NCBI GenBank assembly: GCA_004764695.1
Contig: SMSO01000031.1
Location: 3,324,436-3,388,435 of the forward strand
From: Schizochytrium sp. TIO01
Taxonomy: Eukaryota > Protista > Bigyra: Labyrinthulomycetes
Length of the DNA: 64,000 nt
Direction of reading: 5' to 3'
Made by a program: the position numbers and the translations under genes. Shown one piece after another: positions 1 through 64,000 of this stretch. The notes beneath the pieces were generated by a model. It searched no databases. It had not been told where the DNA came from and was given only the letters and a program-made list of their open reading frames with translations. Position 1 is the first letter of the stretch. Every line of letters begins with the position of its first letter.

Positions 1-291
1 GCTTATGGATACTTCTGCTTCTACTTAGAAAACAATGAGCGAACGGAAGAAAAGCTTCTTTCGAACACGAGGATTGATGAGCACTGACTGGCAGGGACTC
101 ACGCATGTGCATAAGCAAGCACATATGCTTACATACAGGAGGGTACTGGCGTAGGGCGTAATCATATAAAGTATCAGTGATGATCAACGTGTCAGCAGAA
201 CAAATTTGTCCTGATACACCACAACCAGAAACCTTATTTTTTCTTTTCTTTTCTTTTTTGTTGTTGGAGTCACTCTTTACGGGGCTTTTGC

Positions 292-1479
292 TCACGGCTC
301 AGTGAGTTCAAGTACAAGTTCCACCAGTTTGTTGCTGAGCAGTGGCTGGTCAGAAATCTTTCGTTCATAGTCACGGCATGCACGCAGGGCATCCTCACAG
401 GATCCATCTTCAAGATGAACATCGATAAGGCGCATTGCGACGGCAGTAGCTTCGTCCCTGTCCTCAGCTTCGAGGAAGAGTTTTGCGGACATATCAAAGA
501 GCGGCGCCGCAGCCATGGCGCGGTCTGGGCACAACCTGAATGCATTTGCAAGTGCACAGAGGCCCCTCGCCTCCAGCACATTGTTCTCGGCCTCTCTGGC
601 CTCAACAATAGCCATGTTGTATAGCTCAATAGCTCTGTTGAGGAACTCTGGATCCTTCTCAGCCTGAGACTCGTTGACAAGCCTCGAACCTTGCTCCAGG
701 AGCCTTCTTGCGATAGCCTCCTGCTCGCTATCCTCGACGTTCATGAGTGATGAGGCAGTAGTCCACCTCGAAAGACTGTCATCGTCACTCTTGCTTGAGC
801 TGCTGCTCCGTGACCTGCACGAGCTCACAGACGCCGCTGACATTTCTGCGCTAGCGCCCCTCAACAACCCCAGTGCTGGCGACCGCCTTGAGATTGCCGC
901 TGCCTCGCACTCCCCCACTGAGCTCTGGTCGTCGCTGTCTTCCTCTTCTTCGTCCTCTTCAACCTCAAGGCCTTCTTCGTCCTCAAAGTCTGCGCGTGAT
1001 GCCGATGCCGATGAGGATCTGTCAGTACCCGAATCACGGGTGCTGGAGCCTTGATCTGCTCCGGAACTCGCCCGGGACCGACTCGCCGACTCGTAGGCGT
1101 CCAAATCCGCTCCGCAGCTGTCGCTCTCAAGTCGCTCGTCACGGTCTGCGTCCTCGTGCGGTTCCAAGTTCGGGTTCTGCGCCGAAAGGGCTCTGTGGAA
1201 GTGCTGCTCAAAGGAGCGCACAGCTTCTTGGGACGGGCAGAAAGACATTTTTCTATGCACTCTATCAAAATGGTACTTTCTGACCTCCTCTTCCTCGCCT
1301 TTCCCGCCTCTTTTCCGGCCTTCTTGCTTTGCGCTCGCGATACTGCCCTCCAGCTCCCTCCGGCGCCGCCTTCTCTGGCCGCGGGCACCGCAGAAGAGTC
1401 GGTCTCCGTCCAGGTGTCTTTGCCTGGGAGTTCGCTGGCCCAGGGAATCGAAACTGGATTCCAATTTCGAAGCAATCAA
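292..1479 (-). CDS. Protein with Ser/acidic low-complexity middle and C-terminal TPR-like helical repeats; 5' end uncertain (first in-frame ATG at 1248, frame open to 1479)
   Basis: 395-codon open frame with coding-like GC. C-terminal ~130 aa shows helical-repeat spacing (LNRAIELYNMAIVEAREAENNVLEARGLCALANAF...AAPLFDMSAKLF). Upstream end runs into a microsatellite. Confidence 0.7.
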   Translation of the reverse strand: MIASKLESSFDSLGQRTPRQRHLDGDRLFCGARGQRRRRRRELEGSIASAKQEGRKRGGKGEEEEVRKYHFDRVHRKMSFCPSQEAVRSFEQHFHRALSAQNPNLEPHEDADRDERLESDSCGADLDAYESASRSRASSGADQGSSTRDSGTDRSSSASASRADFEDEEGLEVEEDEEEEDSDDQSSVGECEAAAISRRSPALGLLRGASAEMSAASVSSCRSRSSSSSKSDDDSLSRWTTASSLMNVEDSEQEAIARRLLEQGSRLVNESQAEKDPEFLNRAIELYNMAIVEAREAENNVLEARGLCALANAFRLCPDRAMAAAPLFDMSAKLFLEAEDRDEATAVAMRLIDVHLEDGSCEDALRACRDYERKISDQPLLSNKLVELVLELTEP

Positions 1480-1610
1480 TCAATCAATCAATCAATCCAG
1501 ATTTTCAAATTCCCAACTTCGAATTCAAATCCTCAGAATTCAAAATTCAAAATTCAAAATTCAAAATTCAAAATTCAAAATTCAAAATTCAAAAATTCGA
1601 AATTCAAATT
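1473..1610. repeat. Compound microsatellite: (CAAT)6 followed by about 10 AATTCAA heptamers
   Basis: Directly visible: caatcaat... at 1473-1497 and aattcaaaattcaa... at 1537-1610. Confidence 0.95.
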
Positions 1611-2513
1611 TCCGCCTTCGACACCGCGCGCGTGAGTCGAGCTGCTGCGCGGTCCCTGACGCGGCCGCCGTCCACTCGCTCCGCACGCCGCTGCGGTCTC
1701 GCTGCTGCCTCTGCGTCTCCGTCTCTCTCTGTCTCCTGCGAGCGAACCGTGCCCTGCACTGGCTGCCTCGCTGCTCGACAAGACAGACGAGTCTTCTCCT
1801 TCTCCCAACTACTAAGCCAAGAAAGAGCCAATCAACCAATCAGTCAGTCAGTCAGTCAGTCGCTCAGGAACCAGTCCGCCAAGCCACAGCCGGTCTCCCA
1901 GACCCGCCTAGCTCGACGCCCTGCTCTCCGCCTGCCTGCCTGCCTGCCTGCTCCGCGGTCGATGGAGAGGTAGATGGATGGAGGGATGTGCGATCGCCTC
2001 GGGAGCACGCACACCTCTGATGAGAGTGAATCCGTGGCTTTCTTTCTTTGTTTGCAGTTCCTTCTCAAGGGACCCGAGGTTCACTCACGGGCCTTTCTCC
2101 CTCCCTCCTCCCGCCTGATGCGTGCCGTGCGTGCCGTGCCGGAGAACTGACTCGCTATCTCGCTAACCAGCTGCTTCTCCGTCGCCAAGAGTGCGTGCGC
2201 CGTTGATGGATCCGCGGTCCTTCGATCTCGACTTCGGAACGATGAATTGCTTCGATCAGTTCAATCCGAATGAACTGAGCGAACTCAATCTGTCAATCAA
2301 TCAGTCAATCAGTCAATCAATCTATAGACAAAGACTGAGACTGAGACTGAGACTGAGTCCTTATCCCTCGATCGATCGATGTATGTCTCGATGGACCTAT
2401 GTATATTTGCTGTCAAACTGTATCCGCTGCAGTTTGGTGTTTGCTTTGTGGATGGTCGGGTCGATGCGGAGAACGAGCGATTGAGTGGGTGAGGAAGCGA
2501 TTGAGTGAATGGG

Positions 2514-2566
2514 TGAGTGAGTGAGTGAGTGAGTGAGTGAGTGAGTGAGTGAGGAGTGAGTGAGTA
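2514..2566. repeat. (GAGT)n microsatellite
   Basis: Directly visible tandem gagt units, slightly degenerate at the 3' end. Confidence 0.95.
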
Positions 2567-4699
2567 GGAGTGAATGGGTGCTAGCTAGCTAACGCAGATT
2601 GGAGAATTGTGAGCGTGCGTGCCTTCAGGTTATTAGTGATTTGCATTTGGAGGTGCATCCTTTTTCCAGTTTCTCCTTTTACCTTTCTTTTTAGCGCAAG
2701 CTTTGCTTCCTTCCTTCTTTCCTTTTCTTCTTTTCTTCTTGTTTTTCTGTTGTGCTGCTGTTCCCACTAGGCGACTGCCTAGTGGCGACCAAGGGTAGGT
2801 ATCTGGTAGGAAATAGGCTTTTTCTTTTATTCATTTTAATTAAAATTAAAAAGAATGCAAAGAAGGTTTTTTAGGTTTTCAAAGTACGAATGGGAGAAAT
2901 GCTTTCGATTAGCTAGCTCTTACCCAGAATCTTCAAAACGAGGATACCTGCTGTCTGTGTACAAACAAGAGATCTTGGTTGAAGGGTAGGGTAGTAAGCA
3001 ATGGAAGCCTCGTTGCGACAGTAATTTGGCTGCCTTGGTAGAGGAAGGGCGTCTGGTGGTACCTACGTAGCGGCGCTCTATGGTTTGTTTTCGTGGCATT
3101 TGCTTTCCTCGACTCACCAAAGGCTTATGGCGGGGCCTATGCAGCTGCTAGCGTCTGAAAGGAAGAAAGAAGCAAAGGAAGACTTTCGAGTTATGTTTTA
3201 TTTTCATTTTCGTTTTTTCCCCGAAAAAGTAAAACAAAATATAGATTTTAAAACATTCAAGTGCTTCCTCCTTCTTTTACCTTCATCATTTCACCCGTCC
3301 AGCGCAGCTTTCCATAGCTTTACTCTCGTGCTGCTTAATCCTCCTTCTCGACTGTGCAATATTAAAGCTCGGGTGATCGATGCAAACCAGCGAGGGCCAC
3401 AACTACTACTAAATAACTGACTGTCTTGTGGCAAGCTTAAACAAAGACTCTCGCTTTCAGATTCCTTAGATTAAAAAACCAGCTATTTCTTTTTTAAAAT
3501 GTTTTTGTTTTTTTAAGATCAATTAGGCCTCTTTTTATCTCCATTGTTTTTTGCTTTTCCCGCACTTGGGGAGAGAGGTGCACACCTCTGTCTGTCTATT
3601 TGACAAATATGTCTATAATTTTTCTTTATTCCAATCAATCAGAGATCATCCGCTGCCATTGCCAATGTTGCTGCCATCGCCAATGCTGCTGCTGCTACGA
3701 GCAGGATTCATAACAGGCATGCTTTCGAAAGCACCCGTCATGAATACTTTCCCTCAGATCCCTCGTCTCCAGCTCAAGTTGGCAGGTTTCGTGTAGGGTT
3801 TGGGATAGTCAGTTGGGTAGGAGGCCAATTTCATGAAAACAGGCCACAGACCAGCACGAGATCAGTGCACGACAAAGCCAATGCCATAGGAAATAGTGCA
3901 TCGCACCTCGTAGGGAGCAAGAATACACCCCATGATGAGGCTCTTTATGGGCCTCGGGAGTCCAACCTGCCCGGACAGCGCTCTTCGCTAATTCACCAAG
4001 CGGCTCGGCCTCGCTTCCTTGACGGTTCTCTCCACCTTCATTCCATGCGGCGATACTTATAGTGCCACATGTTTCTATTATTTACTATTAACCATCGTTT
4101 ATTATTTATGAAAGAGTGTATAATTCCTCTGACAATAATAGTAAAACTAATTAATGAACTTGAAAAACCATTAGTTAGGCAAAACAATCAAGTTGGAGAA
4201 AGCACCATGTCAATGATGAAGGGAACAGAAGCTCGCTCTAGCACTCCTTCAAATAGGTCCTGCCTGCCTGTTCAGGCGTTGCTAGCGAGCTGGAGTCCAG
4301 GACTGCCGTGTGACACTACTTTCGCCGAATTAGGCGTCGCGCCCAGAGCAGTATGGGATCGGTCAACCCAACTAGACTTTGCACGTCAATCCAGACGCAG
4401 AAACGAATGAATTCAATGATTGACACCTTTAGCTATTGAATGATTGAATGCTTCTTCGTACCACTAAACTGACACACCACACATATTTCAATCTCCTAGG
4501 TCTAGTACTGCAAACGCACTCTACCTACCTTTTACTCTGAGAGCTCCTAGTCGGCATTTTTTTTGTAAATGTAATTTATGAAAAATTACTTTTAGTTAAT
4601 TAAAAAGAGTCAAATAGAAAGATAGGTGCCTGCCACCATTCTGCGATGTGGTACTGCTATAAATTTCACCTGCAGGAGCTGTTGCCAACTTCTCTCCCT

Positions 4700-6130
4700 A
4701 TCTGTCAAAACGCCAAATGGGTTCAATCAAAGGAGGGAGTGTTCTCCGTTTCATCGAGCAAGTACGGGGGTGCAGCGTTAACTTGTCTGAAGCAAGTGCA
4801 CGTACCCCTCCATCGATTCAATCTCCCATCGGACTCTTGCCGAAGTGCCGGGTTCTGACGAATTCTTCGCACGCTCCACGCAGAAACGGATCAATGCGGA
4901 TTCGTCTCAAATCCCAGGTTGACTAGGATTTACCTACGGTGTCTTATACGTGCTGCGAGGATGGTGATCCTGCCGTTCGAAACTGGGGTCCTTTTCTGCA
5001 CAGGCTTGCGGCTCTGCTGCGTTCCTCTTCAGGGTCGGAGCTGCAAAGTAGGAGTGACCTGTACTCAGCAGGCTGCGAACTTTACATGCCTTGACGGATC
5101 AAGACCACCTAGAACCGAGCTGCAAGCGGCAGCGTATTTCGGGCCCATCCAGAATCTACATCTTTAGGCAAGTTTCATGAGTTCGTCATACTTTCAGCAG
5201 CACCAATGGATATCCGCCCACTCGCCAACGATACGATGTACTACGTATGCGATGCGTGAACTTCCTTACCTGCTATCGCAGTGATTCTGATTGGACGTCC
5301 CAGAACACATGGATGGACGACATGAATCTGGAAATGAACGAAATGCAAGACCTCAGTATGAGAACAGCATATTGCCTATCAATCAGGGATACTTGTTACT
5401 ACATGCGCTACAAAATCAATGGCAGCGTGAGTGCAAAAGAGGAGCTCCGCGGTGGCGCAGCCTAGAGAATCAGTCGGAGCAATGCCATCATTTTCTTGCT
5501 CGTGAGCTAGCAAATCCACACAAGTTAATTTGCGAGAATTGCTTTACCAATCACGGTCAAATGTCAATTGGTAAATGATGGCAAGGCCAGGTTCTGCGGC
5601 CGTCAGCTGTAAGGCAGTAAGCAGACAGTTAGCTCTCTTTTGGGACTATCTTTGGAATTGGCTGGACGCTAGGTATTCATGATTCATTCTCATCGCTGGA
5701 CTTGCAGGCGCTTTCCGTGCGCTGCAGTTACTGGAGGGGTCACTTCACATCAATCTCAGATGCGTCTCTAACAATAGACTTAGGCCCTGACGTTCTCGCG
5801 AGATATACTTTGTTGAGTTTCTGCACATCCTTTCCTACCTGTAGGTGCTATCACTCCATATCAATTTCCTGGATCATTTTCAGGCTGAAAATCAGCCTGC
5901 TCAATGAATGCGCCCGTTCCCAGTAGCCTTTCTATTTCAAGTGATCCAGGTTGTCGCTCACTACGAATATCCAGACACATCTCCGTACGTGTCCAGTCAG
6001 AGGTTGAGTTATGGCAACTAGCTAACTCTTCGAAACGAGCGCCAGCAATACCTCTTTTGCTTGCGCCATAGCCTTTGTAACCCATGAGGGATATCTCACC
6101 GACGTCTCACCATTTATTCATCCATTCAGT
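4700..6130 (+). pseudogene. Possible decayed gene relic of unknown family
   Basis: Repeat-free ~1.4-kb block, more GC-rich than its AT-rich borders. Protein-like fragments switch frame and contain stops (e.g. VRNWGPFLHRLAALLRS, LALFWDYLWNWLDARYS*FILIAGLAGAFRALQLLE). No family recognised. Confidence 0.25.
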
Positions 6131-7402
6131 GGATGACTCAGTTTTCTTACTTAGTTCGATCTTTTCATCTCTCAGTTAATTAGTTTTTTTTTTTACTTCT
6201 TTCTTAAAAGTTTTCATATGACCTTTTGTTAGCTCTGTTCAGTTCAACTAAAGAGAAAGGCTCACCAAATAGAGTATAAATAAATCATTAATAAATAGAC
6301 GCACGAGGTAGTAGATGATACCGAAAGGATGAAGCGCCACTACTTCTCCTTTGAGCAGTGCGCAGAGAGGAAGCAGGGACCAGGACCTGCCAAGACCAGC
6401 AGCAACTTTATTATTACTATGAGCCATGAATCATGAATCATGGTAGTATGTAACTTAAAGCTTTCGTCTTCAGTAGATTGAGTTTATCAACTTGGAAAAC
6501 TTGGGCCCTATTCGGTGGTAGTGGCGCCCGCCATTCCATAATGACGACAAATTCAACACTACGTACATTTGCAACATCTTGGTCGTGAATTGTCGCGAAA
6601 GGAAAACGATGGCCCTGCATGACCTTCTTGCAAAAATATTGCGTAGTTATTGAGTAGATACATATTGTCAGAAGCTATGGTTCGAAGTTCTTGAAGGCTG
6701 GTTGCGTGAATGCTCATTTGTATGATACAAAATGAGAACAGTCAATCAATGTGCCCATTTCCATAAGCAAGATCCTTCAGCCAACAATGTGAGAGGAGCT
6801 GAGAGCGTCCCTAGGACGATCACGTGAGCTCATTAACATTCTTACAGTCAACAAACTCGAAGCTATAATGGAAGGGAAAATAAGAGCAGCCGTGCTCATT
6901 GGTTTTTGCACCATCGACTTACATTTTTAATCTTTCCACAACCTCGTTGAGCATTGCCCACATCTTATCTCTTCGGAGTCTTCTTCTTTTTCTCTTTAAT
7001 TTGAATCCCTCCTCCTACTCTGCATCTTTACTCTAAGAGCCAAAACTCAAACACAACCCAAGCGCAGCCAGCTAAAATCAAGTTTAGCATTCGAGCGCTG
7101 GCTTAGAAACGGTTGTTCATGCGATCTTGGTTTTTGATCAGATCAAAGCAGAAAAGACATCTCCAAATACTTAGGTAGTAGTATACCTATTTTCGCTTTT
7201 CAAGTTCGCTTGAAAATAAAACCAAAGAAGAGGGTTCTCAGCAACTTCACTACTTCTTACTCCAAAATAATGCGTGCGCTGAATGATACCAATCAATTAA
7301 AACCTTTCAGATACCTTCGCCGCGGACGGATTCGGCGCATCCTACACGTGCAAGCGAACAGGTTTGGGCGGTCGATTTATGTAACTCACTATGTATGCAT
7401 TG

Positions 7403-7442
7403 CGTTCGTTCGTTCGTTCGTTCGTTCGTTCGTTCGTTCGTT
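7403..7442. repeat. (CGTT)n microsatellite
   Basis: About 10 tandem cgtt units. Confidence 0.95.
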
Positions 7443-8169
7443 GTTTGTTTATGCACATTTGCTTGCTTGTTTATTTCACCATAGAACGCTTCAAGATTGC
7501 AAGTTTCTCCAAGGACTCCAAGGAGCTTCGCACTGGGAACTAGATAAGTCGATAGTTTTAATGACGGTATTGCATCCATCCTCCATCATCACTTAACCAT
7601 CTCTTCAAAGACTCCAAATGCTCTTGCGCTGCTTATAGTTGTAGTAGGCTAAAGGCGGTGGCAGTGTTCTTCTCAAAGTGGCCTATTTCTCAGATTTTTA
7701 TTTTACTCCTGCCAAAGAGAAGAAATCATGTAGCGACTTGGTTTTCCCTTTTCTACTACTTCTACCTTAACAAGCTTTTTAAACTAAAAACATTTTTACC
7801 AGTACACTTTATTCATAATATTGCTCAAAGCATTGAAAGGAAAAGTGAACGATGGTAGCAGCAATACACTTTCACGAGCTACAATTAGTTTGGTGTTAAT
7901 AGTTAGCAATAACAGTGTGCTCAAAAGGATTAATTCACAAACTCGCGGCCTTCCAGGCTTCTCAAGTTTATATAAAGGAGCCGAGCCTTTCACTCCATGC
8001 TTTTTTTTTTGCTTTTTTTTTTTAAATTAAAATATATATTGCACGTGCCTTTCGCTAACAGAAAGCGCCCAAAAGAATGATGAACTGGGAAAATTGGAAA
8101 GACATTCTCCTTCGTACTCTCCTCTTTGGTGACAGTGAACTTGAAGCGCTCTAGTCCTTACTAGCATGA

Positions 8170-8635
8170 TGCTCATAATTACACGGAGTCTGAGCTAGAC
8201 TTACTTTTTTTAATCGAAAAGAACTCTAGCAGTTATTAGATCTCTATTATGATGGCAATAATATTATTATAATTAATAATTATTATAGTAATAAGCTTCC
8301 ATAAATCAAGGAAGCAGCGCGTGCACAACAATTCCTGCCTCGCAGGGATGAACTTGCGCAAGCAAGTCAAGGTAACCTAAGCTCTTACCATTGATGATAC
8401 TGATATTGAAGTGGCAGCAAGGTTGGGACAGGTGGTAGACGCTGCTGGAATAAACGTCCTGTCTGCATCGGTCATCTTCTTCTAAAATCAATGCCAGCTT
8501 AAGCGAAGAAAACGAACCTTGCCCTAGAAGCTGCCATACTAAATGATTTTTGGGGTGTGTAATTTTGGTTTTTTGACTATGCCACGATGGGCTCCCTTCT
8601 GGAGTCCATTTCACGCGTCTGCACGCGAACCCCAC
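8170..8635 (-). pseudogene. Degenerate Ser/Thr protein kinase relic
   Basis: Gly-loop-like LLGQGSFSSLKLAL at ~8489-8530. About 95 codons downstream lies a catalytic-loop-like YYCHHNRDLITARVLFD (8213-8263) followed by *KK*V*L. Interrupted by stops and an AT-rich expansion. Confidence 0.4.
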
Positions 8636-9430
8636 TAATCGAGAGTATTTTCACGCGAGATGAAGTTGTGGTGCGAATAAATAGCCAGCAGGCTTCGCTA
8701 GAAGACTCTCTGGAACGACTTTGGGGCCCGTGGGTGTTATGATTGTTTGCTCAACCATTTGCGCGAAACTTTCAAGTTCACCAACTTTCAATTTATAATT
8801 TCTAACTTTAACTTTCGAGAAAAAAGAAAAGAGGAGATGTTGAGATGCACCTTTTCATAAGCTTTCATGAAAATAAGTTGCATGCACTCCTCAAACGAAC
8901 ATTGAGGTGAGCAAGCTAGCTACAGCGCCCATATTAGTTTACAAGCATCATGCTAATTGCAAAGCGATCACTGGATGCAAGGACAAAAGGCTGGTCAGGA
9001 GCGATAGTATTGACAAAACATACTAAGCGTTCTACAACTGATCATCATCAATTAAACCGTAAAAAATACTAAACCCAACTTCTGAACTATAGCTGATGGG
9101 TGTGCACTGTAATCATCGTTATCATGATGCTGAAAACCAAGAACTCAAATAAGTACTCTCAAGGTGAAGAAGTTGAAAAGGTATACGAGGTATTGGGTCA
9201 GTGATCAAAGGTTGTTCTTCTGTCCAGCTCAGAGATCTTCTACGCTTAATATAACCAGCGCCTAAATTAAATGCGTTGGTATTTTAAACCCTCAAGACTT
9301 TAACGTCTGTGTTTGCCTGCGATTCTAAATGTTTTCCGTTCTTTCTCTCTTTCTCTTTGGTTCATTCAGAGAAGGTTACTGGCAGTAGTGGGATGGGACA
9401 TTCTCTAGTTCATCAACAAGTTAGCTCTGG

Positions 9431-9700
9431 TCACCGAGGAAAAGCTTCATGAGCTAGCATATAGAGACATGATCCAAGACATTCTTGTCTCGCAGTCTCC
9501 ACCTCCTCAGCACAAAATTTACACAACCTTCTCTTCTCCTCATTACCGTCAAAACGATTCCCTGTCTTGATTCTCCCAAGACGTACTCTTGCAACATCGG
9601 GATAGCGCTCCTGTGTCCCCATTTTCGCCCCTTAGCATGGTTGCAATAGAGAAAGTCGTATAAAAAGATTCCTTTCCTCTTGCTCCTCACTGTGTGCAAA
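9431..9700 (-). mobile_element. Relic of a non-LTR retrotransposon ORF2 C-terminal Cys-rich region
   Basis: DVARVRLGRIKTGNRF...RRLCKFCAEEVETARQECLGSC resembles the 'ARxRLG...CxxC....ET..H....C' knuckle that follows the RT domain of LINEs. His is lost, the fragment is short, and no RT is seen upstream. Confidence 0.45.
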
Positions 9701-10963
9701 TGAAGTGAAAAGTTCATCATTCTTTCTGGATAATCAGCCTGCATCTTACTCCTTATTGATTTTAATTACTTGTGCCATCGGAAGCAACCGCAGCACATGA
9801 GAAAGGTGTGCACACTGAGCGTGCAGGCGCATCGCAATTGTTTTCAATGATTCGTGTTCGAGAAAACAACTTCTCGTGGAACGCGCCCAAGCACGTCACG
9901 CAACACACGTCCAGTCATCAGACAACATCGCGCTCCATCCTCTCAGTGGGTGCAACCAGAGCTTGTGGTAGCACTCTCCATCAAAAATACTGCTGTCAGC
10001 GCGTGCCGCTCGCGCTCTAAGACTAATACTGCTTCTGTTTCTTTTATTGAATTAAAAAACCAACATCCTAAGATTAGCAGTAAGCTCAAACATAACTATC
10101 CTCGGTCCTCGGCAGCTCGGAGATGATAGTGACAATCAATTATTGAATGTGCAAAGCTGCCCCAGGGGAAAGTGCACTTACTGGTTCGCTTCTTACAAAT
10201 CGGAGTTTCATATCTCCAGACGACAACGGCAATGTGATACACTTTAAATTGGGCTGAGGGGGCAACTTGTGCAGCGTGATGCACTCTTCAATAGTAAGAA
10301 AGAAGTAGAGCATTTGTGATCGCATGTCAGCACGGCCAAGGGCTCGGAATAGAAATTGAGAAATTAACAGCCTGAGCAATCAATGCTTTTACCAAAAGAA
10401 GTAATAACAAAAAATTATCAAAAATTGAAAGAGAGTGTGTGCACGCTCTGTTTGTCTAGCGATAGAGAGCCCTTGTATTCGTAGTTCAATGCACAGTGGC
10501 TTCGGGGCGAGAGCTAGTAATGTTCTTACCATTTTGGAGAGGGCCTTGTATTATTCCTTTACCTTCCGTGAGTCCAATTTGGTAAATTGGGTTTCAAACA
10601 AGAGAGCAGTTATAGCTTAGTGAATTACATTAATCGTTGTATGGGCGAGAGTGGGATGGTCTTCCAGATGCGACCTAGTATCATATTCCTTAAGTATATT
10701 ATTCGTTGTTGATTATAAGAACACAGAACTGGAATTCTGGAGCCAAAAAAAGCAGTATGCTACTAAATAGTCTGAGACTGGTGTTCTGAAAGTGCAAAAC
10801 TATACATTTTCTGGACTAGGCTTGTTATAGAAAGAACCAGCTTGATTTGTAATATATCATAGAGCCCCTTTGGAGAGGTTGACCCCTTTTGAAATACTGC
10901 GGAAGGAATAGTCTGAAGTGAATGAATCTTTTTCCAAGTTTTCTTTATTAATACATACCATTT

Positions 10964-12100
10964 CTATTTGGATAGATCACGAGAAGATGTGGATGCTACT
11001 ACTCCAGAGCGGGCCCAAACTAGTCTTGTCGAAGCACGCTCAGTAGTATCACTGCGCTTGCGTTTTGTAGAACGAGAAGGCTCTGCTTCTCCAGCAGTGA
11101 GAATCTCGGAATAGTCTCCATCCGCTTGAACCAGCAATTTATCTACGTCAAAAATTGACGGAATTTCTTTGTTATCACATACCATGTCATTTGCATATAA
11201 TGCTTCAAGACCACGCAATACGTTAGACCCTTCAAGCCGAATATAACATTGAAAGTTTTCCACATCAGTGCGAGACTCATCCTCCGATCGAAGGTCATCT
11301 TTCGATTTAAGACAGACTGTACGCAGCCCCGCGCCTTCTATATCATCGTCATGATTACCCTTGCTAATAGTTGGACATGTAAACCTTTGAGCTGGAGCGC
11401 GAGCTTCTGTCTTCCGAATGACACGGTTTCCGTCCTTGCCCTTGAGCTGAGAAAGAGCATCACGATCGCGCTCATCTCCCAGAATCTTATTTATCACAGC
11501 ACGACGACGCTTGGCTAAACTCGCCTGGTCTTGCAGAGGATCGTGATCAAAAACTTCTGCGCATAACCGATAGGCGCTAAATGCACCCTGACTTAGTTTA
11601 CGTAGCGCAAGATCCTTGAGCGTCGTAACGTCCTTGCCAAAAAGAGGGAGTTCTTCAACGTTGGAACATTGGAAAACATTACTCAGAGCCTGGCAAAAGA
11701 TTGGGGTAGCATCCTTGCCTCGGAAAGGTGTCACAAAGATAAATTTGGAGTGAGGAGGGTATACAACAAAAACATTCTCTTGCGTCAGCAATTGAATTCC
11801 TGTTTTCCCCTTGAGCTGAATCCAAAGGCTCTCTTTGAACTCCGCAGCCTTGACGGAAAGGGTGAAAAATGGCGCTAACGCCTCCTTCAAGGCGTACTCG
11901 AAGGATTCTGGATCCCGAATTCCTGTTCGTCGAACCCCTTGCAATCGATAAACTCCCCAGTTTCTTCGCCCTGGGTCCTGCACAATATCTGCAAGGCCAC
12001 GCACGTTAATTTTGGAGACCGAGTTTGACACTGCATCTGATCGGGCTTGGGCCCGAGCCCCAGACCTCACACTCGACGCCTTGGTCGATCTTCTCGGCAT
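10964..12100 (-). CDS. CENPN: Centromere protein N / Chl4 / Mis15-like kinetochore (CCAN) subunit, 378 aa
   Basis: ACCATG start at 12100. Motif order matches CENP-N/Chl4: LADIV...NWGVYRL; FVVYPPHSKFIF...FCQAL...KDVTTLKDL; SQGAFSAY...DPL; C-terminal CYIRLEGSNVLRGLEAL...IPSIF. Confidence 0.7.
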   Translation of the reverse strand: MPRRSTKASSVRSGARAQARSDAVSNSVSKINVRGLADIVQDPGRRNWGVYRLQGVRRTGIRDPESFEYALKEALAPFFTLSVKAAEFKESLWIQLKGKTGIQLLTQENVFVVYPPHSKFIFVTPFRGKDATPIFCQALSNVFQCSNVEELPLFGKDVTTLKDLALRKLSQGAFSAYRLCAEVFDHDPLQDQASLAKRRRAVINKILGDERDRDALSQLKGKDGNRVIRKTEARAPAQRFTCPTISKGNHDDDIEGAGLRTVCLKSKDDLRSEDESRTDVENFQCYIRLEGSNVLRGLEALYANDMVCDNKEIPSIFDVDKLLVQADGDYSEILTAGEAEPSRSTKRKRSDTTERASTRLVWARSGVVASTSSRDLSK

Positions 12101-13381
12101 GGTCGTAAGCAATCAAACACTCAAGCTTCAATGACAAGAACGGATTAAAACAAGCTTTGAAGTTGATGATTGGGGTATATTTGTGTTCTCGCCCCCCCTT
12201 CAAACCCGCTCCAAAGGGCTTGCGCTCTCAGCCGTGGTAAATCGAAGGAGCCCAAAGACCACCGACTCAGCCGACGCTGATGCCTTCCTACCCAAAGCAG
12301 ACGGATGAGAATATAAGCACGAAGGCTTTCCCTTAGACCTCCTCAAGCCAAACCATTCAACGACTGGTACTTTCAATTGTACAGCGCACGGAGCGCCCTT
12401 TCCAAGAGACCTTCTTGATTTAAGGAAAATACTCTCGATTTCCATCATCTTCTTCTGCCGTCTGCTACGGTTGTAATCATAGGGCCCTAATATTACAATT
12501 TTAACTACCATACTAGTATAAAATGAAGTACTATTTAGCATGACCTTTTCTCTTTGCTTTTCTTTTTTCTTTTCTTCTATTAAGTAGGCACTATGTAAGT
12601 ACTATGGGTTGCGAAGCGTGTAAAAAACTAACACAAAATGCCGCGGGATCCTCGCGCCAGAGCGTCATAAAATGTTCAGGACTGATTGACTTGCTGACCC
12701 GAGTAGTGACGACATATACGTTGACTTGAGTTCAACCTTCAATGTCCCTAGACGAGTATCGGAAAACCGATATCTATTTCCGATATGGAAAATGGAGCAT
12801 TTTTAATTCATTTATTTTACAAACTGAGTCGAATAGGCCAGTTCATAGATTCTCGCTCTCTTACTACGAGCATCAATTCGCATGTGTCAATCCCATAAAA
12901 CTTCAGAGAATAAATTGGAATACTGCACTTTAAAAAAAGGAATTAAAAAAATCATTGCAACAAAGACATCTCAACCTTGTCCATATCGCTGATGGTCAGG
13001 GAATAGGTTCGTTTCACGCAATTTTGATGCACCCTTAGCCTGCTATTTGGTTCAGAGTTAGCTTATAGATCATAGACCATGGGAATGCTATCACCAACTT
13101 TCTTAAACGCATCAAATTACTGAACTATCTTCGGCCAAACCCTTTCTGATGAACCCCCGAACTACCTCCATTAGTCCCGAGATCGTAACGGATATTTATT
13201 TATAAAGTCATCTCAAAATAAGCATTTTGTGGAAAATATAGAATACGAGTGTTTTTCTCACCATTTACAATGTGGCAAAGTACTCGATAAAGGAGGCTTC
13301 TTGTAGCAAGGGGAATCAGCGGGAGTTAGAGAAAGCAAAAAGGGCTTGTTATGCAAACAAGAGCCCAGTTTTGAGTGCCCT

Positions 13382-15277
13382 ATGGAGGTGGTGTCTCAGC
13401 AGGTATGTAGCAAATTGCGACGTGACTTATTACCTATCGTAGAGGAGTCACGCCAACAGGTTCACCATCTACTGAAACTTATCAATGACCGAAAGCAAGG
13501 CGAAAGAGTCCGCACGCAGCTGCTTCAAAAATGGGAAGGGAAAGTATCACCACTTCAACTCTTGGAAAGCTTGAGGCCACCTTTATATGAACGAGACATC
13601 AACACCCCAGCCATCTGCCTTTGGATGATATTGCGGTCATCGATTGGCAGACGTCGTTTCCAACTTCAAAGAGAGCTGTACGATTCCTCTCTTAACACAA
13701 TTGCTCGTCTCGAGCGTATGAACATTTTCCTTGAGCAAGAGAAAGGTCTTGCCAAACGTTACCTCCAAAACAATGATCTTCATGACCTAAGATTTCGGCT
13801 CCAAAGACATCTTTCCAAGCGAGAAGGGTTCGTGAGGAGCAGCATTTCGTTCAATACTGACGCCTTCATTGACGCCCAATTCCTCGCCGAGACCTTAGCA
13901 GATGCGAAGCCAAGATTAGCTAAAGTTTTGAAAGAACAATATGATGCTTTTGATGCACTGGAAACTAAGTGTATGGCAGAGGCTCTAATTTATCTCCAGC
14001 GTTACTTTCGGCGGCAAGTGTGGCAACGAAAGTTTTCATTACTTCTATTTAAACGCAGAGAACAGAAACGCAGAGTGCGAAGGTCGCGTCGTCTCTTTGT
14101 GGAGCGAGCACTCATGCGGCGAGAGGACCAAAGCGCAAAACGCATGCAACAAGCACATAGAGCAGCAAGTATGTTCCAAAAATTACTTCGTGCTCATCTT
14201 TATCGTATTCACCAACCAAAACGTAAAACAGAACGGCCAACAAGCCATTCATTACTTGAAGAAAACAAACGTGAACTAACCGGAGCTCAGCGAAAGAAAC
14301 TTGAAGAAGAGCGTCGTCAAGATGAAGCGATCAAAGCCAAGTTAAGAGCTGAAATTGAGTCTGAAAAAAGACTAGCAGCTTGGCGTTGCGAGGACTGTGC
14401 TAAGCTCAGCATGCCCACAAAACGTTTTAAAACATGGAAAGACGTTGACGAGCACATCCAGGGCCACAAGATGCTCCAGGAGAGAAAAATGACAGTCAAG
14501 CTGCTAAAAGAATCTACACGTCTGGATCGTCTTGACTTTAACCTAAAAAAGGAAGCTACGTTTCTGAATCTTCTCAAGCAGTCTCGTCATGAACGTCACA
14601 GGACCCGATATTCCGTTGTCCTTGTAGCTTGGCATAGCAATGTGGAAACTGAGAACAATAAAGAAACCGGAGATTTACTTCTCAATGAAGAAAAATTGCC
14701 ACGGCCTCCACTCCTCGGGGCTTTGAGTGAAGAACTTTCAATACAGGACAGAGTTTTAGGCTCTAAGATTTTTAAATTAGAGGATGGGGAAAACCTTTGC
14801 GGACGTGATCGCCGTCGAGCACGGGTGCGGATTGATTCTTCGAAGTATCCAAAATTAATTTCAAAGCGACACGCTCTTATTATTGTAGAAAGACCTGATG
14901 AAAGTTCAGACTCTGATATTGAAGATGGTTCCGTAGTGGAAGATGAGGAGGAAAGGCTAACAGATGGCAGCTCGTCAACTCATCCCGGTGTGCAAATCAG
15001 CGAAAACTACTTGCGTACAGATACAAACCAAGACGGGGGTGAAAATAGAATCAAATTTTTCCGTAGTGGCCTTAAGGTGCATCTTATTGATTTGAATAGT
15101 ACTAATCGTACTAGTGTGAATGGAGTCGTTATTGACCCCGACACCCCGGTAAGGCTTTGTCCAGGCGACACCGTAGCCTTTGGAGTTTGTCCAGACAATG
15201 AAGACCTTAATGGAAAGACCGACGTAGTCTACCAAGTACGATTGCTAGATAACTTCACCAACGTTATTGACCCGTAG
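13382..15277 (+). CDS. IQ-motif, C2H2 zinc-finger and FHA-domain protein
   Basis: IQ-like ALIYLQRYFRRQVWQR and AASMFQKLLRAHLYR; CEDC-x18-HIQGH finger; C-terminal FHA motifs CGRD, ISKRHA, DLNSTNRTSVNG, LCPGDTVAFG. First ATG at 13382. Confidence 0.85.
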   Translation: MEVVSQQVCSKLRRDLLPIVEESRQQVHHLLKLINDRKQGERVRTQLLQKWEGKVSPLQLLESLRPPLYERDINTPAICLWMILRSSIGRRRFQLQRELYDSSLNTIARLERMNIFLEQEKGLAKRYLQNNDLHDLRFRLQRHLSKREGFVRSSISFNTDAFIDAQFLAETLADAKPRLAKVLKEQYDAFDALETKCMAEALIYLQRYFRRQVWQRKFSLLLFKRREQKRRVRRSRRLFVERALMRREDQSAKRMQQAHRAASMFQKLLRAHLYRIHQPKRKTERPTSHSLLEENKRELTGAQRKKLEEERRQDEAIKAKLRAEIESEKRLAAWRCEDCAKLSMPTKRFKTWKDVDEHIQGHKMLQERKMTVKLLKESTRLDRLDFNLKKEATFLNLLKQSRHERHRTRYSVVLVAWHSNVETENNKETGDLLLNEEKLPRPPLLGALSEELSIQDRVLGSKIFKLEDGENLCGRDRRRARVRIDSSKYPKLISKRHALIIVERPDESSDSDIEDGSVVEDEEERLTDGSSSTHPGVQISENYLRTDTNQDGGENRIKFFRSGLKVHLIDLNSTNRTSVNGVVIDPDTPVRLCPGDTVAFGVCPDNEDLNGKTDVVYQVRLLDNFTNVIDP

Positions 15278-15525
15278 TATTGTAAAGTATAGTTTTTTAC
15301 AAAAGTATTTTCTTAAAGGTTCAGAACGACTCATGCTCATGGACAAGGCAGCGCCAATAAAAGCGAAAATGCAAGAAATTGTATAGATGTAGTGGGAGGC
15401 AACTGAAGAGGAGAAAAAGAAATGCAATAACACGTTGAAAATTGTCTATAATGGTAAGAAAGATACTCGATCCAGGGACTTCCCAATACAAAATTAGGCA
15501 GGGGGTTAGGAATGTGACGATGAAA

Positions 15526-18021
15526 TTATTTACGAACCTTCTTGGAGCGGCGACGAATCTTTTGCACAGTCTTCTTGTTGCGTTCGAGCGTTTTAATGTG
15601 TTTCTTGAGCTGCATCTGCTGCTCACGGAATGAAGATACGGTCTTGCGTTGAACCTTGCGCGACTTTTGAACCATGAGGAAGTTTTTGTTCTTGTTCTTC
15701 TCTGAGTTGTTGCTACCACCAAGGCGCTTGTTTTGCAGCTGATGAGCACCGTTGCGGCCCTCGTATACAGAGGCAAGACGCTCGGCAAGCTCACGACGGC
15801 GCTTACGAACGACACCCTCGAGGTTGCTAGGATCGAAGGAACCATCGTTGCCCTCAGCTTCTTCCTCTTCATCCTCCTCCTCGGATGAGGACTGGTCGGA
15901 GGCGAAAGGATCGTCGTCGCTCTCAATTTCACCGTCGTCGAGTCCCTCAACTTCGAAGCCTTGCGAAGCGAGCTGTTTGAGTACCATGCTGCGTTTGTAA
16001 GATGCCTCACGCTTACGCTCAACACGGCGACGTGCGCGAGGATCACGCTTCTCCTTTTCAAGCTTGGCCTTGAGCTTGCGGATGCGCGCAAAATCTTCTT
16101 CTGTGAAGATGCGGTGAGCATCGATACGGTCCTTCTGATCAATCTTGCTCTTGCGGAGCTTCTCGAGCAGAGTTTCATCCTTAGCAGAGAGCTTTCCCTC
16201 TTCTTCTTCTTCGTCATCATCTTCCTCCATTTCCTCATCCTCATCATCCTCTTCGCCTTCCTCTTCCTCCTCTTCTTCAGCATTACTGTCAGAACGACGA
16301 CGTTTCTTTGACTTGCGAGTGGAGTCCTTCTCTTCCTCCTCGTCCTCCTCTTCCTCGTCCTCTTCCTCTTCCTCCTCTTCCTCGTCCTCTTCCTCTTCCT
16401 CCTCTTCGTCCTCTTCATCTTCAACCTCCTCCATCTCGTCATCCTCATCTTCTTCGTCGCTTTCTTCGTTTTGGGCGCGCAAGGCCGCCTCCTCCTCGAG
16501 AAGCTGCAAAAGCTCCGCACCGTCCACACCTTCTGCAACCTTGGACTCACCGTAAGCAAGGACCTTATCGACCTCATTGCGGAACTTGCCTCTTTCGCGG
16601 CGCTGGAGAATAGTCGGGTTGATCTCGCGGAGGGCATTAAGAAGGCTGCGTGCAGCGATGATAACGCTCTTGTCGCGTCTGTAGGCTTTGTAGTCCACGA
16701 GATCTTGGAAGAAGTCGTCCATACCTTCGCCAGTTGTGAGCAAAGGCACCTTGGTCACGAGCTCGCGGATGGTGTTGAGACCGACAGCCATATGCTCTGC
16801 ACCAGAGCGATCGTTGATGAAGTTGTTTGCGATATGCTTGGCGACAGGCTCGAGCTCCTCGTTGGGGACGAGCTCGTGCGAGGCCTGGATCAGGTACGCG
16901 AGGATGTTAGTCACATGACGCTGGTGCGGCGTCAAGTATCGTTGGACAAAACTGTAAAACGACAGCATGATGAGTTTGTGGTGACCCACGACACGACTGA
17001 TGAGGTTCATCATCAATAGACGCACCTCAAAGTGATCATTGGAGCCCCTGAGCTTCTTAAACAGTTTCTCGCAGAATCCCTGCGGATCACTAAGAAGATC
17101 GATTGCAGGAAACCGAGGTGCTGCCACTCGTCGATGCTCTGCGGTAGATGAAGAGGTCACCTCCCGGGCAGCGAGCTTTGCCAGGCGTGCCTTTTTAAGC
17201 GCTTTATCTTCCTTTTCCTTCTTACGGAGCCGCGAGCGAGTCTTCTTGGAGTAGTTACGCGAGGTTTTTTGAGCTGCACGCTCAAGCTTATCGCGAGATT
17301 TTCCGGTCGAGGCCTCAAGCGCTTCTTCAATAACGTCATCCTCCTCCTCATCCTGGAGCGCATCGATTTTGTCGTCAATGCCCAGGAAGAACTGCAGGCC
17401 AATAGCGACGTTCTTGGGCTGGTTCGAAATACAGGCGTCTGCAATCATGTTCACTGTACGAGAGTCGGTCCACACGCGGCGCTTGTAGAGATCGACCATG
17501 ACTTGGAGCGACCGCTTTGCTGCGACAGAGCTAGGGTCTTCGAGCATGCTGAAAACGACATTCTGGACTTCGCGGTTAAGCTTGTGGTTGGAAGCCTTCT
17601 TGTTGATGTTGCGCACGTCAGCAACGATGTGTTTATAGAGAATATCACGTAAGTTCTTATCGCGGCATCTGAACAGCGAGAAGCACATAGAGATGAGCTC
17701 AACAGGGTCCAGTTGGTTGCGATTCCGAAGCAGAATCAAGGCCTGAAGGAGCGTTCTACGCAATTCGGGGTCCATGGCATCGTAGGACTTCTCCAGAAGA
17801 CCCTTCACAGACTGGGCAAAGCGATGTCCATCTTCAGGGTACAAGTTCGCGACCTGGCTCAGGAATGTCACCAAGCGTCCAAACTCTTTCGAGTCCTTCG
17901 GCGGTGACAGCTCAAAAATGCTCAACTGGGCATCAAAGGTCCGCAGTTGCTGCTGGAACTCCGCCTCGTACGCCTGAGGCGCCCGCTTCACCTTATTCTG
18001 AAGCAGAGCGAGGCTGAACAT
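15526..18021 (-). CDS. SDA1: SDA1 / SDAD1, 60S ribosome biogenesis and export factor, 831 aa
   Basis: LQNKVKRAPQAYEAEF N-terminus; LLMMNLISRVVGHH; YLTPHQRHVT..L..Q(A)SHELVP; VGLNTIRE; acidic tract; C-terminal NSEKNKNKNFLM. Strong codon bias. Confidence 0.95.
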   Translation of the reverse strand: MFSLALLQNKVKRAPQAYEAEFQQQLRTFDAQLSIFELSPPKDSKEFGRLVTFLSQVANLYPEDGHRFAQSVKGLLEKSYDAMDPELRRTLLQALILLRNRNQLDPVELISMCFSLFRCRDKNLRDILYKHIVADVRNINKKASNHKLNREVQNVVFSMLEDPSSVAAKRSLQVMVDLYKRRVWTDSRTVNMIADACISNQPKNVAIGLQFFLGIDDKIDALQDEEEDDVIEEALEASTGKSRDKLERAAQKTSRNYSKKTRSRLRKKEKEDKALKKARLAKLAAREVTSSSTAEHRRVAAPRFPAIDLLSDPQGFCEKLFKKLRGSNDHFEVRLLMMNLISRVVGHHKLIMLSFYSFVQRYLTPHQRHVTNILAYLIQASHELVPNEELEPVAKHIANNFINDRSGAEHMAVGLNTIRELVTKVPLLTTGEGMDDFFQDLVDYKAYRRDKSVIIAARSLLNALREINPTILQRRERGKFRNEVDKVLAYGESKVAEGVDGAELLQLLEEEAALRAQNEESDEEDEDDEMEEVEDEEDEEEEEEEDEEEEEEEEDEEEEDEEEEKDSTRKSKKRRRSDSNAEEEEEEEGEEDDEDEEMEEDDDEEEEEGKLSAKDETLLEKLRKSKIDQKDRIDAHRIFTEEDFARIRKLKAKLEKEKRDPRARRRVERKREASYKRSMVLKQLASQGFEVEGLDDGEIESDDDPFASDQSSSEEEDEEEEAEGNDGSFDPSNLEGVVRKRRRELAERLASVYEGRNGAHQLQNKRLGGSNNSEKNKNKNFLMVQKSRKVQRKTVSSFREQQMQLKKHIKTLERNKKTVQKIRRRSKKVRK

Positions 18022-19784
18022 CGTGCCTCAAACAACCTCAAACCCAGAACACCCACGCCTCGGGCGCGACCTGTCTGGACAGTTCTTGGGCTTTGCTGCT
18101 CTTTACGGAGCTCTCGCGAGCCTTTCATTCATTCACTCATTCACTTCATTTAGTGTTTTTTCTCCCTCTTTTACTAATTAAAATTCTAACAAACCAATAG
18201 TAAAGAATGAACATTACAAATGCCTATACTTTCATTTTCTGAGCACCATTCTCATTCACTCCTCACCTCCAAGTCACTTAATTCCTTTTACGCACTGGCC
18301 GCAATGCGCTCCTTTCTATAACCTATTATGCCCCACTCTGGAGTATTCGCAGCCTCGCAATAGTGAACAAGACAAAATGACCTCGCCTCGTGCTGTTTCC
18401 GCCTCTTTCGATTCCTTTTCTCTCCGCCACCAGCGATTGTCCCGGCGAAATAAGGGGGTCGGAGATACTTCGAGACTCCTCATAAACCAATTCAAAAAAA
18501 CCTCGGCGAAAGCTCTTAGATTCAGAACCACCGAGGAACTCCCTCGTACCATGCTGAGAATAGGCTTTGTTAGCTGGGGCTAGGGGCATATTGTGCCGAG
18601 TCCGGTAATAGACGTTCCCATTTTCTTGCAGAATACAATTATTAAGCAAATAAGAACGCAATTATTATCAGACTCAATTATGCAAATTCATAGCAGCGAA
18701 GAGCAACTCTTAAGTTGGCGGGTCTTCAATTCCTCATCCTGTTGAAGATTGAGCGTTTTGGAAAGCCGTGCGGCCTATTGAGCATGGAAGCAACTCCCTA
18801 AGTCGCTAGCGGTGTTCATGTTTGTCCTCGAAGGCCTCTAAATGATGAGCAGGCTTGGTAAATAGAGCGAAAAGGTGAGTGAGGAAGTCTTAGCATCTAC
18901 TGGCTCCTGGGAAGTGAAGGGAAGAGAGGGAGGGGGGCAGTGTAACAACGGCCAAGTTAGAACCCCCTTTTATGACCGCTGTCCTTTACAAAGCTATTCA
19001 TGAATGACTTCCTTCGTACCCCTCATTCGAAAGGGCTTGTTCCTGAGTCTTTTAATTAAAATAGGTACGGTGCGTTGTGTGACCAGTTTGTTATAAACGG
19101 GTACTAGAAACGAAGAGATCGCATGAGCCTTCACTGCTGTGAACTGGTGTCGAAAATTGGCGTTGTTGATTCAGGAGAGACGTGGATGACTTATGTATGT
19201 ATACGTAGATTAACCTTTTCTGCTGTCACAGATGTTCTTCTATAAAATTCAACCCGTGGATACGATGGACCTATCGACCATTCTCCTGTAGTTTGCATAA
19301 CACGATAAGCTGAAGGGGTAACTAGTAAGACTATGTCAAATTCCGAATCCCTTCCTTCGAGTCGTGGTGGCTTGTGACTGTGTCTTCAAAATATCTTCGC
19401 GTTGAAGGATTTCGTTTTCTCTGGCTTTTCTAGGCCTCTATTCAGTTCTATTGCTAATTTGGGTATGCAACACACCTCCTAACTTTCACCCTAGGAGTCT
19501 GTCTACGACTGGTTCGATTCAGTGAAGATTAGGTCACTTGGGAACATCAATCTCATATGATGATTTACTGCTTCAATAACCCATTTGGTTGTTGCACACA
19601 CGCGCTAGTATTGAGATGGGTATATTGGTCCGCGTTAAGCTGACTAGGTCCCAACTTTGTGAGTCGACTGCTTCATGAAGCAAAACCAAAACAAGAACCC
19701 ATCAAGAAGACCAAGCAGCAAATCTTGTCACCACTCCTATTACAAAGACATCTTCAAGACTTTGTCCCTTTTCCAGCAAGCAAC

Positions 19785-20123
19785 ATGGCTTCCCACAAAG
19801 ACTACTGCTACTCCACTCCTCAGCCGCAGGAGGTTGTTCAATGTGCGCCGGTAGTTCAACAGCAGTCCCCAATGCAAGGCCAATACATGGCGGTCCCTGT
19901 ATACCAACCGGTGCAACAGGGCGACCCACGCCTTACTGCTCGTGGAGTACCTGTGGAACAACAACAAGGCGGAGTTTATCAGCGTGAACGTTATTGCGGC
20001 GTTCTGTCTGTAATCATTGGCGTATTTGCTCTCCCGTGTATCTGCTGCTGCCCTGTTGATGAACGTGAAGTGTGGCAGTCACCAGAAGGCCGCCGCGTTG
20101 TGCTCAACGAGAGAACCTTTTAG
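19785..20123 (+). CDS. Small Pro/Gln-rich, Cys-rich membrane protein (BRI3/CYSTM-like), copy 1, 112 aa
   Basis: AACATGG start; P/Q-rich N-terminus; ERYCG-hydrophobic stretch-PCICCCPVDERE. Clear paralogue at 21620. Confidence 0.85.
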   Translation: MASHKDYCYSTPQPQEVVQCAPVVQQQSPMQGQYMAVPVYQPVQQGDPRLTARGVPVEQQQGGVYQRERYCGVLSVIIGVFALPCICCCPVDEREVWQSPEGRRVVLNERTF

Positions 20124-21619
20124 ATTACTTGTGTACAATGACGTGCATATGTATTATACACTAGTTATCATTCTATTCTACTAGAAAATTAAAAAATTGA
20201 AAACGTCTGATTGCTTCCCTCGTTTATGTTGTCTTGCCTGATTCAGAAACGATTGCATTCTGTGTATGTTACGTGCATTGCATCCATGCAAATAAGACGG
20301 TAGAATATATCCAATCTAATGTAATAGATGTACAAAACCTTTGGATAAATTCATATGTGCGTTGTATTTTATTGATCTATATGACTTTGATATTAAAAGA
20401 TAGAACATAGAATTGAAAGTGTTTGGGGGAGATGAAATATCATTATTTCGTTCGTTGGAAACGTAAAGCACGACTTCCACTACCCATCATTAACTTCGGA
20501 AATTATGTGCCCATACAAATAATTGAGAGCTACAATGTTTACACACATCAAGGTAGTGTTTCTAAATTTAAAGCGGTGTCGTAACATACGTATAATGTTA
20601 ACTTTTATAACTAAGCAAAATAGTTCTTTCCTGAACAGTTTCTGAGGTTTACAAGATATAGCGATTATAATTATGAGAAACGCATTTGTAAAGAATGTGA
20701 CTGTGAAATATATATGAAACGAGACTTTGATACCATGTAGTGGCGTTGACATATAATTTGTACACGGCTGCCAGGGTGATTATTCAGAAAACCTAAAACC
20801 TAATTCAGCTTAAGTCAGTTCATATAAGAGACACTTTCTTCTAACTGTTCGGCTGAAACGCACATCCTTAAAAACTTACATACCATCCCCAATGGCCTCC
20901 ATTCAGATTGGAATCAATACAAGCTTGATCATAAACACCAACGTTTGCTGACAGCAGGTTACTTGCTAAAAAGGGCAATTAAGGACTGGGTTAGGAATCA
21001 AGTCGTTCAGCACTTCCGACATAGGAGCAGATTTTTAATTCGCATAGTCCGTAAATCCAGCCAAGTCTCTAATATTGCATTCACTGGCGCTGTGTGCCTC
21101 TTGAGAAGTGGTACGATGTATTCATCTCAGCTTTGTGATAGACTGAATCAGCTCTTCCTTTCGCTGGCTTTCAGTTAAATGACTAAACCAGATGATAAAG
21201 AGAGGTTAGTTTCTTTAATTTTATAAAAATAAATTTAATTTATTTTATTTTTAAGTATGCGGATCATTTTTCAGAAAGTCCTCCACTGAACTTAGTCCCT
21301 TGGCACTTACAGGATGCGTTTTTGCGGATGCAATTCGCTCGATGTAAACCTATCTACACCTAACCCTGCTCTAACTCGCATCGTTGACTGGGAATATAGG
21401 AGGTAGTAGGCTTGCAGTATCCCAGTCTCGAGCAGATTGACGTAGTTTCGTATAGGAGCTTTGAGTACAGCAATAATTAAATTTCGACAAATCGCAATCT
21501 TGCAAGAGCAAAACCAAAACACAGAACAAGAAAGACTGTTATTTGAAAGACAAGAACATATAAGTCGAGCGCGAAAGTCAAGGTTAAAATATTCAAAGGT
21601 AAAAATATTGAACAAGAAA

Positions 21620-21949
21620 ATGTCTGTTTCAAAGGCCGAACCTGCAACGCTCGTAGGCGAGCCGGCAGAGGATGCTCATGCTCCAAGCACTCTCCTTACT
21701 TCCTCAGCACCACAGCCTGTTGCAATGCAGTGCCTACCTATGGCGCCTCCCCAGGGAGATCCACGTCTTACAGCACGAGGCGTTCCTCTTGAGCAACAAA
21801 ACGCTGGAAAATACCAGAGTGAACGTTATTGTGGTCTTCTTTCTGTTGTCATTGGGGTGTTGCTCTTCCCTTGTATTTGCTGCTGCCCTTTAGACGAGCG
21901 AGAGGTTTGGGAGTCGCCAGAGGGTAGGCGTGTAATTCTAAAAGATTAA
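21620..21949 (+). CDS. Small Cys-rich membrane protein (BRI3/CYSTM-like), copy 2, 109 aa
   Basis: Shares QGDPRLTARGVP, ERYCG, PCICCCP.DEREVW.SPEGRRV with copy 1, with many synonymous differences. Confidence 0.85.
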   Translation: MSVSKAEPATLVGEPAEDAHAPSTLLTSSAPQPVAMQCLPMAPPQGDPRLTARGVPLEQQNAGKYQSERYCGLLSVVIGVLLFPCICCCPLDEREVWESPEGRRVILKD

Positions 21950-22061
21950 TACTGATATGTAATAGATATGAAGTTATGAAATAATCTCAAGAAGACCATT
22001 ATGCAAAATTCAAAACAAAAAATAAGTTCATATCATTATTATCATTCGTGTTATTACAAAT

Positions 22062-25000
22062 CTAGCTCTTGAACTGAGGCTGGGGAGCGCCTGGCTCATA
22101 CGGCATGCGATTATTGCTGAAACCAGATTGTGATCTTCTGTGATCAGAGATAGGTTCATTTGAGGGCCTCGATGGGTTCTGCAGATCAGCGCTAGGAGGG
22201 AAATACCCTGATCTCGCATGCGATCGTTCCGAGTGATAACGGTGCTTGTAAGGACGGTTTTGCCCGCGATCATCATAGTTATCATTCTTATCTGAAAATC
22301 TCCGCTGTTCATATTCATTCCGAGTCGACCTATGCTGATAATCCTCATCACGACGATGTCTTTTATTCCTGTAGTCGCGATCATCAGAACGTTTGGATTT
22401 CTCAGAGGAGTGCGAACGCCGTGAATCAGTTTCATACCTACGCGATCTACTTCGTGAACGAGACGGATCTCTGTTCGTATTTACTGGAGGAAGACTTAGC
22501 TGCGATTTCATGCTATCAATCGTTGCATTTGCTTTCCTTAGCTCTTCCTCTCTTTCCGACAACTCCTTTTGAGATTTGGTCAACTCATTTTGGATACCCT
22601 TCAACTTCTCCAGGGTGGGTTGCAGCTCGTTCTTGCAATGCGTAAGCTCATTTATCTTACAATCGAACTCCTTACGCTCCGCCTCGCGTTCCGCCTCGAG
22701 TTTAGACAATTTCTCGCGATACTGTTGCAGCTCGTTCTCAAAGTTTGACTTCGTTTTCACAAGCTCAGACTCAAGTTTTTGAGCTGCCTTGCGTTCTACG
22801 TCGAAATCAGATATTTTACTGCGGCACTCCTCCAGCTCCCTCTTAAGATTTAACTCTGTATTCGCATGCAGGGATGCAGCTTTTTGCGCTGCCTCGAGTT
22901 GCGTCTCGCATGTAGATAATTTTTCGCGATGCTGTTCGAGTTCTTTCTTAAGCTCGGCTTGAACCTTAGCTGATAGTTGTGCAGCCTTTTCAAATTTTTG
23001 TCGAAGTTTGGTAACGTGGTGCTGGGTGGGCCGCATATTGAGTTCGGTTTGAGCATTCTTCAATTTCTCCTTTGTCTGTCTTAGTTGAGCTTCCACAATT
23101 TTTAATTCTTCATGTGTAGCCTCCCTTTTCTGGGAATCTGGTTGGGCTTGAAGAGTTGAGACTGTCTTCTCAAGAGCAGCTATCCGATTTTTATAATGAC
23201 TTATATCCTCTGCCCAAAGTTTCCGCTTGACGATTGATGAGACAGATTTATCTTCAATCTTATCACTCAGAGCTCTGGCCTCAAGAATTAACTTGCACAA
23301 ACCGCTAATAGAGTCTTTCTCGATTTGTGGTTTTAGAGACGATAAGACCAAATCGATAGCATTTTTTACTGAGATTTCACCTAGATTCTGAGCCCGGTCC
23401 ATATTCTCATTAACTAACTTTGCAAAGTTTTCCAGAATCTCACTATTCATATATGCAGGAAGTTTTGAAGCTGACTCTCCCAGAATCTGACAGATTTTAT
23501 TCAATCTTTTCAAAACACCTTGAGACTCACCAGTAGCTGAGTATAGACCTTCATTCCCTGTTTGTAGCTGCTGATGTAGTGGCTGAAGTTTTACCGTTGG
23601 TTGTATTTGGGGGTCCTGACCTGGACTTTCCAATTTGGTTTGACTTGACCTTTCTTGAAGTTTGAGCTGCACCAAATCATTCATGTGCTCATGTTGTGGT
23701 GCAATTCTCTGAGAAGGCACATCGTCTCTTTCCTGATTAGCATGCCCAGTGGTGATGATCTTTGGTGTACTCCTGCTAGATTCGTCAACGTTAAGACGCG
23801 TGGCTTCACTAGGTATCTCTCTCTTCGGTATTTCTAAATGAGACGGGTTGCTAACTTGATTAGTAGCCACCTTATAAATTTGACAATCTTCAGTGGCAGG
23901 TTGCTCCTGGTGCATAACGATAGGGGATTCCTCTTCTTTACGGTATTCCTTGTCAGCAGTAATTTTTGAATTCGCAACAATACCCCGAGATGATTCCTTG
24001 CGTGCTTCTTCATTGCTCTGCTTCTTGTCAATTTCATTGTGTTCAGCACCGTGCTCTGATGAACGATCCTTTTTACCATCTCTCTTCCTGCATGAGATAA
24101 TGCTTTGTTGATTTGTTTTCATGAGGTTTTCTGCGATACTCTCAAGTGCATTGCTCTTGCTCTCTCGTATTCCTAACTTTTCACAATTTAGTTCAGGTAT
24201 TATCCCAGCTTCGTTATCCTCATTATCGTCATCATCGTCCATTCCCTGTGTCTGCATTTGACTGATATCATCATCATGGTCATCAGGATCACTTTCATTA
24301 TGATGAATAGCAGAATGATCAGTAGAGAACTTAGAGTCAGGTTTCTCTATGTTCTGGTTCTTTTTTGGGCTAGATTGATAAGACAAATGTTTAGTAATTG
24401 GGCCTTCTTTCTCAGGGTTTTGCCCATCATCATTTCCATCGTCTGAATAGTCGTCTTGGCTGCTAACAAGACTATCCTGGCTGCTAGTGAGGGTGTCCTG
24501 AGTGGCACTAAAATCGTCTTCTTGAATTCTGTTTGAGAGGCTTGCCATATCTTCATTACGCATTTCATCTTCTTCCTGACGCTTTTCTTCCCTTACAGCA
24601 TTTGCCTTGAGAATACGAACACGACTCCTGTTTCGAGCTTTGTCATTGGAAGCAGAATAATCGCGGGAAATTGTTGTTCTACGGAGACTTGCTTGCTTCT
24701 GCTCGGCTAGTGTCTTGCTTTGGGCTGAAGAGCCTGCATCATCCTTATTGGCCAGTACTTCCTTGAAAAGTTTTCTAAATTGTTTGCCACCATATTTGGA
24801 ACGTCCAATACCAAAGGTTGGGTTGCTTGGATGTTTCCCCGAAAAACTCTCTACAAAATCTAAGGTTGAGGTGAGGTTTGCAACCGGTTTGCTCACCCCT
24901 GCTTCCGTGCCAACACTATGCTTGGAGGCAGCATTCGTGGTTGCAGGACTGCAAATATTCTGCAAAGTATCTTCACTAGATGATGAAGAGTGGGTAACCT

Positions 25001-26702
25001 GCTCTTTACCAGGTCCCTTTTCAGGACTGGAGGATAACAAGGGCTGTGAACTTTCGTCTTTGGAGGAAACTACGTTGTGATCCTTTGCAGCATTTTCAGA
25101 CTCCACATCGGACTCGTTTGCAGCAATGATACTAGTATCGGCTTCATCCTCGGCAGCAGTGATACTAGTATCGGCTTCATCCTCGGGACTTACATGGTCA
25201 AGCTGAGGGAGATCGGGGGAGCTTTTATCACTGACTGCATCGTCGTTGTGATGGTTGTTGTCGCCAGACTTATTTGTACCAACTATCTCATCATGACGAG
25301 GACTTCTGACCACACTATCAGTGATGGCGCTATCGACTCTTGTTCCAGAATCATTATTATGCTCTTCCTCTTTCTCCTCCTCTTTCTCCTCCTTTTTCTC
25401 TTCCTCACTCTCTTCCTCATCACCACTAGACACTAGATCTATACAATCTAGGTCTACGTCCAATGATGGAGCATCATCATTAGTTCTGTGAGACTCCTCA
25501 GTTCTTGAAGTGCTATTTTCAGCAGACTTCATCCTTTTGCGAGTGCTAGCTTCGCTTGAAAGGGATGGCGCAGGACGTTTTCGCGAGGCAGGGCCTGTGT
25601 TACGTAATGGTTTTTTCTCAAAAGTAATTTTGATAACCTTGAGCAAACCTTTCCGTGCTCGTTTAACAGCCTTGATTCTAAGCGGCGATTCCACAAGAGC
25701 AAAGGCAGCTAGGAAGGCATACTTAGTATTCTGTATCATTAATTCCTCTGTAGAAACACTTTCTGACGAGTTCTTTTGAATCTCTTGTTCGTCATAATCA
25801 ACCTCAGAGCGATAATAATCATCTTTTTTGGTGTAGGCTCTAAGTTTTTGCACCCGAGAAGAAGAAGAGGAAGAAGAAGAAGAATCAGAGTTGCTTTCCA
25901 AACATACTGACAATGTTTTCTTTTGGCCCATTCTTTCCAATACCTCTTCGCTAAGAGATTTGAGCTGTTTACTAAGGACCATAGTGTAATCTGAGGTCTG
26001 CGATGTTTCTTGTCCCACAGCATTTTCAGTGGTGCCTTCCGAAGGGCTACCTACCTCGACGGAAGAGCCTTCACGTCCATTTTGTAAAGTGCTGCGATGG
26101 GCTTGACGTTCATTGGATATGGTTTTGTCATTATCACTCGAATCTCTTCGTGCTGCTGCTCGGCTTTTTGTGATCTGAGTCAACGAAGAAGCAGCCTGAC
26201 TGCTTGCTGGAACAGGGTTTGAGCTTTGCGTTGCGCTTGGCATATTATTTTGTTCATGAGAAGGGGATGGACGAAGCCCTAATCCATTGTCTGAAGCTTC
26301 TGTCAAGTTTGGCATAGTTTCTGACGGAGACCCACGAGGCGATTTCGATGTATTCGTTTTTGAGGCCAAACTAGCATCTGTACCTGTCCTTGAAGTTGAC
26401 GAATTCAAAGGCAAACCTGCGGCAGGTGTTTGGTTCGACCCCAGCACTCCAGGCAGGACCTGACCCACGGCCTGAGGTTCTTTGTCCTTCGCCCTCTTGT
26501 TACCAGCATCGTCTTCCTTGTCTCTAGCCTCGTTGTCCCGCCCAGCGTCTGAATGCTCGTGTAGCACGTCATCAGGAGGCGCATCATTGCCCTGTCCAGT
26601 CTTTCCAGCTATGGCCGACAGACCCTTGTTTTGAGGGGGGCGTGGCTGGTCAACGCACAATGTGAGATGATCGTCATCGGAGTCAGAGTCCCAATCAGAC
26701 AT
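22062..26702 (-). CDS. Large orphan protein: disordered Ser/acidic N-terminal two thirds, coiled coil, RS/RD-rich tail
   Basis: Uninterrupted ~1546-codon ORF (first ATG 26702). Heptad-rich region from roughly aa 1170 to 1410; SRSRSRSRR tail; basic RKRP...RKRMK; SIM-like CIDLVSSGDEEE. Confidence 0.85.
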   Translation of the reverse strand: MSDWDSDSDDDHLTLCVDQPRPPQNKGLSAIAGKTGQGNDAPPDDVLHEHSDAGRDNEARDKEDDAGNKRAKDKEPQAVGQVLPGVLGSNQTPAAGLPLNSSTSRTGTDASLASKTNTSKSPRGSPSETMPNLTEASDNGLGLRPSPSHEQNNMPSATQSSNPVPASSQAASSLTQITKSRAAARRDSSDNDKTISNERQAHRSTLQNGREGSSVEVGSPSEGTTENAVGQETSQTSDYTMVLSKQLKSLSEEVLERMGQKKTLSVCLESNSDSSSSSSSSSRVQKLRAYTKKDDYYRSEVDYDEQEIQKNSSESVSTEELMIQNTKYAFLAAFALVESPLRIKAVKRARKGLLKVIKITFEKKPLRNTGPASRKRPAPSLSSEASTRKRMKSAENSTSRTEESHRTNDDAPSLDVDLDCIDLVSSGDEEESEEEKKEEKEEEKEEEHNNDSGTRVDSAITDSVVRSPRHDEIVGTNKSGDNNHHNDDAVSDKSSPDLPQLDHVSPEDEADTSITAAEDEADTSIIAANESDVESENAAKDHNVVSSKDESSQPLLSSSPEKGPGKEQVTHSSSSSEDTLQNICSPATTNAASKHSVGTEAGVSKPVANLTSTLDFVESFSGKHPSNPTFGIGRSKYGGKQFRKLFKEVLANKDDAGSSAQSKTLAEQKQASLRRTTISRDYSASNDKARNRSRVRILKANAVREEKRQEEDEMRNEDMASLSNRIQEDDFSATQDTLTSSQDSLVSSQDDYSDDGNDDGQNPEKEGPITKHLSYQSSPKKNQNIEKPDSKFSTDHSAIHHNESDPDDHDDDISQMQTQGMDDDDDNEDNEAGIIPELNCEKLGIRESKSNALESIAENLMKTNQQSIISCRKRDGKKDRSSEHGAEHNEIDKKQSNEEARKESSRGIVANSKITADKEYRKEEESPIVMHQEQPATEDCQIYKVATNQVSNPSHLEIPKREIPSEATRLNVDESSRSTPKIITTGHANQERDDVPSQRIAPQHEHMNDLVQLKLQERSSQTKLESPGQDPQIQPTVKLQPLHQQLQTGNEGLYSATGESQGVLKRLNKICQILGESASKLPAYMNSEILENFAKLVNENMDRAQNLGEISVKNAIDLVLSSLKPQIEKDSISGLCKLILEARALSDKIEDKSVSSIVKRKLWAEDISHYKNRIAALEKTVSTLQAQPDSQKREATHEELKIVEAQLRQTKEKLKNAQTELNMRPTQHHVTKLRQKFEKAAQLSAKVQAELKKELEQHREKLSTCETQLEAAQKAASLHANTELNLKRELEECRSKISDFDVERKAAQKLESELVKTKSNFENELQQYREKLSKLEAEREAERKEFDCKINELTHCKNELQPTLEKLKGIQNELTKSQKELSEREEELRKANATIDSMKSQLSLPPVNTNRDPSRSRSRSRRYETDSRRSHSSEKSKRSDDRDYRNKRHRRDEDYQHRSTRNEYEQRRFSDKNDNYDDRGQNRPYKHRYHSERSHARSGYFPPSADLQNPSRPSNEPISDHRRSQSGFSNNRMPYEPGAPQPQFKS

Positions 26703-28000
26703 GCTGTGCTCCACTTCCTTCCACGCCTATTTCGGAATTGAATCAGCATCACAACCATCTCTTCAGGTATTACTTATACTTATTTACTTATTAAGCAGGT
26801 ACCTTACATACTCTTACTTCGAAGGCTTAAAAACTAAAAAAGAAGAATAATCTCATTCCTACGAGGCACTCTTATTGAGAGTAGTAATTGCAGTAGTTAG
26901 CCAATCTACTATTAGCAGGCTTTTGCCCCTTTCCTCAAGGCATCAATGCGGTCAATACGTAGGATCTGATCACGAACTTTCCGGGGCTGCGTGTCTTACC
27001 CATTGATCTCCGCTATCATAGATCTCGCTCTCAACATTCTCTCTCTCAACTGTGTGTCTTTGGACCTTGTCAGCACTATTGATCAACGCAAGAAACAGAG
27101 ATCAAGAATCCATGTCTGCTTCTCAAAAGGGTAGATAGTCCTACAACTCCTTGTTGCCAAATACACTACTAGTTCTACTCTACCCCTCTCGCCGCTCTCA
27201 TGCACTGGATCCAATCCTGTTCCTGTACAAAGGGACACATGTCATAGCAATATTAAGTATTTCACCATAGAAGAAAGTTTTCAAACCGATTGTGCAGAGA
27301 TACAGAACCCCGCGCAATATTCGAGAGCAGGGGCATAAAGGAGGTCTACTTCAATATTCATTTTTGAGAGCGCGGTTCTGGCTTCTGAATTGCTCTGCCA
27401 ATGCTCTCGCTTTCATGCAAAGGCGCTCGACCGTTCAACATTTCCCGTCTTCGCTTTTCCTGTGCTGCTTTCATCTCCATTCATGTCTCTCTAATAGAGT
27501 TTCCACGCTCTAACTTGAGCTTTCAAAGCCCCTTCGCAATCACGAATCACTCGTGCCTGCCGCTAGTACCTACCTAACAACACTACTAAAACTTCATATA
27601 GTAGTGTTTCTACTATCAGGTTTCTAATGTTGAGAGCAAACTAGGCTTGTACCGTTTCCTATAGAATGGCTCTAAGCTAGTTTGGTTCTAGCTTATCCAC
27701 TAAGGTATAAGACATTGCTAATCAATAACTAACTCTTAGCAGTAGGCTTACTTTAATTTCATTTCTTTTATAAAAAGGCCTATAAAAATTATTACCAGAG
27801 GAGATGAAGAAGGAGAATGCCTCTGTAGAAGGATTGAGTATTGAAGAGGGAATGGGATTGAGATCAAGCAAACCCCAAAGTACCCTCGAATGTTTGTAGC
27901 CTTCATTGGATGCTCATCGAGACGATTTTGAACACGTTGGGCACAAGCGCCAAGACAAAACGAAAAGTGGCCTCATAGTTCTGACACACGCACGTTCGAC

Positions 28001-29284
28001 ATGAGCTCCCCGACCTCACCGCCCCCGGCGCAGGAAGGCAACCTTCCTTCTTGGTTGTGGCCTGGCAGTGAAAGCAGCGACAGTTTTGAGGTCGAAACTG
28101 AGTGCGAGCATAAGAAGGGTGAAGAGCAAGTAGTGCGGGGACAAAGACGTGCAGAACTAGAGGCAGTATTTGAGGGCTGTCGCAAATCATTGGCCTACTC
28201 TGGAGATGACATTGAGAGCGAGTTCGACATTACCATTCAAGTGAACAATATCTTCGTCAATGACGTAGAAGTCCTGGATGAGACTACTTTGAAGAACGCC
28301 AATTGTATTTTCGAAAGAGTCCAAGCGGAGATCATGATGAAGAAAACCCATCGAGTAGATGGGAGGTACTCACACAAGAAATTTGGCGAGCTCTTGACAT
28401 CGCGATGGACATACATCCTCCGCAGTAAACCTTGCAATTATCTTGTTTCATGTGTGAGAATAGTACCAGCAGCAAGTTTATTAATTGTAATTAGTGTGAA
28501 ATATAATCCAGCTCCTCTCCTAACCAAGCGTGGACGCACTCTGGATGGCCAGTCTCAATACGATCCAATTTCAAAGATAGCAAAGTCTTTGGTCGCAGGA
28601 GATCAGACTGGCGAGAGACAACAGATGACATCCATGAGTGAGGGAATCATGGGAAAGGCAATTGAATTGTTAGTGGACTTGATAAAGGCCAAGCCTGGAG
28701 AAAATCAGCTAGAGTTTGAACCACAAAGTACGAGACAAATCCTTCAGAATGAGCTTACTACCTCGAAAAAAGTAGCGGCAGAGCTTCGGCAACAAGTACA
28801 GGCTCTCCAGGATCAACTCACTCGGTCCCAGAACTCTGCTAATATTGAAAAACAGAGACTTGCGAATATTATTGGAGCTTTAAATATTACGATTCGAAAT
28901 CAAAAAGAAGACTATGAGACATATCTCAAGGCAGAGAAGTTTGCCAATGACAGCCGGGTGGAAAGACTTTCTGAGAGAGTGTCTGAACTAGAAAAGCAAA
29001 AGCAGAGTCTCGAGAAGGACCTTCAGCAGCACCGTGAGCAGAGAAAGATCAGTACTGATATCGCAAGCAGTCTTCTTCAGCGGTGTTTAAGTGATGTAGG
29101 GAAATACTGCGTTGATCAACTCAGCGAAAACCCGTCTAGGACAGATTTTGAAAATATCGTTGACAGAGTCCTTCGGGAGCGGCATTTCGAGATTATAGAC
29201 GAAGGGTTTGAGTATTTGTCAATGAAGGTAGAAAGTATCATACAGGAAGAGAAATTAGCCATTCTCATGAGAGGATATACTTAA
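28001..29284 (+). CDS. Orphan protein with globular-looking N-terminal half and C-terminal coiled coil, 427 aa
   Basis: ATG-initiated 427-codon ORF with heptad pattern at aa ~245-350. No family recognised. Confidence 0.8.
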   Translation: MSSPTSPPPAQEGNLPSWLWPGSESSDSFEVETECEHKKGEEQVVRGQRRAELEAVFEGCRKSLAYSGDDIESEFDITIQVNNIFVNDVEVLDETTLKNANCIFERVQAEIMMKKTHRVDGRYSHKKFGELLTSRWTYILRSKPCNYLVSCVRIVPAASLLIVISVKYNPAPLLTKRGRTLDGQSQYDPISKIAKSLVAGDQTGERQQMTSMSEGIMGKAIELLVDLIKAKPGENQLEFEPQSTRQILQNELTTSKKVAAELRQQVQALQDQLTRSQNSANIEKQRLANIIGALNITIRNQKEDYETYLKAEKFANDSRVERLSERVSELEKQKQSLEKDLQQHREQRKISTDIASSLLQRCLSDVGKYCVDQLSENPSRTDFENIVDRVLRERHFEIIDEGFEYLSMKVESIIQEEKLAILMRGYT

Positions 29285-30599
29285 TATTAAGAAATTATTA
29301 CTGTAAACGATTTCATGAAGGCACATTTGTCTTTTTCTTTATTAGACCGAAGTCCGATTATATGGTCCAAATCCGTAACAGGTTTCTGGACGCTAGTTGT
29401 TCACCGTCGTCACCTGGTACAACTAGTTCCTAGAACTATTGGTTTTTGTACTAGCTGTGGCACACACTATAAATTACCAAAGCCCAGCTGTAAAGAAGGT
29501 TTACGCCAACTATGAGAATTAAAGTTAGTCGCGTAGATTCTCTTGAAAGGTAGAGGTAGGAGCTGCTGTTTCTTTGGCAAGCGCATGTGAGATTTTAATC
29601 AAGATGCAAGTCTCGCATTACCGTGGTTGAATTCATTCGCAGAAGACACTTCTTCGCTAGGATCGAGGCGGGCCAAGAGATAATGAAAAATCCATCTCCC
29701 CACTATTCTCCATTGGGTGATTCGTAGTTCAAGTCTTCCATGCCGTTAACGTCCCAATTATAATTTACATGGTGTGTCCCTAGAATCTGCCAACCTCGCC
29801 CTCATCTCCGCCATCCTGTCTCTAGCGATCTCATAGTCTTGGTCCATTCTTTTCCTTATCAATTAACACCATCTCATAGTCAGCATTTTCCATAATGAAA
29901 CATCATCGCCAGCTGTATTTGTTGTATTAAAAAGAGGAAAACAAGCAGAAAACAAAGAGGTAGGGAGGATGTGATGGTACTACCAAGGGGGAGGAGCCAC
30001 CATAACGATGAGAAGGACGGGCGGGCACTGCCCTCTACCCCTTCCTGTACCACCGCGACCTCGTCCACGGTGTTGCCTTAAATAATCAGGGTTAGTTAGT
30101 TTTTTTTTCTTTGCTCAAAAATTCAAGTTTGTCCAAAAAAAAACAGGCCTAACATAACAGGTCGGCGCTAAGTGGACCATAATAGTGGACTATCGCAGTG
30201 CTAGAATAGGGACGTGTAAATACCGCTCATTCGTTGATATTCATACAAGGTTCTGATGAGGGAAATTACCATTCGTGATTAGCGAGTACGACACTTGCAC
30301 ACGACCCTTTACGTCGAACTGCACGCGATCCTCAATGTCAACTCTCAGGCGTCTTCTACTCGATTCCTAATGATATCTAGTAGGCTGTCATGCGATATCC
30401 ACTACCGTCTAAGAGACAACTAAACTAATCAGTAGGTAGTTGTAGCCTATAGAATGATAAAACAACCTTAGTGAGTGATTAAAAGACTCTACCCCTCATT
30501 CTGACAAGCTAGTGAGAGCGCTTACAATTAGCTATTTGCTGGAACAGCGATTTGCTACTACATCCTCTATGCTCTCATGATGCCCAATAGATAGTTTCT

Positions 30600-31080
30600 A
30601 ATACTCTCCCAATACTCTAAGGATAATATATCTATGAAAATGTATCGCCAAACGGACTGAGATGTACTTTGAAAAGTACACCTAGTTTTTTGTCAAGAGT
30701 AGAAACACACTGTTTCTGGACAAAGGTTCCGTCTCTGTTCCGCATTTTCGCTCTCAAAGTTGTCCATTCACTCTCTGCCAAGCAGATCTACTACAAATCG
30801 CTAAGGAGTCGCTAGCAGCAGATTATTGGGAAACAATTAACACTGCTTAAACAGGTACACTCAGGAGGTATCAATACCCTCCCGATACTCTATGAACGAT
30901 ATATCCATGAGCATGTATTGCCAAACGGACTGATAAGCAAGATAGTTTGAAAAGTACTACGTCTTAAATTTTATTTTTTTTTAAAAAAGGGTAGCAACAC
31001 GCCGCTCTCAAATCACTCTCCGACAAGCAAGCTACTATAAATCGCTAAGGAGCCGCTAGCACCAAATTATGTGGAGCCAA
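30600..31080. repeat. Diverged non-coding tandem duplication (two copies, offset ~273 bp)
   Basis: 30600-30660 vs 30873-30933 match at 51/61 nt. Further shared blocks: tttgaaaagtac, cgctctcaaa, ctac(t/a)..aaatcgctaaggag.cgctagca. Confidence 0.85.
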
Positions 31081-31442
31081 CTTTAAAATATTTACGGTTT
31101 GCAGCTATGATAAACTATAGGAGTCTACCATGGGTGCAAAATAGCTGAGTTTTAAATTTTAATTTAAAATACATAAATAATGATATAACCATTTTGAGAG
31201 CGAAAGTATTTTTGCATCGGTTTGGCTTTGCTGTGTCCACATCCTAAGGGGAACTCTGTTAAGAATGCTTCTGCACGGGCCATTCTGCAGAAGCATTGCG
31301 ACGAAGGCCTTAATCGCGAAAACCTTTTCATCATGGGAGCCCTAGGCCCTACCATGTGTCAGTAAATAAGTGTTTAAGGACTAAGGCAGATAAAAAAATT
31401 TCTTACCCATCTTTTAAATTAACAAATAATTAAATACAGACT

Positions 31443-31490
31443 AAACCAAAACCAAAACCAAAACCAAAACCAAAACCAAAACTAAAAACA
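31443..31490. repeat. (AAAACC)n hexamer microsatellite
   Basis: About 6 perfect units plus degenerate flanks, ~150 bp upstream of the 31640 ATG. Confidence 0.9.
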
Positions 31491-31639
31491 AAAATAAAGT
31501 CGAGAGGAAGCAGACAAGACTGCCGAGACTGCTGAGCCTGCCCAAGACCACCAACATAGCAGCTTAGCCACAACAAAACCAGAAAGTGGGCCCGTTGCGT
31601 CAGCCGCAGTGGGGGTCACCAACAAACTCTCCTTTACAC

Positions 31640-33669
31640 ATGTTTGACCTGGACAATAGCAGTGTTATTTCTGATGGCTCCTCCGCCAGGGGCGAGGACC
31701 AAGAGAACAACGCAGATGGCCCAGAACCTGGTAGTCAAACGCCGTCGATACCTACGAAGAAACGGAAAGCAGAGTATGAGATGTTTCCAGAGAGCGATAA
31801 AGACAAGATTCGCCACAAAGTTGAAAAGGTCATCGATGCCATCACTTCCTTGAAGAGGTTCTATCCTGCGAAGGAAAAGGGTAACCTCCTTGCTATCCTC
31901 GACTTGACGATGAACAGCGTTTTTGAGGAGATTTATACTCTCAAGGAAATCGAACAAGATATTGGGCGACTCTCCGGGGGATTCTTTGAAGAAGAACTTT
32001 ATAGACAGCGACTTCAAAAACACACTAAGGATACTGAGTTCATCGAGTCTTCTAAAAAAATTCTAGAGAAGCGTGAACAGGCTCTTTCCGTTCATGGTGA
32101 AACCATGAAGAAGCGCGAAGGAGCTGTGAGGGAGCGAGAAGATACAATGTCTGCGCGTGAAAGCGAGATTGAGATATGGAAAGAAAGCCTGGCATGTCGT
32201 GAGGAGCACGTGAAGAAGCATGAGCAAGGCCTTTCCTCCCGTGAAGAAGATGTGAAAAGCCGTGAGCAAGGCCTTGCCTCCCGTGAAGAAGCTGTGAAAA
32301 GCCGTGAGCAAAGCTTTGAGGAGCACGAGAAGAAGCATGAGCAAGGCCTTGCCTCCCGTGAAGAAGCTGTGAAAAGCCGTGAGCAAAGCTTTGAGGAGCA
32401 CGTGAAGAAGAGTAAGCAAGGCCTTGCCTCCCGTGAAGAAGCTGTGAAAAGCCGTGAGCAAAGCTTTGAGGAGCACGTGAAGAAGCGTGAGCAAGGCCTT
32501 GCCTCCCGTGAAGAAGCTGTGAAAAGCCGTGAGCAAAGCTTTGAGGAGCACGTGAAGAAGCGTCAGCAAGGCCTTGCCTCCCGTGAAGAAGCTGTGAAAA
32601 GCCGTGAGCAAAGCTTTGAGGCGCACGTGAAGAAGCATCAGCAAGGCCTTGCCTCCCGTGAAGAAGCTGTGAAAAGCCGTGAGCAAAGTCTTGCTATCAC
32701 AGAAGATAAAGCCAAGAAGCGTGAGGAGGAACTTTCTTGTCAGGAACAGGATCTTGATCTTCGTAAGAAGGAGCTCGATCGTTTTCAGAATAAACTCTCA
32801 CAACGCGAGAAGGCCTTGACGGTCTTAAAGATGTTGTGATTGAAGATTTAATTTCGCAACATATAAATTCTCAACAGCTAGTTCCTAAGCAGGAACAACG
32901 TACGCCTAACTCCTGTGACACAGCTTCAAGAAAGCTTGAAAAAGATCCTGCTTCTTGTGATGCAGCGTTCAAGAAGCAGGCAAGTGAGCTTAACTCTCAG
33001 AAGACAGCCCTTAAAGATCTTGAGAGCAAACTCAACTCTCGGAAGATAGACATTGAAAATCGCGAGCGCGATCTTGATACTCGCGACGCAAGTTTGATGG
33101 AACAGTTAAGTGACCTCGAATCACAGAAGGCATCGCTCAAAGAGCTTGAGATTGAAGTCAACTGTCGGGAGAAAGACATTAAAAATAACGAGCGCAATCT
33201 TGATCTTCGCACTACAACTTTAAACCTCCGCGAAGATGCGCTCCGCTCTCGGGAAGGAGATATTCAGCAGCTTCAAGCTAAGTTGGCATCCAGCCAAGCA
33301 CAATTTGAGGAGATGAAAAGGCAAGAGGAAGCCCGTCTCCACAAGCAAGATTTATCTTTGAAGCACCGTGAAAAATTGCTTCAAAGCGAGAGGTTACATT
33401 TTGCTCGAGAGGCCAGAGAGAAAATCGACGTTCCGATAACCCAGCAAATGATCAAGGTTGCTCAAAAACAAGATGATGTGAATCGTAGGGCAAAAGAACT
33501 AAAGCGTAAAGAAGCGAAACATGACCGGTCTCAGCAAGATGAAAACCAAGGGCAGGCTTTGGGGGTTATGCCTCGTGTTGACCCATTAAAGCGGCTTCAT
33601 GGCCCGCAGCCTCGTGCAATCAACGTTCAAAAGAATCCTTGCCTTTTCCAAAGCAAAATCAATGTATGA
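31640..33669 (+). CDS. Orphan coiled-coil repeat protein split by a single-base frameshift near 32813 (pseudogene or sequencing error)
   Basis: ORF 31640-32839 and ORF 32836-33669 share the same RE-heptad style. Restoring one C in AAGGCC[C]TTGAC joins them as ...REKALDGLKDVVIEDLISQH... Confidence 0.7.
32201..32692 (+). repeat. Coding tandem repeat: five near-identical 75-bp units (25 aa) preceded by 42-bp sub-units
   Basis: Units start at 32318, 32393, 32468, 32543 and 32618; peptide EEHVKKxEQGLASREEAVKSREQSF. Confidence 0.95.
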
Positions 33670-34296
33670 TAAAGTATCGCCGTATGATTCAAATTGACGC
33701 AACACAAGATGAAAGAAGTGCCTGCTTACTGTTGTGAAGATCGAATCATCAAATGTCTAAGAAAATAAATTGAGAGACAAAATAAATTAATACTCTAAAT
33801 AATGTAAAATGTATGTTGACAATTCCTTCGTCTCCGTTTGAAGGGTTGTTCCCCTCGGACCAAATAGGTTTTGACTGAACCTACTTAGACTGTGAAAAGC
33901 CATCTATTCCCTTGACTGCTACCACCAATGTGAAACATCTTACCTTCTTCTACTTGAAAAATGGAATTCTATATCATTCAAGCAGCATAGAAATAATAAA
34001 AGGTGTCTTATTTTTTGATCATGCGCTCTATTTTTTGAAAAACATTTTCTAAATTAAAAAAGTAGATGAGATTGTGGTCTCCTATAATAAGTCAACTTCG
34101 ATCAATGGCCGAAATCAAATAAAGTGTCATACAAACAAATTCATCGTCGAAGTTCTCATACATATCCTGATTCCCCGCTGAAGGGCGAGGAGGTTGAGAA
34201 GACGCTTGGGACCGTTTTTCACTTCGCTTGGTTTACGTGTATTACAGCCTTCACTGTCCATACGATTCTTCAAGCACAGCGCTCAGCACCGTCGTC

Positions 34297-35538
34297 ATGG
34301 AAGATCATCCGGACATCGACAGGACCGAAGTTCCTTCGCGCGTGGACTTGACGAGGCTCACTCCTGCGCAGCTAGAGGCGCTTTCTCGCGGTGAGGCAAT
34401 TGAGTATGAACAATCTCAGCTTGACGCTGCCGTCTCTGGAGCTGTTGCAACAGGTCAGGGCGCTGGGCAGCCTGAGAACTTCAAGATCTTCAAGGACGTC
34501 GACAACCAATTGGATCTCGGCGACGTTGTAAAGCTTGAAGCTGCCTGTCTAGAATGCGGATCTCCCGGTGAGTTTCAACGCGCCGAGATGAACCTGCCAC
34601 GCTTTGGTCGCGCAGAAATTCAGAGCTTTACTTGCTCAGAATGTGCTTACACTTACCGCAAGGTCCGCTCCGTGGCGCCAATTCGTTATGAAGGTGTCGT
34701 GCCATTGGAACCGGGGTATGGACGCCGCATTATTCTTGATGTTCAGTCAGAATCAGATCTGAATCGTGAGGTTCTGCGATCTGACGGCTGTACATTCAGG
34801 GTGCCGGAGCTTGACCTGGAGGTCAGTTCTCGTGTAGGCTCCATGAGCACAGTTGAGGGGTGCTTGCATTCCGTTTCTATGAACCTGCGTTTCCTTCGTT
34901 TCACAAATGATGACTCCGATGACGAGGACGAAGGCGGAGCAATGAGTGACAAAGTTGATGCGCGGGTTAACCAGCTGTTGGATGGAGTTCGCAATGGAAC
35001 CCGTACCTTCCGCCTTATTCTTGAAGATGAAGAGGACGGTTCGCACATCCAGACCTTTGAGGGCGACACACGGATATTTTTCGAAATTTATCCAATTGAT
35101 GGAGACAGCGTGGACTCTGCTTCCCACACAGACCAGCCGCCGGTGTTGTGCGGCCTTAACAGTATCCAGCCTGGTGTTGTTCTTGACGCCATGTATGGGG
35201 ATGAGTGGATCTCGGGTTGCAAGGTCATGGCTATCAATGGCGAAGTCATCTGGGTAGAACGTATTGACGATCCTGGCGCTGGCCGTTGGCATGTCAGTGT
35301 TGAGGAGATCCGCGGTTGTACTGATCCTACATGTGGATGCCAGGTTCTTACTTTGGGAAATGTTGACAGTGGCGCGTTGCAAGACGCGACTCCAGACATG
35401 GAGCTTTTGGACTTCCTCAACAAGTACGCAGATCACGTCGATGCGCAGGAAGGTGCCATCACGAACCAACAAAAACAACAGCAAAACGCCCAGGCTCAAA
35501 TTGAGCAAGAAATTCAAACGCTTGAGGAGATGGATTAG
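34297..35538 (+). CDS. ZPR1-like protein with a single C4 zinc finger + A/B domain and a C-terminal Tudor/SH3-fold-like domain, 413 aa
   Basis: CLECG...LPRFGRAEIQSFTCSECAY finger; DLNREVLRS..C.F.VPELDLEV; STVEG; FRLILED...SHIQ. Tail PGVVLDAMYGDEWISGCKVMAING...WV...W.VSVEEIR. ATG at 34297. Confidence 0.85.
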   Translation: MEDHPDIDRTEVPSRVDLTRLTPAQLEALSRGEAIEYEQSQLDAAVSGAVATGQGAGQPENFKIFKDVDNQLDLGDVVKLEAACLECGSPGEFQRAEMNLPRFGRAEIQSFTCSECAYTYRKVRSVAPIRYEGVVPLEPGYGRRIILDVQSESDLNREVLRSDGCTFRVPELDLEVSSRVGSMSTVEGCLHSVSMNLRFLRFTNDDSDDEDEGGAMSDKVDARVNQLLDGVRNGTRTFRLILEDEEDGSHIQTFEGDTRIFFEIYPIDGDSVDSASHTDQPPVLCGLNSIQPGVVLDAMYGDEWISGCKVMAINGEVIWVERIDDPGAGRWHVSVEEIRGCTDPTCGCQVLTLGNVDSGALQDATPDMELLDFLNKYADHVDAQEGAITNQQKQQQNAQAQIEQEIQTLEEMD

Positions 35539-35887
35539 AGAATAGCCTCCTCGATTTGAGCAAAGCCGTGCTTTTCCGTTTTCCCCCGACATTTAGAGGA
35601 ATGAAGAGCCATGTTATTCACTTTATTAATAGACTAAAAAAAGTATTAAACAAGAAAGCATCATGTTACATACAAATGTTCGAAAGACTCCCTAGACTTG
35701 TCCAAATGGGCTTGGCTAGTGGCACACGGCACTGACAATATGAGCCGAAATATATAAGTCCGTGTTGAAATGCCTTTGAGTCCTAAGGCTTTTCCATTTG
35801 TTTCAACAAATAATTCGTTTTCTGTCAAGGAATAGAAGTTTTATGGAGTTGCGCTTGTAACCAACAGCTTCAATTTAAATAGTTGTA

Positions 35888-37327
35888 TCAGTTTTTCACT
35901 GCTTGTTCACTCGTGAGGTCATCAAAAAGCTCCTTGGTACCTCCCTCTTCACATTCCACGGCAATATCCTTCTGCAAACCTATAGTACGTGCTGCTAGTA
36001 GGTCTCCTGTGTATATTGAGCATGTCTTCACTCTCTCATCAATCACATGTTGCTCAAATTCAACTTTGTCCGTTTCAAACAGAATACATTCTTCAAGTGC
36101 TGTATTTCTCGGTACAAACATCGCCACGTTAGGGGTCACCCTTGCTGCTGCATGATACAATCCAGCCCCGTCATATTTTCCTACTTGAATATGTTCTAAG
36201 AGGAAAGAGTCAACATTCTGATATGTGGGCCCTCCCCACGGAGGGCTTATAAAAATAGCATCTACGGGGACGTTCTCGCGTTCCAGCATGTGCAGAATTT
36301 GCAGAGCGTCCCCGTGAATAAACTCAATCCGGTCATCAACTCCATAGACGCGAGCGTTATGACGAGCCATCTCCAACTTTGCGCGGTCGATTTCAATCGC
36401 AATGACTCTTTCACATGTGAAAGCAAATTGAATTGCATTACCACCTGCTCCAGCAAAGGCATCAACGATGACTTCGCAACGGCAGCGCTCGGCGATGTGT
36501 TCTGCGATTGCTTCTGGTGTCACTGAGTACCATGACTCTTCGTCTAGTTGCACACCGTCGTCAAATCGAGAAAACAATCTATAGCGCTGGGCAAAATACT
36601 TGCGCGGAACTCCCGAGCTCGGGTCGTATTCTCCAACTCCGATATTTGTGACTTGGGGGGCAAAGCTCGAGTATCTAGGCAGGTTGACGCTCGTCTTGAA
36701 CAGCGTTGTTTTCTCATTGAGTTCAACAAAGCCATCGTAGCACAGTACACCCACTTCAGCTGTCGCCGCCTTGGGAAGCGGTACCGTATTTGAAGAGTTT
36801 TTGGTAGGCTTTGCCTTTTTCTTATTTTTTGAAGCAGTATTTGAAGCAGAAACCTGTGCTATATCTGCAAACAGCATGTTTTCAAGCCTTGCGTCCACAC
36901 CTCGTTTGGGTGCAACGCATGACTGTGGCCCTTTGACAGGAGTTTTTAGCTGAAGTATATTCTCTGCAAATATGTCAATGCATTGCTCTCCTTTCCGTAA
37001 AGGTAAGCTCGCAAGATTCTTGCGCTGCACATCGTCAAGGCCGTCAACCTCACTCAGTTCAAGTTGCTTCTCAGAAAACTTTTCGGAAGCCGCATCCTGC
37101 AATTCATTCCACCATTTGTGCAGCTCGTGATCCTCTAGTAAAGTCTCGGCAGACTCACAATCAGCGTGTGCGAAAACAGTAACCTCTCCGGGGGGAGACA
37201 AGACATAAACCAGGGCTGTTTCAGGATCCAACGTGAGCACAACACCCTCCAGCGCCTTGCCATCGTCTAAAACCAGACGCACGGGCGTGTCGCATAGTAG
37301 GAGGACTGTCCCGCGTGGCCTTGACAT
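35888..37327 (-). CDS. TGS1: Trimethylguanosine synthase TGS1 with N-terminal Gemin6-like (Sm-fold + AD) domain, 479 aa
   Basis: KYFAQRYRLFSRFDDGVQLDEESWYSVTPEAIAEHIA, VDAFAGAGGNAIQFA and FISPPWGGP are diagnostic TGS1 motifs. Residues 1-155 resemble Gemin6 (see findings). Confidence 0.95.
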   Translation of the reverse strand: MSRPRGTVLLLCDTPVRLVLDDGKALEGVVLTLDPETALVYVLSPPGEVTVFAHADCESAETLLEDHELHKWWNELQDAASEKFSEKQLELSEVDGLDDVQRKNLASLPLRKGEQCIDIFAENILQLKTPVKGPQSCVAPKRGVDARLENMLFADIAQVSASNTASKNKKKAKPTKNSSNTVPLPKAATAEVGVLCYDGFVELNEKTTLFKTSVNLPRYSSFAPQVTNIGVGEYDPSSGVPRKYFAQRYRLFSRFDDGVQLDEESWYSVTPEAIAEHIAERCRCEVIVDAFAGAGGNAIQFAFTCERVIAIEIDRAKLEMARHNARVYGVDDRIEFIHGDALQILHMLERENVPVDAIFISPPWGGPTYQNVDSFLLEHIQVGKYDGAGLYHAAARVTPNVAMFVPRNTALEECILFETDKVEFEQHVIDERVKTCSIYTGDLLAARTIGLQKDIAVECEEGGTKELFDDLTSEQAVKN

Positions 37328-37929
37328 GATTTAGGCAGACTTCTCCAGACAGGGAAGTTCTTGTAAGAGCAAGGCGCGGTCTAAGCTGCGTTCGCAAATT
37401 GAAAGCATTTCATTGATTGATCCCATTCATTGGATCCCCCAGACTATTGAATTGATGATTTATTTTATTTTATTTTATTTTAATTTGGTTGTACAAAACA
37501 TAATACTGCCTAATATAGTGGAATAGCATACCAAAAATCAAAACCGGGAACACCTCGGTACCTACTAAATAGAAAACAAATTGAAAAACCCATAGGGCCT
37601 ATCTGCACTGCAAAAGCTTGTCTCTGTGAAGGACATAGACCTGTTCATGTACATACCAAGCATCACCTCCCCATCAATGCTCTTGAGATTGGTGCGTCTA
37701 AATTCCAAATGATCGAGTGGCAAACGTATGGCAACGACACACATACGACGTTAGAATTGACGATAATGATCAATAAAACTAAAACAAGAGCAGTCACAAC
37801 CTGGACTCTGGCAAGCTCCTTGCGTAGCGTCGCGAATTAGCGATACTAAAAGCACAGGAAGCAAAAGATCACTGGTAGCGAGTGCAGATTGCGTTCGGAG
37901 CTGTAGGAAAGTGGTGCCTCAGACCACCA
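37328..37929. promoter_or_regulatory. Probable bidirectional promoter between TGS1 and the UPF0489 gene
   Basis: 602-bp spacer between two divergent start codons, with an AT-rich (TTTTA)n core at ~37458-37483. No specific element identified. Confidence 0.5.
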
Positions 37930-39384
37930 ATGGAGCCCACCCTGAGAAAAGGCAAGCTTGCACCAGAGGAGGCCCGCGTGCTGCTGAAGCGACAGCGCAG
38001 AGGCCGTGGTACCGAGGGCGGCACGCTACCTGTTTATGTATCGGGGGACCATAATGAGGCGCTAGAGAGCCTTCACGCTGCAATCCGGGTCGGCGAGGTT
38101 GCATTTTCAGGTCTAGCGATGCTCCATATAGATTCACATCCAGATCTCATGGTCCCACCTCGAATGCCGGCTGACTTGGTGTTCAAGCCTCGCGAGTTGC
38201 ATTACGAGCTTGCGAGATCTGAGACTGGAATTGCAGAATTCATCCTGCCAGCAGTTTACGCAGGTCATCTTGAACGGATTACGTGGCTTCGACCACCTTG
38301 GGCAGATCAGCTTCCAGACGGTTTGTGGGATTTTGAGGTTGGCAAAGCGCCTGGCAGTGACTTTGACGAAGTTGTTACAGAAGATGGTGAAATTGTACGA
38401 GGCGGGCCCCTGCGAGTATCTTGGACGGCGCCGTATTATGCAGATGAGGGACTCTCGTGCTCCGTTTCCGAAATGGAAAATGTCAAGTCTATGCAACTAT
38501 TCGTTGCAGATGAGAATGCGTGTACGCCGGATGCTATCGAGGGTGTCTTTGGAACACGTCCATGGATCCTCGATATTTGCCTAGACTATTTTTCAGTCAA
38601 CAACCCATTCTACGTGGACCTCCAAGACAAACTTGGTGATGAAGCAGCTGACCTTTGCACACAAGTGTATGCAGGTCCACAGCTCCTTTGGCGTCAACTA
38701 GAGATGGCCCGGCAAACCCGTTTTACAACGGCAAATATGTCTTTACATGCGGAAAAGAAGACCGTTGCAAATCATTCAAATATTGAGGCTAAGCAAGGTG
38801 TGGTAAAAGAGGACCAAGTCGCTTCTACAAATCTTACCCTGGAGTTAGTTGATGAGGGTAAGGCACAGATGTCGGAGACCAGGCCCACGTATGTTGATGA
38901 TGACCAGGAACTTAAGCTTCGTCACGATATTGCCAAAAAGGAACATGAAGGTGTTATTGCTGTAGTGTTACGGGTTCCCGACGATGCCGAAGCCCTCGAA
39001 AAACTAAAAGACTGTTTTGATCCTAGAAATGCGAGTACGGACAGCTCTGTCGACGCGTTTGCCACTCTTGCGAAAAAGTTAGATGAGGAAAAACGAGATC
39101 TTGTAAGTTCGTGCGGTCCTAATCTCGACTTACCACATCACCGTTCAACGGATGACCAAATCGAGCGTGTCTTTCAGCACCTCGTGGATCTTCTGACCTC
39201 CATTCCGGTGACTCCGAGCATTGTGACAATTGCTAAGTCTTCCTCGGATATGCTTGATTACACACCTGTAGATCAAGTTGAAACCTTGCTGAAAAAGACG
39301 CTTGAAGTTTTGCAACGTGTCTATCCCCAATTTACTCTTGAGGTTACAAATGTAGACGAGGATGAAGACGAAGAAAGCGTTTAA
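37930..39384 (+). CDS. UPF0489 family protein (C5orf22-like), 484 aa
   Basis: V..DHNEAL; LHIDSHPDLMVP; IAEFILPAVYAGH..I.WLRPPWA.Q; WILDICLDYFSVNNPF; LPHHRS; VTIAKS...DYTP.DQV. First ATG at 37930. Confidence 0.85.
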   Translation: MEPTLRKGKLAPEEARVLLKRQRRGRGTEGGTLPVYVSGDHNEALESLHAAIRVGEVAFSGLAMLHIDSHPDLMVPPRMPADLVFKPRELHYELARSETGIAEFILPAVYAGHLERITWLRPPWADQLPDGLWDFEVGKAPGSDFDEVVTEDGEIVRGGPLRVSWTAPYYADEGLSCSVSEMENVKSMQLFVADENACTPDAIEGVFGTRPWILDICLDYFSVNNPFYVDLQDKLGDEAADLCTQVYAGPQLLWRQLEMARQTRFTTANMSLHAEKKTVANHSNIEAKQGVVKEDQVASTNLTLELVDEGKAQMSETRPTYVDDDQELKLRHDIAKKEHEGVIAVVLRVPDDAEALEKLKDCFDPRNASTDSSVDAFATLAKKLDEEKRDLVSSCGPNLDLPHHRSTDDQIERVFQHLVDLLTSIPVTPSIVTIAKSSSDMLDYTPVDQVETLLKKTLEVLQRVYPQFTLEVTNVDEDEDEESV

Positions 39385-39799
39385 AATTTATGCGACTTCT
39401 TTTTTTTGTATTTCAATCCCTTCAGTCATGAGACACAATTAGGCTTACATCATAGAAAGTATTGTATCGAAATTGTCCTATGTTACACCTAATACAAAAG
39501 TACACTACTTTCTAGAATTATATTTTCATGTACATTAATGTTACTTATCATGCTAAGATTGTGTTGGGCCACAGCGTTGGTAGCTCGAATATACTTTCAT
39601 CCTTACCAGCTTTTTAAAAGTGATAAAAGTAATATGGAATATTTTTACAATTATGTTAGAAATAAAATTAAAATTAGAACAAAGTTAATTTGAGGAAAAC
39701 ACAACTATTATATGAGAGGTTAAAAACAACAAGCTGATTGATATGCCTTTTAAATAGCAAACAAAACAAAAGGGAGCGTGTCGAATCATGGGATTCGTA

Positions 39800-41860
39800 T
39801 ATAATTTAAACTTCAGATTGCAGGCACTTGCCTTCTCAAGCCGCGGTATAGTGTAATTCCGAGCTACAATCACTTTGTTGTCCATTCTCAGAGAAATACT
39901 AGTCCAACCAGATTTACAATACCGGAGTTTGATGCATACTGTTGATGTCGTAGTATTATCCTTATCTCATCTATTACGTTTTGCTTAGGTCATCGATTTG
40001 TGATGCTCGGGATTGAGGCAATGATTCTACTAAAATAAGTTTTGGCAATTCCTATTCTATACTCAGGCAAGGTTTGGTAGTCGTATTACTTAGTGCCAAA
40101 TTCCTGAAAGCAATTTCACACTTTCTTTAATTCCCCAAAGACTAGCAGCTCAACTCGATATTGCTGGCGGGAAGATACTTGCATCGTCATCGCTTCTAAA
40201 TCGCGGATTAATCATCTCAAATAATCGTAATACGATTTGCAGGACTTAGGTGCTCTTTCTTTGAACCATTTACTCAACCAAATTCAGTGTTTACATTGCA
40301 AAATATCTCCTGTTGTTCAAAAATCAGCATGCCTTCATTTATCGTTATCTCTTCTCCACGTGTCGCAATCTCTAGTCCGAGCTTGATTCCGAACTCATTT
40401 TTCAATTCTATTGAAAGAAAAGAAAAAGATAAAAGATTTACTATATTCACTCCGATCAACTCCAAGGCTTGTTTAATTCACTACTACCATTTGTAAATTT
40501 AGGATTGATCGCATCATCATCATCTCCCGTTCCCACTAGACAGCGTTTTATAACGTAGGTAGTATCTAGAACTAGTAGTCAGGTGTCTTGGCGATGAGAT
40601 GTTCTATGTTGTTCTTTGAGAAAGGACTTCTGCTTGCACAATCTCTTGCTCTTGAAGACGTAGTCAAAGATCTGAAATGATGCTTAGGCCTCTAATTGTG
40701 TGGGTGCAGCTGTTTCCAGGTCGAACTTAGCTTCTTCATCACTTTCGCATTCATTTTCACCCCTGCATGTCGCTTGTATGATAGAAACAATAGGAACAGA
40801 ACACTAATGTTCCGAGAGCGCCTCGACGGCGATGCTGCTGATGGCGCGCTGCAAATCCCCGACCAATCCACGAGCGGGCTCAGAACCAAGCGAGCCTAAT
40901 AGCAAGCCCGAGCTCCCGCCGACGCGCCGACGGGGCCCCGCTATCGATCTATCGACCCACCTACCCTCCGACATCATTTTATGGTCTCCAAGAGCGGCAA
41001 GGCAACGAGAGCAACCATTAGTACACGACAACAGTGATATGTTGCAGGTCATGCGCACACAAAATCCACGATATCCTCCTCCTTCAAGTCCTGCCTTATC
41101 TATTCCTTCAGGACTCCATTCCACCGACAGAGCAAGCAAGCCTGGGCGTTGTATAGCACCCGGAGCGCCCACCGTCGAGGTCGAGTGATGGATAACGGCG
41201 CGTCGGCGGCGCTCGTGCACAAAAAGGGAAGGGCCCGAGGCGGGCAAACGGGCTACAAAATCGGCGACGGCGTCACTGCATACCCACAACGTGCTTGGCC
41301 GTCTCCATTGGACCCGCCTCAGCCCAACTCGCAAGGCGCGACGCGGAGAAGCAGACAGCCAGCCCCCTTCAAATCGATCGGCGAGGGCTCGACGTCTCTT
41401 CGCGACGACGAAACAGAGCACATTCGAAGAGTACAGATTCTGCAATCGCAGTCTGAAATCCGCTCTTCAACCGGCACTCAGACTTGAAAGAAAATTCAAA
41501 ATTCAAAATTCATTCAAATTCATTCAAATTCATTCAAATTCAAAATTCAAAATTCGAAATTCAAAACTTCAAGTTCAAAATTCAAATTCAACTTCGAATT
41601 CAAAATTCCTTAAATTCCAGAGCCCATTTCAAACTCAGAGCCTGAAGTGCCGCTCCTCGAGAAGGACCAGAGCCGAGGGGGCACGGGACACGCCCTCAGG
41701 AGGAGGGCAGAGCTGGCGGCGCGAGTCTGCTTCTCCCTCCCTTTGCTTGGCCACGGCAGGGCCAAGGGCAGTTTTGCAGCTCTTTCCAAGACGATGACGA
41801 GCGCTTTTAGTGCGACTTCTTCCTTTCCACCGCTTCTTCTTCTTCTTCTTTTGAACACTA
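39800..41860 (-). pseudogene. Possible decayed gene with stops, frameshifts and an embedded microsatellite
   Basis: Successive minus-strand protein-like pieces: KEEVALKALVIVLERAAKLPL; GLVGDLQRAISSIAVEALSEH*CSVPIVSIIQATCRGENECESDEEAKFDLET; IKQALELIGVNIV...LGLEIATRGEEITINEGMLIFEQQEIFCNV. No family recognised. Confidence 0.3.
41491..41608. repeat. Degenerate AATTCAA heptamer array
   Basis: Same unit and orientation as 1537-1610, with attc/ttcg variants. Confidence 0.9.
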
Positions 41861-43384
41861 CTAAACCATAGAAGAACTAGGAAAGAAGGAGGAAAGAAAG
41901 AAAGAAAGAAAGAAAGAAAAAGAAAGAACGCCCCACACTCTTCCGCCTAGCAATCGTCGGGCCTAAGATTCACTGCGGGTTTCTAGCCCCGCAGCTCGCC
42001 ACCCCGCCCCTATGCCTCCTCTGACGCGTAATTGATAGGCAGCAATATTGATCACGGCGGAGGAATTCCCGCAGCCGGTGGCGCAGTGAGGCGAAAAACA
42101 AGAGAAAAATGCCCTCCCCCCCCCGCGCACACTGTCAGCTCGGGCGCAGTGGAGGCGAGAGGGGAAAGAGAGGGCGCGCGATTCGAGGTGGCCCCTCTCC
42201 AAATATCAGGTTTCTTGCCTGTTTTTTGTTTGGGATGTGTGACAGATACTCACTCACTGTGTCTCTCTCACACTCTGTCACCCTCACAATACTCCGTCTC
42301 AGAAATTTCGGGTTTCGTTCTCTCTCTCTATTCCTGATTCCAGAGTCTTTTATTAGTTAATTTTACTTAAAAGTTAAAAACGAATGAATCAAAAAATGCA
42401 AATCGATTCATTGATCGGTTGACTTAGATTTTGATGGACTGATTCTTTTATGATTAATTAATTAATATGTTAACTTTAGCTTTTCAAGGTTGACTGATCG
42501 ATTGAAATAAAGATAAACTAGAGGCCTCTTACAGCTGCATCTCCGCGCAAACTCGCCACGTCCATCGATAAGTATCGCTCATCCGATCGCTTTGAGATCC
42601 ACGAGAGCCTCTAAAGCCAAATCTCTCTCTCGCATAATATACTCTTCTCCAGCCTCAACAATTAATTACACGCATCCAAAGCTGTCCAGGACGATGAGAT
42701 CTTAGAGCCCCATCTTGCCTTTGGACCGGCATGGCAACTGCTAATGATTAGGCTATTTGAACCCTTAGTACGCACTACATTCAAGATGGTCGAGGCGATG
42801 ATGATGCACAGCAAAGAATAGAAGGGAACAGAAGATTCTAAGCTGGCCGATATTGAAATCTGACGCCGTGAACAGATAAAGCAGCGACGTAAGGGTTTTA
42901 TGTCTTCTCTTCGCTCCTCCAGGGCCTATTGTACCCCATTGCCACAAGCTTTGGCGCCAGTTTGAGCATGGTCTCCAGAGCTCGCGAGCCCGAGGCACGT
43001 CTTTCCCCCCCCTCATAAGACCCTGTTCTCTGTCCAGTGACACTCCCTCTCAAGGTCTTCCCGCAGCTACCTCATCTCCCCCTGCAGCGACCTGGGAACC
43101 CTCCCCACAGCGCGGCCAATGAACTGGCGGCGGCACGCCGTGTTAGCGGCGCTTTTGTTCTACTGTGCGCGCGGCGCTACAGTAGAGTATAGGTGCGGTA
43201 AAGTGGGCTATAGCGTTTGGCGCACTTGCAGACCGCGCTTCTCTCTGTCTCCTATGCACTCAATCGAATTCCGACTCGTGAGAGTGTGTGAGTGTGCGAA
43301 CCTCGTTCTTTGTTTAAATTCAAACCCATTCTGAAACAGGAAGAAGCTGGAAATGGCCTTCTTTATACAGAAGATCGACGCGAC

Positions 43385-43872
43385 TCACTCTCTGTCTCTC
43401 TCTCTCTATCTCTCTCTCTCTGTCTCTCTCTCTCTCTGTCTCTGTGTCTTTCTTTCTTTCTTTCTTTCTCTTTTTCTCTCCCGTGTTTGGCTCTCTCGGC
43501 ACCGCAGCGATAATAAGGGAAACAACGGCGAATTGTCGCCCTCCCGACGGTTTAAGCTGCTTAAAACCAGGCACTTTCGAGCGAAGAGGTCGCGCGGAGC
43601 TGTGTTTGTTTGTTTGCTTGCTTGCTTGCTTGCTTGCTTCCTGAGTTTTGACGGCTAAGCATGGATGGCTTTGGTTTTCTGATTTTGTCTTTGAGCTTTT
43701 TGTTTTGTAAATAAATAGAAAAAAGAATGAATGAATGAATGAATGAATGAATGAATAGTGTTTATTTATTTTCATTGATTTGTTTGTGTTTATCTCTCGA
43801 TGTTAATGGAAGGGCACACTAGGGCACCTAGGATCATGGTAGTCTTCTGAGTAAGTAAGTAAGTAAGTAACA
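43385..43872. repeat. Microsatellite cluster: (CT)n, (CTTT)n, (GCTT)n, (GAAT)n, (AGTA)n
   Basis: Directly visible, upstream of the mitochondrial carrier gene. Confidence 0.9.
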
Positions 43873-44184
43873 AATCCCTCATTGGTTCAATGTTTCTTTT
43901 TCCTCTGCGCTTCCCAACGATCCTGCGTTCGGGCTTGGCGGAAAAGTAAGCAGCAACCATCACTCAAGCGACCAGGGCATCGAGCAGAAACAAACCTAGG
44001 TCGAGCCAGCAAAACCCAAACTCAGTCAGAGCTCTTTCTGGCAGCAGCAACAACAGCGGCAGCAACAACAGCGGCAGCAACAGCAAAACAGAAACAGTGA
44101 GCATCTAGTGAAAGAGAGGACAAAGGACCAAGACAACCAGTCAGTCAGTCAGTCAGGCAGGCAACAGCCGAAACTTTGAGCAGC

Positions 44185-45051
44185 ATGAGTGACACTAAGA
44201 ATGCCGTGGCGGAGCTCGCCAAGGAAATGGGTCTTGCCGGCCTGACCGCCATTGTGGTCGTCAACGGCACCCACCCGATTGACATGGTCAAGACCCGCAT
44301 GCAGATCAACAGCAACTTCAGCATCTCTGCCATGGTTGCTCAGGAGGGCATTGGCTCCCTTTACAAGGGTCTTCCTGCAGCTCTTCTTCGCGAGGCTGCC
44401 TACACCTCCATCAAGCTTGGATGCTACCAGCCTATCAAAAACGTTGTCAAGGGCGTCTACTACACCAGCCCTGAAGACAAGGGCAAGGAGCTTCCTTTTG
44501 CCCTCAAGTTCGCCTCTGGATCTGCAGCTGGCGTTCTTGGCTCCTTCTTTGGTAACCCTTTTGACGTTCTCAAGACTCGCATGATCTCTAACACTGGCAA
44601 GGCTGTCTCCCTGGGCTCTGCGATCAACACTGTTCACCAAGAGCGTGGTATCACCGGCTTCTGGCGTGGTCTTTCCGCCAATGCTCTCCGTGCCTGTGTC
44701 TTGAACGGTACCAAGCTCGCTGTCTTTGATGCCTCCAAGGGCTTCGTTGTCGAGAAGACCGGACTTCCCCGTAAGGATCCTCGTACCGTCTTCCTCGCAT
44801 CTGCCTTCGCCGGTGTTGCTATGACCATTGCTGTAGCTCCCATTGATATGATTCGCACCAAGCTCATGAACGCCTCCGCTTCCGAGTACAACGGCTTCGT
44901 TGATTGCGTCCTTAAGACTGTGCGTAGCGATGGTCCCTTCTCCCTTTACCGTGGAAGCTTCATGATGTGGGCTCGATTTGGACCTCAGGCCACTGGCCAG
45001 CTCGTCGTTTTTGAGGCTCTCCGCTCTGTCTTTGGCATGGACAGCATCTAA
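44185..45051 (+). CDS. Mitochondrial carrier (SLC25), UCP / oxoglutarate-malate / dicarboxylate branch, 288 aa
   Basis: Three PxDxxK/R signatures (HPIDMVKTRMQ, NPFDVLKTRM, APIDMIRTKLM); LLREAAYTSIKLG.Y; WARFGP. Strong codon bias. Substrate is not assignable. Confidence 0.92.
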   Translation: MSDTKNAVAELAKEMGLAGLTAIVVVNGTHPIDMVKTRMQINSNFSISAMVAQEGIGSLYKGLPAALLREAAYTSIKLGCYQPIKNVVKGVYYTSPEDKGKELPFALKFASGSAAGVLGSFFGNPFDVLKTRMISNTGKAVSLGSAINTVHQERGITGFWRGLSANALRACVLNGTKLAVFDASKGFVVEKTGLPRKDPRTVFLASAFAGVAMTIAVAPIDMIRTKLMNASASEYNGFVDCVLKTVRSDGPFSLYRGSFMMWARFGPQATGQLVVFEALRSVFGMDSI

Positions 45052-46394
45052 ACCCCTTCACATTTCAAATGCATTGCTGTAGCATCACTGTTGTAGCTAC
45101 CATGCAGAAAAAAGCCCAAATATGGGTGCATACCCTAGCACGATGATGCAACTGTGCGCATAATCTGCTCCCGTTTACTTGCCTTCCTCCCACGCATGAT
45201 TTTGCTGCGCCCCGAACTTCCTAGGTTTCTCCCTATGTTCGCCCAGCTTATGATACATCGTCAGCACAAGCGTCCTTGTTGTAGGCCGAGCTTGATTTTT
45301 CCTCCGTTGTTTTTGAGGTCCCACATCAAGGTTGTACGGATAAATAACATGTGCCCTTGTGCTTGCATATCTGCTCTAAGCGCCATATTTTTCCTACTAG
45401 AAAGTATGGGCATCCGCAAGATCATGCCTCCTGCCAAAATACAAAAAACTGCGCCACTCCAAAATGCAGGTGATATCTATATTGAATCTACAATTTTAGT
45501 AGACAGGTGTACTTTCACAGAGTGGTACCAATAACGCGACCCTAACACCCAAAACACGCAAAAACAAAACAAACGTACTACTCGCCCCTTCCTAAACCCT
45601 CACTCAAACGAAGTAGTTCGTATCTTTTCCCTCGTGATGTATTCCCCGCATCACAAGTCAGCCAGATTTACACATTTCCCTGTAGTAGTCAATCTTGAAG
45701 AAAAAAATATTTCATTATGTTTCCTGCCTCAGATATGAATCAATTTCCTTGAGTCCCTGAAAAAAACACTTATCTGTTGCTTTATAAGCCTTATTCAAAG
45801 CCCACTGCACCATTTGATATTATTGGCAACCTCATTTTCAAACCATTTAGCTGATCGCTCTTTTTTATTATATATATATAATATAACATATAATAACACA
45901 TAATAACGAGACAAACACCATACCCAACAGAATAAAATCAGAAGTATGTCACAAAGAAAGGCCTTGTGTCACGGTTCTCAGATGCTAATGAGGTAGCTTG
46001 AAAGCGGTTTTCTTGAGAGACATTTTCCCCGTATGTCTATAAACTCATCAGCCCCACAGTCTTTTCAGTAAGATGGGTAACAACGCCTCTGCCGATCAAT
46101 TTCCCTGTTGAATCCTGTGTCAGTCCGTATTATCTACAAGCGGCTCAATGATCGATCTCTTTGACTCCCAAAGCAATTCCTATTTTTTCTAAAGCTGTGA
46201 AAATCCATACGTTTGACAAGCCCTTCTTTTATTATACCAAAATTTTCATAACGATTACTGTAGAACTTCTACAACCCGGATAGCACCGATTAGAAAGATA
46301 AAGCAGCAAAACCGTTTTGGCGAAAAGGGGTCTCTAGTGGACTCAGTTCCGCCTTGACTTTACGAGCAACGGCGTCTCATCCCTTGCTAGAGCC

Positions 46395-48356
46395 ATGGCC
46401 TCTCTCTCTCGAAAGGGCAGTCCTGTCAATGTGCACCCTGCTCAAAAGGCCTTTGCAGATGCCAAGCGCGAAGTGGGTCGCCAGAGCAGAGGTGCTTCTG
46501 CTGTAGACCCAGGTCTTCTTGCATATGGTGTTCTTTGGGCAGAAGTTGATTCCTGCACGGAAGATGATCTCCGTGTGGTTAACGGCCTGCTGAGAAGAAC
46601 TAGTACAGCAAATCTGCGGGAGATCAGGCTTTTGCTTGGCGTGCAGGTTGCGGCAACAAATTTAGATGTTCGCAATGCAACCGGCGATGTTACGGCACTG
46701 ATGCCACGGCGAAGATTTCACCGCGGCCATCGAGGCGAGAAGGCATTGGTATTGCGACCAGAGCCCAATCTTCAGCTTGGTATAGCGCTTAAAATTGCAC
46801 TTAAAGCAGACCTTGGAAGGCTCAAGAACCTCGAATTAATTGGGATCAAATTTGGTCCTGAGGCAATGCGCGAAGTCAGAGCAGGCCTCGGTCAAGCTCG
46901 GGGTCTTGAAAGAATTTCATTTAGGGGTTCGAAGATTGGTGATGCAGCATTCGCAGAACTTTATGAAGGTCTTGGCTCGAATGAGACCATTCAAATGTTG
47001 ACACTTTCGGCATGCGACCTCACTGATAAAAGCGCCGGAGGCGTAGGGCACATTCTTCGTTGTCATGCTCAACGTCGCAATGATAAACGCTGGGGGAAAA
47101 GCTTGCGACGCACCGGTCTAGAGGAGGCCACGTTGCTTTCGATGGAAGAGTACAATCAAGTTGCAATGACCGGCCTGCTTGCGGTAGACCTTTCTAACAA
47201 TAACTGTGGAGATGGTCTTGCCCGAGCACTTGCGCACGAAATTGCTGCTGATGACTGGCTTGGGGCCATCAACCTGTCCGGAAATTCCATCGGACGAGCT
47301 GGAACAGAATCCCTGCTTGACGCAATGGAGCAGTCAAACGACGCCTTGGCGATTCTAGATTTGCGGGATAACATTGATAGGGAAGGCACCTCTCGAATCG
47401 ATGCGTTCCTTCGTGCTCGCAATAATTTGCCAAACGCAGGGTTTCTAATGCGACCTATTCCCGAAGAAAACTCCATGAGTATCCCATGTGCAAGCAGTAT
47501 CATCGCGTCTGCCATTGTCAAATGGCAAAGTGGACATCAAGTGTCCTCATCTCTAACATCACTTATTGCATCTCTTGGTATATTATTCGAAGACGACCCC
47601 TTTAGCGTTCTAATTCCTGATGATATTGACTATCGACCAACAAGAGGAGCACACATTCGTTCACACAGCACAGGGCGCGAAAATCACCAACCAAATAAGC
47701 AAGCATCTCGGGCTTATGAAAACCACACGAAGCCACCCATGGTTGCACGTACAAAATTATCATCTCAGCAACGGGACCATTCAACTAGGAGACCAGTATC
47801 ACAAAACCCACGTGCAGCAAAGTCCAATGATACTTTCTCAAGATTGCAGCACCCCGCAGAAGCAAAGTTTATCTCATCAGCAGGTTTACCCGTTGGTGAG
47901 TCGCTTAAATCCTCATCCTCCTCAATGACAAAGAGAAGGCCATCCAGCAGAAAGCCATCAATGACTTCTACTAGTAGTAAAAAACCCTCATCGAGGTCTT
48001 CTTCGCTAAAGTCAGGCCGCAAAAAAACTGACAAAGCAGCATATGTTGCACAATTATTTGCACAAGAAGTTGACAAGGCAATTGCAGAGTACACAACAAA
48101 TATGAATGAATCAGAGGTTTCACTTATTAGATCAAATACAGCTGCAATGGATCTGTTGGAAAAATCAGTTCAGGAGCTCAATGAACAGCTCGATAACCAC
48201 CCTAGGTCGCCAGTTCCAGATCCCAATAGTTCGCTAGAAGCTGCGCCCCATGACAGCGTGCAAGGCCGGGAAGCTGAGTATTTATCAAGCGAATTTGAAG
48301 CTGATGCTCTTGCACAAAACGTTGCTGCAAGACTTTCTGAACTTTGGCATTCATGA
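46395..48356 (+). CDS. CEP78: CEP78-like leucine-rich-repeat centriolar protein, 653 aa
   Basis: RI-like LRRs with the CEP78-type insert ILRCHAQRRNDKRWGKSLR, then LSNNNCGD..ARALA..IAADDWL.AINL...LAILDLRDN. Disordered tail with a short coiled coil. Confidence 0.75.
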   Translation: MASLSRKGSPVNVHPAQKAFADAKREVGRQSRGASAVDPGLLAYGVLWAEVDSCTEDDLRVVNGLLRRTSTANLREIRLLLGVQVAATNLDVRNATGDVTALMPRRRFHRGHRGEKALVLRPEPNLQLGIALKIALKADLGRLKNLELIGIKFGPEAMREVRAGLGQARGLERISFRGSKIGDAAFAELYEGLGSNETIQMLTLSACDLTDKSAGGVGHILRCHAQRRNDKRWGKSLRRTGLEEATLLSMEEYNQVAMTGLLAVDLSNNNCGDGLARALAHEIAADDWLGAINLSGNSIGRAGTESLLDAMEQSNDALAILDLRDNIDREGTSRIDAFLRARNNLPNAGFLMRPIPEENSMSIPCASSIIASAIVKWQSGHQVSSSLTSLIASLGILFEDDPFSVLIPDDIDYRPTRGAHIRSHSTGRENHQPNKQASRAYENHTKPPMVARTKLSSQQRDHSTRRPVSQNPRAAKSNDTFSRLQHPAEAKFISSAGLPVGESLKSSSSSMTKRRPSSRKPSMTSTSSKKPSSRSSSLKSGRKKTDKAAYVAQLFAQEVDKAIAEYTTNMNESEVSLIRSNTAAMDLLEKSVQELNEQLDNHPRSPVPDPNSSLEAAPHDSVQGREAEYLSSEFEADALAQNVAARLSELWHS

Positions 48357-49006
48357 AGGCCGGATCAACCAAATTCCTCAAGAACAATTCCAATTATTTC
48401 TGTATGTAGCTATTACTTCTGACGACCATTGTATTCAAATCATGAATAACTCAAATTAGCCCATGTTCACCATTTTCTTCTTTAAGGAAAAATAGCACAT
48501 AGTAATATTACCATTTAAGAAAGACGGCGTTTCTTATACCTTCTCGTTCTGGTAATTCCTATAGCTTTTGATGCTGTTTTTTTTAAAATTAAATTTATTT
48601 ATTTAACAAGACAAGCATGTAGGGGCATTGTGGAAGTTGTATCCTCAATATTTCTCAAAGGTCTCTATAACTATGCGATGGTGATAGAATCAAACGTCTA
48701 CAATACCCCCTTCCAACGGCTCGCTTCAGTGTAAGCGCGGACTATGTCATTTTAATGATAGGGGAGAAGGCGAAAATGGAAAGGTGCACACGGGACGAAT
48801 AGAGTGCCTTTCACTTGTTGACCGAGGCTTGGCGTAGCTGACGCACTGCAAATCCTGCGAAGCTGCCGTGCCTCACGCGGTGTTTGGCCACTTCCACTGG
48901 ATTGCTTGTCGCCCACTGGTGACGGTGTAAAACCGCGGGCGAAGACAGAGATCGCATAGCATATAGTGCTGCAAAGAGAGGAAAGCTAGCTCATTCTAAA
49001 GACATC

Positions 49007-50582
49007 ATGACAGAGACGCGCAATAACAGCATCCCGTCGAGCTATGCGAAAGAGTTCGCGATGCCGGATGGATTTCCTGAGATTGTAAGCAGACTCGCTC
49101 GCGAAATTCTTCGCGAGCAACCCGAAGATCTAGATACTTTCTGCTTGCAATACTTTGAAGGACGTTTGCAATCAGAGCCCGAAGCTGGCATGTTCCGAAG
49201 TGGTAAGCGTAACAGCATCCTTGAGGATCCGGACCCTGGTCTAATTCTTACTGAGATGAGTCCTCAGGAGATTGAAGAGCTCATCCACAGCCTTTTTCGT
49301 GAACAGGATGTCGATGGAAATCATACCTTGGATAGACATGAGTTCAAAATGGTTTTTAATAAGCTTGGTGCGCAGTTAGGCCTTCGTAAGAATGATGTTC
49401 GTCGTATCCTCGCTGAGGCAGACCGAGATGAGAATGGCCTTGTCAGCTACGCCGAGTTTATTCCTGTTGCTATGGGTGTAATTCAAACTCTTGTCGCTAA
49501 ATATGAGCTACGCCAAGAGGAAGAGCGGATGGCCAAGGTGAAGCAAGACGCTGAAAGCCACATTTACCATGGTATGCCACACGAGGAACTTGAAGAGATT
49601 CTAACTAGTATCTTTCGTGAGGCTGATACTGATGGAAATGGAACCCTTGATCTTGATGAGTTTGAACGTTGCCTAGCCGATATCCGTATTGGCATGACTC
49701 GCAAGGAGCGCAACGTTCTCATGTTTGAGACTTATGCAGATCAAGATGGGAAAATCGCTTATGAAGCCTTCAAGCCTCTTTGCATGGAGCTTCTAACGGA
49801 GCTGACTGCTCAAGAGTGGATGGCACCTTCACAAGACGTACAAGATCTTCATGTCACAATTCTTGATGAATGTAAGAGCCTAGATTCTAAGAAAACAGGC
49901 AAACTCTCACACGAAGATCTTCAACAGGCCTTGTCTTCCATGGACCTTGGCTTGACGTTGCTTCAGATTTGCTCAATTCTTTCAGAGACAGATGACGACG
50001 ACCTTGGTATGGTGGACTACGTAGCTGCTGTGCCCAGAATTGCCTTCATGGTGCATTCTTGTATGCACTATAGTCAAAAACTTGTCGAAAAACAAGAGCA
50101 AATGCAAACTCTACATGCATCAGACGGTTGGGGAATGGTCTTTGGTAGAGACAGAGATCAGCTTGAAGGAGAGCTTCTTAGTGCATTCCGCGATCTTGAT
50201 TATGACGGTGTTGGTTGCCTTTCTCGTGAGGAAATCAAAGCTACATTAAAATCTGTGTTGCCAGATCTCGATAGGCCTTCGATGCATGCTTTGCTTGCCC
50301 TCGCACCACAGACAGAAACAGCACAATATAGGTACTCTCCAGTTGTGGAGCAAGCGTTCGTAAGTTTTTCAGTTGCCCTTTATTGTACCAAATTGGTCAT
50401 TCATTAGCCCCTTCTTCTGGACATTTCATCCGAAAGATGAAAGCCAAGAAGTCAAAAGGATATCTTTGCATGAAACTAACTCTTTTTTACCTTTCAATTA
50501 TGTGATGGATCATTTGTAAATTACACAGCGTACACTCAAGGGCTTGATGGAGCTGGCTATTATTGTCGAGGACGATGAATAA
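49007..50582 (+). CDS. RIIa dimerisation/docking domain + multiple EF-hand protein (radial spoke RSP7-like); exons 49007-50359 and 50529-50582, 468 aa
   Basis: N-terminal MPDGFPEIVSRLAREILREQPEDL..FC.QYF. EF loops DVDGNHTLDRHE, DRDENGLVSYAE, DTDGNGTLDLDE, DYDGVGCLSREE plus degenerate ones. Confidence 0.85.
50360..50528 (+). other. GT-AG spliceosomal intron, 169 nt, phase 0
   Basis: Donor GTAAGT at 50360, ACTAAC branch-like motif at 50475, ACACAG acceptor ending at 50528. Splicing gives in-frame RTLKGLMELAIIVEDDE*. Confidence 0.75.
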
Positions 50583-51130
50583 GTGTACAATTTCTTTCCT
50601 TTCCCAAACAATCGTCTTCAAGGATATTTGGCTATTGCCTGATCGCTGCTTTACGGTCGTACTACAAATGCATTAAAAAATCATCAAAGATTAAGTTGTT
50701 CTTTTCTTCTTGATTTAAATGTCACACAAACCAACAAAATAGGCTTATTCTTTTTTATTTGTAAAAAAAGAAGAAGAATTTTTTTAATAAATTGTCGCAG
50801 CACATTCAAAGGTACATACTCTAAAACCAAATATAAATCACTCAAGGGCTTGAACTAGGGCCGTTACGTTGTTATTCTTCGTTGCTTTTGCTATGTGTTC
50901 TTCAGGTTTTGGCATGAACGGACTGTTTAAGATTTCCAGGAAGAAATGTGTAATTTTAAAAAATATAAGAAAGATTTAAATTAGCATAGGATTGCTATTC
51001 TAGGTTGTTGCACTACACTCAAAATGCAGATACCTGAGACGCGAAACTGCAGCGAAAGCGATGCTTCAAGCTTAGCTATTAAGAAAAGGAAACTCACTTC
51101 GAAAATCAGCCATATAATTGTATGCTTTAT

Positions 51131-52640
51131 TTATGCTTGTTGTAGCATTTGGGCTTCGTTAGTGTTGGTCGTACCGGAGGAGTTCGAATCAGAATTGTCG
51201 AGAGAAGCAGACTTTCCACTGCGAGCCTTGGCAATCGATGCACGATGCTCAGGAGTATCACACGAAACAAAGACGCTTTGGCCGCCATGCTCAGACATGT
51301 CAAGTCCAGATTCCTCAAATTCAGCAGATACACGAAGGAAATCAACTGCTTTGAGAGCTAGAAAATAGGGTCCCATCATGAGAGAGACCCATGCTATAAT
51401 CGCGAGAACTCCAACAAATTGAATGCGGAACTGCAAAGCTGACTCCCAACCCTTGCAAGACTCGGCACTGGAATAAGCAGCACTAATGAACTCCGGGTTA
51501 GCAAAGACTCCGGTAACGAGAACACCGAAAATACCGCATGCACCATGGACAGCAATTGCATCAACAGGATCATCAATACGACATTTCAAGACGAGCTTGG
51601 AGGCTTCCAATGTATACAAACGATGCAAGGAATCCAATTACTACAGCAGCCCAGTCATCAACGACACTGCAGCCGGCGGTGATTGCGACGAGGCCACCGA
51701 GAGCAGAGTTAAGGACCATGCCGATATCAAAATGACCAGTCATGAACTTGCTTGCAATGATTGTGGTGAGAACTGCAGTGGAAGGGCTGAGAGTAGTAGT
51801 GACTGCAACCTTGGAGGCGTTAGGGCCATCAAATGCAAGGGTTGAACCACAGTTGAAGCCATACCATCCAAACCAGAGGATGAACACTCCGAGAGCCTGG
51901 ACCGTAATATTGTGGGCTGGAATGTCTACAATTTTACCATCAGCATCGAAACGCCCGAGGCGTGGACCAAGAATAACTGCACCCCAGAATGCTGCAACTC
52001 CACCAGTCATGTGGACTACACCGGAGCCAGCATAGTCAATCATGCCGCAGCCTCCCTCATCAGCAAAGATAGAGTCGCTCCGGGCAAACTGAAACATAGA
52101 AATCCAGCCACCAGTAGCCCAGATCCAGTGGGAGATAACAGGATAGACAAAAGCGGTGAGCCACGCTGCTGTGCAAAAGTAAGCGATAAGATTAATTCGC
52201 CCAGCTACAGCACCTGAAACAATGGTGGCGGCGGTGGCGGCAAATACAGCCTGAAAGAACCAGAGATGGCGAGTCTCATTCGTTTCATCAGACATAGCAA
52301 AGTTCCCTTGTCCGATGAATCGGTATGTGCCGACATTAGGGTTCGGAGTATCTCCGTTCATTTTGAGGTTGTTGGTACCATAGGCAAATGCATACCCAAC
52401 CAGGTAGTAGAAGAAGGATCCAATAGCGACAGTGCCCATATTTTTGAAGAGAATATTAATGGCATTTTTGTGTTGCACTGAGCCTGCCTCAAGCATGGTA
52501 AATCCCGCATGCATCCAGAAAACCAGGAAACCTGCAATTAGAATCCAGAGCTGGTCAGCATTGCTCTGGAGAGACGATGTTGAGCTTTCCAAAGCAGAAA
52601 GTCGCTCTTCAAACAATGTGTAATTGAAAGTGGCAGACAT
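51131..52640 (-). CDS. AMT1: AMT1-type ammonium transporter, copy A, with a +1 frameshift at 51605-51606 (pseudogene or sequencing error)
   Basis: MHAGFTMLEAG, WFFQ..FAATAATIVSGA, DYAGSGVVHMTGG, LWFGWYGFNCGS in one frame; DDPVDAIAVHG, LRV..E.E..GLD.SEHG in the next. Removing one A from GGAAGCC restores GASK as in copy B. Confidence 0.9.
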
Positions 52641-55200
52641 CTTCACAGTCACAACCTCCGTCGCTGGTTAGACGTCCAAAATTACGATACCTTGTTAAGG
52701 TTCTGCTTTCATTTTATAAGCTCGAACCCGCCATCTCCTCTTTCAGCATTATTTCTCCTTTATTTTTAATCGTTACCCAATTCTCCATCCCTTTTACCGC
52801 TCTTCTATGCTAAGTGTACTTTTATCGTAGACTGTCCCTTCCAATATTTATACAATTTGACTTCCATACGTTCAAGCTTAGGGTCTCCATGCGAAACCAG
52901 AAAGAGCTTGGCGTTTTTTTTTTCACATCCCCAGGCCTGGCTGTCAATTGCCGCACCATCTAGATACGCAATACGCAAAACTTTACAATCGTGCGCCGCG
53001 CTTGATACCAGTGCATCCGCACTCCTCCATTCCTTGCTCCCTCCTCCTTCGCTCTGTGTGGTCTCGCAGTGCTCGTACGGATGGATGGTCGATTTGACCA
53101 AAGTTCTACAGTACATCCGGCGATAGGACTTGGGACTCATTCGATATGTCTGGAGGAGAACCGTCGAACTGCTCGCCCGTCAGGGACTTGTCTCCGTGGT
53201 ACTTATGGCCTACCTTTACACCCCTATGTTGATTGAGCTCTCATGGCCCACCACTCTCCAAGCAACTGGATTTCAGCTTCTGCGCGGGATTTGCTTATGG
53301 ACACGTGGTGCAGGAAAAGTCTTCAAGCAAGCAAGCAAGCAAACAAAAAAGCAAGCAAGCTTGGGATTCAAGTGAAACTCCCTCTTGCTGAAACGACCTG
53401 AAGAGGGGAAAAAGAGAGACAGAAAATTTTTAATTTTATAAATGAACAGAAAGTTTCAGAACCTGTGCATTACGATGTGCTTGCCAGTTCGAGCCATGGC
53501 GATCTCAAGCCGTTTGCGAGGTCGCAGAGACAATGCTTCTACCGCAAACCCTGTTAGAAAACCAAATCGAAGTTCCATAAAAAATATGAAACTGCTTTGG
53601 GGGTTAGTTGTCTTTCTCTGCTTGTCCTGGCTGGTCCTGCACTGTCGCACTTATCAGAGAACCGTTGAACTTTACATTGAACCTCATTGAGCTGTTTACG
53701 CACTTGAAGTGCAATTAAATAATCATCACTGAGTGAGCAGCCTCCGGTTCGACGCCTCGATGACGGCGATGACGCGACGTCTTGGAGGTGCTGTTTGAGT
53801 CATTATTGTAGTACCAAGTTCTAACTTAGTTAAGGATGGAACCAGTATAGCTTTTCGTCCTTTGCGGCGCTGATTTGATAAATCTCATTCGATTATGAAA
53901 CCGAACGCGAGAATTCGCGTTTGCAACTCGAAAAGCGCAGTCCGAAACCAGTTGATCAGTATATTAACAACTAACAAAGCATGTCGTATTACGATGATCT
54001 GTTTTGACGTCTTGAACACGGGTCACAAGTTTGGAAATGAAGTTGCCCTAGAGCAAAGCCCACTCTACAATTTTTATGACTCAGTGTTAAACTTTGCAAA
54101 ACTAAGAATTGACATAGTCTCCGGATAAGCTCAATCTCGTAATTCTTTTTCAAAGCTGATGCGAGCGAACCAAATGCATGGTTACAAAAACAAATGCAGT
54201 AGTTTTGAGTTGTGCCTTCGCACGAAACGATCTCGTTGGCTTACTTCTAGTTCAATGTACAGCGTGAAATTCTGCGAGACCCGAGCGACCCGTTGTGCCA
54301 TAATAGCAAATACCAGTATGTCTACACATGCGCGATTGGTCGCGCGAAACGATTTTCAGCACCCGTTGCAATTGCATGAGCTCCATTTTTAGAAATCTAC
54401 ACTTGCTTCATAACCGTGAAATTGCGTTTTTAAATTGTGACCAGAAGGGGTGTGCTCTGCGATATCGACACATCTGACTGCCTCATGTTTATTGGCACGT
54501 GCAGTTGGCTCATCAGGTACCGACTCAGAATTGAGCAATCCACGCTTACCCACAAAGGTTCGCAGGTACTCACATCAGCTTTCGAGGCACACAATGCCTC
54601 AATCAGAACATCTGCGCATCTAGATAGGGATCAGCTTTGTGAAAACGATCACTCAATCACTTCGCAGTTTAGGACAGTATTCGCTTAGTTATTCTCTGAC
54701 ATGAAAGTATAATATATCTCAACGAAGGTTTCTAATGAATACCCTTTATTTCCGTTTTATGAAACCCTATGCATATATTTAAAATTATTTCAAGTTTTCT
54801 TAGAAAGTCTATTGTTTCCTTTCTCACTGTCAGGTAAAAAATTAATTTAAAAACAAACAAAAAACAAACGTTTTCTTGTTTTATTTTTTTTTAAATTAAA
54901 AACATCTTTAATCGTAGGACCTATCTTTAAAAATGATGAACCTGATACCCCTCATATGTAAAAGTGAAAATAGATAAGTCTTACATTTATAGACTAACAG
55001 AACTATACATTTTAAAATTAAAAATAAGCAGAAATAAGCATGTATCTAATCTATTACCAACACTGGTGAGTACGTTCCTTCTTACATTACAAAGTTGCTT
55101 TCAGGACGGTAAAACTTATTGGCTCTACTTACTAAAAGTCCTTCAAGTTAGGGTTTATTTATTAATCCTTTCAAAGTAAGAGAGAGATAGGCAAAACAGG

Positions 55201-55230
<30 letters not shown>
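55201..55230. repeat. A30 homopolymer
   Basis: 30 consecutive A between the two AMT genes. Confidence 0.95.
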
Positions 55231-55232
<2 letters not shown>

Positions 55233-57092
55233 AGTTGAAAATAAATGAACAAGTGAGCAAAGCAAGAAAGTAGTCGTAAGAAATGGGAGAACTAGGAAGA
55301 AAACTGAGCAAAACAAATGTTTTCCTGAGTTTTGCTCGGAACTCGAGCCACGCGAACGGCGCCGAAAGAAAGGCCACCGATGAAAGCCCTCGACTCGGAC
55401 TCAAGTAGCTGACAAGAGTACCACTCCATCCTTACAATCTAGTTTCCACGCTCCTCCATTCAAGGCTGTTTCGCAAAACTAGGTAAGGTGGAGCCAGAGC
55501 CGACGAGACCTTCATTTAGATATATATACCTTCTCCTTCTCCTTTGGGCGCAGGCCCGGAATTCCGGGACTCCAATGAGCCGGCGTCACAACCAAATGGT
55601 CCGCAGCCGGGAGCCTCCGGGTATAAATGGGAGCCTCCCTGACTAGATGGCCCGAGTCTTGCATGACGAAAGATCGCAAGTCCCAAGAAGAGTGGACCTG
55701 TCATGTTATTATAACCAGTTTCGGCATGGACCAGCTAGAGATTGTGGAGATCGTGCAAGAGAGTAGCTGATTGTGCTGAGTGCGAGAACAGCGGCTTTTT
55801 CAATAGGCCGGGGATGTTCAATTCTGAATTGACGAAGAATAGGAGAAATAATGGAAACGAATTGCAGCACAATCTTGGGTAGGGAGCTCTTTGTAACAAT
55901 GTAGCTATGATAAACAGTAGAACTGAAGAGCTCTGCAGAAGGCTTGTGCTGGTGCGCAATGACCACTAATTCGTATTTGAATAGCGATATGATTCTCCAT
56001 ATTTATTCGATTTTGGAATGCACAGGTGTGCACAATGAAAAATACGAATTGCACTAGCCTAGACTTTGTGCATTTAAGACCAAAGAGAGGTATGCGGGTT
56101 CATTTAAAGTCCCCTGGGGTTCCCCTTGACGAAACAGAGAGTATTTGTCGTATGAGAACCTTCAAGCTCGCATCTGCAAGGGAAGAATAGTGTGCTGCAA
56201 ATCATTTCAGGTGTGCATTTCTGGTTGTCGTCTTGCTAGATTATAGATAAACGATAAGAAAAAGGAGGGGGGGGCAGGATTTAAAGAGTGTTTTGATCAG
56301 TAGTGGCGTATATGTTAATTACGAGCCGATCCAACGTTACAAGATGAGAATTAGAGGGAGGCATTCTATGGGATTGATTTTCTTTAGGTTGTGGCGTTTG
56401 TATGAGAGGTCTGTCTATATTGGGTAAGTAAGCTGCAAGTTTGATCTTGGAAGTTACTAGGGTTCCCTTGTAGGACGAAATGAAATTTCTTACGCAATAA
56501 GCACTCTAGAGTTGATTACACGTGAACGTCTTCAAAAGTTGTAGTCTTGGTCCACGAGAAATGACACAAGCTCTTCAATTTGCATAGACACTGAAAACTT
56601 CTTGATATTCACGTTGTCCATAAAACACAGTATCAACATCTTTTCAACATGAATTAGTTTGTGGTTCTCTGGTCATACAATCAGACTCCTCAAGCTTGTT
56701 GCATTTGGAGCGCGCAAATCTCATCTTTGCAGAGATGAAACCAAGAATCAACAATCCTACTTCAATATTTTCGGAGAGTTGGCCAAATCATCAAATCAAT
56801 CAAGGTTTCGTAAATTGACTCACCAAAATAATACATGATGCGTTGAAAGTTTAGTATGAGAAAGAGTCTTTGCAATTGTCGATGAAAAGCAAAAAAAAAA
56901 AATGAGAGCTACGCACTGCACAAACTGATCAAGAACTCCCTGGTCTTGTTGTGTGTTGCCGCTGCACTTGATACGATATGGACAAACGGTCAAACGAGTA
57001 CGGTGCTAAGTTCATGGGGTAGGGGGAGCGAATAAGGGATATATTGGATGACGAAGATCCATGCGAGTCTTCGGTTTGCACCCAAAGGTCGT

Positions 57093-58592
57093 TTAAGCCA
57101 TGTTGACATCCTTGGAAGGCTCGTTGGTGTAGTGCTGCTCAGCGGAGGTAGTGTCCTTGTCCTTGAAGACAGGGGATCCATGCTCGGAATGCTCGCCGAC
57201 GAAAGCAGCGCTGCCACCGTGCTCAGACACATCAAGACCGTTCTGCTCCCATTCAGGAGGCACACGGAGAAATCCGAGGAACTTGAGGGCAAAGAAGTAG
57301 GGGATCATGACACCACTGACCCATGCAAAGATAGCCAGGAGTCCGACGACCTGAATACGGAACTGAAGAGGTGTCTCCCAGCCACGGCAAGTCTCAGTGC
57401 TGGAGTAAGCAGAAGCAATAAACTCCGGGTTGGCAAAGGCGCCGGCGGCGAGCACACCCCAGCCTCCGCAAAATCCGTGCACAGCAATGGCATCGACGGG
57501 GTCATCAATCTTGCATACAAGGAGGATAAACTTGGAGGCGCCAATGTATACGAGAGCGGCAATGAATCCGATGACGACAGCGGCCCAGTCATCGACGACG
57601 CTGCATCCGGCAGTAATGGCAACAAGACCTCCAAGAGCGGAGTTGAGAGCGTATCCGATGTGGAAGTGACCCTCAATGAGGCGTCCAACAACAATCGAGG
57701 TAAGGACAGCGGTAGCAGGGCTGAGAGTGGTGGTGACGGCGACCTTGGATGCGTTGGGTCCATCGAATGCGAGCGTGGAACCACAGTTGAAACCGTACCA
57801 TCCGAACCAGAGGATGAAAACGCCGAGTGCCTGGACGGTAATGTTGTGGGGAGGGATGTCAATGGGCTTTCCATCGGAATCAAAGCGGCCAAGACGGGGT
57901 CCGAGGATGAAAGCACCCCAAAGAGCGGCAACACCTCCGGTCATGTGCACGACACCGGATCCAGCGAAATCGATCATGCCGCAGCCGCCCTCGTCAGCGA
58001 AGATTGAGTCGCTACGGTCGAACTGGAACATGGAGATCCAGCCACCGGTGGCCCAAATCCAGTGAGAGATCACAGGGTAAACAAAGGCGGTAAGCAAAGC
58101 AGCGGTGATGAAGTATGCTGTCAAGTTGATACGGCCAGCAACAGCTCCGGACACGATAGTGGCGGCAGTGGCAGCAAAGACGCACTGGAAAAACCAGAGG
58201 TCACGGGTCTCGTTGGTCTCCTGGTTGATGGCGTAGTTGCCAGAGCCAATGAAGCGGTATGAGCCAACGTTCGGGTCCGGAACGTCACCGTTGTACTCGA
58301 GGTTGTCGGTACCGTAGGCCCAGGCGTAACCGAGGAGGTAGTAGAAGAAGGCGCCGATGGAGATGGTGCCCATGTTCTTGAAGAGGATGTTTACAGCGTT
58401 CTTGTGCTGCACGGAGCCGGCCTCAAGCATGGTGAATCCAGCATGCATGAAGAACACAAGGATACCACCGATGACAACCCAGATCTGGTTGGCAGAAGCC
58501 TGTGTGACGAGAGCAAGATCGCCGTCAGAAAGCACAAGGCTTTCGAGCATGGCAATACGCTCCTGGAGCTCGGTCACGTTGACCGTGCTCAT
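57093..58592 (-). CDS. AMT1: AMT1-type ammonium transporter, copy B, intact, 499 aa
   Basis: All Amt motifs present, including twin His (GSGVVHMTGG, AIAVHG) and Phe gate. ACCATG start; very strong C-ending codon bias. Confidence 0.97.
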   Translation of the reverse strand: MSTVNVTELQERIAMLESLVLSDGDLALVTQASANQIWVVIGGILVFFMHAGFTMLEAGSVQHKNAVNILFKNMGTISIGAFFYYLLGYAWAYGTDNLEYNGDVPDPNVGSYRFIGSGNYAINQETNETRDLWFFQCVFAATAATIVSGAVAGRINLTAYFITAALLTAFVYPVISHWIWATGGWISMFQFDRSDSIFADEGGCGMIDFAGSGVVHMTGGVAALWGAFILGPRLGRFDSDGKPIDIPPHNITVQALGVFILWFGWYGFNCGSTLAFDGPNASKVAVTTTLSPATAVLTSIVVGRLIEGHFHIGYALNSALGGLVAITAGCSVVDDWAAVVIGFIAALVYIGASKFILLVCKIDDPVDAIAVHGFCGGWGVLAAGAFANPEFIASAYSSTETCRGWETPLQFRIQVVGLLAIFAWVSGVMIPYFFALKFLGFLRVPPEWEQNGLDVSEHGGSAAFVGEHSEHGSPVFKDKDTTSAEQHYTNEPSKDVNMA

Positions 58593-60927
58593 GGTGCTTG
58601 TTTGTTTGTTTGTTTGCTTGTTAACTTGTTCTGCCTGGTGTTTGCTCGCTATCGAGAGCGATCAGGAGTTCTTGGTTCTCCCACGGTCTCGGTCTGCTGG
58701 GCTGCGTGGCAGGCCAGACAGTTCCGGGTTTGCTGCGTTTGGGATTTGCTGCGGGTTTTGCTTGCCCAGGGTTTTCTTTGCTCTTCGGAATGGATTTCTT
58801 GCCTCAGAGGGGTTTGAGAGGACGCCAGACTTCAGTTGAGTGATTGATGAACTGATCTTAGCAATTTGTTCGTATGTTTGTTTGTTACTTTCTATACTAT
58901 CAATTCTTCTCCCATTTTAACATTAAAATCAAATTTTTATTTTAAAAAAAAAGTAAATCCAAGAAAGGTGTTTCTTCCACTCTCGTTCTCTATTCGCCCC
59001 ACTGACCTTCCTTTTGCATTCGCTCTCTCTCTCTCTACGTCTGTGCAACTCCTTCTCGCAAGTGTCCCCTCCGTCCTGCTTTCTTTTTCTTTACTCCCTC
59101 TACACAGAAGACTACAATTGATTTCTTCATCGCCTTACATTTCCATCTCTAATTCCCATTTATTTTGTTTAATCCTGGGCTATTATAATTATTCGAAGTT
59201 TTAATTTTCATTTGAATTTTAAAAAAAGTAACCCATCGATACATATATATATATATACTCCACAGGTGGCGCTGAAGAAACAAATGAATGGAAAAAACAA
59301 TTTAGCTTGAAAAAGGCGATCCTTCGAGGCAAGGAGGTCTTCAGAGGCAGGCTGAGGCACCCTCCCTCGCACTGCTCGGTTAAATAGCTACTAATCAGCA
59401 AGGCTTCACACACTGCGTCCTCAGCCGCAGATGCCTAAAACCTGCCTCACTGACTGACCGACTTTCTTTCTCATTCTCAGGGGATTTTCCGGAGAAACCA
59501 ACAGGAAAGGAGAGGATATTGAAATGTGCTGTTGCAGTAGCTACACTACCAGGTACTAGCTAGTATTAAAGTGCAAGCACGCACCCGCGAAGGCTTTTGC
59601 CTGAACGTACTTTTCTCACTTTTATTACCTATAGAAAAGTAACACCTTTCCACTATTAATTTTTTCAAAACAACGTTGTTTTGACTGATTGAAAAAATAA
59701 ATAAAAAGGTTTTTAATAAATTAATTTAAATTTAAAAAAAAAATGAAGAAGAAGAAAGATTACCCCTCGAACTATTTTTGAAAACCAGAGCATTTGGGAG
59801 ATATAGATTATTGTGGCACCAGATTTAGACGAAGAAACGCTTTCGAGGCGTGGGCTCTACTGAGAAGCCCTCTCTCTTTAGATGGGTCTGCTCGAGGCTT
59901 CGGCTGAAGATAGCGCTTATCATTGACTGACCCGAGTTAGAAAGAGCAGTTTGGAGAAAGAGAGCTCTCCTTCGTTGAGGCCTCGTCGTCGATACGAGTC
60001 ATTTTCCACGCGCCTCTCGTGCCTTAGGAATAGCTAGAACAAGTAACAACGCTGTTGCCCAAGAAGTGTTTCTCTTTTCAGGATCACATTTCACTGTTTC
60101 GCTCACCATGTAGGCCTTTGCTAGGCACCGGTAGGCCCAGCCCAACAGAAAGTGGGTGATATGAAAATATGTATATCGAGATGACCTTTTCTCTTTCAAA
60201 CAAAGAAACAAACAACAAAGAAACAAATAACAAAGAAACAAAGAAACAAATAAAGAAGTCTGATCTGATCTTGGAAAAAGAAGTCCTTCTTCTTTGCTTT
60301 CTGCTTTTTATTGGCCTTCTTAAGCGCTCCACGCATCGACGACCTGACTTCGAGGGACCGATACCGTGCGATTTCGAGGAGCTTCTTCGGCCAACGAGAG
60401 CAGACTCTGTGTCCTTCTGCGCGAGCGCCTGCGTTTGGCGCGCACAAAGCATGAACCTGATTGCTTGACCAAAACAACGCATTCGGCGCGAAGACCTTCG
60501 TCTCTGAGACAGTGAGTTAGCTCCTTTCATCATATATATTCCATCTGAAGAATATCTCTCTCTCCACGAAAACATATCAATTACTCTTAAAAGTTGATTT
60601 TTCAATTTTCATGAACATTTTTCCCTTTAAAACCGATGAAATCTATCTATACTTCAATTGAAGAAGCAGGCACTTGGAGTTCTTGCGCTTGTGGTTTTCC
60701 TGCCGTGGGATGGAGATAGAGTCCAGTTCCGTGGGCCCTAAGCAAGCTCAATTCACTTCACCAGAGGCCACTCGCGCCGTGGAGCAGCCTCGGAAAGCAC
60801 CAGAGCCTGCCTGTAACGAGGCTGCGAAGGGCAGCCCCGAAGCGGCTTGTCGTGTTTGCGCGTGCAGGCAGAATAAAGAAAGCTCCACCGATCTTCTGTG
60901 TGCCTGTCTGCAGCGGAGAAAGAACTC

Positions 60928-60958
<31 letters not shown>

Positions 60959-61326
60959 AGCCTTTCAATGACTCCTTCTCCGTTCATCGTCCTCCGTCGC
61001 TCTTTTTCTCTTTTTCTCTTTTTCTCTTTTTCTCTTGTTTTCCGTCTTTCTTCTTGCTTACTTATCTGTGGATGAAAAGGTAAACAAAATGGATGACTCG
61101 TTAAAGAAGCGAAGAAATCATACTGCCTCCTCTTTCCCTTTGAGCAACGAAAGAACATTCAGACGACCATCGATCGCTCAGGGAAAGCAGGAACGTCCCT
61201 CAACAGACACCCGCTCAACGTCCGCAATAGTGCTCGAAATGCCGATCCATCGCTACTTCGAAGGTTTCGGGCGAAAATTCGAGACCATTTATTCATCAGT
61301 GGCTACTCATCTGTGTCGATTGAATG

Positions 61327-61474
<148 letters not shown>

Positions 61475-64000
61475 TTGACTGAGCGATCGACTGATTTACA
61501 AGGTGTCTAGCGAGTTAACTCTCAAGCTCAGGCTTCCTTTGCGCTTATCTTCAAACATCGGAAAAGATCTTGCAATAGATAGAGATAGTTTCAAGGTTGT
61601 TTATCTTCTTCTATATATATATTTTAAAAAAATTATAAATTAAATTATATATATATAATATTTTAAAAGTTTTCAAAGAGAAACAGAAAGAGTAATCGTC
61701 CGCCATTTACAATAACTCTAGATCCAATGTTTTTCTGGCAAATCCATTGATCGATCTGCTTCGAGGGACGCAGAACTGCGGCCTTCCTTTCGCCAAGAAG
61801 GGCCTCTGCACTGCGCAGCAGCTTCGAAGGCCATGATCTGCTGCTGCCTCTGTGATCGTTGTAGTTCCTGGCGGGCTTGTCAGACTTTGTCTGTTTCTTT
61901 CCTCAGCAGATCACCTGCTTCCATTTGCGGCTGTTTCTCCCTCTGCTATCCCCAGCAATCAAGAAACAAAGCTAATCAAGGACAGCTAAGTGAGCCTAGA
62001 AGTGCTTCAGAAGAGCAATGTTTTTGTAAAATCCAGTTTAATTTTCAAAGATTTATATTTTAATTTTTAAAATAAATAAGGGCGAAACTTCAAACAAATG
62101 GGCTCTTAGCAGGTACTTTAACATAAAATAGAAACAGAATAGAGTAGGATCTAATTCTACGAAGGCGATGATTCGCAGAATCATCGAAGACTGCAGACTA
62201 TGCAAGCCGAGCCAGTTGGATTGAGGTTACGAAGTGCTTTACGGGGGTCTTCTCCGGTCCCTCCGTTGGTCTTTCTTTGGTTGTCGCAGGAAGGTCCACA
62301 GACTCGAGCGGCTCTGGAGCTTTCATCCCTTCTGGCCGCCTTCCCGCCGAGAGGCCGCAGTTTTTCCAGCCCCGTCACCCTTTCTAGTTTTTTTAAATTC
62401 TATTCTTTTCTTATTATACAGCTAACTACCTCTTTCCTCCTTCCTTCTTCCTCTTCCTTTTTCTCTCCTCTCTCTCTGTATATATGTAAAGATATGTATG
62501 TAATATTTATATTATATATATGTATATTTGTCCTGTAAACCAGTTTTCATTTGCGAGTTCTCGCTCCCTTTATCGGCCCTCCTTAGTCTGGAGAAGACCA
62601 GCTTGTTTGCTTGTTTGCCCGCCCTCCTTTCCTTTCCTGGCTTCTCTGATAAGAAGGTACTCTCGATTGGGCTGGCTGAGAGGCGACCACAGGGAATGCC
62701 TGCGAGGCGGAACAGACGTCCGAGACGCAAACAAGCCACTCTCGAGCGAGGAGACAGCGACACGATGGACATGTAACTTGCGGCTTTTGCCAGTTTATTA
62801 CTTTGGTAGGTAGCTGATTCTTGAAGAAGTTGTTCCACACTGAGTTTTTTCAAAGAAGAAAGATACCTTCCATTTCTCTCTCTCTCTCTCTCTCTCTGTC
62901 TCTAGGTACCGGTAGTTAGGCTTTTCTTTTCAAGAGCAACTCAAAGGCAATTACAAGTGCGCACTAGGAAGCACACGTCATTCATTACCGTATGTATTTG
63001 AATTCAAAGGCAATTCAAAATCAGCTGTACCCTGATTTGAAAATCGTCGCGTTGGAACCGATGGCGGCGGCTCTGGCGAGTAAATAATCTTGGGGAGCAT
63101 ATCTTCAAATGCGACGCAACTCTCGCCCGGGAAGGGCATGGTGCACAGCGGAGAGGAGGCTTGCCAGGAACACATCCTGCTGGTGGCAGCGTGGATGCGA
63201 GACAGGAGGGACTACACATCTTCTCAAAACCACACGCCGAACGGAGTGTGGCGCCGATGAGCACTTGAGGCAGGCTGGCAAGCCGCTGGAGCACGAGGCA
63301 AATTGATGAGCGCGGTGGACAAGAGCCAAGGTACCATCATTGTCAACTACAGTGTTCTCCTGGACTCCTACGCAAGGATGCAGGCAGGATATCGCTGGAA
63401 GATTGCTGCCAGCTCGGTCAAGACGTGTGAATTCAACAACTTGTGAAGAAGACAGCAGTGGACCCATATAATGGTCGTCTGTGAAATTTCGGCGTTGTGG
63501 CATCTAGAAGATTTCAGAAAGCGTGCAGCTATTTCAGCCTCCCTGGAGGGTCTCAAGATACGTGCTGTTTTCTCAGAATTGCGTTACCTCGAGTGATCGG
63601 ACCAGGTCCTGAGAGGACTTTAAGTTGGCGTAACTATCATGATGATCAGGGATCTTTAACGCCTACCGTTATAAACAATGGAAGAAACTCGGGAGTAGGC
63701 AGGTTTTCATTTACTCAGATCCCTCTGCCACTTTGAAGATATGTTACATCCAAAAGAGCTTCCCTCGCTCGCTCGATCTCTCTTGTCCACTCACTCACTC
63801 ACTCAATCAAACAATCAAACCACCCTAAGCCGTAAACAGAGTCAAATGAGCCCACCAATCAATTTCCATATCCGAGGCATCCAGATGACCAATCAGCTGC
63901 GCCAAATGTCATGACCACAATTTGGCTTCAATTCGGGCTTCGAAGGTATTACATCTGAGCCGACCGAGTAAAACGAGCATGCAAAATGCTCAGAAATTGC

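Follow-up and report, generated by a model that had tools for sequence, protein, structure and literature searches.

An intronless gene of Schizochytrium sp. TIO01 encodes the cap hypermethylase TGS1 with an additional N-terminal module that, as judged by profile comparisons, is homologous to a protein module containing a bona fide Gemin6_C domain. The gene is located on the minus strand at positions 35888..37327 of the window, the 64,000-nucleotide stretch of DNA that was analysed, and its open reading frame of 479 codons plus stop comprises the Gemin6-like module, a basic linker and the TGS1 domain. In the reading that is probably correct, the N-terminal ~155 residues form a Gemin6-type module, composed of a probable Sm-like barrel, a long helix and a Gemin6_C-type alpha/beta domain, which serves as the Gemin6 equivalent of this lineage and tethers the methylase to Sm-core assembly. 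We infer the equivalence with Gemin6 indirectly.

TGS1 converts m7G caps to m2,2,7G. Gemin6 pairs with Gemin7 to form an Sm-like heterodimer that joins SMN via Gemin8. To our knowledge, the physical route by which SMN recruits TGS1 is unsettled. Recruitment of TGS1 by SMN is described in PMC5605228, and the Sm-like nature of Gemin6 and Gemin7 is traced in PMC6385987 to Ma et al. 2005. The function of the Gemin6-7-8 unit has been described as unknown (PMC6385987), and SMN/Gemin6-8 is sufficient for the release of ICln (PMC13249430). In the full-text literature, no description of a Gemin6-TGS1 or a Gemin7-TGS1 fusion was found. Routine annotation misses the fusion: the orthologue of Hondaea fermentalgiana is annotated merely as 'Trimethylguanosine synthase', most members of the family described below lack a Gemin Pfam tag, and among the homologues the named TGS1 proteins carry no precomputed Gemin6 or Gemin7 Pfam tag at all. 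Wide prior annotation, which the first-pass annotation of this DNA had raised as a point against its proposal of a Gemin6-TGS1 fusion, is not apparent from the name of the Hondaea protein and the missing Gemin tags.

Gene, transcript and catalytic domain

The stop-free frame of 479 codons recognized in the first-pass annotation lies exactly at 35888-37327, with the stop codon within this range; the strand, which had not been given, is the minus strand. The peptide blocks that had been quoted as resembling human Gemin6 (VRLVLDDGKALEGVVLTLDPETALVYV, VTVFAHADCESAETLLEDH and ILQLKTPVKGPQSC...DARLENML) are all present in the frame. Transcript_11360 of MMETSP0961 encodes a 479-aa protein that is identical to the window protein and is marked 'type:complete', and two more exact copies of the protein occur in Logan assemblies. 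Contigs from four RNA-type assemblies, one from each of four studies, were placed on positions 35700-37600; the RNA nature of these runs is a guess of the tool, with which the MMETSP transcript is in accord. Contig 2 of run X1 (1,692 nt) is co-linear from end to end with 35722-37413, with zero gaps, joints and loose ends. In this RNA-type assembly the unspliced mRNA extends over 35722..37413 on the minus strand and consists of a 5' leader of ~86 nt, the open reading frame and a 3' UTR of ~166 nt. The contigs of all four runs end at 37367-37413, ~40-86 nt upstream of the ATG, and these ends look like the end of a transcript and not like genomic DNA. Two contigs extend beyond 35700 into the neighbouring convergent gene.

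The window gene is intronless, a single gene with a single unspliced mRNA. It would be an artefact if two adjacent genes had been read as one frame, or if the N-terminal part were left untranslated or removed from the mRNA, and the first-pass annotation had itself pointed to two separate mRNAs or a spliced-out N-terminus as outcomes that would speak against it. What was found is the co-linear, joint-free contig of 1,692 nt, the identical complete frame in the MMETSP transcript and an architecture that recurs in at least 11 proteins of different origin. No support for an artefact emerged, the broken, low-depth contigs of run X5 being uninformative, and such an explanation is highly improbable.

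The assignment of the C-terminal half to TGS1 was borne out by the recovery of a complete catalytic domain, both by Pfam and by alignment with a solved structure. Residues 284-414 match PF09445 (TGS1, RNA cap guanine-N2 methyltransferase) with an E value of 1e-40 and 139.2 bits at a cut-off of 22. The cap guanine-N2 methyltransferase core, residues 242-445 (35993..36604, minus), aligns with human TGS1 (3GDH_A, E 2.3e-58), and the SAM-binding motif VDAFxGxGGNxIQFA (VDAFAGAGGNAIQFA) and SPPWGGP are conserved in this alignment. Among the six PF09445 matches in the genome the window gene ranks first, with 142 bits versus 50 for the runner-up. Judged from these motifs the catalytic domain is intact, and the protein is predicted to be an m7G-cap hypermethylase. 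With known TGS1/PIMT proteins (PF09445; PDB 3GDH, 3EGI) it shares the full catalytic domain, including the SAM-binding and SPPWGGP motifs, and differs from them by the Gemin6-type N-terminal module.

Between the module and the enzyme lies a low-complexity basic linker (SKNKKKAKPTKN...), residues 154-200 (36728..36868, minus), delimited by reading the sequence. It contains the KNKKKAK run that had been noted previously, and relatives carry a basic run at the corresponding place. The linker may supply a nuclear localisation signal. The protein ends with an acidic tail, residues 446-479 (35891..35992, minus), defined by alignment; the tail is not conserved in the Hondaea protein.

The N-terminal module and its family

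The module consists of three predicted parts. Residues ~13-64 (37136..37291, minus) make up a putative Sm-like small beta-barrel in which strands are predicted at 16-19, 25-34 and 39-44 and which contains the motif G-V-V-L-T-L-D-P-E-T. Residues 65-95 (37043..37135, minus) are assigned to a long helix with a conserved 'WW' motif (HKWWNEL), which AF2 places at residues 68-91 with a pLDDT of 70-91. Residues 96-153 (36869..37042, minus) correspond to a Gemin6_C-like alpha/beta sub-domain made of a helix, three strands and a helix (...ILQLKTPVKGPQSCVAPKRGVDARLENMLF), as suggested by the AF2 model (pLDDT 74-91) and the family alignment.

Searches with the window sequence gave few signals. When residues 1-70 alone were compared with 24,736 Pfam families, the sole match was PF06372, the Gemin6 Sm-like family, and its 13.4 bits (E 0.08) fell short of the cut-off of 23.9. 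The whole protein and residues 1-154, 1-160, 1-240 and 91-154 yielded no Pfam match to Gemin6, Gemin6_C, LSM12 or AD, and no AD (PF09793) match appeared in the window protein at E values up to 10. A phmmer search with residues 1-170 against 1.84 billion representatives retrieved the Hondaea orthologue as the sole genuine match; the repeat protein P0005, also matched, was rejected as spurious. The ESM Atlas provided no usable match. The N-terminus of the window protein, taken by itself, is only suggestive of Gemin6.

Structure prediction distinguishes the two halves of the module. An AF2 model of residues 1-154 was computed with 6 sequences and predates the growth of the family from 6 to 11 sequences. 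In this model, residues 68-154 have pLDDT values of 70-91 and are arranged as helix, helix, three strands and helix, and residues 1-64 reach a pLDDT of only 31-47 with this 6-sequence alignment, despite the predicted strands. Foldseek found no significant match in the PDB; the rows of highest probability were Sm folds with human Gemin6 first, and the Gemin6 rows, likewise not significant, were 7BBL_A, with a probability of 0.33 and an rmsd of 2.1 Å across 32 columns, and 1Y96_A (probability 0.21). VIA-align related residues 1-57 to small barrels (Hfq, the Edc3 LSm domain, Tudor) with Z~3.3 and residues 92-154 to KA1- or METTL16-VCR-like modules, every score remaining below Z 5 and none being significant. 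Family profiles compared with PDB sequences matched TGS1 only and no Gemin6 chain. The solved Gemin6 chains comprise 85-86 residues, apparently the Sm half alone, so that the PDB probably cannot confirm the C-terminal half, which is the better modelled one. Residues ~13-64 are a candidate for a small, probably Sm-like beta-barrel.

Much clearer relationships emerged from the family to which the module belongs. TGS1 homologues and a metagenome scan provided at least 11 TGS1 N-terminal modules, the window protein included; another metagenome scan revealed no module. The family is characterized by a G-h-h-x-x-D-P-E-T hairpin, a helix bearing the 'WW' motif and, as the last element, a ...P-x-x-x-x-C...RL-x-x-h-h block. 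Its closest relative to the window protein is the Hondaea orthologue, the N-terminus of which is 53% identical. Homology was tested with leave-out HMMs scored against shuffled decoys, which attained 12-14 bits or less. An HMM of the thraustochytrid pair (the window protein and Hondaea) recovered P0006 with E 1e-6, and a 7-member HMM recovered P0007, P0008 and P0009, all of them outside the training set, with E values of 5e-11 to 4e-14. An 8-member HMM constructed without the window protein and Hondaea matched residues 24-152 of the window protein with E 3.4e-10 and 38 bits, compared with 11.9 bits for the best of 5,000 shuffles. Conversely, a 9-member HMM from which the metagenomic protein L018 had been omitted matched residues 25-152 of L018 with E 5.8e-11. 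In BLASTP the window protein and L018 aligned with E 0.001, HKWWNEL being placed opposite 'QSWWRGI'; the 'WW' motif is also kept in P0007-P0009 and P0011.

L018, a clean frame of 443 aa on a 25.6-kb JGI metagenome contig, links the family to Gemin6. Its residues 90-152 clear the curated Pfam threshold of Gemin6_C (PF20417) with 40.7 versus 33.4 bits (E 2e-10), and its AD score is only 13.7 bits at a cut-off of 23.4. P0072 scores 27.4 bits for Gemin6_C at the aligned position and has no AD match, P0014 matches Gemin6_C alone, with 16.4 bits at the aligned position, and all three proteins match the same range of the Gemin6_C profile. By sequence comparison, residues ~24-153 of the window protein are homologous to a family module that, in L018, includes a bona fide Gemin6_C domain. 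The window protein acquires the Gemin6_C feature transitively through its homology to L018 and not directly.

These results bear on whether TGS1 carries a lineage-specific N-terminal extension that is unrelated to Gemin6, the Gemin6 signals arising by chance or from convergent motifs. Such an extension would be in keeping with the E value of only 0.08 obtained with the window sequence alone, with Hondaea as the only protein retrieved from 1.84 billion representatives and with fold searches that remained below significance. It does not explain why leave-out searches over the full module (E 3e-10 and 6e-11) tie the window protein to L018, which passes the Gemin6_C threshold, nor why three members match one range of the Gemin6_C profile at the aligned position. 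The threshold pass of L018 and the leave-out tests appear largely to refute an unrelated extension, which is accordingly regarded as improbable.

Gemin6-type or LSM12-type module

A more serious alternative is that TGS1 is fused to an LSM12-type (LSm + AD) paralogue, or to a member of a third Sm + AD branch, which would function as an RNA- or protein-binding adaptor unconnected to the SMN complex. Gemin6 and LSM12 are easily confused, as has been discussed (PMC6385987), and AD and Gemin6_C are related: the AD domain of the genome's own LSM12-type gene (G000:C36:3240768-3241016) scores 66-67 bits on AD and cross-matches Gemin6_C at 16.7 bits. As a true AD domain reaches 16.7 bits on Gemin6_C, small Gemin6_C scores do not discriminate between the two. 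Through the PPY...C...RL motif common to both, the family profile aligns with this AD domain (P 0.003), and L018 retains the weak AD match of 13.7 bits. The window module apparently has the same Sm + AD-like architecture as LSM12 (LSm + AD, PF09793), with weak profile similarity. The nearest precedent for the fusion also comes from this side: PMC6385987, with reference to Albrecht and Lengauer 2004, attributes a methyltransferase domain at the C-terminus to the Sm-like protein Lsm12, a second-hand statement. The failure to detect Gemin7 and Gemin8 in the genome (see below) is likewise compatible with an LSM12-type module.

Against this reading stands the direction of every Pfam signal in the family. 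L018 scores 40.7 bits on Gemin6_C versus 13.7 on AD, P0072 scores 27.4 bits on Gemin6_C and does not match AD, P0014 matches Gemin6_C only, and residues 1-70 of the window protein match only the Gemin6 Sm-like family. The window protein differs from LSM12 in that it has no AD match, and a normal LSM12-type AD gene is already present elsewhere in the genome; a module that is clearly LSM12, the outcome the first-pass annotation had set against its own proposal, was not what these searches revealed. The parallel Gemin7-TGS1 fusions described below point to the SMN complex as well. In view of the cross-matching of AD and Gemin6_C and the P of 0.003, the decision between Gemin6 and LSM12 is carried mainly by L018 and P0072. 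On these profile scores a Gemin6-type module is favoured with reasonable confidence over an LSM12-type one, which is rather unlikely, and orthology to Gemin6, as opposed to a Gemin6/LSM12-like relative, is probable.

With Gemin6 (PF06372 + PF20417; PDB 1Y96, 7BBL) the window module apparently shares its organization in two parts, in which a Gemin6_C-type domain comes after a small beta-barrel, and the PPY...C...L-R motif. Gemin6 is a small stand-alone protein, whereas the window module is joined to an enzyme and is too divergent for either Pfam threshold. The earlier equation of residues 1-155 with Gemin6 is thus upheld in part: the conserved family and its member that passes the Gemin6_C threshold argue for it, whereas the Sm half stays below threshold (E 0.08) and is modelled with a pLDDT of only 31-47.

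SMN-complex genes and a second TGS1 fusion

The genome encodes Gemin2 (80 bits) and a protein with an SMN-Tudor domain (34 bits). The search for a stand-alone Gemin6 that had been recommended in the first-pass annotation gave none: a six-frame Pfam search of the genome, a method that may miss small divergent proteins, detected no stand-alone Gemin6, Gemin6_C, Gemin7 or Gemin8. A paralogue of the window module was not detected in the genome either. A profile made from true Gemin7 domains matched only the methyltransferase in the genome. Two weak Gemin7 matches were spurious, one (L007) lying in a long unrelated open reading frame and the other (L008) in a coiled-coil protein. The proposal that the fusion hard-wires TGS1 into a Gemin6/7/8 module finds no support in this organism itself, as Gemin7 and Gemin8 were not detected in its genome.

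If the module is the Gemin6 equivalent of the lineage, it would dock the methylase onto the machinery that assembles Sm cores, either onto SMN/Gemin2 and the Sm proteins or onto a Gemin7-like partner that escaped detection. A newly assembled snRNP would then have its m7G cap converted on the spot to m2,2,7G, and cap hypermethylation would take place directly after loading of the Sm ring.

A broader connection between TGS1 and the Gemin6/Gemin7 pair is indicated by the phylogeny of the enzyme. Trees built from the methyltransferase domain place every one of the 11 Gemin6-like fusions in one TGS1 clade, with SH-aLRT support of 97 in a quick IQ-TREE run and 99 in FastTree. Within this clade there is also P0024, which is shorter and lacks the module; its gene call may be truncated. 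Four TGS1 clusters from uncultured eukaryotes (P0104, P0111, P0116 and P0119), one of which comprises 36 member sequences, carry a Pfam-significant Gemin7 domain with 47-61 bits at a cut-off of 25, and these fusions form a separate TGS1 clade with a support of 99-100. Like the window protein, the Gemin7-TGS1 proteins have an Sm-fold subunit of the SMN complex N-terminal to TGS1 and are of similar size (380-432 aa); they differ by having no Gemin6_C-type part and no profile similarity to the window module (P 0.17).

TGS1 has apparently been fused twice, in separate clades, to a subunit of the Gemin6/Gemin7 dimer, Gemin6-like in one clade and Gemin7 in the other. The Rosetta-stone argument that had been made from the window protein alone gains support from the second clade, and the two fusions, one Gemin6-like and one with Gemin7, are together evidence of the Rosetta-stone kind that the cap methylase acts beside the Gemin6-7-8 sub-complex. 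A more far-reaching model, offered tentatively and on balance doubtful, also starts from separate fusions of TGS1 to a Gemin6-like module in the clade of the window protein and Hondaea and to Gemin7 in the other clade. It proposes that the Gemin6/7 unit was the ancestral docking platform that handed fresh Sm cores to the cap hypermethylase, and that the thraustochytrid Gemin6 survives only within TGS1. If this is true, direct contact between TGS1 and Gemin6/7 is predicted in animals and in fission yeast.

Gemin7 domains at the N-terminus of TGS1

A Pfam-significant Gemin7 domain was found at the N-terminus of TGS1 in the homologues P0104, P0111, P0116 and P0119 and in their cluster members, with scores of 47-61 bits in this group against a cut-off of 25. 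The proteins, 380-432 aa in length, come from uncultured eukaryotes and form a TGS1 clade of their own; the ENA and JGI sequences grouped in one of the clusters number 36.

Variants of the Gemin6-like fusion

In P0010, a member of the Gemin6-like family that lacks its N-terminal end, a CCCH zinc finger (residues 214-240, 27.7 bits) is inserted between the module and the methyltransferase. L019 stems from a sister metagenome sample and contains the same gene as L018, the locus of a 443-aa family member (approximately 1860-3217 in L019 versus 2426-3757 in L018). In L019 the reading frame changes between the N-terminal module and the methyltransferase, near an A-rich KKIKKKK run; the shift probably reflects a homopolymer indel in one assembly. 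P0024 (298 aa) is a TGS1 placed inside the fusion clade as the sister of P0072, another family member, and begins directly after the position of the module; the missing module could be due to a truncated gene call or to true module loss. The MMETSP0961 header of P0001, the protein identical to the 479-aa fusion, carries TAXON_ID 87120, which is that of the fungus Rhizopogon burlinghamii; we take the organism to be Aurantiochytrium limacinum, taxid 87102.

Related domains elsewhere in the genome

An LSM12-type AD domain (67 bits) is encoded at G000:C36:3240768-3241016 (L017:1492-1776), in an ORF that starts with GTG; the LSm exon of this gene was not located. Gemin6_C also matches the AD domain (16.7 bits, E 0.006), by way of a common PPY...C...L-R motif, and low Gemin6_C scores therefore cannot distinguish Gemin6 from LSM12. 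A second, weaker PF09445-type methyltransferase match (L002, 49.6 bits) lies at G000:C13:1491942-1492487 of the same genome, within a 530-aa open frame.

Neighbours of the TGS1 gene

The convergent neighbour of the TGS1 gene is a ZPR1-like gene on the forward strand (34297-35538 of the window), whose product matches Pfam jr-ZPR1 with 61 bits and the ZPR1 zinc ribbon with 29 bits. ZPR1 binds SMN. The neighbour showed a single detectable ZPR1 module, and its C-terminal approximately 150 residues gave no Pfam match. Contigs of X3 and X6, two runs presumed to be RNA, extend from the region of the ZPR1-like gene into the TGS1 gene, such that the 3' ends of the two genes may overlap. The upstream neighbour, divergent and likewise on the forward strand (37882-39384), encodes a UPF0489 (C5orf22-like) protein (122 bits) that has a weak arginase-family match at its start.
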